From: a bacterium
GTDB lineage: Bacteria; SZUA-182; DTGQ01
Direction: 5' to 3'
Length of the DNA: 41,705 nucleotides
Assembly (NCBI GenBank): GCA_040752695.1
Contig: JBFMGO010000041.1
Location: forward strand, 1 to 41,705
The position numbers were made by a program, and so were the translations under genes. How positions within the stretch are numbered: position 1 is the first letter of the stretch; the number at the start of each line of letters is the position of its first letter. A model generated the notes under the pieces. It was not told where the DNA came from and searched no databases. It saw only the letters and a list, made by a program, of their open reading frames with translations. Shown here in pieces: positions 1 to 41,705 of this stretch.

Positions 1-49
1 CATGTTTGGTCAAACTGGTAAAATGAATTCGAAATAGGAGATTACATAC

Positions 50-928
50 ATGATTGTAAGCATGACCGGATACGGGTGCGGCCTGGTTCAGGGAGATGGT
101 ATAACCATTTCGGTAGAGGGGCGATCCTTAAATCATAGATTTTTCGATATCACGATCAAGCTCCCACCTTCCCTCAACTGCCTGGAAAAAAAGATCCGGG
201 ATAAAATAACTTCCTCTTTTCAGCGGGGAAAAATCGATCTCTATATCGGCTTGAGTAAGTTTACTGAAGCGACCAGGCTTCAGATAAATTATGAAAATGC
301 TACGACTTATCATCAGGCACTGCTCGAACTGTGCAATCATCTTGAGATAAAGGAGGAAGTGAGTCTATCTTCGATGACGCCTTTCATTCGAGACATTATT
401 GCGGTTCAAGAGCAAGGGCTGAATGGGGATGCTTATTGGCCGCTCATCGAGCAGGCTGTGGATCAGGTGATTAATTCTATCCAGGAAATGAGGGTAACAG
501 AAGGAAAATCGCTCTTTAGCGATATTCAAAAGAGAGTTGACTATATTGAAGCCATTATCTATTCTATCCACGAAAGAGCTTCTCAACTGGTTTTAGAATA
601 TAAGACCCAGCTCATGACGAGAATCTCAGAGCATTTTCCTGAGTTGTCCTTAGAACCTGGAAGATTGGAGCAGGAGACGGTTCTTGTAGCCGAAAAGATT
701 GATATCACCGAAGAGCTGACCAGAATCGAAAGTCATTTGAGCCAAATGAAGGAGTTCTTATTAGCCGTCGGTCCCATCGGACGGAAACTGGACTTTCTGC
801 TACAGGAAATACATCGGGAAGTTAACACCCTGTCTTATAAATCAAATAGTGCCGATATTTCTCAAAAAGTTGTTGAGATAAAGGGTGAATTAGAGAAAAT
901 CCGAGAGCAGATTCAAAATATTGAATGA
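50..928 (+). CDS. yicC: YicC/YloC family endoribonuclease
   Basis: N-terminal SMTGYG, SLNHRF and C-terminal GRKLDFLLQEIHREVNTL...IREQIQNIE motifs; SD AGGAG upstream; precedes remA-gmk. Confidence 0.95.
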   Translation: MIVSMTGYGCGLVQGDGITISVEGRSLNHRFFDITIKLPPSLNCLEKKIRDKITSSFQRGKIDLYIGLSKFTEATRLQINYENATTYHQALLELCNHLEIKEEVSLSSMTPFIRDIIAVQEQGLNGDAYWPLIEQAVDQVINSIQEMRVTEGKSLFSDIQKRVDYIEAIIYSIHERASQLVLEYKTQLMTRISEHFPELSLEPGRLEQETVLVAEKIDITEELTRIESHLSQMKEFLLAVGPIGRKLDFLLQEIHREVNTLSYKSNSADISQKVVEIKGELEKIREQIQNIE

Positions 929-971
929 ATTTTGCATAAAAAAGGTTACCTTAATTAAGGGGAGAAAGTAG

Positions 972-1232
972 TTGAGCAGTTGCAATCAATTGATTAATGT
1001 CGGCTTTGGTAATATTGTCTTTGCCTCGAGGATCGTCGCAATCGCCATTCCCAATTCAGCGCCCATGAAACGATTCAAGGAAGACGCTAAAGAGAGCGGA
1101 AAATTGATAGACGTAACCCATGGCAGGCGTACACGATCCATTATTATTACGGATAGTGGGCATATCATTCTTTCCGCTGTACAGCCCGAGACTATTTCAC
1201 AGAGAATCGGTCTTGAAACTTCAAACATATAA
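972..1232 (+). CDS. remA: RemA/DUF370 family regulator (TTG start)
   Basis: [10 protein letters not shown]...SAPMKR...[31 protein letters not shown] matches the family; conserved yloC-remA-gmk order. Confidence 0.92.
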
Positions 1233-1253
1233 AAACACTTAAACACCTATCAC

Positions 1254-1931
1254 ATGGAATTGTGCCTTCAAAGTTATGAATCGGCTGTTTTTGTCATTTC
1301 CGCTCCTTCGGGCGTGGGGAAGACAACCTTGCGCAATATTTTGCTCTCACGCATCCCTGATCTTTATTATTCAATTTCTTTTACAACGCGAAAGCCCAGA
1401 CCGGGCGAGGTGAATGGGAAGGATTATTTCTATGTGTCGAGAGAAGTTTTTCAAAAAAAAATAGAAAACCAATCATTTCTCGAATGGGCGCAAGTACACC
1501 AAAATTTCTATGGTACTCCAAAGGAGCCCATCATTGCTTCCCTGCAAGAGAAAAAGGATATCCTTTTAGACATCGATGTTCAGGGTGCTGGGATTCTGCA
1601 GGAAAAATTAAAGGGAGCGATCTTCATCTTCCTCCTTCCGCCCTCGTGGGAAGTACTGGAAGATCGGCTGAGGGGCCGCAAGACAGAGACGGATCTGCAG
1701 ATAATGGCCCGGCTGAAAACTGCCCGTGAGGAGGTTCATCATTGCTGGGGATATGACTACCTGATCGTAAATCATAAGTTGGAGGAGGTGGTCACAACAA
1801 TAGAAGCCATCATGGTGGCGGAACATAAAAGACCCTCAAGAATGAGATCCACTTTACTAAAACTGTTACAGGAGGATTCAGGATCCAGAAATACCGCTCA
1901 ACAGCCAGGTGTTCTCAATCCCAAAGCTTAG
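1254..1931 (+). CDS. gmk: Guanylate kinase
   Basis: P-loop SAPSGVGKTT, SFTTRKPRPGEVNGKDY, LDIDVQGA, IFLLPPS. Confidence 0.97.
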   Translation: MELCLQSYESAVFVISAPSGVGKTTLRNILLSRIPDLYYSISFTTRKPRPGEVNGKDYFYVSREVFQKKIENQSFLEWAQVHQNFYGTPKEPIIASLQEKKDILLDIDVQGAGILQEKLKGAIFIFLLPPSWEVLEDRLRGRKTETDLQIMARLKTAREEVHHCWGYDYLIVNHKLEEVVTTIEAIMVAEHKRPSRMRSTLLKLLQEDSGSRNTAQQPGVLNPKA

Positions 1932-2103
1932 GCTTCCGTATCCTCTCATTCGCAGCCATAAGGAAATGGAGAGTGGCTTGAAATAAAAGGCCATCCCAAA
2001 ACTTTCGTCAACCGGCGAACCGGTTACCTGAAATGGGGGGTTGGGATAGGATGTAAGTCCTGAGCTTATCGCATGTTATCATAACTCGAAGCGAGTTTTA
2101 AAG

Positions 2104-2137
2104 TAAGTATGTTAGGTAAATAAGTATGCTAGGTAAA
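2104..2137. repeat. 17-bp tandem duplication upstream of rpoZ
   Basis: TAAGTATGTTAGGTAAA followed by TAAGTATGCTAGGTAAA (1 mismatch). Confidence 0.8.
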
Positions 2138-2152
2138 TATGGAGGCAATAGA

Positions 2153-2494
2153 ATGACAGAATCTCCTCGTCAAGGATCCAAAATCCAGATGAGTTCAAAA
2201 TTCCAACTTGTAATCGCTGTATCTAAAAGGAGCAAGCAGATTGCAAGTGAGGCCAAAACAAAGGGTTTGAGTCCTAATCAGGTGGCGCTGGTAAAATCGA
2301 GATCCGTTAAATCTACCACCTTGGCTCTGGAAGAACTGAAGGCCGGGAAGGTTCGCTTTGCCATGAATAAAGGCTTATCCCATGAAACATCAATAAAGGA
2401 GCAATCCGATGACACGGAGGAAGAGGAGACGCCGGGTTTTTATGAAGATGTGTTTGAATCAGAGAAAATAGAAATAAGTGAAAGCAAATGTTAG
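2153..2494 (+). CDS. rpoZ: RNA polymerase omega subunit with acidic C-terminal extension
   Basis: SKFQLVIAVSKRSKQI...TTLALEELKAGKV fits the omega pattern; lies between gmk and coaBC; ATG at 2153 follows SD GGAGG (ORF track starts at 2126). Confidence 0.85.
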   Translation: MTESPRQGSKIQMSSKFQLVIAVSKRSKQIASEAKTKGLSPNQVALVKSRSVKSTTLALEELKAGKVRFAMNKGLSHETSIKEQSDDTEEEETPGFYEDVFESEKIEISESKC

Positions 2495-3729
2495 ACCAAA
2501 AACAAATAGTCCTGGGAGTGGGGGGAAGTATTGCAGCGTATAAATCCGTAGAGATCCTGAGGGCCTTGTGCCGGTTAGGCGCTGTTGTGACCGTGGTGAT
2601 GACCAAAAATGCCCTCGAATTTATTTCTCCGCTTACCTTTCAGACTCTTTCAGGGCAAAAGACCGTCACCACCCTGTTTGATTCAAAAGAAGCGTTCAGG
2701 CCGGAGCATATCGCTCTATCACAAAAAGCCGATTTAGTGCTCGTGGCTCCGGCTACGGCCAACCTGATCGGAAAATTCGCCGGCGGGATCGCTGATGATT
2801 CCCTGACCTCGTTGTTTTTATCGGTACGCTCACCCATCCTGCTGGCCCCGGCCATGAACCCGGCCATGTATGCCAATCCGTTCGTCCAAAGAAACCTTCG
2901 GCTCCTGGAGGAAAGGGAAGTGGGGATCATCGAGCCCGCAGTCGGTGAGGTAGCCTGCGGAGAGGGTGGACAGGGGAGGCTGGCGCCGGTCGAAGACATT
3001 ATCGATCGCGTCGTGCTCAGGCTCGGTGGAAAGAGCCCTTTACGCAAAACGAAAGTCCTCATTTCTGCTGGACCCACCAGGGAGTATCTCGATCCTGTCC
3101 GTTATATCAGCAACGGATCTTCGGGGAAAATGGGATTTGCCCTGGCCAGAGCCGCATACCTCCGGGGGGCACAGGTCACTCTAGTCAGTGGCCCGAATTC
3201 GCTGCCGCGTCCTTGCGCTGGTATCGAATATATTCCGGTTACCAGTACGTTGGAGATGATGCAGGCTCTTGAGCAGCATTTTCCTTCCTCTTCGGTCACG
3301 ATCATGGCTGCTGCGGTGTCTGATTTCAGGCCCGTCCGGAAGGAACATCATAAGATCAAAAAGAGCGGCCTATCATCTCATTCTCTCGAGCTGGAGAAAA
3401 CTCCGGATATTCTCAGGCACCTGGGTCGGATCAAAACCGCACAGCAGATCCTGGTCGGATTTGCAGCAGAAACTGAAAAATTGCTGGCTCACTCTCTCGG
3501 CAAATTAGAGGAGAAAAACCTGGATCTCATATGCGGCAACGATATAACCCAGGAAGGGGCCGGTTTCGATACGGATACCAATATCCTGACTCTCATCGAT
3601 TCACGCAGGGAAGTCGTTCATCTGCCCCTTTTAAGCAAAGAGAAAGCGGCTTTGCGGGTCATCGAAAAAGTCGAGAGCCTGCTCCTGGAAAAAAGTCCTT
3701 CCTCTACACTTGAGCCCGTCGTCCGGTAA
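2488..3729 (+). CDS. coaBC: Bifunctional phosphopantothenoylcysteine decarboxylase/synthase
   Basis: GGSIAAYK, APATAN, APAMN, GPTREYLDPVRYISNGSSGKMG, AAVSDF, GFAAET. Confidence 0.97.
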   Translation: MLDQKQIVLGVGGSIAAYKSVEILRALCRLGAVVTVVMTKNALEFISPLTFQTLSGQKTVTTLFDSKEAFRPEHIALSQKADLVLVAPATANLIGKFAGGIADDSLTSLFLSVRSPILLAPAMNPAMYANPFVQRNLRLLEEREVGIIEPAVGEVACGEGGQGRLAPVEDIIDRVVLRLGGKSPLRKTKVLISAGPTREYLDPVRYISNGSSGKMGFALARAAYLRGAQVTLVSGPNSLPRPCAGIEYIPVTSTLEMMQALEQHFPSSSVTIMAAAVSDFRPVRKEHHKIKKSGLSSHSLELEKTPDILRHLGRIKTAQQILVGFAAETEKLLAHSLGKLEEKNLDLICGNDITQEGAGFDTDTNILTLIDSRREVVHLPLLSKEKAALRVIEKVESLLLEKSPSSTLEPVVR

Positions 3730-4603
3730 TATAGTTTTCCAGCATTTTATTGACTCTTTCGAGCTCGTTCGATTTGGCCTCGGTTTCTTTCAGAAGTTCT
3801 TCGATTTTCCGCTCGGCCAGTTTTCGCTCGGTTATATCCTTGAAGACGACGCCGGTTCCTGTAGTCTCACCCTTGTCATTTTTAATATGGGCGAAGGAAG
3901 CCAACACGAATTTTTTCTTATTATCTTTGGTAGTAATTTCGAATTCCAGGTCTCTTTGTGATTCATTGTCTTTCAGAATCTGCTGGAAGGATTCCTGGCC
4001 TTCGGCAGAGTGGAACAGCCGGTTAAGATCTACACTGGCCAGCTCATCCTTGGAATAGCCGCTGATTTTTGACGAGGCAGGATTTGAAGAGAGAATTTTC
4101 GTTTCAGGATTGAGGATAATAATCCCATCTAAAGAGGTCTCGAACAAATTTCGATACCGCTCCTCAGACTCACGCAACTGGCTCTCGAGTTTGGCTTTTT
4201 CCTCTTCGAAAATCAGTCGCTGGAGGTTTTCCTTAATCACATAGGGAATCCTCTCGACGTAGTTATCCTTCTTGATAACGTAATCAAAAGCCCCTTCTTT
4301 CATAATCTGGACAGCGATATCCTCGCTTCCATGAGCAGTAATGACAATTACCGGCAAATCAGGCTTCATTTTTTTCAAGGATTGTAAAACATGCAAACCA
4401 TCCATTTCCGGCAGAGAGTAATCGAGAAGGATAATGTCAAACTCGTTTTCATTTTTGACCAGGTCAAGGCATTCCTCGCCGGAAGAGACATGGGTAAAGA
4501 AATATTGCATGGTGCTTTTATCCAAAACACGCTTGACCAGCTTGGCCTGAATTAAATCATCTTCTACCAACAGTATGCGGGGATTTTGAATTTGCATGGT
4601 CAT
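3704..4603 (-). CDS. Receiver + PAS protein ending in a coiled coil, with no output domain
   Basis: ILLVEDD...ILLDYSLPEMDG...VITAHG receiver; ESEERYRNLFE...KDITERK PAS; 3' end overlaps coaBC convergently by 26 bp. Confidence 0.88.
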   Translation of the reverse strand: MTMQIQNPRILLVEDDLIQAKLVKRVLDKSTMQYFFTHVSSGEECLDLVKNENEFDIILLDYSLPEMDGLHVLQSLKKMKPDLPVIVITAHGSEDIAVQIMKEGAFDYVIKKDNYVERIPYVIKENLQRLIFEEEKAKLESQLRESEERYRNLFETSLDGIIILNPETKILSSNPASSKISGYSKDELASVDLNRLFHSAEGQESFQQILKDNESQRDLEFEITTKDNKKKFVLASFAHIKNDKGETTGTGVVFKDITERKLAERKIEELLKETEAKSNELERVNKMLENYITGRRAQV

Positions 4604-4609
4604 TCTCCT

Positions 4610-5035
4610 TCAATAAGGTGTCTCGTTAACATTCATCCAATAGTGCTCAATAGAGCGGATCTTTTGGTTAAATTCTTCATAACCCAATGGCTTGGTAATA
4701 TAACTGTTGGCATGGAATTCATAACATTTTTCCAGGTCAGTCCGGTTGCTGGAGGTAGTCAGTATCACGACGGGGATATACTGCAATTTGGGCGATTGCT
4801 TGATCCGTCGCAGAATTTCGAGGCCATTGACTTTCGGCAGATTGATGTCCATGAGGATCAGGTGAGGATAGATGAATTCTTCTTCCGGTGATTTCACCTC
4901 CTGATTGAGGAGATAGTTGAACGCCTCTTCGCCATCTTGGATAATGGTTAACCGATTGTTAAAACCGCTTTTTTTTAAGGCCCTTTCCACCAACTTGATA
5001 TGAACCGGGTCGTCTTCAATCAATAAAATATGCAT
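4610..5035 (-). CDS. Single-domain response regulator (Rcp1-like)
   Basis: ILLIEDD, ILMDINLPKVNGLE, VVILTTS, YEFHANSYITKP, C-terminal HYW typical of Rcp1-type receivers. Confidence 0.92.
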   Translation of the reverse strand: MHILLIEDDPVHIKLVERALKKSGFNNRLTIIQDGEEAFNYLLNQEVKSPEEEFIYPHLILMDINLPKVNGLEILRRIKQSPKLQYIPVVILTTSSNRTDLEKCYEFHANSYITKPLGYEEFNQKIRSIEHYWMNVNETPY

Positions 5036-5050
5036 CGATCTAACCTAACC

Positions 5051-6184
5051 CTAGTGTCCAGGAGAAAATAATGGATTATAATCTTTTACTGGGAGGGAAA
5101 AATAAAAGGTAGATCCCTTTCCCTTGGCAGATTCGACCCACACTTGACCTTTGTGCCCCTCAATGATTCTCTTCACAATAGTTAACCCGACGCCGGTACT
5201 ATTGACATCTTTCACCTCGTTGAGAGTCTGGAAAATTTCAAAGATCTTCTTAAAGTACCTTTCCTCGATACCAATGCCATTGTCCTGAACGGAGAAAATG
5301 TGATAATTATCTTTTATCGTATGATTAATGGCAATAGAAGGATAAGGATTATCATCTCCCATAAATTTGATCGCATTATGTAAAAGATTGACCAGGGCAA
5401 GCACAATCTGCTCTCTATTGCAGTAAACAGTCGGCATATCTTCACCGATGGTCAGTTTGACATTCTTTTCCTTGAGTGAGAGTGTAAGCTGTTCTACTGA
5501 ATCTTGAATGATTCTCTTGGCTGATACGTCTTCGTTTTGATTCTGGGCTTTACTTAAGCGGGAAAGATCCAGAAGATCCCGCACAAGAAGACCCATGCGG
5601 TGGACGCTGTTCTTGATGTCCAGAAGATATTCTTTCCCCTGATCATCCAATTGGCTGTAGCAGTCCTCCATCAGTGCCCCGGCCAGGCCCTGAAGGGAAA
5701 CGAGCGGAGATCGCAAGTCGTGAGATACGGTGTAAACAAAATTTTCCAGTTCATCGTTTTTGATCTTCAGCTCCATGTTGCGGTTTCGCAATTCACTTTC
5801 CAGATTCATCCTTTTGGTAATGTCACGGATTATTCCAATAACGGAGGTACTCTTATCTTCCGGTTTATCCGTTTCACGGCAGGCAGGCACCGCAGTTATC
5901 TCGAGCCAGTGGCCATACTTATCCTTTTTAAGATGTTTAAAAGAAGGTTTTCCGTTTTCGAGGATTTCCTTAATCGGACAATCCTCTTCGCACGGGGAAG
6001 TTCGGCCAAAGAACATTTCAAAGCAGTGCTGGCCCACCTGGTCGCCATACATCTCAATAAGCGGTTGATTGAGGAATTCCACTTTCCGCCGCTTATCTTT
6101 CATAATGATTCCATCACCCATGTTCATCAAGACAGTGCTTAAATGATAATCTTCCAGTTTAATGGTTTTTTTTGGGGGGGTCAC
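5051..6184 (-). CDS. Soluble PAS-domain sensor histidine kinase
   Basis: PAS with CFEMFFGRTSPCEEDCP; H-box SHDLRSPL; N-box NLLHNAIKF; G boxes DNGIGI and GVGLTIV; no TM segment seen. Confidence 0.93.
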   Translation of the reverse strand: MTPPKKTIKLEDYHLSTVLMNMGDGIIMKDKRRKVEFLNQPLIEMYGDQVGQHCFEMFFGRTSPCEEDCPIKEILENGKPSFKHLKKDKYGHWLEITAVPACRETDKPEDKSTSVIGIIRDITKRMNLESELRNRNMELKIKNDELENFVYTVSHDLRSPLVSLQGLAGALMEDCYSQLDDQGKEYLLDIKNSVHRMGLLVRDLLDLSRLSKAQNQNEDVSAKRIIQDSVEQLTLSLKEKNVKLTIGEDMPTVYCNREQIVLALVNLLHNAIKFMGDDNPYPSIAINHTIKDNYHIFSVQDNGIGIEERYFKKIFEIFQTLNEVKDVNSTGVGLTIVKRIIEGHKGQVWVESAKGKGSTFYFSLPVKDYNPLFSPGH

Positions 6185-6380
6185 GAGAATTCCTCTCTTT
6201 AGAGATAAACCGGCTTTAACGTAAATTCACCTTAATGTACCCTGGCCACGGGGGAGTTTTACGATCATGGTCATGATGTCCTTTATAATAGTATTATGCG
6301 AAAGGAGGGCTAAAGTCAATAATAAATAAAGAGAGATGGGATCGTTCTTTGACGAAACCGCTTTTTTTATGTGTTATCGG

Positions 6381-7397
6381 TTATCCACCGAATCGTCGTG
6401 GCTGAGTATAACGATCGATAAAAAGAGCAACGACATTCATATGGAGAATGGCCGTACACATGCCCTCGACACGGGTTCCGTAGTTTCTCACAAAAAAGGT
6501 AAAGATGCCGATTCCAACTCCGTAAATGATTTTCCCATACAGGGTTACCGGACTGGTTACCCAGTCAGTGGCCATAAAAAAGGCTCCCAGGATCAATCCC
6601 CCCGCCAGGATCTGGAAAATAGGATCCTTGCCAAAAGCGATTGATAAAATAGCTGTGGTGATCAGGATGCTGCCTGGAATTTTCAAATCGATGTGCCCTT
6701 TGTACATAAGGTAGGCGGCTCCCAGCAAAAGGGCTAAAGAGGAGCCTCCAATCACGCCGCCAATATTTCCCACAAGCAGGCTCCCGTAACCGGAAAGAGT
6801 GCTGAATACGGGGGATCCTGCGCGGGCGATAGCCAATGGTGTAGCAGCTGTGATTCCATCTATTGCTTTCCCGGAAAAGTCCGTAATAATAACACCGTTC
6901 TCGAAAAATCTGGCTGTGAGAATTTTCGAAAATGAATGAGATTTCCACCAAAGAGGAACGATATATGATTCCACCAGCGGGTGCCAGACCGTAAAGACAA
7001 AAACGAAGGTGCGGGCAAACAGGGCCGGGTTAAAAACATTCTTTCCCAATCCCCCAAAGAGTTCTTTGGCAACAGCAATCGCCACGATCCCTCCCAGGGC
7101 AGCAAGCCACCATGGTGTGGTAGGAGGTAAGGAGAGGGCGAGCAGTAATCCGGTTACAACTGCGCTCCAGTCGTTGAGACTGAAAGGGCGGCCGAGAACG
7201 GCGCGGATAAAGTATTCAGTTCCCATGGTGGATAAGATACAAACACCTGTTACAAAAAGGGCATTCAATCCGAAAAAATAGATCGCGGCCAAAAGGGCCG
7301 GAAAAAGAGCAATGGTCACATCACGCATGGCTGTGGCAACATTGCCAGTAGTTTTGATATGAGGAGGGGTACTGACTGTTAACTGATATTCCGTCAT
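6381..7397 (-). CDS. rnfD: RnfD/RsxD/NqrB family membrane subunit
   Basis: KELFGGLGKNVFNPAL, DGITAATPL (flavinylation Thr region), GAFFMATDWVTSP, PRRFG. Confidence 0.95.
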   Translation of the reverse strand: MTEYQLTVSTPPHIKTTGNVATAMRDVTIALFPALLAAIYFFGLNALFVTGVCILSTMGTEYFIRAVLGRPFSLNDWSAVVTGLLLALSLPPTTPWWLAALGGIVAIAVAKELFGGLGKNVFNPALFARTFVFVFTVWHPLVESYIVPLWWKSHSFSKILTARFFENGVIITDFSGKAIDGITAATPLAIARAGSPVFSTLSGYGSLLVGNIGGVIGGSSLALLLGAAYLMYKGHIDLKIPGSILITTAILSIAFGKDPIFQILAGGLILGAFFMATDWVTSPVTLYGKIIYGVGIGIFTFFVRNYGTRVEGMCTAILHMNVVALFIDRYTQPRRFGG

Positions 7398-7401
7398 TGG
7401 G

Positions 7402-8745
7402 TTAACCTCTCACCATTGCTTTTTTCTTTTGGGCCATAATCTGAGCTTTGGCCTGTCTGATAAATTTGATCATCGGTCTACGGGATGGACATACAAAGGC
7501 GCAGGATCCACATTCCATACAATCCAGCGCACCGCACTCATCGGCATCCCGGTATCGTCCTTTTTCCGAAAAATGGCCAATCATATTTGGAACCAGAAAC
7601 ATGGGACAACTTTCAGCGCATTTCCCGCATTTAAGACAAGGCAGGTATTGATCGGGATCAGGAACCATATTCTGGGGGAATACGACAATCCCGGAGGTTC
7701 CCTTGACAATGGAGGTATCAAGGTTGGAAAGAGCAAACCCCGTCATAGGCCCTCCGATAACGATTTTTCCAGGGAACCCCTCTTTCCATCCGCCGCAAAA
7801 AGAAATTAAATGCTGGATGGGTGTTCCCAGTTTGGCCATGACATTCTGCGGGTTTTTGATCCCTGCGCCGGTCACAGTCAATACTCGCTCGATCAAAGGC
7901 TTGCCGTATTTAATGGCCTCGTAAATAGCCAGGATAGTCCCTACGTTTTGAACGACCGCTCCCACCTCGCTGGGAAGCTTGCGAAGAGGGACCTCCCGGT
8001 TCAAGACCGCTTTGATAAGCTGCTTCTCACACCCTTGCGGATATTTTGTCTGAAGGCCAATTACTCGGATGCTGTTGAGGGCAAGACCGTTTACTGCCTT
8101 CTGGACGGTTTCGATAGCATCAGGTTTATTGCTTTCAATACCGATGTATGCGGTCTTGGCCTCGATGATCTTCATGACTAGATGAACCCCTTTCAGGAAA
8201 TCATCCGTATTTTCCAGCATCACCCGGTGATCGCAGGTCAGGAAGGATTCGCATTCACAGGCATTGATTACCAGGCTGTCAATCGCTTTGTCTTTCGGCG
8301 GAGACAACTTTACGAAGGTTGGGAAGGCAGCCCCTCCCATACCCACGATACCCGCTTCTTTGACGATCGATTTCAGCCTTTCTACGGGCTCTTTTTCCGG
8401 ATTGGCGATTCCCTGAAAGACGATAGATTCCTGCTTCTTATCCGGAATGATGGTAATGCTCGTGATTTCCGCTCCTGTAAAGTGCGGCCGGGGAGCGATA
8501 GATTCAATGACACCAGAAACACTCGCGTGGATAGGCGCAGAAATGAACGCCTCGGATTCGGCGATTTTTTGCCCTGCCTTGACCCGTTGTCCGGCTTCCA
8601 CCAGCGGCTTGCAAGGAACGCCGATGTGTTGGCTTAAAGGAAGAACTATTTTTTCGGGTATGGAGCAGGTGACAATGGCTTTGTGTTCTGTTTCCGACTT
8701 GTGGTGCGGAGGATGAATCCCGCCTTTAAAGGATGGTAGTTGCAT
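7402..8745 (-). CDS. rnfC: RnfC/RsxC NADH-interacting flavin/Fe-S subunit
   Basis: FKGGIHP, GIVGMGGAAFPT, NACECE, GGPMTG, two ferredoxin motifs CLKCGKCAESCP and CMECGSCAFVCP. Confidence 0.96.
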   Translation of the reverse strand: MQLPSFKGGIHPPHHKSETEHKAIVTCSIPEKIVLPLSQHIGVPCKPLVEAGQRVKAGQKIAESEAFISAPIHASVSGVIESIAPRPHFTGAEITSITIIPDKKQESIVFQGIANPEKEPVERLKSIVKEAGIVGMGGAAFPTFVKLSPPKDKAIDSLVINACECESFLTCDHRVMLENTDDFLKGVHLVMKIIEAKTAYIGIESNKPDAIETVQKAVNGLALNSIRVIGLQTKYPQGCEKQLIKAVLNREVPLRKLPSEVGAVVQNVGTILAIYEAIKYGKPLIERVLTVTGAGIKNPQNVMAKLGTPIQHLISFCGGWKEGFPGKIVIGGPMTGFALSNLDTSIVKGTSGIVVFPQNMVPDPDQYLPCLKCGKCAESCPMFLVPNMIGHFSEKGRYRDADECGALDCMECGSCAFVCPSRRPMIKFIRQAKAQIMAQKKKAMVRG

Positions 8746-8818
8746 ATTCTTTTCCCATATCTGATTAAACGTGGAGAAGAGGTTTCTCTTTACATCGTTT
8801 CATGTGCTGCTGCTTTTT

Positions 8819-9574
8819 TTATGAATGTACGGCAGCTTCTTCGACCACTTTCGGCTCTACGTTAAAGAGGATCAATTTAAACAACGGCCACCCTTCCATA
8901 GAGGCTATATAGGCATGGATAGTGGTAAAAATAACGTAGAACCACATGATGCCGGCATGTACTCCCGTAAAAACCTGTTTGGCCAGCTCAAGGGATCCAA
9001 AAGAGGCCGCCAATCCACTTAATAAAAATTCGGGCCAAAGAATCATGAACCCGGTTATACCCTGAACAATGAGCATAATCCAGAAAAGATTATAGGTTAA
9101 TTTCTGCAAAGATGCGTACTTGGCGATATGCGGGTAGTGATCTTCGAGAAATAAATAATACTTGAGGACAGCGGGCGTATTGAGAATGTCTTTTTTGCCA
9201 AAGGAAAAGTCCTGCCAGGTTTTCACCTTTCCATAAAAAGCATACCAGAACCGCACGCCGAAGTTAATGAGGATGATGACCATAAAGCAGTAATGATGGA
9301 TTTTCATCTGGGTATGTTGAGGTTTAAGCCAGTCGAACCGCAAGACGAGCCCTGTAAGGGTGAGGCCCGCAATGGCTATCAGATGGACCCAGTGCATTAA
9401 TCTGGCAGGCACCGAGATATACTCATCTTCCGTTACCGGTCTGAAGTTCCCCTCTACGAATCGATTTTTGAACCGGCCGGTGATTATGTTCCCCATGAAA
9501 TGAAGAATGATGACAATGAGTGATAATGCAAAGATAGCCAAGGCAATACGATCAATGATAGGGTAAGCAATCAT
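8819..9574 (-). CDS. Di-heme cytochrome b membrane protein (HyaC/FdnI-like)
   Basis: RLMHWVH, IHH, YASLQKLTY, VHAGIMWFYVIFTTIHAY His-ligand pattern within hydrophobic helices; ATG at 9574 follows an SD (ORF track starts at 9652). Confidence 0.85.
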   Translation of the reverse strand: MIAYPIIDRIALAIFALSLIVIILHFMGNIITGRFKNRFVEGNFRPVTEDEYISVPARLMHWVHLIAIAGLTLTGLVLRFDWLKPQHTQMKIHHYCFMVIILINFGVRFWYAFYGKVKTWQDFSFGKKDILNTPAVLKYYLFLEDHYPHIAKYASLQKLTYNLFWIMLIVQGITGFMILWPEFLLSGLAASFGSLELAKQVFTGVHAGIMWFYVIFTTIHAYIASMEGWPLFKLILFNVEPKVVEEAAVHS

Positions 9575-9644
9575 TCCTTTCGTTCCTCCCGCGAAAAGTT
9601 TTTGACGCCGGTTTTTATTCCCATAGTTTGCGAGGTCGTTTTTC

Positions 9645-9692
9645 AATACCAAGAGGATTTTCAGTCGCTCGGAATACCAAGAGGATTTTCAG
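9645..9692. repeat. Perfect 20-bp direct repeat (28-bp period) in the leader of cytb-rnfCD
   Basis: AATACCAAGAGGATTTTCAG at 9645-9664 and 9673-9692. Confidence 0.9.
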
Positions 9693-9710
9693 GCATAAAG
9701 AGCTTTGTCT

Positions 9711-9739
9711 TTTATACCATGGTTTTATTTTTCTGTCAA
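9711..9739 (-). promoter_or_regulatory. Sigma70 promoter for cytb-rnfC-rnfD
   Basis: Minus strand TTGACA-17 nt-TATAAA with extended -10 TG. Confidence 0.75.
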
Positions 9740-10005
9740 GGTAAAGTTTGAAAATTGTTAGTAAATATTAATTAATTGAAGTATAAGGGTTTTATAGGTG
9801 TTCAATATATAGAACGATATTTTAGACTGAAATTTTATTCTCTTTATACGGTGCGGTTTCCAAAATGGCCTTTGGTGTATCTTAAGGTAATCTATGAACG
9901 TGGAAAAGGTAATGCTCATTATGACCAGAATTTATATTGTTTTCAAAATATAATAAAAAATTTAATTAAATATGATATAACTTATCAAAAAATAACTATA
10001 ATTAT

Positions 10006-10035
10006 TTGACAATTATCATCTATTTATTATATCAT
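10006..10035 (+). promoter_or_regulatory. Possible sigma70 promoter for the lectin-cohesin-dockerin gene
   Basis: TTGACA-18 nt-TATCAT, but in very AT-rich DNA where chance matches are likely. Confidence 0.4.
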
Positions 10036-10357
10036 TATTATATATATAATACTTTTTTAGGGGTCAATCATTCTTTCCATATATTATCATGAGTAAGACA
10101 ATTCTATGATCTGCATCGAAATGATCAGGAATTTCTCTGATACTATCAGAGGTCCCCTTCCCCATCTCCACCAGGTATATTCTTAAAAGGCTGCCATAAA
10201 TGTAAAGATATTTACCCCCTGAAAATAGTATCGCTTTAAACTGTTTCATGGAGGTGATGCCTATAGTATTTTAATGAGTTGTATAGCATACACTGGGTAA
10301 AAACCAGACATGAATGTTTAACCAGAATTATTCACAGGCAATAAGGAGACCGTAAAG

Positions 10358-11737
10358 ATGTGGAAGCAAGGAGAAAAATGGGTAGTTGTCTTGAGCCTTG
10401 GAATTGTTCTTTCGCTTTTTTGGGTAATTGGTATTCGAAATACAGCACAAGCCAAATGGATCGATTGGGTATCTTTAGGCGGAGAAATGCAAGGCGATCC
10501 AGTGGCAATTTCTTTGTGGGAAAATCATGTTACTGTTTTCGCAGTAGGTATGGATAACGCTTTGTGGTGTAAAACATGGATGAATGATGCCTGGACCGAT
10601 TCGGAATCTCTCGGGGGTCAGATTGCTGGAACACCAGCCGTTGTTTCCTGGGGTCAGAATCATTGCTCTGTATTTGCAAGGGGTATCGATGGTGCCTTGT
10701 GGGTTAAGACAATACTTGATGGATCCTGGCGCGATTGGGTATCTTTAGGCGGAGAAATGCAAGGCGATCCAGTGGCAATTTCATTGTGGGAAAATCATAT
10801 TTCGGTATGCGCACGGGCTATGGATAATTCCTTGTGGTGCAGGGTATGGCAAAATGATGTTTTGTCCAATTGGGAACCTTTAGGGGGCAAAATTCTAGGA
10901 TCTCCATCTGCTATTTCTTTGTGGGAAAATCATATTACGGTATTCGCACGGGCTGTGGATAATGCCTTGTGGTGCAGGACGTGGCTTAATGATGTTTTGT
11001 CGGACTGGGAACCTCTGGGGGGTGAAATTCAAGGAACTCCAAGAGTTGTTTCTTGGGGACCGGATCATGCTTCTGTAGTGGCAAGAGGTATGGATAATGC
11101 TGTGTGGATTAAGACTTGGGTCGCAGATGTTCCGTGTTTACAGGATGATTCAGGTAACCTGGATATCGAAGAACATGAGGGAAGGATAGGTGATGAAATT
11201 GTGATTCCGGTAAGGATTCAAAGCGCCCCTGATAATGTGGCTACTCTTGGCTTTGAAGTTACCTATGATGCAAATGTTCTTGAATATATAGATTTTTACT
11301 TTGAGGAAAATAATCTGGCAACATCTTTGCAGTTTTTTGATGTTAATAAAATTGGTGATTCCGCCCGACTGATTATTGGAGGGTATACTGATGAAGCAGG
11401 TATTATAAAAGATGAAAGTGGCATTTTGGTAAACCTGAGGTTTAGAGTGATAGGTGGTGAGAAAGGCTGCTGTTATCCCTTGCAATTGGAAAATTTAAAA
11501 GATAACATAGCTCGTTTCACAAAAACAGACGGATCATTTACCATAATAGAGTGTAATGGAGACATGAATGAGGATGGTGCTATTACACCGGAGGATGCCC
11601 GGATAGTTTTCGAATGCTATCTTCAAAAAGGACCTTATACGGATTGTTGCGATGTAAACAGAGATGGAGAAGTCACGCCGGCCGATGCTCTTTGTGTTTT
11701 TCAAAAGTATTTAGGTAAGGATTCCTGTTTGGACTAG
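10358..11737 (+). CDS. Secreted protein: five 45-aa PLL/fucose-lectin-like beta-propeller repeats + cohesin + dockerin
   Basis: Signal peptide ending AQA; repeats of W-x-x-LGG...P...FARGxDNALW; cohesin-like GDEIVIPVRI...GFEVTYDANVLEY; paired Ca-loops GDMNEDGAITPED and DVNRDGEVTPAD. Confidence 0.85.
   Translation: MWKQGEKWVVVLSLGIVLSLFWVIGIRNTAQAKWIDWVSLGGEMQGDPVAISLWENHVTVFAVGMDNALWCKTWMNDAWTDSESLGGQIAGTPAVVSWGQNHCSVFARGIDGALWVKTILDGSWRDWVSLGGEMQGDPVAISLWENHISVCARAMDNSLWCRVWQNDVLSNWEPLGGKILGSPSAISLWENHITVFARAVDNALWCRTWLNDVLSDWEPLGGEIQGTPRVVSWGPDHASVVARGMDNAVWIKTWVADVPCLQDDSGNLDIEEHEGRIGDEIVIPVRIQSAPDNVATLGFEVTYDANVLEYIDFYFEENNLATSLQFFDVNKIGDSARLIIGGYTDEAGIIKDESGILVNLRFRVIGGEKGCCYPLQLENLKDNIARFTKTDGSFTIIECNGDMNEDGAITPEDARIVFECYLQKGPYTDCCDVNRDGEVTPADALCVFQKYLGKDSCLD
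10462..10798 (+). repeat. Intragenic repeat: 67-bp near-identical copies 270 bp apart
   Basis: 10462-10528 vs 10732-10798 differ at one position; part of a 135-bp period repeat array. Confidence 0.9.
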
Positions 11738-11814
11738 GCGACTGATCGTGGAAAAAGAAAATGACAGGCGGGATAGTTTTACCCGATCTTGACATCTTGT
11801 TCTGTCTATCATAC

Positions 11815-11855
11815 TTGAAGAGTGGCGGGGTGGAAAAAACCCCGCCACTCTTCAA
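11815..11855. terminator. Perfect 17-bp stem hairpin between convergent genes, probably a bidirectional terminator
   Basis: TTGAAGAGTGGCGGGGT-GGAAAAA-ACCCCGCCACTCTTCAA. Confidence 0.75.
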
Positions 11856-11893
11856 CGTCAGCCATTTTGGATCGGGTTCTTACTATACTTACA

Positions 11894-12670
11894 TCACTCC
11901 ATGGTGGCGGAAAGCGCGCCCTGAACGATAGCGGTAAAAGAATCCGCCTTCAGGCTGGCTCCGCCGACAAGAGCGCCATCGATATCGGTCTCCTCCATGA
12001 GACCGGCGATATTGTCAGGCTTGACGCTTCCGCCGTATTGGATACGCATATCGTCGGCGGCCTCGGTCCCGTAGAGGCGAAATATCAGATCCCGAATAAA
12101 GGCATGCACTTCGTTCGCCTGTTCAGGGGTGGCTGTTTTTCCCGTCCCGATGGCCCAGACCGGCTCATAGGCAATGATAACCTTTTGTAATTGAGCAGTG
12201 CTGATATCAGTGAAGCACTTGCGGACCTGGTTATCCACGATATGAAAAGTTTCTCCTCTCTCTCGTTCCTTAAGGGATTCACCGACGCACACGATGGGAT
12301 AGAGCCCTGCGAGCAAGGCAGCTTTGAGCTTTTTGTTTACCGTTTCATCGGTTTCTCCGAAGTACTGCCGTCTTTCAGAGTGGCCGATGATGGTGTACTG
12401 GCAGCCTGCATCCTTGAGCATGGAAGGGGAAATCTCTCCCGTATAGGCTCCTTCTTCCTCCCAGAATACATCCTGGCCGCTCAAACCTATCCAGTGGTCT
12501 TTCAGTACCTGAAAGACCGCGTACAGACTGGTGTATACCGGTGCCACCACGATATCGATATGCGAAGGGGAGACCTCAGCCAGGGATTTTTTGAGCCTGG
12601 ACACCAGATCTACGGATTCGGCCACAGTCTTATACATTTTCCAATTTCCGGCAATAATAGGTTTCCTCAT
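11894..12670 (-). CDS. tpiA: Triosephosphate isomerase
   Basis: AGNWKM, IIGHSERR, AYEPVWAIGTG, YGGSVKP, LVGGASL. Confidence 0.99.
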   Translation of the reverse strand: MRKPIIAGNWKMYKTVAESVDLVSRLKKSLAEVSPSHIDIVVAPVYTSLYAVFQVLKDHWIGLSGQDVFWEEEGAYTGEISPSMLKDAGCQYTIIGHSERRQYFGETDETVNKKLKAALLAGLYPIVCVGESLKERERGETFHIVDNQVRKCFTDISTAQLQKVIIAYEPVWAIGTGKTATPEQANEVHAFIRDLIFRLYGTEAADDMRIQYGGSVKPDNIAGLMEETDIDGALVGGASLKADSFTAIVQGALSATME

Positions 12671-12729
12671 TGATTCTCCTCGATTCTCCTTATGCCTTAA
12701 AACTTCATGCCCGAAGGTCTTGCGGTCGA

Positions 12730-13923
12730 TTAGCTTTCTCTGGTGGACAAAACAGCGATGCCAGGCAGTTCCTTTCCTTCGAGCAGTTCCAGGAATGCCC
12801 CGCCTCCGGTGGAGATATAAGAGATCTTGTAGGTCTCACCGACGCGATGGACAGCTACATCCGTATCGCCGCCGCCGACGATAGTCATGGCATAGGAATT
12901 GGCTATCGTGTTGACCATGGCAAAGGTTCCCCGGCTGAAGGCATCGATTTCAAAAACGCCCATAGGACCGTTCCAGACAATGGTCTTGGCGTTTTCAAGT
13001 GCCTCGGCAAAGAGGGTAGTTGATGCAGGGCCGATGTCAAGACCCATCCAGTTGGCAGGTATCTCCTGAACCGGAACGACCTTGGTGACTGCACGTGGAT
13101 CGACCTCTTCGGCAATGACCACGTCAATCGGCAAATAGAGCCGAACGCCTGCACTCTTGGCCGATTTCAGGATATCCATGGCCATTTCGAGCATATTCTC
13201 TTCGACCATGGATCTGCCGACCTCGTGTCCGATAGCCTTCAGGAAAGTAAAGGCCATTCCACCGCCAATGAGGATCTTATCAACCTTATTGACGATGTTC
13301 TTTAGGGCCTGGATCTTGCCGGACACTTTCGCTCCGCCGAAAACAGCGGCCAGAGGACGGACAGGGTTCTCCATGGCATTTTCAAAGTACATGATCTCTT
13401 TCTTCATCAGAAAGCCCCCGACGCAAGGGGAGATAAATCTGCTCAGCCCGACATTGGAGGCATGTTTCCTGTGGGCGGTGGCAAAAGCGTCATTGACGAA
13501 TACTTCTCCCAGCTCAGCGAGCTTGCGGGCGAAGTTTTCATCGTTTTTTTCCTCTTCAAGGTAGAAGCGCAGGTTTTCCAACAGGATCACATCCCCGCTT
13601 TGCATGGTCATAACAGCGTTTTTGACCTCATCGCCAACGCAGTCATGTAAAAAGAGCACATCCTTTTGCAGCAGTCTTTGCAGCCTCTTAGCTACAATAG
13701 ACAGGCTCAGGCTGGGATCCCGCTTTCCTTTTGGCCTGCCCATATGTGACATCAGAATGACCTTGGCTCCCTCATCCAGCAAATAATTGATCGTGGGCAA
13801 TACGGAACGGATTCGGGTGTCATCGCTGATTTCACCCAGGTTGTCAAGAGGGACATTGAAGTCTGCACGGACCAGAACTCTCTTTCCTTTGACATCGATT
13901 TCATCAACGAATAATTTGTTCAT
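12730..13923 (-). CDS. pgk: Phosphoglycerate kinase
   Basis: RADFNVPL, SHMGRP, LLENLRF, GGAKVSGK, WNGPMGVFE, STGGGAFLE. Confidence 0.99.
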   Translation of the reverse strand: MNKLFVDEIDVKGKRVLVRADFNVPLDNLGEISDDTRIRSVLPTINYLLDEGAKVILMSHMGRPKGKRDPSLSLSIVAKRLQRLLQKDVLFLHDCVGDEVKNAVMTMQSGDVILLENLRFYLEEEKNDENFARKLAELGEVFVNDAFATAHRKHASNVGLSRFISPCVGGFLMKKEIMYFENAMENPVRPLAAVFGGAKVSGKIQALKNIVNKVDKILIGGGMAFTFLKAIGHEVGRSMVEENMLEMAMDILKSAKSAGVRLYLPIDVVIAEEVDPRAVTKVVPVQEIPANWMGLDIGPASTTLFAEALENAKTIVWNGPMGVFEIDAFSRGTFAMVNTIANSYAMTIVGGGDTDVAVHRVGETYKISYISTGGGAFLELLEGKELPGIAVLSTRES

Positions 13924-13954
13924 ATTGAAAAGCCCTCCCTGAAGACCTTTAGGC

Positions 13955-14962
13955 TTATAATCCTTTTTGGGCGATAAAAAGAATTAAATCCACCACTCTC
14001 GATGAATAGCCCCACTCATTATCGTACCAGGCAAGTACTTTGACCATGGTGTCTTCCATAACTTTCGTAAAGGGCAGGTCTACGATGGAGGAAAGCGAGT
14101 TGCCCTGAAAATCGATGGATACCAAAGGCACCTCATTCACTCCAAGAATTCCCTTCATTTCTCCTTCAGCCATCTCTTTGAAGCTTGCGTTTACCTGCTC
14201 GGCCGTGACTTTCGTCTCAAGCTCGGCTACCAGGTCAACCACCGAGACATTCGGAGTGGGCACCCGCATGGCAAAGCCATCGAGTTTTCCTTTCAGTGAA
14301 GGCAGAACCAGCCCGACGGCCTTGGCTGCTCCGGTAGTCGTGGGAATCATGGAAAGAGCTGCGGCCCTGGCTCTCCTTAAGTCTTTGTGGGGGAGGTCGA
14401 GGATTCTCTGGTCATTCGTGTAGGAATGTACGGTAGTCATGATCCCTTTTTTGAAGCCGAATCTGTCTGCCAGAACCTTGGCAACAGGAGCAAGACAATT
14501 GGTAGTGCACGAAGCGTTCGATACGATTCTGTGACTCTCCGGGCGGTACATATTATCGTTCACCCCAAGGACAATAGTCACATCTGGGTCCTTGGCCGGT
14601 GCCGTGATAATGACCCTTTTGGCACCTGCCTCAAGGTGCTTGCCCGCTTTTTCCCGGTCAAGGAAAAGTCCCGTCGATTCCACGGTCAGGCCGACACCAA
14701 GTTCTTTCCACGGCAGCCTGGCCGGATCTCTTTCGGCGAGTACTCTGATTTCTTTGCCATTTACAACTAGCGCACCCTCTTTGGACTCAATCTGTGCATC
14801 GAGTGTTCCGAGGACCGAATCATATTTCAATAAATGGGCCAGAGTCTTGGCATCCGTAATGTCGTTTACTGCCACAATGTCGATTCCCGGGTTTCCCAGG
14901 CTGGCGCGAAAGATATTCCTGCCGATTCTTCCAAATCCATTGATACCTACTCTTACGGACAT
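13955..14962 (-). CDS. gap: Type I glyceraldehyde-3-phosphate dehydrogenase
   Basis: [31 protein letters not shown]. Confidence 0.99.
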
Positions 14963-15074
14963 TTTACATCCCCCTCATTTAAGGTTAAGGATTCATTTTT
15001 CCGCTCTTTTTTAAGGAAAGCAAAGAGCACCCTTCAGTTCTTTATCCAAACACCAACGAGCGCAAGATGACACA

Positions 15075-15881
15075 TCATGAGTTTACGAGGCGGCCATCGG
15101 CACCTAATACGCTTCTGGCCAGCGTTAAAACGCGGACTTCTTCCGCTGCCCCACACTGCATGAGAATCCTGCTGCACTCCGTGGCGGTAGCGCCGGTCGT
15201 AAATACGTCATCCACCAAAAGGATCTTTTTGCCCGGCGTCCTGTGGCCTTCTCTCATTCCGAAAGCGTCATGGATATTCTGCCATCTTTCCTGTCGGGAT
15301 AATTTCATCTGGGGAGCTACTTCCCTAATTCTCCTGAGGGCAAAGGGATAGACAGGAACTTTGAGAAATTTTCCGATCGCTCGAGCCAGAATAAAAGACT
15401 GGTTGAACTCTCGATGCCGCAGCTTTTTTACCCCGATCGGCACAGGAACAATGCATTCTACTCCAGGAAGATCGGGATCTTGCTCCCAGTGGGCCACCAT
15501 GGACCGGCCTAAAAATTCCCCGATGCGAACCTTCCCCTGATATTTGAAGGAATGAATCAGATGGCGGATGGTTCCCTCATAGGAGAAAATCGATCTGGCC
15601 TGAGAGAAGGCCGGGGGATTCTCCCGGCACAGGTCACAGGTTTTCGTACCGGATACCGCCTGGTTCACGTTACCGGCAAAGGGTGATCCGCACCGTGAGC
15701 AGATCGGTTTTGCGATCAGGCGCACATCCCCCCAGCAGGAGGCACAGACAGGCCGCAGCGTTCGCCATCCAAGCTGCACTCTGCAAATGGAGCAGTGTGC
15801 AGGGAAAAGCATCTCCAGGCAAAAATCACGTACAGGTGTGAGGTGACTTTTGGGCCGTGCTTCGGCCTGATCAAGCGCCAT
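15075..15881 (-). CDS. comF: ComF family protein (double zinc ribbon + PRTase domain)
   Basis: Four CxxC pairs, REFNQS, LLVDDVFTTGAT. Confidence 0.93.
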   Translation of the reverse strand: MALDQAEARPKSHLTPVRDFCLEMLFPAHCSICRVQLGWRTLRPVCASCWGDVRLIAKPICSRCGSPFAGNVNQAVSGTKTCDLCRENPPAFSQARSIFSYEGTIRHLIHSFKYQGKVRIGEFLGRSMVAHWEQDPDLPGVECIVPVPIGVKKLRHREFNQSFILARAIGKFLKVPVYPFALRRIREVAPQMKLSRQERWQNIHDAFGMREGHRTPGKKILLVDDVFTTGATATECSRILMQCGAAEEVRVLTLARSVLGADGRLVNS

Positions 15882-15887
15882 ACCGGA

Positions 15888-17090
15888 TCAAGCACCGTAT
15901 TTATTCAGTCTTAAGGCATTGGCCATCATCAGCGGCATCAGATTTACCGAAGGAAACCGTCCCAGTCCTCCGTACAGACATTCTGATTCGGAAAAAGCCT
16001 TTACTTTATCCGGCCGGCAATACTTCGAGTAGAGCAACACAGGATTAGGGTGCCAACTGTGGGCCTTGAGCACGGAAGGAGTCGAATGGTCTCCGGTCAC
16101 GACCACAACGTCCGGATGCAAATTCAATAAGGTGGGGAAGCACCGATCCGCTTCTTCGATGATTTTTACTTTCCCCTCAAAATTACCATCCTCTCCCATG
16201 CTGTCGGTCTTTTTGATGTGCAGGAAGAAAAAATCATAATCATGATAGTGTTGGGCCAGGGTATCAAATTCAGACTGAATGGTATCTCCGGTGGACAGAA
16301 CGGTCATGCCTAGAAGGCGTCCCACTCCACGGTACATGGGGTAGTTGGCAATAGCCGCTGCATTCAGGCGATACCGTTCCAAATAACTGGGCAGGGCCTC
16401 GTACTGGTCGAAGCCCCGCAGGAGGATCATGTTCGCCCGCTCCTCACGGGAGAGGATCTCCTGGGCCTGGCCCACGAACTGATTGGCGATATCGGCCATG
16501 TGCCGGGCATCTTCAGAAAGGGGCTGCACCTTGAGAGGTGGGACGCCAAGCTTTTGCGGGTCCGTGTCGCTCAGGCGTCCGGACAGTCCACTGCCCCTGA
16601 AGACGATAGCTGCCCTGTGCTCTTTCTCGGTCCGGATGAAAATTTCGACTCCCTCGATTTTAATCTGGGAGAGCCGTCCGCACAGCTCCCGGTTCTTTTC
16701 GGTTGAAATTCTGCCAGCTCTTCGGTCAATCACATTTCCGTGAGCATCGACTTGAGCAAAATTTGCGCGGGCCGCCACATCGCTGTGCTGCAAAGCGAAG
16801 TCAACCCCTAAGGCGGACAATATCCCCCGGCCGATTTCGTACTCGACGGGATCATACCCGAAGAGCGAAAGGTGAGCCGGGCCGCTTCCGGGTGTTATGC
16901 CCATGGAAACAGGGTCTGCCAGACCACAGGAAGACTGGACAGCCAAAGCGTCAAGATTGGGCGTATGCGCTGTTTCAAGCTCTGTCTTTTCCCCCGGATT
17001 TCGGGGTAACCCTCCCAGGCCATCGAAAACGATTAACACTATTTTGGAATTTGACGTGATAGCTAACCCCTGGACGAGATCCTTCTTCAT
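15888..17090 (-). CDS. apgM: 2,3-BPG-independent phosphoglycerate mutase, ApgM (archaeal-type) family
   Basis: DGLGG, TPGSGPAHLSLFGYDP, DRRAGRI, TGDHSTP, HSWHP. Confidence 0.93.
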   Translation of the reverse strand: MKKDLVQGLAITSNSKIVLIVFDGLGGLPRNPGEKTELETAHTPNLDALAVQSSCGLADPVSMGITPGSGPAHLSLFGYDPVEYEIGRGILSALGVDFALQHSDVAARANFAQVDAHGNVIDRRAGRISTEKNRELCGRLSQIKIEGVEIFIRTEKEHRAAIVFRGSGLSGRLSDTDPQKLGVPPLKVQPLSEDARHMADIANQFVGQAQEILSREERANMILLRGFDQYEALPSYLERYRLNAAAIANYPMYRGVGRLLGMTVLSTGDTIQSEFDTLAQHYHDYDFFFLHIKKTDSMGEDGNFEGKVKIIEEADRCFPTLLNLHPDVVVVTGDHSTPSVLKAHSWHPNPVLLYSKYCRPDKVKAFSESECLYGGLGRFPSVNLMPLMMANALRLNKYGA

Positions 17091-17142
17091 ACTCTCAATA
17101 TCCCCTTTCCTTGATCCTTTTTTATGAGCTGGTCATGCAAGG

Positions 17143-17577
17143 TTATTTATGATAGGGATGCCCTTGCAGGATGGTAAAGGCCCGATAAATCTGCTCTAAC
17201 AGAAGGAGGCGAATCATTTGATGGGTAAAAGTACAGCGTGACAGGGAGATTGAGAGGTCTGCCACCTCTTTCACTGGCAGAGGAAATCCGGAATGTCCAC
17301 CAATCAGAAAATCAATTTCGGGACATCCTTGATTCATTTTTTCCTGGATGAGAGCAGCAAACTGTTCCGAACTGAGCTCCTTACCCCCAACATCGAGTAG
17401 AATTTTATATCCCCTGGTAACCTTCTTAATCTTTTCGGCAAGATCCCTACTTTTCTCCGGTTTTAATTCGAAAAATTTTACATCGGCATAAAAAGATACC
17501 CTTTTCAGGAACTTTTGAATTCCTTCTCTCAGATAGCTTTCCTCGGTTTTGCCGATACAAATGATATTGATTTTCAT
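17143..17577 (-). CDS. rlmH: 23S rRNA pseudouridine-1915 N3-methyltransferase
   Basis: FLIGG, TFTHQMIRLLLLEQIYRAFTI.GHPYHK; ATG at 17577 preferred over 17619. Confidence 0.95.
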   Translation of the reverse strand: MKINIICIGKTEESYLREGIQKFLKRVSFYADVKFFELKPEKSRDLAEKIKKVTRGYKILLDVGGKELSSEQFAALIQEKMNQGCPEIDFLIGGHSGFPLPVKEVADLSISLSRCTFTHQMIRLLLLEQIYRAFTILQGHPYHK

Positions 17578-17658
17578 AAGAAAATAAAGAAAATTACCAC
17601 AAGATACTGAAGAAAACATGGCGAAAAGAGACCGGGAGAGGTATTTTCCCCTTATGCC

Positions 17659-18051
17659 CTAGGAGCTTTCTTTTTTCTCTTGGTAATTTTCTGGAACGCT
17701 TGCAGACAGGTCGAGTCTTTTGGCATCTCCCCACAAACGCTCAAGGTCATAATATTCTCTCTTTTCTTCGGTAAAGATGTGAATGACGATATCTCCGTAA
17801 TCCAATAAAATCCATGTCGATTCGAGGTACCCTTCCTTATGGTCAAGTTTGACGCCATCGTGTCGTAATGCTTCTTCGACAGCGTCAGCAATAGCCCTCA
17901 CATGCCTGTCCGTTGTTCCAGTGCAAATGAGAAAAAAATCGGCCATGTCGGAAATACCCCGCAAATCAAAGGCAACGAGGTCGAAGGCTTTTTTTTCGAG
18001 TGCAGCCCGGCTCCCCGTCAGTACCTTTGCTTCAGCACTGGGATGGTGCAT
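17659..18051 (-). CDS. rsfS: Ribosome silencing factor
   Basis: KKAFD, DFFLICTG, WILLDYGDIVIHIF, REYYDLERLW; nadD-rsfS-rlmH order. Confidence 0.96.
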   Translation of the reverse strand: MHHPSAEAKVLTGSRAALEKKAFDLVAFDLRGISDMADFFLICTGTTDRHVRAIADAVEEALRHDGVKLDHKEGYLESTWILLDYGDIVIHIFTEEKREYYDLERLWGDAKRLDLSASVPENYQEKKESS

Positions 18052-18057
18052 AAACTA

Positions 18058-18732
18058 TTACTCTCCTCTTGAATACAGGCCATGCTTTTTTATGTATTCC
18101 TCCACGGACGGAGGGACCAGATAGCGTAAAGATCCTCCTAAAAGAGCCCGGTTTCTGACCATGGTGGAAGAAATATCGATACCGGGAACCTCAACGAAAA
18201 AAAAGTCTTCTTCCTGTTCCACGAAAGGGGTTGCTCCCTGGGTCATCCTGCAAAGAGCGAACCGTAACCCCTGGTGACGGTTCAATAAGATCTTCGGTAA
18301 ATCCGCCACCGCATCCTGCAAATTCAGCCCCGGCCTGCTGGTGATGATTAATTTACAGGATGCAAGGAGCTCATCGAAGTTTTTCCAGGTAGAGATTTCC
18401 CAAAAGGCATCTAATCCCAACAAAAAGTAAATCTGTGCCTCTGGTCCGAAATGCCGCTGAAAGTACTGAACCGTTTCGATGGAGTAGGATTTCCCCCCTC
18501 GGTCTATTTCGACCGAAGAAGCGAAGAAGGAGGGATTGGACACCGTAGCCAGAGTCACCATCAGGAACCGGTCGAGGGGTGAGGCAACCTGCTTGGGAGC
18601 CTTGTGGGGAGGCAGGGCAGAAGGGACGAAATAGATCCGATCCAGCGAGAATCGCTGCCGTATTTCTTCAGCAATGGTCAAGTGGCCGAAATGAACAGGA
18701 TTGAAGGTTCCGCCATAGAGGGCAAATCTCAC
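18058..18732 (-). CDS. nadD: Nicotinate-nucleotide adenylyltransferase
   Basis: GGTFNPVHFGH, PPHK, ISSTMVR. Confidence 0.97.
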   Translation of the reverse strand: MRFALYGGTFNPVHFGHLTIAEEIRQRFSLDRIYFVPSALPPHKAPKQVASPLDRFLMVTLATVSNPSFFASSVEIDRGGKSYSIETVQYFQRHFGPEAQIYFLLGLDAFWEISTWKNFDELLASCKLIITSRPGLNLQDAVADLPKILLNRHQGLRFALCRMTQGATPFVEQEEDFFFVEVPGIDISSTMVRNRALLGGSLRYLVPPSVEEYIKKHGLYSRGE

Positions 18733-18747
18733 GGGGCATTTCCCCTC

Positions 18748-20004
18748 TCATTCCCGAATCTGGCCATCACCGAAGATGATATATTTGGTGGTGGTCAGAT
18801 CCTGTGCTCCCATCGGGCCTCGTGCGTGCAGCTTTTGTGTGCTGATGCCGATTTCGGCCCCAAGTCCGAAGGCCCCTCCATCCGTAAAGCGCGTAGATGC
18901 ATTCACGTACACGGCGGCAGCATCCACCTCGCGCAAAAACCTTCTGGCCCGGCTGTAATCCCGGGTAACAATGGCTTCCGAGTGCATCGACCCATAGCGG
19001 GTAATATGATCGATGGCAGCATCAAGGTCATCCACCACCCGGACGGCTAAAATCAGGTCCAGGTACTCGGCATACCAGTCGTCCTCGGTGGCGGGAATAA
19101 CATCCGGAACGAGCGCCTGTGTCTTTGGGCAGCCCCGAATCTCCACCCCTGCCTCCCTCAGTTGTGCGATCGTGGGGGGGAGGAATTCAGTGGCAATATT
19201 CCGGTGCACCAGCAGGGTTTCCATGGCGTTGCATACGCCCGGCCGCTGCACTTTGGCATTCATGACAATCCGTGCGGCCATGGCCTGATCGGCCTGATCA
19301 TCTATATAGGTGTGGCAGACGCCTTTATAATGCTGAATGACCGGAATGGTCGATTTTTCCGTCACCGTACGGATGAGGGTCTCACCGCCCCTGGGGATGA
19401 CCACATCGATATATTCATTCAAAGTCAAAAGTTCCATGACAGCCTGCCGATCGGTGAGAGAAACCAACTGAACGCTCTCTTTGGGAATCCCGGAATTTTG
19501 CAGGGCAGTTTGAATGACCTCGGCAATGGCCATATTGGAGTGAATGGCTTCGGATCCGCCGCGCAAGATTACGGCATTCCCCGCTTTCAGACACAGGCCG
19601 GCAGCATCTGCGGTTACATTGGGCCTGGCCTCGTAAATGATGGCTATCACTCCAAGGGGAACCCTCAACTGGCCGATTTCAAGGCCATTGGGCCGCTTCC
19701 ACATCCGGTCCATGGAACCCACAGGATCGGGTTGTGCGGCGATCTCGCGTAATCCTTGAGCCATAGCTGCTATTCGTCCGGGAGTCAGAGTCAGGCGATC
19801 AATCATGGCCTTTGTAAGCCCCTTTTGCTCTCCGGCTTCCACATCGCTCCTGTTGGCTGTCAGAAGCTTTTCAGCCTGCTTTTCGATTCCATCCGCCATC
19901 TGCATAAGGGCCCGATCCTTGATTGCCGAGGGCAGGACGGCCAGTTTACGGGCAGCATTTTTAGCCTCCTGTGCCAGAGCTGATACGGTTTGTCTTATGT
20001 CCAT
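18748..20004 (-). CDS. proA: Gamma-glutamyl phosphate reductase
   Basis: IIYEARPNVT, CNAMETLL, NASTRFTDG, EIGISTQKLHARGPMG. Confidence 0.98.
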   Translation of the reverse strand: MDIRQTVSALAQEAKNAARKLAVLPSAIKDRALMQMADGIEKQAEKLLTANRSDVEAGEQKGLTKAMIDRLTLTPGRIAAMAQGLREIAAQPDPVGSMDRMWKRPNGLEIGQLRVPLGVIAIIYEARPNVTADAAGLCLKAGNAVILRGGSEAIHSNMAIAEVIQTALQNSGIPKESVQLVSLTDRQAVMELLTLNEYIDVVIPRGGETLIRTVTEKSTIPVIQHYKGVCHTYIDDQADQAMAARIVMNAKVQRPGVCNAMETLLVHRNIATEFLPPTIAQLREAGVEIRGCPKTQALVPDVIPATEDDWYAEYLDLILAVRVVDDLDAAIDHITRYGSMHSEAIVTRDYSRARRFLREVDAAAVYVNASTRFTDGGAFGLGAEIGISTQKLHARGPMGAQDLTTTKYIIFGDGQIRE

Positions 20005-20016
20005 GAAATTCTCCTC

Positions 20017-21204
20017 CTATAGAATGACCAGGTCATCCCGGTGAATAACTTCATCATAGTATTTATAGCCAAGAAGGCTCTCGATCTCTCCCGATTTTTT
20101 CCCCTTGATAACCTGCAGCTCCTCGCAATTGTAATTCACCAGCCCACGGGCGAATTCCCGTCCATCCGGGCCTACACACTGCACTAAATCTCCGACCCGG
20201 AAATTCCCCTCACTCTGAACGATTCCACTTGACAGAAGGCTCTTTTTTTCAACGAGCAGCATGTGGCGTGCGCCATCATCGACCACTAATTTCCCCTTCG
20301 GGCGAAGGGCATAGCCGATCCAGGCTTTTCGGCTGGTCAGTTTATCTTTTTCCGGAAAGAAAAAGGTTCCCGCATGCTCTTCTGGATGCGTTACAATGTG
20401 AGTAAGCATGTGGGGATTTTTGCCGTTGATAATCCAGGTGGCGATTCCGGATCTTGCCGCCTCCTGGGCGGCAAGGATTTTCGTCTGCATTCCTCCCGTA
20501 CCGATGAAGGAGGTCTTGCTCCTGGCATAATCCTTGATTTCCTCGGTGACTTTATCCACGAAAGGGATGGGGTCGCCCTGCATCTGCCCTCCTGCGTCAG
20601 TGGCATAGAGGCCATCCACATGGGAGAGAACGATCAAAAGGTCCGCACTGATCAAACCGGCCACCAAGCCGGACAGCCGGTCATTATCGCCGAACTTGAT
20701 CTCGTTGGTCACGACCGTATCGTTTTCATTGACGATAGGAACAACTCCGTACCGCAAGAGAGTGAAAAGAGTGTTCCGGCCATTGATGTACCGCTGGCGG
20801 TCACAGATATCATCAGTAGTCAATAAAATCTGGGCCACACTGCGGCCATTATCACCAAAAGCCGATTCCCAGGCCCTCATCAAAGAGCTCTGGCCAATGG
20901 CAGCAATAGCCTGCTTGTGCGGAATGGCGCGGGGCCGGGTCTTGAGGCCGAGTTTTTCCATTCCTGCCAGAATTGCCCCGGAAGAAACCACCACGATTTC
21001 GTAAGGCTTTTGTGACAGGACCGAAATTTCACGGGTCAGGGCCGCTACCGACTCTCTATTGAGAGCAAAGCCGTCACGGGCAATGACAGCACTGCCTACC
21101 TTGATGACAATCCGCCGGGCATTTTTGAGGATTTTCAGCTTTTCTTCCTGGAGGATTTTCAACTTTTCATCATTTCGGTCCACGTTTGCTTCCATAGATT
21201 CCAT
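20017..21204 (-). CDS. proB: Glutamate 5-kinase with PUA domain
   Basis: VIKVGS, VSSGAI, NENDTV, FGDNDRLS, GTGGMQTK; ATG at 21204 follows a G-rich SD (ORF track starts at 21225). Confidence 0.97.
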   Translation of the reverse strand: MESMEANVDRNDEKLKILQEEKLKILKNARRIVIKVGSAVIARDGFALNRESVAALTREISVLSQKPYEIVVVSSGAILAGMEKLGLKTRPRAIPHKQAIAAIGQSSLMRAWESAFGDNGRSVAQILLTTDDICDRQRYINGRNTLFTLLRYGVVPIVNENDTVVTNEIKFGDNDRLSGLVAGLISADLLIVLSHVDGLYATDAGGQMQGDPIPFVDKVTEEIKDYARSKTSFIGTGGMQTKILAAQEAARSGIATWIINGKNPHMLTHIVTHPEEHAGTFFFPEKDKLTSRKAWIGYALRPKGKLVVDDGARHMLLVEKKSLLSSGIVQSEGNFRVGDLVQCVGPDGREFARGLVNYNCEELQVIKGKKSGEIESLLGYKYYDEVIHRDDLVIL

Positions 21205-21214
21205 ATTCCCCCCC

Positions 21215-22231
21215 TTACCCTGCAAGTTCTGAAAGTGCCTTTTGAATGAGCCGAATTAAGGCTTTGGTATTTTCCCCGGTTGCCGCTGAAATTTTTAAGA
21301 AAGGGTACCCCTTCTCCAGGCAGAAATGCTCAATGGCCTGAAGCTTTTCTGTTGCCACATCATCGATTTTATTAGCTACAACGATCTGTTTTTTTTGGAT
21401 CAATGCCTGACTGTACAGCCTCATCTCTTCAAAAACCGTATAAAACGCTTCGATTGGGTCCGGGCCGGTACTGCGGGATACATCGATCAGATGCACCAAG
21501 AGGCGGCTTCTTTCAATGTGCCGTAAAAACCGGTCTCCCAGCCCGACTCCCTGATGCGCTCCCTGAATCAGGCCAGGGATGTCCGCTATGCAAAAGCTGC
21601 GATCAGGTTCGTCAAAGGGTGTATCGGTCAAGGCCATACCGAGATGAGGATAAAGAGTGGTGAATGGATAGTCGGCAATGCGGGGTTTGGCTGCTGATAT
21701 TTTTGAAATAAGGGTAGATTTTCCGGCGTTGGGCAAGCCGATCAGCCCGACATCAGCAATGAGCTTTAACTCCAGATACAGACGGCGTTCTTCACCCGGG
21801 GTTCCAGGTTCCGCGTACCGGGGTGCCTGGTTGGTCGAGGTGGCGAACCGGGCGTTACCGCGGCCCCTTCGCCCCCCTTGAGCTGCCACCAGGATGTCTC
21901 CGTCGGTTTTCAAGTCTCCCAGGAGCTCACCGCTGTACTCGTCTTTGACTATCGTTCCGACCGGGACCGTAATAGTGAGGTCTGCTCCTTTACGGCCCGA
22001 CTTTTTGTTTCCACTCCCGCTCGACCCCTTTTCAGCTTTGAAAATAGATTGATAGCGCAGGCTTAGCAACGTCCTGACTGACGATGATGCCGCAAGAAGA
22101 ACGCTCCCGCCATCTCCACCGTCACCACCGTCCGGTCCGCCCTTGGGAACGTATTTTTCTCTTCGAAAACTGACGCATCCCCTCCCGCCATCACCTGCTT
22201 TAACATGAATTACAACTTCATCAATGAACAT
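21215..22231 (-). CDS. obgE: GTPase ObgE/CgtA
   Basis: MFIDEV...GGPDGGDGG Obg fold, GLPNAGKST, YPFTT, DIPG, NKID. Confidence 0.98.
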   Translation of the reverse strand: MFIDEVVIHVKAGDGGRGCVSFRREKYVPKGGPDGGDGGDGGSVLLAASSSVRTLLSLRYQSIFKAEKGSSGSGNKKSGRKGADLTITVPVGTIVKDEYSGELLGDLKTDGDILVAAQGGRRGRGNARFATSTNQAPRYAEPGTPGEERRLYLELKLIADVGLIGLPNAGKSTLISKISAAKPRIADYPFTTLYPHLGMALTDTPFDEPDRSFCIADIPGLIQGAHQGVGLGDRFLRHIERSRLLVHLIDVSRSTGPDPIEAFYTVFEEMRLYSQALIQKKQIVVANKIDDVATEKLQAIEHFCLEKGYPFLKISAATGENTKALIRLIQKALSELAG

Positions 22232-22246
22232 CAGATATCATAAACA

Positions 22247-22498
22247 TCAGGCATAAATACTGACTTGTCTTTTCGTTTTGCCTTTCCTCTCAAATTTGAC
22301 AATCCCGTCTGCCAAGGCAAACAGCGTATCATCCGAGCCGCGGCCGACATTCATGCCAGGATAAATTCTCGTTCCCCTCTGTCGCACCAGGATACTGCCG
22401 GCAGTGACTTTCTGCCCGTCGAATCTTTTCGCTCCCAGCCGCCTTCCTGCGCTGTCTCTTCCGTTAACAGAGCTTCCGCCAGATTTTTTATGAGCCAC
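22247..22498 (-). CDS. rpmA: 50S ribosomal protein L27
   Basis: [30 protein letters not shown]. Confidence 0.98.
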
Positions 22499-22527
22499 GA
22501 TTGCATCTCCTCTTTACCTAAGAACGA

Positions 22528-22845
22528 TTAGACGGTACCGGGTAAAATTTCATCCACCCGGATGCTCGTATATTTCTGTCTATGTCCGATTTTCTTTCTG
22601 GAATTTTTCCTTCTTTTGTACTTGAAAGCGACCACCTTTTTGGCTTTTGTTTCACCCATGATGGTCGCCCGCACCTTTGCGTCGCTCACGTCCTGGCCGC
22701 AGCTGATCCTGTCATCATCGGCAATCATCCGCACCTTTGCGAACTCTACCTGTGCACCTTTTTCGCCATCGAGTTTTTCGACGGCAATAATATCTCCCGG
22801 CGAGATCTTATATTGCTTCCCGCCCGTTTCAATCACTGCATACAT
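22528..22845 (-). CDS. rplU: 50S ribosomal protein L21
   Basis: MYAVIETGGKQY, GHRQKYT; ATG at 22845 is well spaced from AGGAGG. Confidence 0.98.
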   Translation of the reverse strand: MYAVIETGGKQYKISPGDIIAVEKLDGEKGAQVEFAKVRMIADDDRISCGQDVSDAKVRATIMGETKAKKVVAFKYKRRKNSRKKIGHRQKYTSIRVDEILPGTV

Positions 22846-22868
22846 GAACACTTACCTCCTAAAAGGCT

Positions 22869-24395
22869 TTACAAGACAACGATATCATATTGCTCATAGT
22901 GAAGCTCTGGATCACTTCGAACCGTAATTCGCTTATTGTATTTTCCTTCCAGATATTCCAAGAGCGCATCTTCCTGTTTATAAAAAAAAGCGGCAATATT
23001 GGGATGCGCCTTGATGAGAATTTCATCTCCCTTACACGATGGGGCCAGTCGGTCAATCTCACGCTGAATGGTCCGGCAAATGGTTAAGACGGATTTCACC
23101 CGCCCGGTCCCTTTGCAGTAAGGGCAGGGGGTGGTGAGGATATTGGACAGACTTTGCTTGATCCTTTTTCGGGTCATTTCAACCAGACCCAATTCGGTAA
23201 GCTGAAGCACCTTGGTCCGCATGCGATCGCGTTTCAATTCTTCCTCGAGCGCCTGGAGCAGTTTCGTGCGGTTTTCCTCACTCTCCATATCGATGAAATC
23301 GATAACGATAATTCCGCCCAGATCCCTGAGCCGCACCTGTCGTACGATTTCCTGAATGGCCTCCATGTTGATCTTGAAGATGGTTTCCTCGAGGCTCGTT
23401 TCTCCTACGAACTTGCCGGTATTGACATCAATGGCGATCAAGGCCTCGGTTTCATCGATCACGATATACCCGCCGGATTTGAGCCATACCTTCGGAGACA
23501 GAGCGTCCTCAATCTGGCGATCGATGTCGTATTCATCGAACATGGGTCTTTGCTTGGTGTAAAGCTTGACCCGGTCGGTCAGATTCGGAAGGAACGATTC
23601 GAGGAATTCATTACATCGGTCATATTCCTCTCGAGAGTCGATCACCAACTGATCGACATCGTTATTGAAGATATCTCTCAACGTCTTCAAGAGGATGTCC
23701 AACTCCCGATGGACCATGCAGGGCGCGGAGCAGTTATTGCTTTTGATCAGGATATTTTCCCACAGTTTCGACAGGTAATCGATATCGGCACGAAAATGCT
23801 TTTCGTCTTTTCCCTCTCCGACCGTCCGGACGATGTAGCCCACATTCGGTCTTTTCAGCCTGGTGATCAGATCCCGCAGCCGGGTTCTTTCCGTTTTATC
23901 TTCGATTCTTCGGGAGATACCGATATGGTCTACTGTCGGCATGAACACCAGATACCTGCCGGGAAGCGTAATATTGGTCGTGACACGTGCACCTTTTGTT
24001 CCGAGAGGCTCCTTGGAGACCTGGACCAGCACTTCCTGGCCCTCCTTCAGAAGATCTTCAATCGCAGCTCCGCTATAGTGGGAGGTGCTTTTCTCTTCCA
24101 CCAGGTCTTCGGTGCTATCGACAGCATCTATGACGTCGTCGGGCAGCATGATCTTGTCATAGTCCAACGAGGGGTCGGTGACATCGACCACATATAAGAA
24201 AGCGTCACGACCAATACCAATATCAACAAAAGCCGCTTGCATTCCGGGCAGAACTCGTGCTACTCTTCCTTTATAAATATTACCATTGATTCTCTTACTT
24301 CTACGCCTTTCGATATAGATTTCCGTTAATAAACGATTCTCTAATAAAGCGACGCGTTTTTCATAAGGATTGGCATTAATAATGATCTCTTTCAA
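22869..24395 (-). CDS. rng: Ribonuclease G/E family (RNase G-sized)
   Basis: GNIYKGRV.RVLPGMQAAFVDIG S1 domain, IDVNTG, LRDLGGIIVIDFIDM, CPYCKG Zn-link. Confidence 0.96.
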   Translation of the reverse strand: MKEIIINANPYEKRVALLENRLLTEIYIERRRSKRINGNIYKGRVARVLPGMQAAFVDIGIGRDAFLYVVDVTDPSLDYDKIMLPDDVIDAVDSTEDLVEEKSTSHYSGAAIEDLLKEGQEVLVQVSKEPLGTKGARVTTNITLPGRYLVFMPTVDHIGISRRIEDKTERTRLRDLITRLKRPNVGYIVRTVGEGKDEKHFRADIDYLSKLWENILIKSNNCSAPCMVHRELDILLKTLRDIFNNDVDQLVIDSREEYDRCNEFLESFLPNLTDRVKLYTKQRPMFDEYDIDRQIEDALSPKVWLKSGGYIVIDETEALIAIDVNTGKFVGETSLEETIFKINMEAIQEIVRQVRLRDLGGIIVIDFIDMESEENRTKLLQALEEELKRDRMRTKVLQLTELGLVEMTRKRIKQSLSNILTTPCPYCKGTGRVKSVLTICRTIQREIDRLAPSCKGDEILIKAHPNIAAFFYKQEDALLEYLEGKYNKRITVRSDPELHYEQYDIVVL

Positions 24396-24470
24396 ATTCG
24401 TACACCCAACATATTAGGATTTTGGCGTTCTTCGTGACTCAGGTATTTGACACGAACAGCGAAGTGTTTT

Positions 24471-24499
24471 ACTTTATGAAAAAAAGGCGCACTTGTCAA
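24471..24499 (-). promoter_or_regulatory. Sigma70 promoter for the rng-rplU-rpmA-obg run
   Basis: Minus strand TTGACA-17 nt-TAAAGT. Confidence 0.65.
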
Positions 24500-24563
24500 T
24501 TACTTTATTACGTTTATGCTTTTTATTTTGGTAAAGTAGCCTTATATTAAGGTTTCTCTTTCC

Positions 24564-24782
24564 CTATACTTCTTCCACTCCTTTGATCTGGGGTACGCTT
24601 TCTCTCAATTTTTTTTCTATGCCCATCTTGAGAGTCATTTTGGCCATAGCACAACCTGAGCAGGCACCGACGAGTTTCAGCTTGACTATGCCATCCTCGA
24701 CTCCTATCAGCTTCACGTCTCCCCCGTCGGCCTGCAATAGGGGACGAATCTCTTCAAGAGCTTTTTCCACCTCTTCAAACAT
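24564..24782 (-). CDS. NifU C-terminal/Nfu-type Fe-S carrier protein
   Basis: IRPLLQADGGDV...GACSGC...TLKMGIEK. Confidence 0.93.
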   Translation of the reverse strand: MFEEVEKALEEIRPLLQADGGDVKLIGVEDGIVKLKLVGACSGCAMAKMTLKMGIEKKLRESVPQIKGVEEV

Positions 24783-25049
24783 CTTTTTTCTCCTTTATCT
24801 AAACATGCGAAAGAAAACTGCTTAAATTTAAATATCATAGAGATATATAGCCAGTAAACAGAATCTCACAATTCTCATAGATTGTCAATATGATTTTCCC
24901 TGTCTCACGTACAACAGCAAAATCGACCGAAATATGAGCTGGAATAAGGCTGAAAGAAAAAATAACCTCATCGACCGGAAAACACCTCATGAGAATAAAA
25001 TTACCATAAAAACATGTACATAGCAAATATTTTTTTACAAAAAAAATCC

Positions 25050-25078
25050 TTTACATTGCTCACCAATTAATGTAGAAT
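25050..25078 (+). promoter_or_regulatory. Sigma70 promoter for the polyamine operon
   Basis: TTTACA-17 nt-TAGAAT. Confidence 0.6.
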
Positions 25079-25150
25079 AGCTCTCTTCTTTTCGTGGACT
25101 GCTTATTGACGAGCAAGGGAGGTATAATGGGCAAAGAAGGAGGGTAGCTT

Positions 25151-25546
25151 ATGAAAGCACTAGGCCGCCAAATACTCGCAGAATATTATGACTGTGATCA
25201 CGCTGTTTTAAACAGCCACACCCTTATTAAAGAAATTATGGAGAACGCTGCCAAAGAATGCAACGCCACCATAGTGAAAAGCGTATTTCATTTGTTTAAC
25301 CCACATGGAGTAAGTGGAGTAGTCGTTATTGCAGAATCACATCTGGCCATTCATACGTGGCCGGAGTATGGCTATGCTGCGGTAGATATTTTTACTTGCG
25401 GCGATACCGTAGATCCGTGGAAAGCGTTTGAATTCTTAAAAACAAAGCTGAAGGCTGCTTATTCTACAACCATGGAAATGAAAAGGGGACAACTGGATCT
25501 GAAAGATCAGCATCTTCCTTATAAGCCATTGGTAGAAACGCCTTAA
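25151..25546 (+). CDS. speD: S-adenosylmethionine decarboxylase proenzyme (pyruvoyl, SpeH/SpeD class 1B)
   Basis: [20 protein letters not shown]...DIFTCG; ES self-cleavage site. Confidence 0.95.
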
Positions 25547-25669
25547 GCTACCAGGAGTACCATTGTCAGAAAACAGCAAGCCACGAGGAGCGGCGTTGTG
25601 AGAAACATCTTTTTATATGCAACAGGAAGAAAGTTTTTTTATTCAACATGAGGTAAGAGCTGCAACACT

Positions 25670-26137
25670 ATGATTATCAGGACACCTACAAAATATTTTA
25701 TGGTTGCCGGGGCCTCCGAAGGATATAGTCCGCTGAACGCCTTTGATGGCGCGCTGTTAGACGCCGGCATCGGAAACCTTAATTTGGTGAAGATGAGCAG
25801 CATTGTTCCCCCGCGATGTACAAGGATCGCTCCATGCCCCATTCCTGCAGGGTCTTTGGTTCCCGTAGCTTATGCTTCAATCGACAGCGATATGCAGGAT
25901 GAGGTCATCTCTGCCGGTGTAGCTGCCGCTTTCCCCTATGATCCGGATTACCCCGGCCTGATCATGGAGTATTCCGCCCAGGGGAGAAAGCAGGATATTG
26001 AAACCATCGTGCGTCACATGGCTGAGCAGGGGATGATTTTGCGAGGACAGGATATCAGGGAAATACAGAGTATTTCCATAGAGTACAGGGTCAAGAAAAT
26101 CGGTGCCGCCTTTGCCGGATTGGTCCTGTGGGATTGA
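25670..26137 (+). CDS. pdaD: Pyruvoyl-dependent arginine decarboxylase
   Basis: LNAFDGALLDAGIGNLNLVKMSSIVPP with the SS cleavage site; operon context. Confidence 0.9.
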   Translation: MIIRTPTKYFMVAGASEGYSPLNAFDGALLDAGIGNLNLVKMSSIVPPRCTRIAPCPIPAGSLVPVAYASIDSDMQDEVISAGVAAAFPYDPDYPGLIMEYSAQGRKQDIETIVRHMAEQGMILRGQDIREIQSISIEYRVKKIGAAFAGLVLWD

Positions 26138-26229
26138 GGCCGGTTTGGCAGGAGGTTTTTTTGTCTTGTCTGGATTGAGGTTAGATCAAAGGTTTGGAAT
26201 GAGGTTCTTTGCAGGTTCGAGGTTATAGA

Positions 26230-27084
26230 ATGGAACTTTGGTATACGGAAAAACATACAGAGAATACGGGAATTACCATTAAAGTTGTCGATTGCTTATT
26301 CGGAGGGAGAACAAAATACCAGGACATCGCTGTCCTTCATTCCCCCGAATACGGTAGAATTCTTTTATTGGATGGACTGGTCATGCTCACCGAACGGGAT
26401 GAATTCGTCTATCATGAAATGATCGCTCATGTTCCTCTTCTGTCTCACCCTGATCCTCGAAAAGTACTGGTTATCGGCGGTGGTGACGGCGGCACCGTTC
26501 GTGAGATATTAAAGCATCCTGGAATCGAACATATCGATCTGGTTGAAATCGATGAAGTGGTGATTGAAAAATGCAGGGAGTTTTTTCCCACTGTCAGTAA
26601 GGGACTGGATTCTCCGAAAGTGACTGTCCATGTTACTGACGGTATTGAATATGTCCGTAATGCTCCATCTGATTATGACCTGGTTATCATCGACTCCTCC
26701 GATCCGATCGGACCGGGAGAGGGACTGTTCGTAGAATCTTTTTATCAGTGTGTTTTCAATATCCTCCGGGAAGATGGCCTGATGGTTGCGCAATCCGAAT
26801 CCCCCTTTCTGCATGGGGAAATAATCAGCGCCATGTACCGTAGTCTCGATAAAGTCTTTCCGGTTTCAAGAATGTACCTGGCTTTTATTCCTACCTACCC
26901 GGCCGGCTGCTGGAGCTTCGCCTGGTGTTCCAAAAATGGGCGCACCCCGCTTGAATACCTCGATGTCAACCGCTACCAGGAACTGCAACCAAAGCCCAGG
27001 TATTACACTCCGGAAGTTCACCGCTCCTCTTTCAGTCTGCCTCATTTTATAAGGGAAATAGTGCCACATGGAAGTTCGCTTTAA
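26230..27084 (+). CDS. speE: Polyamine aminopropyltransferase (spermidine synthase)
   Basis: DEFVYHEM, VIGGGDGG, VEIDE, IIDSSDP, PTYP; ATG at 26230. Confidence 0.96.
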   Translation: MELWYTEKHTENTGITIKVVDCLFGGRTKYQDIAVLHSPEYGRILLLDGLVMLTERDEFVYHEMIAHVPLLSHPDPRKVLVIGGGDGGTVREILKHPGIEHIDLVEIDEVVIEKCREFFPTVSKGLDSPKVTVHVTDGIEYVRNAPSDYDLVIIDSSDPIGPGEGLFVESFYQCVFNILREDGLMVAQSESPFLHGEIISAMYRSLDKVFPVSRMYLAFIPTYPAGCWSFAWCSKNGRTPLEYLDVNRYQELQPKPRYYTPEVHRSSFSLPHFIREIVPHGSSL

Positions 27085-27955
27085 CCATCTGCGATTTCTC
27101 AACGCGAATGCAGACTATTCCTCCTCCCCCGTGGTAGTGCTCGGCTGTCCCTTTGATGGGACTTCGACCTATCAGCCCGGTTCGCGGTTCGCACCCAACG
27201 CTGTCCGGGAGGCATCTTTGGCGATTGAAAGTTACAGCCCAGAGCAAAATAAAGATCTGTCCTGTGTAAACCTATGTGATCTCGGCGATCTGGAATTGCC
27301 CTTTGGAAATACTTCAAGAGTTCTTGACCTTATTAATTTGGCCATCGATCAGGTGCTCAACGAACGAAAGGTTACTATCACCCTGGGAGGCGAGCATCTG
27401 ATCTCCCTACCTGTCATTACAGCCTTCAAAAAACACCACCCCGATCTCGTGGTAGTCCACCTCGATGCTCATGCAGACCTGAGAGAGGAGTATCTGGGGG
27501 AAAAGCTTTCTCACAGCACGGTCATGCGCAGGGTTCTGGAGGTGACGGGAGATTCGAACCTGATCCAGATAGGCATTCGGTCCGGTACTCAGGAAGAGTT
27601 CCTTCTTGCCCGCAGCATCGGCTGCCAGTACTCAATCCATCACGGCAATAACAACCGTAATACCACTGGAGACGACCTCAGGAAAATAGAGCGGAAAATC
27701 CAGGGCAAACCGCTCTACATCAGCCTCGATCTGGATGTCCTAGACCCATCGGTGCTCCCTGGAACCGGAACCCCTGAGCCGGGAGGCTTCACTTTTGCCC
27801 AACTGATGCAGGTCCTTTCCATCCTTCGTGCAGGAAATGTAGTGGGTATGGACATTGTAGAGCTGCTCCCCTACCAGACGCCTCATCAGGTAAGCAGTAT
27901 CGTGGCAGCCAAAATTATGAGAGAATCAATCCTGCTTTATTTCTCCTGCCCGTGA
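27068..27955 (+). CDS. speB: Agmatinase (ureohydrolase)
   Basis: GGEH, DAHAD, DLDVLDP, PGTGTPEPGG. Confidence 0.95.
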   Translation: MEVRFNHLRFLNANADYSSSPVVVLGCPFDGTSTYQPGSRFAPNAVREASLAIESYSPEQNKDLSCVNLCDLGDLELPFGNTSRVLDLINLAIDQVLNERKVTITLGGEHLISLPVITAFKKHHPDLVVVHLDAHADLREEYLGEKLSHSTVMRRVLEVTGDSNLIQIGIRSGTQEEFLLARSIGCQYSIHHGNNNRNTTGDDLRKIERKIQGKPLYISLDLDVLDPSVLPGTGTPEPGGFTFAQLMQVLSILRAGNVVGMDIVELLPYQTPHQVSSIVAAKIMRESILLYFSCP

Positions 27956-28090
27956 TATATGTCTTTTTCTCGGAAGATGAGACTTTGCCTGAGAATTTCC
28001 TTTCAGAATTCAATACTGAGAAGGCGAGACAACCTTTTTGCTGATGTCTCACTTTTGAGATTCCCTAAAGGGGAAAAGTGCCTTACGGCA

Positions 28091-29041
28091 TCAGGAAGCG
28101 ATCGTAGTCGCCAGACTGGCACTGGGGCATGAGTATCCCATCTCTTTTTGAGGGCGGATTACTTCACAGGTACATACCTCTTCAGGAACAAGGATGCATT
28201 CCCATTTGTGCAGATATCTGGCAATTTCCTTAACCAGGAGGGAGTGCAGCCCATGGCCGGCCTTATAAGCGGTTACATGGCCAATGATCGGCCGTCCGAC
28301 GAGAGAAATATCGCCGATGAAATCTATGATCTTATGGCAAACAAATTCATCATCGAATCGCAGAGCACCATTGAGAATGTGATAATCACCGACGACAATG
28401 GCATTGTCCAGTGAGCCGCCTTTAATCAGCCCTGCCTCCCGGAGCTGTTTTGCTTCATGTAAAAAACCAAAGGTTCTGGCACGGGAGATTTTCTTCAGAA
28501 AAGAGGCCTCAGTAATGGTATAGTGTGCTTTTTGCGTATTGATGAGAGGATGATTAAAATTGATGGTATAGGTGATCGCCAACTCTTCGGAAGGGGTGAT
28601 CCTGATAAATTTCTCCTCCGTTCCTACTTGAATGGTTTTTTTGATCTTGAGGTATTTTTTCGGTGCCGCCTGCTCAAGGATGCCTGCCTCCTGCAGTAAA
28701 AATACGAATGGGGCGGCACTGCCGTCCATGATGGGCACTTCGTCCGAATCGATCTCGATAATCAGATTATCTATACCTACACCAGCTAAGGCAGCCAGAA
28801 GATGTTCGACGGTCTGCACACTGATGCCGTTTTTAGATAAGGTAGTAGCATAATTTACCGTAGCCAGGTTCTGGTAAGATGCTTCGATCAGGCTTCCTTC
28901 ATGGGAAACATCGGTGCGTTTAAAGATAATTCCTGTATTTGGTTCGGCTGGGATAAGCGTGATTTTCGCTTTTTTTCCGGAATGGAGGCCGATGCCGGTA
29001 CAACCGATTTTCTCTCTGATGGTTCTTTGATAGTAAATCAT
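28091..29041 (-). CDS. lpxC: UDP-3-O-acyl-GlcNAc deacetylase
   Basis: QRTI, GIGLHSG, TVEHLLAAL, PIMDGSA, ARTFGF, HKIID, AGHGLH; alternative start at 29071. Confidence 0.97.
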   Translation of the reverse strand: MIYYQRTIREKIGCTGIGLHSGKKAKITLIPAEPNTGIIFKRTDVSHEGSLIEASYQNLATVNYATTLSKNGISVQTVEHLLAALAGVGIDNLIIEIDSDEVPIMDGSAAPFVFLLQEAGILEQAAPKKYLKIKKTIQVGTEEKFIRITPSEELAITYTINFNHPLINTQKAHYTITEASFLKKISRARTFGFLHEAKQLREAGLIKGGSLDNAIVVGDYHILNGALRFDDEFVCHKIIDFIGDISLVGRPIIGHVTAYKAGHGLHSLLVKEIARYLHKWECILVPEEVCTCEVIRPQKEMGYSCPSASLATTIAS

Positions 29042-29155
29042 TTTATGTCCTGCCTCTTTCGCTTGATTCATAACCTTTTCAACCGTCTTCAGGTATTATT
29101 GCTCAGGTATTCCTGCTTATGTTTATAATCGTGTAGATTTTTCAAAGGCTAAGGA

Positions 29156-29171
29156 TGCAACTTGTGTGCCA
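29156..29171 (-). promoter_or_regulatory. Sigma54 (-24/-12) promoter of lpxC
   Basis: Minus strand TGGCAC-ACAAG-TTGCA matches the TGGCAC-N5-TTGCW consensus. Confidence 0.8.
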
Positions 29172-29415
29172 GCATCGACCCTTTAATCTTTTCATGATAA
29201 ATCAATACGTTTACCTCTGGTTAAAAAATCGGCCTTTATTTTTGTGATAAAATTACAACACTTATTGGAAATGATGGCCTGATTTTTTTTAAAAGCTTAT
29301 AAAATCAATAAATAAGACTGTCTATTTATTTCGGCAGCAGGTATGTCGAAAGGTCAAGGGACAAAAGGTTTGGGGTGAATGAAGCGCCAAACACCGGGGA
29401 TTCCCCTCCTGGGGG

Positions 29416-30144
29416 CTATGGGTTCGGTGGTGCGGCCAGGGCATTTTGAATTTCAGCCTGTAGAGATTCCACTACACCGATGGGATCACTGGCCGTGCTG
29501 ATGGGACGGCCAACGACGATATAATCGGCGCCATCAGCAATGGCTTTTTGCGCGGTGGCGATGCGCCGTTGATCGTCCTTCCGGATTTCGATATTCTGCC
29601 CCGGCCTGATCCCCGGGGTGACGATGATAAAATTATCACCAAGGTCTTTCCTCACGCGTGCTGCTTCAAGGCCGGAGGAGACAATTCCGTTGCAGCCGAG
29701 ATCCAGAGCACGCTTGGCGCGGAAATAGACTAAATCTTCGACTGTACCGGAAAATCTCATCTCCCGCATATCACCCTCATCGAAGGAAGTGAGCACGGTA
29801 ACAGCGAGAATCTTCAGATCATCCTTTTCCTCCACTGCCGCCCGTATAATCGGATCATTCCCATGAATGGTAGCAAAAGTCACGTTATGGTTTTTTAATT
29901 GCCTGACAGCGAGTTTGACGGTCTCGGGCACATCGAACAGTTTAAGATCCACCATGACCTTAGCCCCGCGTTCGGTAATCATGTCAATGACCGGGAACCA
30001 GCCGGCGATAAATAATTGCAGGCCGACCTTGTAAAACCTCACATGGCCTTCCAGACGGTCTACCCATTCGGTGGCTTTTCGTTTCGAATCTACATCAAGA
30101 GCGAAAATAATCCGCTCATTAAGAGGGATATCCTTGGGATTCAT
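29416..30144 (-). CDS. pyrF: Orotidine-5'-phosphate decarboxylase
   Basis: FALD, YKVG, DLKLFDVPETV, VTVLTS, TPGIR, VVGRPI. Confidence 0.97.
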   Translation of the reverse strand: MNPKDIPLNERIIFALDVDSKRKATEWVDRLEGHVRFYKVGLQLFIAGWFPVIDMITERGAKVMVDLKLFDVPETVKLAVRQLKNHNVTFATIHGNDPIIRAAVEEKDDLKILAVTVLTSFDEGDMREMRFSGTVEDLVYFRAKRALDLGCNGIVSSGLEAARVRKDLGDNFIIVTPGIRPGQNIEIRKDDQRRIATAQKAIADGADYIVVGRPISTASDPIGVVESLQAEIQNALAAPPNP

Positions 30145-30268
30145 TATCAGACTTTACCCCATTTCGATAAAAAGTAAAATTTGCTTTCTCAATTTCCGAT
30201 AGTTATTCATATGAAAAATTTTCGGTTTCTATTCCTTATCCAGGAGAAAGAGCATACTCTTTCCCCTC

Positions 30269-32692
30269 TCACTTTTCCTCTTTATAATCGCATTCCTTAT
30301 TTCCGCAAGAAATCTTAGTCTTATTCTGAACTAAAAACGGGTAGCCGCACTTGGGGCATTTTTCGTCGATCGGTTTGTTCCAGGTAGAGAAGGTGCATTT
30401 GGGATAGTTGCTGCAACTGTAAAAGGGCTTGCCCCGCTTTGTTTTTCGTTCAGTCAGATATCCATCACAGTTGGTTTCCGGGCAGGCGATACCGATGCTG
30501 ATGGGTTTAATAAATTTGCACTTCGGGTATTCGACACAGGATAAAAACCTGCCATAAGGGCCAACCTTAATTTGCATAGGGGAGCCGCATTTTTCACATT
30601 TTTCGTTTTGGGCCAGTTCGGCTTCTTTCGGGTCAGCCTTATCAAGTGAAACCGTATTTTTGCACTTCGGATAGGCTGAACAGGCCAGAAAATCGCCGAA
30701 GCGGCTGTGCTTCAAGACCATGGGGCTATTGCATTTGTCGCAGGTCTGATCCTGGTGCTCGTTTTCTCTAATGATAATCTCGTCATTTTCGCCCCTGGTG
30801 AATTCCTTGGCGTTTTTACATTGCGGGTATCCAGTGCAGGACAGAAATTCACCATTTCGGCCCCACTTGATAGCCATGGGTTTTCCGCATTTTTCGCAAA
30901 TTTTATCGGTTAGAATTCCTTCCCGTTTTACATCCCGCATACTGGTTTCAGCTTTTTGCACATATTGAGTGAATGACTCATAGAAGAAACGCAGTGACTT
31001 GATCCAGTCCCGTTTGCCTTCCTCAATTTCATCGAGGCTGTTTTCCATCTGTGCAGTGAATTCCACATCCAGAACTTCCGGAAAGTTATCAACAAGCAGA
31101 TCATTCACGAGCATTCCCAACTCGGTGGGGACAAATTTCCCCTTACCGTCTCTATTCACATATTCACGGTTGACGATAGTGCCGAGGATGGTGGCGTAGG
31201 TGCTCGGACGGCCGATTCCTTTTTCTTCGAGTTCCTTGACCAGGGTTGCTTCGGAAAAACGAGGCGGCGGCTGGGTAAAGTGCTGCTTCGGGTCCAGATT
31301 GATCAAAGAGACAACCTCTCCTTCCGCCAGATTGGGCAGTTCTTTTTGCTTTTCAGGAGAATCGCTGTCGCCATTTTGCCTGAGGGAGGGGTCTTCGTCC
31401 TTGTCTTCCTGGTAGATCTGCATGAACCCCTTGAATATGATAATCGATCCGGTGGCCCGGAAGATAAAGTGAGCTGCTTTAATGTCGATGGTAGTCATAT
31501 CCATTATGGCATCTTCCATCTGGCAAGCCACAAACCGGTTCCAGATGAGCTGATAGAGGAGAAATTCATCAGGCTTCAGAAAGGGTTTGATTTTTTCCGG
31601 CTCGCGCAGAGTGGAGGTTGGCCTGATGGCTTCGTGTGCGTCCTGGGCATTGTTTTTGTTTTTATAAACTTTGGCCCGGGCAGGCAGGTACTCTTTTCCG
31701 AAGCGGGAGTTGATGTATGAGCGTACCTCTTTCAGGGATTCTTCGGCAATTCGGGTAGAATCCGTACGCATATAGGTGATGAGTCCGGTACTGCCTTCGT
31801 CTCCAAGTTCGATCCCCTCATAGAGTTTTTGTGCGACTAACATGGTTTTTTTGGCCGGGAACCTGAGCTTGCGGAAAGCCTCTTGCTGCAGCTTGCTGGT
31901 GGTAAACGGGGCGACCGGTTGTTTCTTTTTCTTTTTCCGGTCTACCTTAACGATTCGAAATTCTGCATCCCTGGCCTCATCCACAACTTTTTGAGCGTCT
32001 TTTTCGGTTGCGATATCAGCTTTCTCTTCTCCGATCTTGAACAGCCGGGCAATAAAAGGCGGGGGATTTTTCCCTTCCAGAAGGGCGGTGATAGTCCAGT
32101 ATTCCTTGGACTGAAAAAGCCGGATCTCCCGCTCTCGATCGCAGATGAGTCTGACAGCGACCGATTGGACCCGTCCGGCACTTAATCCCCATCTGACTTT
32201 ACGCCATAAGATGGGGCTGATTTTGTAGCCCACCAACCGGTCGAGAATCCGCCTAGCCTGCTGGGCATTTACTTTGTGTTCATCGATATGTCCCGGGCTT
32301 GACAGTGCCTGGAGCACCGCCCTTTTAGTGATTTCGTTAAAAAGAACTCGGTAAATCCGGTAGTTATTCTTTTCTTCTTTCAGTGCATTGGCAATGTGCC
32401 AGCTGATTGCCTCCCCTTCCCGGTCAGGATCTGGTGCCAGATATACCGTTTCTACCTTTTTAGCGGCTTTTTTAATCTCTGACAGAACCTTCTCTTTGCC
32501 TTCGATGGTGATATATTCAGGTGTAAATTCATGGGCGATGTCTACGCCCAGCCGGTTGGAAGGCAGATCCTTGACGTGCCCCACCGAGGCTTTGACGACA
32601 TATTCCGATCCTAAAAACTTGGTGATGGTTTTCACCTTCGTGGGAGACTCAACAATGATAAGAGCGTTGGCCATTTTTTTTCTTTCTCCCAT
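30269..32692 (-). CDS. topA: DNA topoisomerase I with five C-terminal zinc ribbons
   Basis: IVESPTK TOPRIM, DPDREGE, SAGRVQS, ITYMRTD, AHEAIRP, repeated C4 ribbons; alternative ATG at 32674. Confidence 0.98.
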   Translation of the reverse strand: MGERKKMANALIIVESPTKVKTITKFLGSEYVVKASVGHVKDLPSNRLGVDIAHEFTPEYITIEGKEKVLSEIKKAAKKVETVYLAPDPDREGEAISWHIANALKEEKNNYRIYRVLFNEITKRAVLQALSSPGHIDEHKVNAQQARRILDRLVGYKISPILWRKVRWGLSAGRVQSVAVRLICDREREIRLFQSKEYWTITALLEGKNPPPFIARLFKIGEEKADIATEKDAQKVVDEARDAEFRIVKVDRKKKKKQPVAPFTTSKLQQEAFRKLRFPAKKTMLVAQKLYEGIELGDEGSTGLITYMRTDSTRIAEESLKEVRSYINSRFGKEYLPARAKVYKNKNNAQDAHEAIRPTSTLREPEKIKPFLKPDEFLLYQLIWNRFVACQMEDAIMDMTTIDIKAAHFIFRATGSIIIFKGFMQIYQEDKDEDPSLRQNGDSDSPEKQKELPNLAEGEVVSLINLDPKQHFTQPPPRFSEATLVKELEEKGIGRPSTYATILGTIVNREYVNRDGKGKFVPTELGMLVNDLLVDNFPEVLDVEFTAQMENSLDEIEEGKRDWIKSLRFFYESFTQYVQKAETSMRDVKREGILTDKICEKCGKPMAIKWGRNGEFLSCTGYPQCKNAKEFTRGENDEIIIRENEHQDQTCDKCNSPMVLKHSRFGDFLACSAYPKCKNTVSLDKADPKEAELAQNEKCEKCGSPMQIKVGPYGRFLSCVEYPKCKFIKPISIGIACPETNCDGYLTERKTKRGKPFYSCSNYPKCTFSTWNKPIDEKCPKCGYPFLVQNKTKISCGNKECDYKEEK

Positions 32693-32700
32693 ACCTCTTT

Positions 32701-33846
32701 TTATACCTTGAAAAAAAGCTTGCCTGGAAGCTGTTTTATAATCCCTTTCATTTCCAATGTCAATAGAATATTATGGATATCCTGCGGACCGAATCCGCTC
32801 ATTTGGATTATAACATCAATTGGCATAGGATCATAGGACAGAAGAGCAAAAATTTTACCTTCTTTCTCATTTAATTTGACCTTGAACGGTCTGGATGAAG
32901 CGGGAGACGTTGATGAAGAAGGAGCCCCGGCTTGGTTCTTGGGACAGAAGCCGAGCTCTTCCAGGATATCTTCGACCCCTTCGACCAGCCGTGCTCCCTG
33001 TTTGATGAGCTGGTTAGTTCCCCGGCTGTTGGGAGAATAAATATTTCCGGGGATGGCCAAAACCTCTCTTCCCTGATCGAGAGCGCATCCAGCAGTGATA
33101 AGAGCACCGCTCTTTTCTCTGGCCTCTACGATGAGGATGGCAGGAGACAGACCGCTGATAATCCGGTTGCGGATCGGAAAATTCATCTTATGCGGCTCGG
33201 TGCCAAAGGGAAATTCGGACATGACCGAACCGCAGGCAGCAATACGCTCAAAAAGGCTTTTGTTTTCAGGAGGATAAACAATATCAAGACCGCTTCCAAG
33301 GACAGCCGCGGTTTTCCCTCCGCCCTCCAGGGCACAGCGGTGTGCGATGCTGTCGATTCCCCTGGCCAGCCCGCTCACGATGCAGAAACCATAAGCTAAT
33401 AGCCCCTGTGTAATTCGCTCCGTAACCAGTTGCCCATAGTAACTGGCTCTTCTGGAGCCAACGATAGATAATTTTCTGTCTGCATCTGAACCAAGAGGGC
33501 CTTTGACGTACAGGGCCAAAGGAGGATCGTAGATCTCTTTTAAAAGGGCAGGATATTCAGGGTCAAAGGGGGTTATAATCTTCACGCCGAGGGAGAGGGC
33601 TTTTTTTTCCTCTCTGGCCAGGATCTCTTCAGGAGTGTGAGTCTGGAGGTTCTGAATGAAAAGCGGCCTGCATTCGGGCCGGGACACAACCCTGTTTTTG
33701 GATCGGAAAATCTCCTGTGCCGAGCCGTACTCATTGATCAGGCGCAGCTTGTGGCCGGCAGCCATACCTGAAATCGCATTGAGCACAATCCAGAATTCTC
33801 TTTCCTCCACGGATTTTTCTCCATCAATCGGTTCAAAAAGGCTCAA
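32701..33846 (-). CDS. dprA: DNA-processing protein DprA/Smf
   Basis: IVGSRR, VSGLARGID, FPIRNRIISGLS, SGALITA, C-terminal winged helix; start uncertain. Confidence 0.96.
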   Translation of the reverse strand: MSLFEPIDGEKSVEEREFWIVLNAISGMAAGHKLRLINEYGSAQEIFRSKNRVVSRPECRPLFIQNLQTHTPEEILAREEKKALSLGVKIITPFDPEYPALLKEIYDPPLALYVKGPLGSDADRKLSIVGSRRASYYGQLVTERITQGLLAYGFCIVSGLARGIDSIAHRCALEGGGKTAAVLGSGLDIVYPPENKSLFERIAACGSVMSEFPFGTEPHKMNFPIRNRIISGLSPAILIVEAREKSGALITAGCALDQGREVLAIPGNIYSPNSRGTNQLIKQGARLVEGVEDILEELGFCPKNQAGAPSSSTSPASSRPFKVKLNEKEGKIFALLSYDPMPIDVIIQMSGFGPQDIHNILLTLEMKGIIKQLPGKLFFKV

Positions 33847-33881
33847 GGAAGGCTTTGAAGCCGGTCCGGCAGATTTTGTCG

Positions 33882-33912
33882 TGAGGCCGCCAGCGCTCTG
33901 GCAGCGGCCTCA
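33882..33912 (-). terminator. GC-rich hairpin downstream of the cyclophilin gene
   Basis: TGAGGCCGC...GCGGCCTCA stem with inner CAG/CTG pairing; no clear U-tract. Confidence 0.4.
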
Positions 33913-33941
33913 TAAGGGAATGATTCTTCTTGATTATCATT

Positions 33942-34613
33942 TTAAGGAATGGATTGAACGGATTTTATGACTACCGGTGTAACCGGAACATCTCTATTGA
34001 ACCCTTTTGTCGCCGTCGGTACTTTGCCGATTTTGGTAACTACGTCCATCCCCTCGATTACTTTTCCGAAAACACAGTAACCGAATCCCTGATCCGTTTC
34101 ATCTTTATGATCGAGAAACAGATTGTCGCGCAAATTGATAAAAAACTGGGAAGTAGCGCTGTCGACAACGGATGTTCTGGCCATGGCAACCGTTCCGGCC
34201 GTGTTGCTGATCTTGTTGGTGGCTTCGTTTTTAACCGCGGCTTTGGTTGGCTTTTGGGTCATGTCCTGGGTAAATCCGCCTCCTTGAATTACGAAATCAG
34301 GCACGACACGGTGAAATATTGTCCCATCGTAAAATTTTTCCTTTACATAGCTCATAAAATTTTTTACTGTAAGAGGTGCATTCTTTTCGAAAAGTTCAAT
34401 TTTTATCGTGCCCATCGAAGTTTCAATGAGAACTACAGGATTTTTTGCCTTTTGGGTTTCTGCTGCTTTGTCGTCTGTTTTCTGGATAGTCACCTGATCA
34501 CCTTTCGATTTTTCATTTTCATGTTTTGTCTGGGCATGGCTTGAACCGATAAAAATGCCCGTAGAAAAAAGGGAATACGCCGCCATAAGGAAAATCATCC
34601 GTTTAAAAATCAT
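33942..34613 (-). CDS. ppiA: Exported cyclophilin-type peptidyl-prolyl isomerase (PpiA-like)
   Basis: Signal peptide ending SHA; FYDGTIFHRVV.FVIQGGG, AMART, SATSQFFIN, GYCVFGKV. Confidence 0.93.
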   Translation of the reverse strand: MIFKRMIFLMAAYSLFSTGIFIGSSHAQTKHENEKSKGDQVTIQKTDDKAAETQKAKNPVVLIETSMGTIKIELFEKNAPLTVKNFMSYVKEKFYDGTIFHRVVPDFVIQGGGFTQDMTQKPTKAAVKNEATNKISNTAGTVAMARTSVVDSATSQFFINLRDNLFLDHKDETDQGFGYCVFGKVIEGMDVVTKIGKVPTATKGFNRDVPVTPVVIKSVQSIP

Positions 34614-34682
34614 AGTTCAATACCTCTCATTTGGTTTAGGAAAATTTAAATATTTAGAGATTAAACCTTACAAGGGAAAATT

Positions 34683-34711
34683 ATTATATTAACAGAAAAA
34701 AGCATTGTCAA
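34683..34711 (-). promoter_or_regulatory. Consensus sigma70 promoter of ppiA
   Basis: Minus strand TTGACA-17 nt-TATAAT, a perfect consensus. Confidence 0.85.
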
Positions 34712-34785
34712 GGGAAAGTATTTTCAAGGGACGGATTACGGGGTCAGGGGCTTTTTATGGTAAAGAAGGGACGTGAGAATGAAAG

Positions 34786-34815
34786 TTGACAGGGCTCACG
34801 GTTTTTCACTATAGT
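34786..34815 (+). promoter_or_regulatory. Sigma70 promoter upstream of the ECF-CHAT operon
   Basis: TTGACA-18 nt-TATAGT, divergent from the ppiA promoter. Confidence 0.65.
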
Positions 34816-34969
34816 TATGGTAAGATGGTCAAAGAGGTTTTATATCTCCTAAAAATTCCCACGGTGCCGTAAGATTTAAGGAGGAAATGCAAAAAATATG
34901 ACGTTACAAAACGTTCAGTGTCAAGAATTGACTTCCACCAATACCTAAGCGGATATAGGACTAAATTGT

Positions 34970-35590
34970 ATGGACACCATATTGCAAGATGGAGAGATCA
35001 CCAATTTTTTGGAGGCCTGTATCAACCGGGATGAATGTGCCTGGGACGAATTCATTGCCAAGTATAGCAAACTGATATACAATTATATTATTAAAACGCT
35101 CAAGAGGTATAATTTTCAATTTCAATCGGATGAATTGGAGGAAATCTACAACCGGATTTTTACAGCCCTGCTCGAAAATGATTGTCGCCGGCTGCAAAAC
35201 TTTCGCGGGACGACCGAAAAGTCATTTACCGCTTATCTTCGGGAGATTTGCTTTCACAATACCGTGGATTTTCTCCGTGAGAAAAGGTTTTTTCTGGACA
35301 TCGAGGATGTTCCGGAAAGTTCGTCCACGGACTCGGGTTTTGATAATCTTGAGTTGAGGCAACTCCAAAATATCATAGGGGAATTAAAAAAAGAGCTGAA
35401 TCCCCGGCATCAGCTTTTTTTTAAGCTCATTTTCGAAGAAGAACTCAGTTCTGATGAGGTTGGGAGGATTATGAATCTGAAGCTGAATGCCATTCATCAG
35501 TTAAAGTTCCGTCTGGTTAACAAGCTTATTCAGATTGCCAAGGAAAAAAATTTATACAATGACTTGGAAACATTCATAAGGGATTTTTAG
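34970..35590 (+). CDS. ECF-type sigma-70 factor
   Basis: Region 2 AWDEFIAKYSKLIY...SFTAYLREI..NTVDFLR; region 4 LNPRHQLFFKL...LSSDEVGRIMNL...KFRL. Confidence 0.9.
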   Translation: MDTILQDGEITNFLEACINRDECAWDEFIAKYSKLIYNYIIKTLKRYNFQFQSDELEEIYNRIFTALLENDCRRLQNFRGTTEKSFTAYLREICFHNTVDFLREKRFFLDIEDVPESSSTDSGFDNLELRQLQNIIGELKKELNPRHQLFFKLIFEEELSSDEVGRIMNLKLNAIHQLKFRLVNKLIQIAKEKNLYNDLETFIRDF

Positions 35591-35650
35591 ATTAATCGTC
35601 TATCTGGTTGATATTAACATTAAAGGAGTCCACCTGATAAGGAGTGAGTC

Positions 35651-36364
35651 ATGGAAAGAGATGTTGAGAAGTTAGCTGAGATGCTGGATAGTATCTCTCT
35701 CCCTCGCAAGAGGGGAGATATGCCCCGCCGTACTCCTGATTGTTTGACTGAAGAGAGGTTAGAAGCATATTACCAGGGGACCTTACCAAAACCGGAAGGA
35801 ATGGAAATTGGCAATCATCTTTCGAATTGCCAGTATTGTTTCGATAGACTGATCATTCTCGATGAATTAATGGCCGGTGAACACGTTGAGGTACCCAGGA
35901 GGCTCATGGCAGGAGCCAGACAGACGATTTTTGGCAGTTCCAATCGAGTTCTGGAAATTGTGCTGAGCATTACCCAAAAAGCAATCAGGATTATTAAAAA
36001 CACGGGAGAGCTGCTGACTCCGGAACCGGTTCTGCAGCCCGCACGCGGACAAGAGGACAAGGTCGGTCATGGCCAATTGTCCGATTTCCTTATAATTTCC
36101 AAGGAGTTTCAAGATCTGAAGATGGATGTTCAGATCGAATGTGTTAATGATTCCTATAAGGTTATCCTGAACGCTTCAGATCCCCACAACGGAACCCCTC
36201 TGTCGGGAGCCCGTCTGGCTCTTTTTTCCGGAGGCAGGGAACTGAGTTCCATTGAGGATAGTGAGGCTATTTTTTACCTGAAGTTACGCAAATATCTCAT
36301 CAAGGTCCTCTTCGAGGAAAGAGAAATGGGTGAGATCAGGCTGGACCTGAGGAAGGCATCATAA
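35651..36364 (+). CDS. zf-HC2 (ZAS) anti-sigma factor-like protein, soluble, with a C-terminal beta-rich domain
   Basis: CLTEERLEAYYQG...HLSNCQYC (HxxxCxxC); directly follows the ECF gene; no TM helix seen. Confidence 0.8.
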   Translation: MERDVEKLAEMLDSISLPRKRGDMPRRTPDCLTEERLEAYYQGTLPKPEGMEIGNHLSNCQYCFDRLIILDELMAGEHVEVPRRLMAGARQTIFGSSNRVLEIVLSITQKAIRIIKNTGELLTPEPVLQPARGQEDKVGHGQLSDFLIISKEFQDLKMDVQIECVNDSYKVILNASDPHNGTPLSGARLALFSGGRELSSIEDSEAIFYLKLRKYLIKVLFEEREMGEIRLDLRKAS

Positions 36365-36454
36365 TCGAAAGGGCAAGAAGTTAAGCAAAAATTGTTCTTT
36401 AGAGGAAGGCATCATAATCGAGAGGACAAAAATTTAAGCAAAAATTGTTCCTTA
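36349..36454. repeat. 53-bp tandem duplication spanning the anti-sigma stop codon
   Basis: 36349-36401 vs 36402-36454, 48/53 identical (GAGGAAGGCATCATAATCGA...TTAAGCAAAAATTGTTC). Confidence 0.9.
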
Positions 36455-36476
36455 AGTGTAAGATGGGAAGCGGGCG

Positions 36477-38708
36477 ATGAGAGAAGCGCTTTATTTGGAA
36501 ATTTCTAGAAAACACGACAATCTGGAGATCAGTCTCAGTGAAGGCGAGCAGACTTTAACTCACTATGAGGAGTTAAAGGTCTCGATCCAGGATCTACAGC
36601 GCAGATGCAGCGAGCTTCTCCACCTTCTGAATGCAGTCTCCCGGCAGGGAAAAATTCCCGGAAAAATCCTCCACGAGCTCCAGCAGATGGGTCAGGTTTT
36701 ATATAATGAAATCTTTCCGGTCAGCATCAAAAGAGAGCTCATCAATACTTCCCTGGAAGATATTATCCTTAAAATAGACAATCGATTGGTCCAGGTTCCA
36801 TGGGAGTTGATATATACAGGAAAAGAGTTCTTTTGCGAGCGGTTTAACATTGGCCGCATGGTCAAAACCCAGCAAACCATTTCCAGTGGAATCAAGAAAG
36901 AACTCCTTCCTCCGCTTAATATGCTCATCATTACCGATCCTAAGGGGGATTTGCCCTCCGCCTATGAGGAAGGAAACCGCATCAGGGAGAGCCTCAGGCA
37001 AAACGATGTAAACATTACCCTGGTCAGCTCCGAAGTAAGTGTTGACTACCTGAAGAAAAAACTGCTTCAGTTCGATCTCATTCACTATGCGGGCCACGCG
37101 GATTATAACCTGGAAGATCCTTCGACCAGCGGATGGATATTGGAGGATGGAAAGTTTACGGCTCTGGACATCCGGAAGCTTTCCGGTGTAAATCCCCTTC
37201 CCGGACTGGTTTTCTCCAATGCCTGTCAATCAGGTACAACCGAGGAGTGGCAAAAAGAAGCAACGGAAGAAGAGAAAATCTATGGGTTGGCGAATGCATT
37301 TCTCCTTTCCGGAGTCCAGCATTATGTAGGTACTTTCTGGAAAGTTCTGGATAAGCCAAGCACGAGCTTTGCCATTGAATTTTACCGGATGCTCTTTGAC
37401 GGTCAAAGTATCGGCCAGGCCATGAGGTCAGCACGGCTGGCTCTTAAAGAGCACTATGGCCAGGAAAATATCCTCTGGGCCAGCTACCTGTTGTATGGCG
37501 ATCCTACAGCCAGGTATTTTGAGTCCCGACAGCAGGAAAAAGTACTGCCCGTTGATCTTCACTCCCAATCAATCCCCCATCCTTCCGTCTCCGCCCGTTC
37601 CCAATGGAATCCAGCAACCGAATGGCTCATTCAGGAAAAGAGCCGGGGGGGCGGACTGCTCTGGAAAACCCGTGACCCATCGGAGTTAATGGAACGAAGC
37701 TGGCAAGCGGAGCAGGAATACCAGGGAAGCGGCGAGGAAAGGACCAAAAGAAAAAATACACAAGACAGATCCCGCCTGTGGTATGCCGCGGCTATCGCGG
37801 GAGCGGTAGCTGCAACCTGCACGGTCTTTTCCCTTATGAACGGAAACAGGCAAAAGCAGGTATCCCGGTCTCACCGGCCGAAGTCCCTGATCACTGAGCT
37901 GCCCGCGATCAAGGCTACCGGCCCCGGTCAGTTTTGGGACAATGGCTGGGCGGATGAAACCTCTTTAAGTGAATTTTTCCAAGGAATATTAAAAAAATAC
38001 CATCAGCAGCAAAGGAATAAGGAAGCAGCAGACACCTGGACCTCTCGTCCACTGACTATCTTTTTTTCTCCTGGAAAAGAAAACGACGATGCAAGGACAG
38101 CCATTTTGATCAATAAAATGATCTCCCGACTGCAGAAAGACCCGCGCATCACGATCTTAGAGCGTGACACGTTAGAGACCATCCTGCAGGAGCTGGCTTT
38201 ATCGAGTTCAAATCTGGCCGATCCCGAGTCTGCCCTGCGTTTGGGAGAGCTGCTATCAGGCAATCTTTTCAGTGTTTGTCGGCTCTATCGGGTCGATTCG
38301 GAACTTCAGATTACCATGCGCATTGTCGAGAACGAGAGCTCGATCGTGAAAACCGCTCTCAGTGAAGTCTGGAAAAGTGGCGTATCAGCAGATGACATGG
38401 CCGACCGTTTGTGCCGTGAAATGATAGAATCTCTGAATGAGCATTTCCCCTTGCAGGGTAAAATTAAATCTATCGTCAACTATGATAAGGTTATTTTGAA
38501 TATCGGAGCCAGACAGGGACTGAAATCGGGAACAAAACTCACGGTCATTAAAGATCAACAACTCTATCAGAACGGTGAGATTATTGGCGAAGAAAGCGGC
38601 AAAAAAGTAGGCGAGGTCGAGGTTTCCGAGATAAGAGCAGGTTATAGTTATGCAAAAGTCCTGGGGAGGTCCGAAGACCTCGCACCCGGTATGAAAGTGG
38701 TTCCTTAA
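36477..38708 (+). CDS. CHAT (caspase-like) protease with TM helix and periplasmic CsgG-like + FlgT-C-like domains
   Basis: VPWELI, IHYAGHA (catalytic His), FSNACQS (catalytic Cys), GLANAFL, WASYLLYGDP; hydrophobic LWYAAAIAGAVAATCTVFSLM; ILERDTLETILQEL...ALRLGELL; VILNIGARQGLKSG. Confidence 0.88.
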   Translation: MREALYLEISRKHDNLEISLSEGEQTLTHYEELKVSIQDLQRRCSELLHLLNAVSRQGKIPGKILHELQQMGQVLYNEIFPVSIKRELINTSLEDIILKIDNRLVQVPWELIYTGKEFFCERFNIGRMVKTQQTISSGIKKELLPPLNMLIITDPKGDLPSAYEEGNRIRESLRQNDVNITLVSSEVSVDYLKKKLLQFDLIHYAGHADYNLEDPSTSGWILEDGKFTALDIRKLSGVNPLPGLVFSNACQSGTTEEWQKEATEEEKIYGLANAFLLSGVQHYVGTFWKVLDKPSTSFAIEFYRMLFDGQSIGQAMRSARLALKEHYGQENILWASYLLYGDPTARYFESRQQEKVLPVDLHSQSIPHPSVSARSQWNPATEWLIQEKSRGGGLLWKTRDPSELMERSWQAEQEYQGSGEERTKRKNTQDRSRLWYAAAIAGAVAATCTVFSLMNGNRQKQVSRSHRPKSLITELPAIKATGPGQFWDNGWADETSLSEFFQGILKKYHQQQRNKEAADTWTSRPLTIFFSPGKENDDARTAILINKMISRLQKDPRITILERDTLETILQELALSSSNLADPESALRLGELLSGNLFSVCRLYRVDSELQITMRIVENESSIVKTALSEVWKSGVSADDMADRLCREMIESLNEHFPLQGKIKSIVNYDKVILNIGARQGLKSGTKLTVIKDQQLYQNGEIIGEESGKKVGEVEVSEIRAGYSYAKVLGRSEDLAPGMKVVP

Positions 38709-38744
38709 CCCCTTGATTAACCAAAGATCGAAAAATGCAAAACA

Positions 38745-40832
38745 ATGAATACGCAAGACAGGTTTACATCGTGCTTCAAAATAATACTCAGGACTATCGT
38801 CCTTATTTGCTTAATCCTTCCGCTTGGATGCGCAGTCAGGACCGGTCCGATCCTTGTCAAAGATGGGAAGAAATATGGGCGCATTGAAGGTATCTGGGGC
38901 GGAAATTTCTGGAACTTCTACGAGCGGGGTCTCTCCTACGCCGAGGGAGAATTCTGGCCATTAGCCATCACCGATTTTCAGCAGGCGGTGCGCTTAAAGG
39001 GCCGCGACCAGCGGCGAATACGCACGTATGGTCTTCATATTCTCGATGATTATTTCCCCCATCGGGAAATGGGTATTGCCTATTATTTCAGTCAGGATTA
39101 TCAAAAGGCTATTCAAGAGCTTTCCATATCTTTAGAATGTTATCCTTCCGCCAAGGCTAAATATTATATGAATCGTGCACGTGAGGCATCTTTACGCCTG
39201 AGCAGGCACGATACCGCTTCGCCTGTGGTCCTTATTACCTCTCATCGGGACCATCAGGTAGTAGGGGGCTTTGAAGCCACCATTGAAGGCACGGCAGAGG
39301 ATGATTATTTCGTGGAGAAAATCGCCATTAACGGAGTACCTTTCCTCTGCGAACTTTCACAGAAAAATATGCCCTTCAAAACCATCGTGGCCCTTCAGCA
39401 GGGAAGCAACGAAATTCGGGTTGCGGCCAGGGATCTTTTAGGAAAAGAATCAGTAAAGATTCTTCATCTTTTGGCCGACCGACAGGCCCCTGTGCTCTCC
39501 ATAGATGATCTATCCATCATCCAAAAGAGCGGCAACGAAGGGCAAAAGGGCAGCGAGAGGCAAAAAGACAGTCATGAGCAGTTCCTTTCGAGGGAAATCC
39601 ACCTTGAAGGGTATGTGGATGATCTGTGTGGTGTCAAGACCTTTCAGATCGAACACCAACCGGTTGCGCTTGAGACTGAAAAAGGGGGCAGATTTCATTT
39701 CAATACTCTTCTCCCTGAGTCCCTTGAAGCGCTCGCTTTTGTGGCTGAAGACCAGGCAGGCAACCGGGTGGAAGGGCAGATCAAGCTGAAGGATTTTCTA
39801 TCGGCACATTCATCGTCCAGCCGACTGCTCCAGGTTGCCTCGTTGCGTATGGCCGGGCTGGCTGCACAAAACAACGACACGCAGCCGCCAACCCTCAGGA
39901 TCGATACTCCAAAAGGGGATCTGACCGTGGAGTGGGAGACCCTGTTTATTTCCGGAGAGGTCCAGGACGCCGGAGGCATTCGTGACCTTTTGATCGATGA
40001 CGAATCGATCCTGCCGAGGGAAGGGAGGATGATCTATTTTAATCACCTTCTGAAACTTAAGGAAGGGAAAAATTCCATTATCATTAAAGCCATAGATACG
40101 GCTGGAAATGAAAAGATAAAAACGATCGAAGTAGAGCGCACCGTTCATCCGGTCCGCCAGATTGCCTCCCGGATGAGCGTGGCCATCTGTCCTTTAAGCT
40201 ACAGGGGTGAAGACAACCAGAAGCGGGGACTTATGACTGACCTTTTGACGAATGCTTTTGAAAAGCAGGAGCGGTTCCTTATGGTGGACCGGCAGCGAAT
40301 CGACCGGATCGTGCGCCAGTTGGAAGAACAAGGGGATACTGACTTTTCTCCCCAGGAGGTGGGAAAACTGGTTTCCGCTGAATCGGTTCTGGCCGGCCGT
40401 ATTTATGAAGATAAGGGATTTGTGGAGATTGTGGCCCGGCTTGTTGACACCGAAACCTCCGTAATCCTGGATTCCGAGGATGTTTATGGCGAAGGTGGCT
40501 TAAGGAGTATCAGAATCCTACTCAATGGATTGGCCCTGAAGTTCAAGCAAAGCTTCCCTCTGGTGGAAGGGGAAATTATGGAAAAAGATGGCCGGAATAT
40601 ACTCGTTGACATCGGCAGAGAAAAAAATATCAAGGAATACACCAAATTTATCATCTTTAGAGAGGGCAAAAGCAGTAATGACCCTATAACCCAAAAGATA
40701 TTGGAATTCAACCCCTATGTGCTGGGAGAAGCCAAAATCTTGAAGGTCTTCGATCAATTTTCCGAAGCGGGCCTTATTTCGAAGGAACAGCAGGAGAGTG
40801 TTCGTATTAAGGATCACGTAATCACCAAATGA
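38745..40832 (+). CDS. Lipoprotein with TPR, Ig-like repeats and CsgG-like + FlgT-C-like domains
   Basis: Lipobox-like LPLGC; TPR helices (YERGLSYAE, HREMGIAYYF...AI.EL); D-x-x-P-x-(L/V)-x-I...D.AGN Ig repeats; FLMVDRQRIDRI...VGKLVSAE; ILVDIGRE. Confidence 0.75.
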   Translation: MNTQDRFTSCFKIILRTIVLICLILPLGCAVRTGPILVKDGKKYGRIEGIWGGNFWNFYERGLSYAEGEFWPLAITDFQQAVRLKGRDQRRIRTYGLHILDDYFPHREMGIAYYFSQDYQKAIQELSISLECYPSAKAKYYMNRAREASLRLSRHDTASPVVLITSHRDHQVVGGFEATIEGTAEDDYFVEKIAINGVPFLCELSQKNMPFKTIVALQQGSNEIRVAARDLLGKESVKILHLLADRQAPVLSIDDLSIIQKSGNEGQKGSERQKDSHEQFLSREIHLEGYVDDLCGVKTFQIEHQPVALETEKGGRFHFNTLLPESLEALAFVAEDQAGNRVEGQIKLKDFLSAHSSSSRLLQVASLRMAGLAAQNNDTQPPTLRIDTPKGDLTVEWETLFISGEVQDAGGIRDLLIDDESILPREGRMIYFNHLLKLKEGKNSIIIKAIDTAGNEKIKTIEVERTVHPVRQIASRMSVAICPLSYRGEDNQKRGLMTDLLTNAFEKQERFLMVDRQRIDRIVRQLEEQGDTDFSPQEVGKLVSAESVLAGRIYEDKGFVEIVARLVDTETSVILDSEDVYGEGGLRSIRILLNGLALKFKQSFPLVEGEIMEKDGRNILVDIGREKNIKEYTKFIIFREGKSSNDPITQKILEFNPYVLGEAKILKVFDQFSEAGLISKEQQESVRIKDHVITK

Positions 40833-40841
40833 GGAAGGAAA

Positions 40842-41705
40842 ATGGCTATAAGGGCAATGGAAAAAAAGAAGCTGATTACCTGGTGTACAGCCTGGCTCAT
40901 GTTTGGAATCGTATTGTTGTATTATGCACCTGCCTGTTCCCAGGACCCCATGCCAACCTCGCCTCCGGTCCCGGTAGGTTCAGGGGCCAGGGCACAGGGA
41001 ATGGGAGGAGCCTTCATTGCCGTAGCAGACGATGCCACTGCGGCGTCATGGAATCCGGGAGGACTCGGACAATTGCAGAAGCCGGAAATGTCGTTGGTAC
41101 TGAGCGGGTTTTCCCGTAATGAAGATTATGATAGCTCTCAGAAAGATGACACGAGGTCCTCTACTTCATCATCCGATCTTAATTATTTAAGTTACGCATA
41201 TGCCAGAAATATCTGGCGGAGAAATTTCTTTATCTCTCTCAATTATCAGAAATTGTTTGACTTTAGCCGAAAGGTGAAGTTCACTGAGACCTACCCTTCT
41301 GATGAATTAATCAGTGCCTATACGGTAAAGTATGATTTTCAGCAAGATGGTTCCCTCTATGCCTTTTCGCCAGCCCTATCGGTAGAGGTTGTACCTGGTT
41401 TTTATGCCGGCTTGGCTTACAACACCTGGTCTGAGCAGATTACCGGCAGAGGCCATTGGGAAGGCCGGAAACGATACACATCGGAAATGGATATGTTAGG
41501 TACACATTATACGCTTATTGGTGATTTTAAAACAAGGTACAAAGTCTCGCAGGGGGAAAATCTGACCTTGGGGTTCCTGTGGAAAATCACCCAACAGCTT
41601 CAGGTGGGCGGAGTTTATAAAACACCTTTCAGAGCCAAAGTAAAAGCTGTGTGTCAGGGGTTTGTTATGGATACCATGGATCCTGATCCGAACGGAACAA
41701 TTCCA
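40842..41705 (+). CDS. FadL/OmpP1-like outer-membrane beta-barrel (5' part; continues beyond the window)
   Basis: Not in the ORF track. Manual translation from ATG 40842 gives MAIRAMEKKKLITW...signal...PVGSGARAQGMGGAFIAVADDATAASWNPGGLGQL, the GxxA.GMGGA...D.TA..WNPAGL hatch motif of FadL/PorV-type barrels. Confidence 0.85.
   Translation, partial: MAIRAMEKKKLITWCTAWLMFGIVLLYYAPACSQDPMPTSPPVPVGSGARAQGMGGAFIAVADDATAASWNPGGLGQLQKPEMSLVLSGFSRNEDYDSSQKDDTRSSTSSSDLNYLSYAYARNIWRRNFFISLNYQKLFDFSRKVKFTETYPSDELISAYTVKYDFQQDGSLYAFSPALSVEVVPGFYAGLAYNTWSEQITGRGHWEGRKRYTSEMDMLGTHYTLIGDFKTRYKVSQGENLTLGFLWKITQQLQVGGVYKTPFRAKVKAVCQGFVMDTMDPDPNGTIP

Follow-up and report, generated by a model that had tools for sequence, protein, structure and literature searches.

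A conserved cytochrome b-RnfC-RnfD gene trio that may form a stand-alone NADH:menaquinone oxidoreductase in a candidate bacterial phylum

The window analysed here is a bacterial contig of 41,705 nucleotides (C41; GCA_040752695.1, JBFMGO010000041.1). Downstream of a promoter-like site, its minus strand carries genes for a b-type cytochrome (cytb), RnfC and RnfD, in that order and referred to here as the trio. A PAS histidine kinase and then two receiver proteins are encoded 3' of rnfD. The features are listed below.

9711-9739, minus strand: promoter-like site TTGACA-17 nt-TATAAA upstream of the cytb gene, read from the sequence
9645-9692, minus strand: two exact 20-nucleotide direct repeats (9645-9664 and 9673-9692), spacing 28
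8819-9574, minus strand: di-haem cytochrome b of the HyaC/FdnI type with an extra N-terminal helix, five predicted transmembrane segments, 251 amino acids
7402-8745, minus strand: RnfC, with TIGR01945, Complex1_51K, RnfC_N and SLBB matches
6381-7397, minus strand: RnfD, 338 amino acids, with PF03116 and TIGR01946 matches
5051-6184, minus strand: soluble PAS-HisKA-HATPase histidine kinase, linked to type-1 trios
4610-5035, minus strand: single-domain response regulator (REC)
3704-4603, minus strand: REC-PAS response regulator lacking a DNA-binding domain

The original prediction had given the order promoter, cytb, rnfC, rnfD and kinase, which is confirmed by the sequence and by profile matches. 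The cytb gene is bordered by rnfC and by a gene for a cohesin/dockerin protein. The claimed absence of rnfG, E, A and B around the trio holds over the whole 41.7-kb contig, where a tblastn search gave no match to the RnfG, E, A or B proteins that the genome encodes elsewhere, and nothing resembling the polyferredoxin RnfB was found. Within the genome, PF02508 (RnfA/RnfE, the pair that carries the [2Fe-2S] cluster in the membrane) is matched only on contigs C4 and C136, and FMN_bind (RnfG) only on C4, C136 and C19. RnfG (FMN_bind) was also not matched in the related trio loci described below.

In the promoter-like site, four distinct sequences keep the -35 box together with a -10 region of the form TGnTA..A (five rows were compared, two of them from one genome). 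A consensus promoter scan requires T at the last position and for this reason missed the TATAAA site; overall it returned 18 sites against 13.2 ± 4.3 by chance, which is not above chance. The 20-nucleotide repeats sit between this site and the cytb start codon and are possibly a regulator site. Their sequence shows no clear conservation among the relatives compared.

RnfC scores 525.5 bits against TIGR01945 (cut-off 246). Its predicted motifs are retained, with the NADH/FMN motif GMGGAAFP at residues 135-142 (nucleotides 8320-8343) and two CxxCxxCxxxCP [4Fe-4S] motifs at residues 370-381 and 409-420 (nucleotides 7603-7638 and 7486-7521). Its identity to the two other RnfC copies of the genome is 47% and 41%, and it has a C-terminal helix resembling that of the canonical copies.

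RnfD scores 315.5 bits against PF03116 and 271 bits against TIGR01946 (cut-off 207). The flavinylation region, predicted as TAAT, is present as DGITAAT at residues 180-186 (nucleotides 6840-6860). All 13 cytb-linked RnfD sequences contain the motif D[GA]x[ST]xAT with an invariant T186, the predicted flavin-attachment threonine. Also invariant in 13 sequences are N123 and D278, the equivalents of N123 and D249, described as the riboflavin ligands of Acetobacterium woodii RnfD (PMC11889175). A clade-specific insertion of approximately 25-30 residues, containing PLWWK (6942-6956), immediately precedes the FMN site. The solved RnfD structures 9eri, 7zc6 and 8ahx contain nothing equivalent, and the insertion is poorly modelled (pLDDT < 50). 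The FMN site is where RnfG docks on RnfD in the solved Rnf complex (PMC9588780), and the position of the insertion was counted in favour of the stand-alone complex proposed below.

The cytb ORF spans 8819-9652, reaching up to a TTG at 9652. The true start is most likely the ATG at 9574, giving 251 amino acids, since 17 of 18 homologues begin nearby and GGGAGGA/AAAGGA lies just upstream. The protein has five hydrophobic segments and scores 68.7 bits against Ni_hydr_CYTB (PF01292; cut-off 30.1), though it does not reach the equivalog models TIGR02125 and TIGR01583 (60.7 vs 121.5 bits). Histidines 61, 94, 206 and 220 are invariant across 21 sequences and align with the ligand histidines of Escherichia coli HyaC (chain 4gd3_A). 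Core helices 1 and 2 carry one each, and helix 4 carries two that are 14 residues apart; we take these four to be haem ligands with FdnI-type spacing. The AF2 model (pLDDT 84.8) has 4gd3_A and 1kqf_C as its top Foldseek matches, with probabilities of 0.99-1.0, but E-values of 0.05-0.24 and TM-scores of 0.4-0.55.

The family profile and the four histidines place cytb in the HyaC/FdnI type, and the expectation that hydrogenase or formate dehydrogenase genes are its usual partners is refined. No catalytic genes of either enzyme adjoin cytb. The genome's NiFe hydrogenase operon lies on C44 with two cytochromes b of its own, to which the trio cytb is 23% identical. The nearest relatives outside the phylum belong to Actinomycetota and have a multihaem cytochrome c encoded next downstream in 10 of 10 neighbours tested, while rnfC or rnfD occurs within 1.5 kb at none of 30 such loci. 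No multihaem cytochrome c was found beside the trio on this contig or at the related loci. In the CbcL and Mco systems, quinol-linked cytochromes b are described as exchanging electrons with a partner at the outer face (PMC6295460, PMC9012536). The neighbours of the cytb relatives follow this pattern, which was counted in favour of the complex proposed below.

A survey of synteny and phylogenies of RnfC and RnfD, both suggested with the original prediction, were carried out. Thirteen loci were retrieved with the cytochrome alone as query. The cytb-rnfC pair is present in 11 of these and the order cytb-rnfC-rnfD in 10, nine being complete and one (L013) cut by the contig end. Three further trios (L025, L042, and L060) were identified. 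Recurrence of the arrangement far exceeds chance. Genes overlap within the trios of relatives (for example, L017 and L021). All 13 cytb-linked copies form one clade in the RnfD tree (28 rows, support 100/100) and one clade in the RnfC tree (27 rows, support 95/97), separate in both cases from the GEAB-linked copies. Even the unlinked rnfD of genome G010 (L029) falls within the cytb-linked clade. The subclades of the cytb tree match those of RnfC and RnfD. Genomes G005 and G008 each contain two complete trios, and G023 contains a second cytb. The trio, as judged from these comparisons, is a conserved, co-evolving unit and not a broken-off piece of a canonical operon. It was found in 13 genomes of a small candidate bacterial phylum, and a literature search found no published description of a cytb-RnfC-RnfD unit.

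The distribution of the trio complements that of complex I, as judged by NuoH matches in 20 species genomes of the phylum. The trio is present in all eight genomes lacking a NuoH match, four of which are 91-97% complete. NuoH is matched in all seven genomes without the trio, in one only as a fragment. Both occur together in five genomes, including this one. The pattern comes from related genomes and may reflect only two or three loss events. Genes for menaquinone synthesis indicate that a quinone is available to the trio hosts: MqnA/D is present in this genome, and MenA is above cut-off in G005 and G008.

We consider it about an even call that the trio forms a stand-alone NADH:menaquinone oxidoreductase, assembled as one membrane complex without RnfG, E, A or B. 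The original prediction had put forward an oxidoreductase of this kind and is supported in part. RnfC would oxidise NADH at its FMN and hand the electrons through its two [4Fe-4S] clusters to RnfD, which would carry them from a riboflavin on the cytoplasmic side to the covalent FMN near the outer face. There, cytb would stand in for the RnfG, RnfAE and RnfB leg. Its outer haem, presumably in contact with the FMN, would accept the electrons and its inner haem would deliver them to menaquinone. The electron path would thus pass through the membrane twice, like those of Rnf and NQR. The trio is probably not an ion pump, since it lacks RnfA and RnfE, to which Na+ pumping is now attributed. Weighing against this proposal is that a non-pumping double crossing achieves only what the single-subunit NDH-2 does, which leaves its advantage unexplained.

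A second point against it is that RnfG, E, A and B could be shared with the trio in trans. The trio RnfC and RnfD would then be alternative subunits joining RnfG, E, A and B from a canonical operon or an orphan set, and cytb would be an added quinone branch. We regard this as unlikely. At least one RnfA/E pair is present in 11 of the 13 trio genomes, the exceptions being 88% and 63% complete. Elsewhere, this genome has a full rnfCDGEAB operon, an rseC-rnfCD pair (C109) and an orphan rnfG-E-A-ferredoxin set (C136), so that the claim of missing GEAB genes is wrong when extended to the whole genome. Such sharing would also agree with the canonical-like C-terminal helix of the trio RnfC, and with ANME Rnf loci, which are described as pairing rnfCDGEAB with a cytochrome b (PMC12180501, PMC9012536). 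However, of the genomes examined, this one alone has an orphan GEA set, which more probably goes with the orphan rseC-rnfCD on C109. The trio is kept by both genomes of the same genus (completeness 96% and 97%), each with a single RnfA/E pair and no spare GEA set. Each RnfA/E pair of G001, G004, G005, G007, G009, G010, and G011 adjoins its own canonical rnfCD; in G011, the pair lies on a contig that probably continues. Duplication of the trio occurred without duplication of GEA, as G005 has two trios and one RnfA/E pair. ApbE, for which a search had been suggested, is present. The incomplete genomes G022 (88%) and G020 (63%) contain the trio and ApbE, and neither RnfA/E nor FMN_bind was matched in them. 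The RnfD insertion at the RnfG-facing FMN site also argues against sharing. The original prediction was to fall if an orphan rnfGEAB cluster completed a canonical complex and the cytochrome linkage were not conserved. This did not come about: the linkage is conserved, and the orphan rnfGEA set has another candidate partner in the rseC-rnfCD pair.

Somewhat less probable again is that the trio is an electron outlet, in which NADH (through RnfC and RnfD) and menaquinol (through cytb) feed an acceptor in the periplasm or outside the cell whose genes lie elsewhere, multihaem cytochromes for instance. The multihaem cytochromes c that follow the closest cytb relatives are consistent with this. Minimal Nqr/Rnf-like complexes have been proposed to export NAD(P)H electrons (PMC10979944), and FdhAH-RnfCD has been proposed to link NADH to an outer-face enzyme (bioRxiv 10.1101/2025.07.15.664484). 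Such an outlet would have parallels in the two-subunit Nqr/Rnf-like complexes and the CbcL-type modules. Yet no gene for a cytochrome c or other periplasmic redox protein is conserved beside the trio to provide a candidate acceptor, and the complementarity with NuoH better fits quinone reduction, as in the NADH:menaquinone oxidoreductase.

The original prediction had considered ion coupling and reverse electron transfer, and both appear doubtful. Transfer from menaquinol to NAD+ is approximately 250 mV uphill by midpoint potentials, and the trio has no visible energy input for it. Passage of Na+ or H+ through RnfD, conserving energy or driving such transfer, is quite improbable. A Na+ path in RnfD was proposed for Clostridium tetanomorphum (PMC9588780), and the residues corresponding to its N124 and D248 do not vary in the trio RnfD. 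The equivalent of Glu185, however, is missing at this locus and at L012, L014, and L015, and Asn90 is replaced by S, T or C across the trio RnfD. Later work on A. woodii describes RnfD as a pure electron wire without a Na+ path and places pumping in RnfA/E (PMC11889175), the subunits that the trio lacks. Na+ export by Rnf and NQR would, from the published description (PMC9588780), go with electrons moving from the outer FMN towards riboflavin, opposite to the NADH-to-quinone direction.

It is very improbable that the trio is chiefly a redox sensor passing the NADH/quinone state to the adjoining kinase and receivers. In favour of a sensor, kinase and receiver genes follow rnfD at all 10 type-1 loci with downstream DNA (this locus, L012, L014-L020, and L060), a kinase and a REC-PAS gene lie directly upstream of cytb-rnfC in the rearranged L021, all 8 kinases in an alignment that did not include L060 conserve three cysteines of the PAS domain, and the receivers have no DNA-binding output. 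Against it, the type-2 trios (L025 and L042) have no kinase, a complete NADH-to-haem cofactor chain would be a costly sensor, and a kinase regulating the operon explains the linkage equally well.

The proposed NADH:menaquinone oxidoreductase can be compared with several known systems. Relative to canonical Rnf (A. woodii 9eri, C. tetanomorphum 7zc6, and Azotobacter vinelandii 8ahx), the trio RnfC and RnfD belong to the families proper, scoring above the NCBIfam subfamily cut-offs, and keep the NADH/FMN, FeS and covalent-FMN sites and the riboflavin-ligand residues. The trio differs in being a unit without RnfG, E, A and B, with cytb in place of the ferredoxin leg, in its separate RnfC and RnfD clades, and in the RnfD insertion not seen in the three solved RnfD. 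With Na+-NQR it would share an NADH-to-quinone system, the RnfD/NqrB flavin wire and a U-shaped electron path. It scores far below the models of that system, however (NqrA, 65.9 vs 450 bits; NqrB, 136 vs 350), and no NqrC-F or other Nqr genes were found on the trio contig. With RnfC as the entry point for NADH, on the riboflavin side, electrons would cross RnfD in the direction opposite to that in NQR. With HyaC and FdnI (4gd3 and 1kqf, of hydrogenase-1 and formate dehydrogenase-N), cytb shares the Pfam family and the four histidines, and these two are its top fold matches, with the E-values and TM-scores given above; it has an extra N-terminal helix, no adjoining hydrogenase or formate dehydrogenase genes and a sub-equivalog score.

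The Rnf clusters of ANME-2a, 2b, and 3 also have a b-type cytochrome attached genetically to Rnf genes, thought to connect the complex with cytochromes or with a quinone-like carrier in the membrane (PMC12180501, PMC9012536). As described there, these clusters keep the full rnfCDGEAB and a multihaem cytochrome c, whereas the trio has only C and D. The two-subunit Nqr/Rnf-like complexes (Meheust 2021; Huang 2024) are likewise reduced forms of Rnf/NQR, fed by NAD(P)H, with an RnfD-like membrane subunit. That subunit is described as fused to PF00175, having lost its flavinylation site, and paired with an RnfG-like partner (PMC10979944). In the trio, RnfC is separate, RnfD consists of PF03116 only and keeps the flavinylation site, and the partner is cytb. 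FdhAH-RnfCD of a Natronincolaceae bacterium, compared here through its description (bioRxiv 10.1101/2025.07.15.664484), also presents RnfCD as a portable NADH link to a non-Rnf partner, which is a formate dehydrogenase rather than a cytochrome b. CbcL and Mco modules combine a HydC/FdnI- or VhtC-like cytochrome b with a multihaem cytochrome c, as do the Actinomycetota relatives of cytb; a cytochrome c gene is lacking in the trio, and the 30 loci of the relatives have no rnfC or rnfD within 1.5 kb.

Tentatively, and with somewhat less confidence than the oxidoreductase itself, the trio may add a fourth architecture to the respiratory NADH:quinone oxidoreductases complex I, NDH-2, and Na+-NQR. 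If so, it would have taken over NADH entry in the lineages of this candidate phylum that lost complex I, and RnfCD would be a modular unit coupled by evolution to RnfG/AE/B, to formate dehydrogenase or to a cytochrome b. The trio is most likely a new route for electrons from NADH to menaquinone.

The operon lies on the minus strand, with the transcription order promoter-like site, direct repeats, cytb (a HyaC/FdnI-type di-haem cytochrome b), rnfC, rnfD, kinase, REC, and REC-PAS.

Features of the cytb-rnfC-rnfD operon in the window
9739-9711, minus strand, promoter-like TTGACA-17 nt-TATAAA, read in the sequence
9692-9673 and 9664-9645, minus strand, exact 20-nt direct repeat in two copies with a spacing of 28 nt, located in the leader downstream of the promoter-like site and ahead of the cytb start
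8819-9574, minus strand, cytb, 251 aa
7402-8745, minus strand, rnfC
6381-7397, minus strand, rnfD, 4 bases after rnfC
5051-6184, minus strand, PAS histidine kinase, after a 196-base gap behind rnfD
4610-5035, minus strand, REC protein
3704-4603, minus strand, REC-PAS protein

The cytb ORF extends up to a TTG at 9652. The gene is placed at 8819-9574, starting at ATG 9574, because 17 of 18 homologues start near Met27 and a GGAGG-type site is located upstream of this ATG. The direct repeats (9645-9692) are a candidate regulator binding site. A protein of 459 aa is encoded divergently from the operon (10358-11737, plus strand); it looks secreted and combines DUF346 repeats with a cohesin and a dockerin domain.

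No rnfG, rnfE, rnfA, or rnfB is present anywhere on the window's contig, which bears out the absence of these genes around the trio (cytb-rnfC-rnfD) in the original prediction. The assembly is 6.05 Mb in size and 96.6% complete, and contains three rnfCD pairs and two rnfGEA sets.

Rnf gene sets on other contigs of the window's genome
contig C4, complete rnfCDGEAB
contig C109, 12722-15500, rseC-rnfC-rnfD (L009), followed by an unrelated dikinase-like gene
contig C136, 1283-3501, rnfG-rnfE-rnfA-ferredoxin (L010), with a small ferredoxin in the place of RnfB; its start is not at the contig end

An orphan rnfGEAB cluster elsewhere in the genome that completes a canonical complex, together with an unconserved cytb linkage, had been named as the finding that would count against a minimal complex. 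As to the first half, an orphan rnfGEA set formally exists on C136, but the rnfCD on C109 is just as orphan and could be its partner. The second Rnf of this genome appears to be split over these two contigs, and a similar orphan rnfCD (L036) is present in a relative, G002. No spare G/E/A set was identified in seven other relatives. In six of these (G001, G004, G005, G007, G009, and G010) each RnfA/E pair adjoins its own canonical rnfCD, and in the seventh (G011) the pair lies at the start of a contig that is probably the continuation of the canonical one. Within the window's genus, the two other species (96% and 97% complete) each contain the trio and one RnfA/E pair. In G022 (88% complete) and G020 (63% complete), the trio and ApbE are accompanied by neither RnfA/E nor an FMN_bind match. 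Calculated from completeness with independence assumed, the joint chance loss is about 4%, which is suggestive.

A separate observation concerns two RnfC-like proteins (L027:3856-5193 in G003 and L028:6061-7401 in G002) in which the GxGGAxFP NADH/FMN motif is deleted. They form a long-branched clade with an RnfD of their own, and G, E, A, and B are arranged around L028 in an unusual order. This type might represent an NADH-independent Rnf variant.

The trio was surveyed in one genome per species by searching with cytb alone, and 13 loci were retrieved. The complete, ordered cytb-rnfC-rnfD is present in nine. One locus (L013) is cut by the contig end 41 residues into rnfD, and in another (L021) only cytb-rnfC are adjacent, a trio-type rnfD being located elsewhere in the genome (L029). 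The remaining two are Actinomycetota loci with cytb alone, between tatC and a hydrogenase maturation protease. Additional trios are second copies in G005 (L025) and G008 (L042), referred to here as type 2, and one metagenome contig (L060). The latter was the single trio among 80 loci kept from a metagenome scan with an RnfD alignment, which used patterns common to the trio and ordinary RnfD; the other 79 were canonical or truncated. In one trio, rnfC and rnfD are separated by an inserted DUF433/PIN-like (DUF5615) pair (L022:7801-8479), a probable toxin-antitoxin.

Trees were constructed for RnfD (28 rows, sequences under 300 aa left out) and RnfC (27 rows, sequences under 400 aa left out). The 13 cytb-linked copies form a single clade in each, with support of 100/100 and 95/97, respectively, set apart from the copies beside G/E/A/B. 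The cytb tree contains the same subclades. From the separate clades and matching subclades it follows that the three genes diverged together and that at least one duplication involved the complete set. An artefact of a contig end or of assembly is ruled out by the presence of both flanks and by the conserved arrangement. Within the cytb tree, the four-helix Actinomycetota cytb (L023/L024, beside tatC and hycI) nests in the trio clade on a long branch (90/91), and in the RnfC tree the trio clade has as its sister (93/80) the canonical RnfC (L040) from that Actinomycetota genome. These two positions hint at gene exchange between the two phyla.

RnfC matches TIGR01945 with 525.5 bits, and RnfD matches TIGR01946 and PF03116 with 271 and 315.5 bits, respectively. 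The motifs claimed for both proteins were found, namely GMGGAAFP (NADH/FMN) and two CxxCxxCxxxCP ([4Fe-4S]) in RnfC, and DGITAAT for the TAAT region in RnfD. We take DGITAAT to be the ApbE-type flavinylation motif. The motif, in the form D[GA]x[ST]xAT, is kept in all 13 trio RnfD copies, and in the alignment with solved RnfD its last Thr falls in the region of the FMN-bearing Thr. N123 and D278, the equivalents of the riboflavin ligands, are both invariant. The trio thus lacks none of the residue classes that the RnfC-RnfD segment of the chain requires, FeS and NADH motifs included. The intact frames, the conserved motifs, and clade divergence to about 50% identity rule out a pseudogene left over from a decayed rnf operon.

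Trio-clade RnfD also contains a 22-28-residue insertion directly ahead of the flavinylation motif, with P148, W150, and W151 invariant and no counterpart in the solved chains 9eri_D, 7zc6_D, and 8ahx_D. In the Clostridium tetanomorphum Rnf, the RnfG flavin is reported within 5 Å of the RnfD flavin at the equivalent site (PMC9588780). The AF2 model of RnfD has a mean pLDDT of 62.5, and below 50 in the insertion, and is too poor to interpret.

Cytb matches Ni_hydr_CYTB with 68.7 bits. Its four invariant His align with the corresponding His of E. coli HyaC, and two of the four are spaced 14 residues apart in the last helix. The AF2 model has a pLDDT of 84.8, and its highest-ranking fold matches are HyaC and FdnI. 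One haem lies near each membrane face in FdnI and HyaC, and by this layout and the positive-inside pattern the haems of cytb are probably placed alike. A stray hydrogenase cytochrome is ruled out, as the hydrogenase operon has cytochromes of its own. In the type-2 copies (L025:10249-11052 and L042:1700-2503), a small ORF of its own (about 48 aa) encodes the extra N-terminal helix, with the conserved His and GRFxxRF, ahead of a 195-aa four-helix core; the same split is present in both genomes. No fused forms were found among relatives of 483-2000 aa, which is weak evidence.

Outside the phylum, the trio is rare. The cytb profile produced 36 matches at E <= 1e-30 among 1.84 billion representative proteins. 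Of 35 profile matches compared with the loci in hand, P0022 is the only one whose best match is a trio locus at close similarity, and P0041 matches one weakly (38%). P0005 is of the trio type and was itself retrieved with the window's cytb. The remaining compared proteins have their best match in Actinomycetota-type loci. A cytb relative is present in 53 of 401 sampled Actinomycetota genomes, with no rnfC or rnfD within 1.5 kb in any of 30 loci fetched. Multihaem cytochromes c are the downstream neighbours in 10 of 10 tested. These loci (L140-L169), common in small-genome Actinomycetota, consist of a five-helix HyaC-like cytb with one or two multihaem cytochromes c downstream, and look like a split CbcL-type quinol:cytochrome c module. 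They show the CbcL/Mco pattern, in which quinol-linked cytochromes b serve an outer-face partner (PMC6295460; PMC9012536).

In the solved Rnf, the chain is described as FMN (RnfG), FMN (RnfD), riboflavin (RnfD), two [4Fe-4S] (RnfC), FMN (RnfC), and NAD+ (PMC9588780; PMC11889175). In the trio, electrons would run from NADH through RnfC and riboflavin to the RnfD FMN at the outer side. In the simplest circuit, they would then pass to the outer haem and inner haem of cytb and on to menaquinone, with the RnfD flavin as the outer-face partner of cytb. Menaquinone synthesis genes are present: MqnA/D in the window's genome, MenA in G005 and G008 (scores above the cut-off), and a fragment of MenA in G006. 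Textbook potentials put the step from NADH to menaquinone at about 250 mV downhill. The original prediction had also allowed for reverse electron transfer. Menaquinol:NAD+ transfer without energy input would be uphill by about 250 mV with no visible driver, and is rejected.

Possible ion coupling, also proposed originally, is disfavoured. Asn90, of the proposed C. tetanomorphum RnfD Na+ site, is Ser89 in the window's RnfD. The equivalent of Glu185 is deleted in the window's subgroup (the window, L012, L014, and L015) at residue ~215 (window ~6750-6760; GGVIG-GSS vs GxxGE[TVI]S), and is retained in the other nine trio RnfD and all canonical copies. Because RnfA/E are missing and these Na+-site equivalents are altered, no ion pumping is expected of the predicted complex. 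In the Acetobacterium woodii model, RnfA/E are the Na+-pumping part (PMC11889175).

All 10 kinase-linked (type 1) loci with downstream DNA (the window, L012, L014-L020, and L060) have kinase and receiver genes behind rnfD. In the rearranged L021, kinase and REC-PAS genes are directly upstream of cytb-rnfC. The type-2 trios have no kinase or receiver genes. The kinase is soluble, and its PAS domain contains C-x10/11-C-x2/3-C, with the three Cys kept in eight of eight aligned trio-linked orthologues (L060 not among them). This motif could act as a redox sensor that binds a metal or an Fe-S cluster. Neither of the receiver proteins has a DNA-binding output. We read the set as a putative redox-responsive regulator of the trio.

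Among the 20 species genomes of the phylum in the collection, 13 contain cytb: 6/6 in family f1 (window's genome included), 5/6 in f2, 1/1 in f3, 1/1 in f4, and 0/6 in f5-f8. NuoH is matched in 12 of the 20. All seven trio-less genomes have a NuoH match, that of G024 being a 54-position fragment only. Eight of the 13 trio genomes have none (completeness 95, 91, 76, 93, 63, 97, 88, and 87%), and five, the window's included, have both. G014, G019, and G021 each have one RnfA/E pair, located with RnfB in a canonical Rnf operon (the G021 flank is cut by the contig end), and therefore no NQR is present there either. The NDH-2 profile PF22366 matched none of five genomes, and only three of 14 control genomes, so this negative carries little weight. 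The NuoH pattern is compatible with a complex-I substitute, but the genomes are related and few events may lie behind it.

Rnf and NQR are usually regarded as fixed six-subunit machines. If the reading as an NADH:menaquinone oxidoreductase is true, the trio would be a natural three-subunit derivative with only the NADH half and a flavin wire, and RnfCD an independent module. It would be a clean natural test of the dispute over whether ions are moved by RnfD/NqrB or RnfA/E; ion pumping by the trio would be at odds with the RnfA/E-only model. The trio would also fill the missing NADH:menaquinone step where phylum genomes have menaquinone genes and no complex I match. The trio ties a cytb subfamily otherwise linked to multihaem cytochromes to a flavin partner. 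No description of the unit was found in a full-text literature search, with subscription journals and supplements outside its scope. Known systems include Rnf clusters of ANME archaea that carry an additional cytochrome b (PMC12180501; PMC9012536), two-subunit Nqr/Rnf-like complexes (PMC10979944), and a proposed FdhAH-RnfCD complex (bioRxiv 10.1101/2025.07.15.664484). Each differs from the cytb-rnfC-rnfD arrangement.

Follow-up and report, generated by a model that had tools for sequence, protein, structure and literature searches.

Five genes at the end of a bacterial contig form a conserved module of an apparently undescribed architecture. They encode an ECF-type sigma factor, a soluble zinc-type anti-sigma factor, a protein in which a CHAT protease is followed by a transmembrane helix and a FlgT-like periplasmic domain, an exported lipoprotein and an outer-membrane barrel. 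A literature search found no paper on this architecture, in line with a preliminary description of the same DNA whose author knew of no characterised system of this kind. We give even odds to the proposal that the five genes make up one trans-envelope signalling module in which the CHAT protease frees the sigma factor by cutting a loop of the anti-sigma. The outer part of such a module would be made up of the FadL/PorV-like barrel and the lipoprotein, the latter bearing TPR, Ig and FlgT-like domains. The 743-aa protein would cross the inner membrane once, placing an active CHAT domain in the cytoplasm and, in the periplasm, a FlgT-like domain homologous to the one in the lipoprotein. The soluble zinc anti-sigma would hold the ECF sigma factor. 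An envelope cue could then be relayed through the periplasmic domains to the CHAT protease, which would cut the disordered loop of the anti-sigma at a P-[IVA]-R-[GS] motif, at R132/G133 in the window, thereby detaching the C-terminal beta-sandwich from the part that binds the sigma factor and releasing the latter to its presumed regulon. In the preliminary description the barrel and lipoprotein would sense the cue, and clustering of the periplasmic CHAT-protein domain would activate the protease.

The window, the whole stretch of 41,705 nucleotides that was analysed, is an entire contig. The five ORFs are tightly packed on one strand where the preliminary description had placed them, and all of its coordinates were re-found. 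They comprise the sigma factor (34970..35590, 206 aa), the anti-sigma (35651..36364, 237 aa), the CHAT protein (36477..38708, 743 aa), the lipoprotein (38745..40832, 695 aa) and the barrel (40842..41705), separated by 60, 112, 36 and 9 bp; these and all other features given here lie on the + strand. The contig ends inside the barrel gene at 41705, so that the N-terminal 288 codons are present and the frame is open. Following the suggestion to look beyond this point, we located the rest of the barrel gene on contig C21 (G000:C21:2-490), where the next gene encodes an 896-aa CarboxypepD_reg protein. The surroundings of the five genes in the window are housekeeping genes, namely those for topoisomerase I, DprA, cyclophilin, LpxC and glycolysis, and Rfam and tRNA scans of the window gave no match.

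The product of the first gene belongs to the ECF sigma factors by its matches to TIGR02937 (60.1 bits, cut-off 42.9, residues 24-188) and Sigma70_r4 (28.4 bits, cut-off 24.1). The second protein is modelled (pLDDT 78) as a four-helix anti-sigma domain with helices at residues 34-41, 47-59, 61-75 and 83-97, followed by a beta-hairpin, a disordered loop and a C-terminal beta-sandwich that matches CarboxypepD_reg repeat proteins. No PDB structure matched this model in a Foldseek search with an E limit of 1e-3; all that came up were generic Ig-like sandwiches. The helical domain carries the zinc motif H56-x3-C60-x2-C63 (35816..35839) and, upstream of it, C31 (35741-35743) as the candidate fourth ligand, which together place the protein among the class I zinc anti-sigma (ZAS) factors. 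C60 and C63 are invariant in 26 anti-sigma sequences, of which no fewer than 90% retain H56 and C31; among 51 metagenome homologues H56, C60 and C63 occur in 51/51 and C31 in 50/51. The window protein scores 13.7 bits against Pfam zf-HC2, under the cut-off of 22.2, but paralogues pass with 34.6 bits, and the family profile matches RslA, the N-terminus of DdvA, RsiW and ChrR (E 1.6e-3 to 1.2e-2). There is no transmembrane segment in the anti-sigma. The soluble HxxxCxxC anti-sigma of the preliminary description is therefore present, and because it is soluble no RseP-type intramembrane step is needed, as had been claimed.

The third protein matches the CHAT profile PF12770 with 129.3 bits (cut-off 24) over residues 70-342. 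Its putative catalytic residues are His207 (37095..37097) of the HYAGH motif (residues 203-207) and Cys250 (37224..37226) of NAC, the latter being the codon that the preliminary description had named. Both are invariant (43/43 CHAT genes; 26/26), so the dyad is intact as described and its invariance argues for catalysis; the score and the dyad together mark the protein as a CHAT-domain protease. For His207 we infer the catalytic role from the CHAT/caspase fold. The protein contains no TPR. By hydrophobicity a single transmembrane helix lies at residues 436-454 (37782..37838); one such segment follows CHAT in 40/41 family members at the threshold used, and there is no N-terminal signal peptide. 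In long relatives, which are many, a class III nucleotide cyclase domain lies N-terminal to CHAT, indicating that the CHAT-bearing side is cytoplasmic. The C-terminal domain is homologous to the C-terminus of the exported lipoprotein (probability 99.8%, E 5.4e-28). On these sequence grounds we assign the CHAT domain to the cytoplasm and the C-terminal domain to the periplasm, which upholds the order of CHAT, one helix and periplasmic domain proposed earlier.

The periplasmic part (37848..38705) is predicted to be a two-domain module, an alpha/beta part resembling CsgG, LpoB and the TolB N-domain and an FlgT_C beta-barrel (model pLDDT 84, pTM 0.75). Foldseek finds FlgT (3w1e, E 3e-11) and the flagellar LPHT ring (8z5n, E 2.7e-10) as its likenesses in fold, with CsgG, LpoB, the TolB N-domain and PelC weaker, and the FlgT_C profile reaches 27.0 bits over residues 671-728, exactly at its cut-off of 27. 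The preliminary description had called this domain CsgG, a label that does not hold: PF03783 gives only 13.5 bits for the CHAT protein and 20.2 for the lipoprotein (cut-off 20.8), and CsgG ranks 32nd by fold (E 2.9e-3). The predicted fold is best called FlgT-like, by which we do not claim membership of the flagellar family; unlike FlgT, the module has no flagellar context, with no flagellar genes in the window, and the sequence models of CsgG and LpoB both stay under their cut-offs. That the module might form rings, by analogy with FlgT, is only a guess.

The lipoprotein has a signal peptide with Cys29 (38829-38831) after the hydrophobic region. This cysteine is conserved, yet the lipobox is non-canonical in several orthologues. 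The protein also contains TPR (TPR_2) and Ig-like domains, with a Glucodextran_B match of 56.1 bits, and the FlgT-like C-terminus (40155-40829). The barrel had been described as FadL-like. For the truncated window copy the Toluene_X match (PF03349) is too weak to carry this name, at 15.4 bits against a cut-off of 29.7, but a full-length orthologue passes with 38.9 bits.

To see whether these genes belong together, the preliminary description had proposed a survey of gene neighbourhoods, and the unit is kept in that survey. A full-length CHAT orthologue is found in 12/13 genomes of the order, the remaining genome being 63% complete. Sigma factor, anti-sigma, CHAT protein and lipoprotein occur together in 12/12 orthologous loci, and the barrel in 11/12, the remaining locus stopping at a contig edge. 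Paralogous cassettes recur in other gene settings: the phylum holds 22 other short CHAT-TM paralogues, 16 with an anti-sigma directly upstream on the same strand, 4 with one elsewhere in the cluster and 2 cut by contig ends; these 22 cassettes are not independent, since several are mutual orthologues. Metagenome contigs searched with the CHAT alignment gave 422 confirmed matches. Among the best 80 of the 422, which were inspected, 53 have at least 1.6 kb of upstream sequence and 39 of these 53 carry a sigma factor and an anti-sigma directly upstream of CHAT. The gene order is permuted in metagenome loci, for example to barrel-lipoprotein-sigma-anti-CHAT. Over 17 cassettes the four parts co-diverge, with distance correlations (r 0.87-0.96) reached by 0/999 permutations, a result that speaks for co-inheritance only, not for contact. 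Judged from these sequences, the set is not a chance neighbourhood.

While the conservation binds the genes to each other, it leaves room for a reading in which only the sigma and anti-sigma factors are regulators and the CHAT protein, lipoprotein and barrel are their regulon. The zinc anti-sigma would then sense a cytoplasmic cue such as oxidants, and CHAT would act on another substrate or on itself. Soluble zinc anti-sigmas are able to sense signals by themselves, and redox-sensing anti-sigmas use zinc sites of this CHCC kind. Dyad-intact CHAT-TM-FlgT proteins also occur without any sigma or anti-sigma, in 8/8 long cyclase forms inside the phylum and in 14/47 metagenome cyclase forms with enough upstream sequence, so that there, at least, the protease must have another substrate or role. 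Genes adjoining ECF pairs are, moreover, often their targets (PMC7826278). The promoters argue the other way. A sigma70-like candidate, TTGACA-18-TATAGT (34786..34815, 11/12 matches), lies ahead of the sigma gene and its -35 and -10 boxes are kept in close orthologues, being the only conserved boxes upstream of that gene. No ECF-type promoter was found there or between the genes, nor any ECF target promoter upstream of the sigma gene or of the sixth gene, the one after the barrel. In the orthologue group of the window this sixth gene has its own sigma54-like promoter. The sigma70-like promoter, with no ECF-type one upstream, suggests that CHAT, lipoprotein and barrel are co-expressed with the switch rather than serving only as targets of it. 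The single sigma70 promoter of the preliminary description thus stands as a conserved 11/12 site, with the restriction that the region holds no excess of sites of this type (12 against 9.8 +/- 3.0 expected). Close coupling of anti-sigma and CHAT also counts against a mere regulon: the gap is 21-113 bp in orthologues, and stop and start overlap or lie within 4 nt in 9/27 cassettes, ORF starts being approximate. This reading would also leave the loop motif and the predicted complex discussed below to be explained, and we regard it as unlikely, at about one chance in five.

The candidate site for CHAT cleavage is the motif PARG (residues 130-133, 36038..36049), an instance of P-[IVA]-R-[GS]. P130 and R132 are invariant in 26/26 anti-sigmas, and in the independent set of 51 metagenome homologues R is present in 50/51 and G or S in 50/51. 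In the model the motif falls within the sole long low-confidence loop, residues 127-140 (pLDDT <50). Arginine as the P1 residue would be by analogy with other clan CD enzymes only; Csx29, a published CHAT protease, reportedly cleaves after Leu or Met, and the Arg may just as well be invariant for its part in binding. The regulon reading, even so, does not explain why a disordered loop should carry an invariant Arg motif.

A structure prediction of CHAT with the anti-sigma, also proposed earlier, gave a weak pass. The complex of CHAT residues 1-400 and the anti-sigma scored 0.39 against 0.00 for the best of 3 controls, a class of pass that is mistaken in most cases except where the pairing was likely beforehand, and a score that says nothing on the position of the loop at the active site. 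In calibration the same mark was reached by 116/157 solved complexes and 2/215 mismatched pairs, but the passes at 0.60 or under comprise only 18 of the 157 solved complexes plus both passing mismatches; these counts hold only roughly because custom alignments were used. At least 77% of the contacts recur between runs, and the pLDDT of the partner is at least 68. Cleavage of the anti-sigma by CHAT, as claimed in the preliminary description, is weakly supported by the modelled loop motif and by this score; the pass also speaks, as weakly, against the regulon reading.

The same score fits docking as well as cleavage. CHAT-TM could be the membrane half of a split anti-sigma that docks the soluble anti-sigma and its sigma factor as a complex at the membrane, perhaps through the beta-sandwich. 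To release this complex it would change conformation, or cleave either itself or the sigma factor, but leave the anti-sigma loop uncut. In DdvA the zinc anti-sigma, TM helix and CHAT form one polypeptide for which self-cleavage has been proposed (PMC11506125). A dyad invariant in 43/43 argues for catalysis, however, and in 53 long forms the linker between cyclase and CHAT shows no conserved R-G type motif that might serve for self-cleavage. We consider this arrangement improbable, at little more than one chance in ten.

Many paralogous cassettes adjoin exported proteins of 1100-3086 aa with LVIVD, Peptidase_C13, BACON or CarboxypepD_reg domains. The lipoprotein and barrel could accordingly be an export or surface-anchoring device, a PorV-like shuttle for these large neighbours, on which the sigma factor, anti-sigma and CHAT report or which they tune; the 896-aa protein after the window cassette would be in keeping with this, as would the PorV-family matches of the barrel. 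These matches are far under their cut-offs (28.0 against 90 bits for NF033709, 34.2 against 325 for NF052325) and cover the N-terminal 40 residues only. The downstream gene in the orthologue group of the window has its own promoter, as noted above, the five-gene core stays the same whereas the large partner differs or is missing, and exported cargo would be beyond processing by a cytoplasmic protease. A primary role in export seems to us very unlikely, at one chance in ten.

The preliminary description had also suggested use in defence, in which case the genes would serve against phages or in conflict, with CHAT as a death effector like that of CRISPR type III-E. CHAT proteases do act in type III-E defence (PMC10028731), and DdvA/DdvS controls a defence island (PMC11506125). 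In the window, however, the neighbourhood is housekeeping and no cas genes occur among the other 29 ORFs, PADLOC gave no match at E <5e-4, a genome can carry up to 9 CHAT matches, many of the cassettes lie beside giant exported proteins, and the link is with the envelope. We rejected a defence role on the housekeeping context and the PADLOC result, and leave it only a very slim chance.

ECF sigma factors are a major route of bacterial envelope sensing, and few ways of releasing them are known: the site-1/site-2 cascade, partner switching, phosphorylation, redox sensing and, recently, CRISPR-linked proteases. In the RseA/DegS/RseP and FecA/FecR/FecI systems, several of which can coexist as paralogues in one genome, an envelope signal reaches an ECF sigma factor by way of an outer-membrane protein, a transducer that spans the periplasm and the proteolytic loss of an anti-sigma. 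The module differs from these: it lacks a TonB-dependent transducer and an anti-sigma of FecR type or with a single membrane pass, it requires no site-2 protease, and its own protease is caspase-fold and cytoplasmic; domains of TonB-dependent cell-surface signalling are absent from all five proteins. In Craspase (Csx29 TPR-CHAT, Csx30 and CASP-sigma) a cytoplasmic CHAT protease reportedly cuts a protein that holds an ECF-like sigma factor, as is proposed for the module. The module, however, lacks a CRISPR effector and an RNA trigger, its protease carries no TPR, and a classical zinc anti-sigma stands in place of Csx30. A specific kinship to CASP-sigma and Csx29, considered in the preliminary description, is not supported by the profiles. 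The sigma factor scores 29.6 bits against NF041236 for type III-E CRISPR-associated sigma factors (cut-off 100), and the CHAT profile run against PDB sequences at E up to 0.01 returned neither Csx29 nor the CHAT domain of DdvA, only a single irrelevant match to a designed protein.

In CalpL/CalpT/CalpS a soluble protease likewise cuts a soluble anti-sigma and frees an ECF-like sigma factor, but CalpL, as described in 10.1101/2024.05.08.593097 and PMC11417357, is a Lon-SAVED protease activated by cyclic oligoadenylate and is neither caspase-fold nor membrane-bound. The closest published relative, not mentioned in the preliminary description, is DdvS/DdvA of Myxococcus xanthus, where control of an ECF sigma factor lies with an anti-sigma domain of the CHCC-zinc type that is joined, across the inner membrane, to a caspase-fold CHAT domain (PMC11506125; PMC6061681). 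The N-terminal domain of DdvA is in the PDB (8rlz) and is matched by our anti-sigma profile (E 1.8e-3). DdvA is, however, one polypeptide with a periplasmic TPR-CHAT of incomplete active site, for which RseP is proposed to finish the cleavage (PMC11506125). The module instead has a separate anti-sigma without a TM segment, a dyad-intact CHAT on the cytoplasmic, N-terminal side of the helix, a FlgT-like periplasmic part, and the lipoprotein and barrel in addition, so it is not a DdvA-type transmembrane anti-sigma. Proteolytic control was suggested in 2012 for Peptidase_C14 metacaspases beside sigma genes in myxobacteria (PMC3501461), and also for actinobacterial ECF54, which lacks an anti-sigma and adjoins caspase-family or CHAT genes (PMC8999054); in their available parts these two accounts include neither the five-part architecture nor any mechanism.

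If the signalling module is real, these release routes would be joined by one that uses a caspase-fold protease, placed at the cytoplasmic side of the inner membrane and coupled to the outer membrane, and bacterial CHAT domains would have a concrete CRISPR-free substrate. With an E limit of 1e-30 the anti-sigma alone yields 164 representative clusters. Given this size, the 422 metagenome matches and the several copies that a genome can hold, the family may serve poorly known anaerobic lineages as a main means of sensing. A more far-reaching form of the proposal, which we hold tentatively and with roughly one chance in three of being right, has these proteins as widespread one-pass receptors. 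The FlgT-like module, its matching lipoprotein and a FadL-like barrel would switch on a CHAT domain, often fused to a cyclase, that would cut the zinc anti-sigma after the invariant Arg. No other protease, RseP included, would be needed in such an ECF pathway, and a genome would hold many parallel channels, each watching a different giant surface protein.

Searching genome contigs with the single CHAT protein matched only two close relatives. Among relatives in the same family, one bears the label Pseudomonadota, and the depositor names on long-form relatives, such as 'Desulfobacterales bacterium', are unreliable.

The window is one complete contig of 41,705 bases (C41), and its 3' end carries five co-directional open reading frames separated by gaps of 60, 112, 36 and 9 bp. 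The first (34970-35590, + strand) encodes an ECF-type sigma factor of 206 amino acids (TIGR02937, 60.1 bits, above the cut-off of 42.9) and the second (35651-36364, +) a zinc-motif protein of 237 amino acids, the anti-sigma, with the motif H56-x3-C60-x2-C63, on which the 13.7 bits of Pfam zf-HC2 are sub-threshold for this copy. The third (36477-38708, +) is a CHAT protein of 743 amino acids with its CHAT domain at residues 70-342 (129.3 bits), a single hydrophobic helix at residues 436-454, and a C-terminal part where FlgT_C is at its cut-off (27.0 bits) and CsgG scores weakly. It is followed by a 695 amino acid lipoprotein (38745-40832, +), with a signal peptide up to Cys29, a TPR, low-scoring CsgG/LpoB matches and Ig-like domains (56.1 bits to Glucodextran_B), and by a barrel gene of which the N-terminal 288 codons fall in the window (40842-41705, +), with FadL and PorV matches that are both weak. 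The ORF coordinates and domain searches bear out the five genes reported in the preliminary description. Its label "CsgG" has to be softened because the matches are weak, as does "FadL" for the truncated copy, although a full-length barrel orthologue passes the FadL/Toluene_X cut-off with 38.9 bits.

Upstream of the sigma gene lies a sigma70-like promoter, TTGACA-18-TATAGT (34786-34815, +), whose -35 and -10 boxes are retained in close orthologues, with an extended -10 box in more distant ones. The region in front of the sigma gene showed no ECF-type promoter in the window or the orthologues, and from its promoter region the operon looks to be made constitutively, as expected of a sensor. A perfect sigma70 consensus (TTGACA-17-TATAAT, 12/12) at 34683-34711 on the - strand faces away from the operon, towards a cyclophilin gene (33942-34613).

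The contig ends inside the barrel gene, and the missing end (orthologue residues about 298-448) forms the start of another contig of the same genome, C21, where positions 2-490 encode the last ~160 codons. Since the gene breaks off on one contig and its end opens the other, the two almost certainly adjoin each other, about 10-20 codons apart. Reading beyond position 41705, as had been proposed, therefore yields the remainder of the barrel and then a CarboxypepD_reg protein of 896 amino acids (C21:772-3462). Between them (C21:491-771) lie a sigma54-like promoter (GGCA-N-TTGCA; GGCAC/T-N5-TTGCA) and an upstream palindrome (TGCA-N-ATATGCA-like). Both are conserved across the genomes of the family, at L054:8292-8567, L055:8055-8432, L056:11246-11537, L057:10558-10848 and L058:11263-11584 in stretches from relatives. 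Because it has its own promoter, this sixth gene is a separate unit, outside the transcript of the ECF operon.

To judge the conservation of the gene set we used a phylum sample of 20 genomes. The order contributes 13 of these, and 12 of them encode a full-length CHAT orthologue; the one that does not is 63% complete. ORFs in 40 stretches around CHAT matches were mapped by searches seeded with the window's own proteins. The order sigma, anti-sigma, CHAT, lipoprotein is kept in 12/12 orthologous loci and the barrel is found in 11/12, the remaining locus stopping at a contig edge, but these loci on their own say little because their flanking genes are common to them too. The paralogues are the stronger evidence. 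The 43 CHAT ORFs examined comprise the 12 orthologues, one unrelated soluble CHAT-AAA protein, 8 long forms (937-1097 aa) and 22 short CHAT-TM paralogues with different genomic surroundings, one of them in the window's own genome (contig C112:1897-8202). Among these 22 the anti-sigma lies directly upstream in 16 and elsewhere in the cluster in 4, and 2 are cut by the contig end; some are orthologous to each other, so that the independent cases number fewer than 22. A scan of metagenome contigs with the CHAT alignment gave 422 confirmed matches, and among the best 80 of these 53 loci include 1.6 kb or more of sequence ahead of the CHAT ORF. Sigma and anti-sigma are directly upstream in 39 of these 53 (6/6 forms without a cyclase domain and 33/47 forms with one), so that the synteny anticipated for other genomes is found in orthologues, paralogues and metagenomes alike. 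Frequent metagenome orders are barrel-lipoprotein-sigma-anti-CHAT and sigma-anti-CHAT-barrel-lipoprotein, and the retention of the set despite permuted gene order is good evidence that it works as a single functional unit. When 17 cassettes are compared, the pairwise distances of their sigma, anti-sigma, CHAT and lipoprotein correlate with r of 0.87-0.96, a level reached in 0/999 permutations, and the cassettes were therefore copied and inherited as units. Such co-divergence is taken as evidence of inheritance and not of contact.

The CHAT protein had been described as having an intact His/Cys dyad and one TM helix, and both features hold across the family. Every one of the 43 CHAT genes keeps the H-x-A-G-H His and the N-A-C Cys, and the helix at 436-454 has a single counterpart C-terminal to the CHAT domain in 40 of 41 family members at the hydrophobicity threshold used; an N-terminal signal peptide is found in no family member. 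In the long forms a class III nucleotide cyclase domain precedes CHAT-TM-FlgT, as in the window's own genome (contig C27:425-3673; cyclase at residues 47-204, CHAT at 334-608, TM helix at 701-719) and in relatives (L065-L071), and very many cyclase-CHAT proteins of about 1050 aa exist. Since a cyclase requires cytoplasmic nucleotides, the CHAT domain lies on the cytoplasmic side. The model of the part beyond the helix (pLDDT 84, pTM 0.75) matches FlgT (3w1e, E 3e-11) and the flagellar LPHT ring (8z5n, E 2.7e-10), and more weakly the TolB N-domain, GNA1162, LpoB, CsgG and PelC. The same FlgT-like module, residues 458-743 of the CHAT protein, recurs at the C-terminus of the lipoprotein (residues 470-695), with 202 columns aligned between the two profiles at a probability of 99.8% and E 5.4e-28. 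Several structural relatives of this module are parts of periplasmic rings, which by analogy suggests that the periplasmic FlgT-like domains could form a hetero-oligomer.

The anti-sigma had been called soluble, and by hydrophobicity it indeed has no TM segment, the maximal 19-residue value lying below threshold in 33/33 phylum and 50/51 metagenome members. C31, H56, C60 and C63 are conserved in the family, whose profile matches RslA, the DdvA N-terminal domain, RsiW and ChrR in the PDB (E 1.6e-3 to 1.2e-2). The model (pLDDT 78) has four helices (34-97), a hairpin (100-117), a low-confidence loop (127-140) and a confidently modelled beta-sandwich (146-235), which is CarboxypepD_reg-like because the family profile also matches multi-repeat CarboxypepD_reg proteins. 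All 26 anti-sigmas compared have P130 and R132 in this loop; in 51 independent metagenome homologues the Arg is kept in 50/51 and followed by G or S in 50/51, with variable flanks. Basic P1 specificity is known from metacaspases, separase and gingipain R, and an invariant basic residue in a disordered interdomain linker would look like a clan CD protease cleavage site. The anti-sigma of a cluster on contig C17 of the same genome has Lys in place of the otherwise invariant Arg. This cluster (C17:51105-65641) contains a lipoprotein, a 2386-aa protein and a 1077-aa ORF containing the barrel, and lacks a CHAT gene; the anti-sigma lies on the opposite strand with a 294-aa ORF, a possible sigma with no search match confirming it.

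We propose that the module would act as an envelope-to-sigma relay, in which the barrel and lipoprotein would form the outer part, the CHAT-TM-FlgT protein would be the transducer, and the output would be cleavage of the soluble anti-sigma at R132/G133. We give this full scheme an even chance, and a somewhat better one to the broader claim that the five genes are a single signalling unit in which the CHAT protein acts before sigma. The complex prediction that had been suggested for CHAT and anti-sigma, run here with CHAT residues 1-400 and custom alignments, gave a score of 0.39 against 0.00 for the best of three controls, with at least 77% contact agreement between runs and a partner pLDDT of at least 68; the result falls in the "weak support" class. 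The mark was reached by 116/157 solved complexes and 2/215 mismatched pairs, and scores of 0.60 or below include just 18 of the 157 solved complexes but both passing mismatches. Less likely alternatives are a regulon-only reading, in which CHAT, lipoprotein and barrel are targets of the sigma pair, a split anti-sigma working without loop cleavage, an export device, and defence. Against the relay stand the weak class of the complex result and the CHAT-TM proteins with intact dyads and no sigma or anti-sigma, which make up 8/8 of the phylum's long forms and, among the best 80 of 422 metagenome matches, 14/47 informative cyclase forms; at least in those forms the protease therefore has another substrate or role. 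Also against it, no motif matching the anti-sigma loop was found in the cyclase-CHAT linker of the long forms. The mechanism of the module is plausible, weakly supported and readily testable.

The closest published system is DdvA/DdvS, which likewise has a zinc anti-sigma domain of the same kind and a CHAT domain across the membrane (PMC11506125; PMC6061681). DdvA differs in that it is one polypeptide, its CHAT domain is periplasmic, its active site is incomplete, and a step by RseP is proposed (PMC11506125). Craspase (PMC10028731) and CalpL/T/S share the logic of a protease that cuts a sigma holder, theirs being CRISPR-triggered. A review places CHAT genes near actinobacterial ECF54 (PMC8999054), and a 2012 survey reports metacaspase-sigma operons in myxobacteria (PMC3501461); by term search, CHAT does not occur in the main text of the paper that reclassified the ECF sigmas (PMC7826278). 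No published account of the architecture was found in the literature on CHAT domains or orthocaspases with ECF sigma, anti-sigma, CsgG or adenylate cyclase. The module is real, conserved and undescribed, a variant of protease-gated ECF signalling.

Many paralogous cassettes adjoin giant exported LVIVD-repeat proteins of 1846-3086 aa (L077:1936-9513, L081:8058-13597, L087:2262-9770, L065:13126-19545 and L073:9849-19109). Four of these five have a Peptidase_C13 (legumain-like) domain, and one has additional NHL, BACON and CarboxypepD_reg domains; each cassette could monitor or assist a single giant exported protein. In one cassette a 411-aa ORF (L073:3880-5115) with an N-terminal zf-HC2 anti-sigma domain and C-terminal sigma2/sigma4 regions has a normal sigma on one side and a normal anti-sigma on the other; it is possibly a fusion, or else a pair joined in error. 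In another a gene for a 908-aa VIT/VWA protein (L093:13571-16297) lies between anti-sigma and CHAT.

Nothing speaks for a role in defence: PADLOC models gave nothing at E < 5e-4 against the five proteins, and the window holds no cas or mobile-element genes. Scans of the window gave no Rfam matches or tRNAs. By ORF annotation its remainder is ordinary chromosome, with YicC, guanylate kinase, CoaBC, a two-component cluster, Rnf subunits, glycolytic genes, Obg, RNase G, polyamine genes, LpxC, PyrF, topoisomerase I, DprA and cyclophilin. Amid these housekeeping genes lies a 459-aa protein (10358-11737) with DUF346 repeats and cohesin and dockerin domains.
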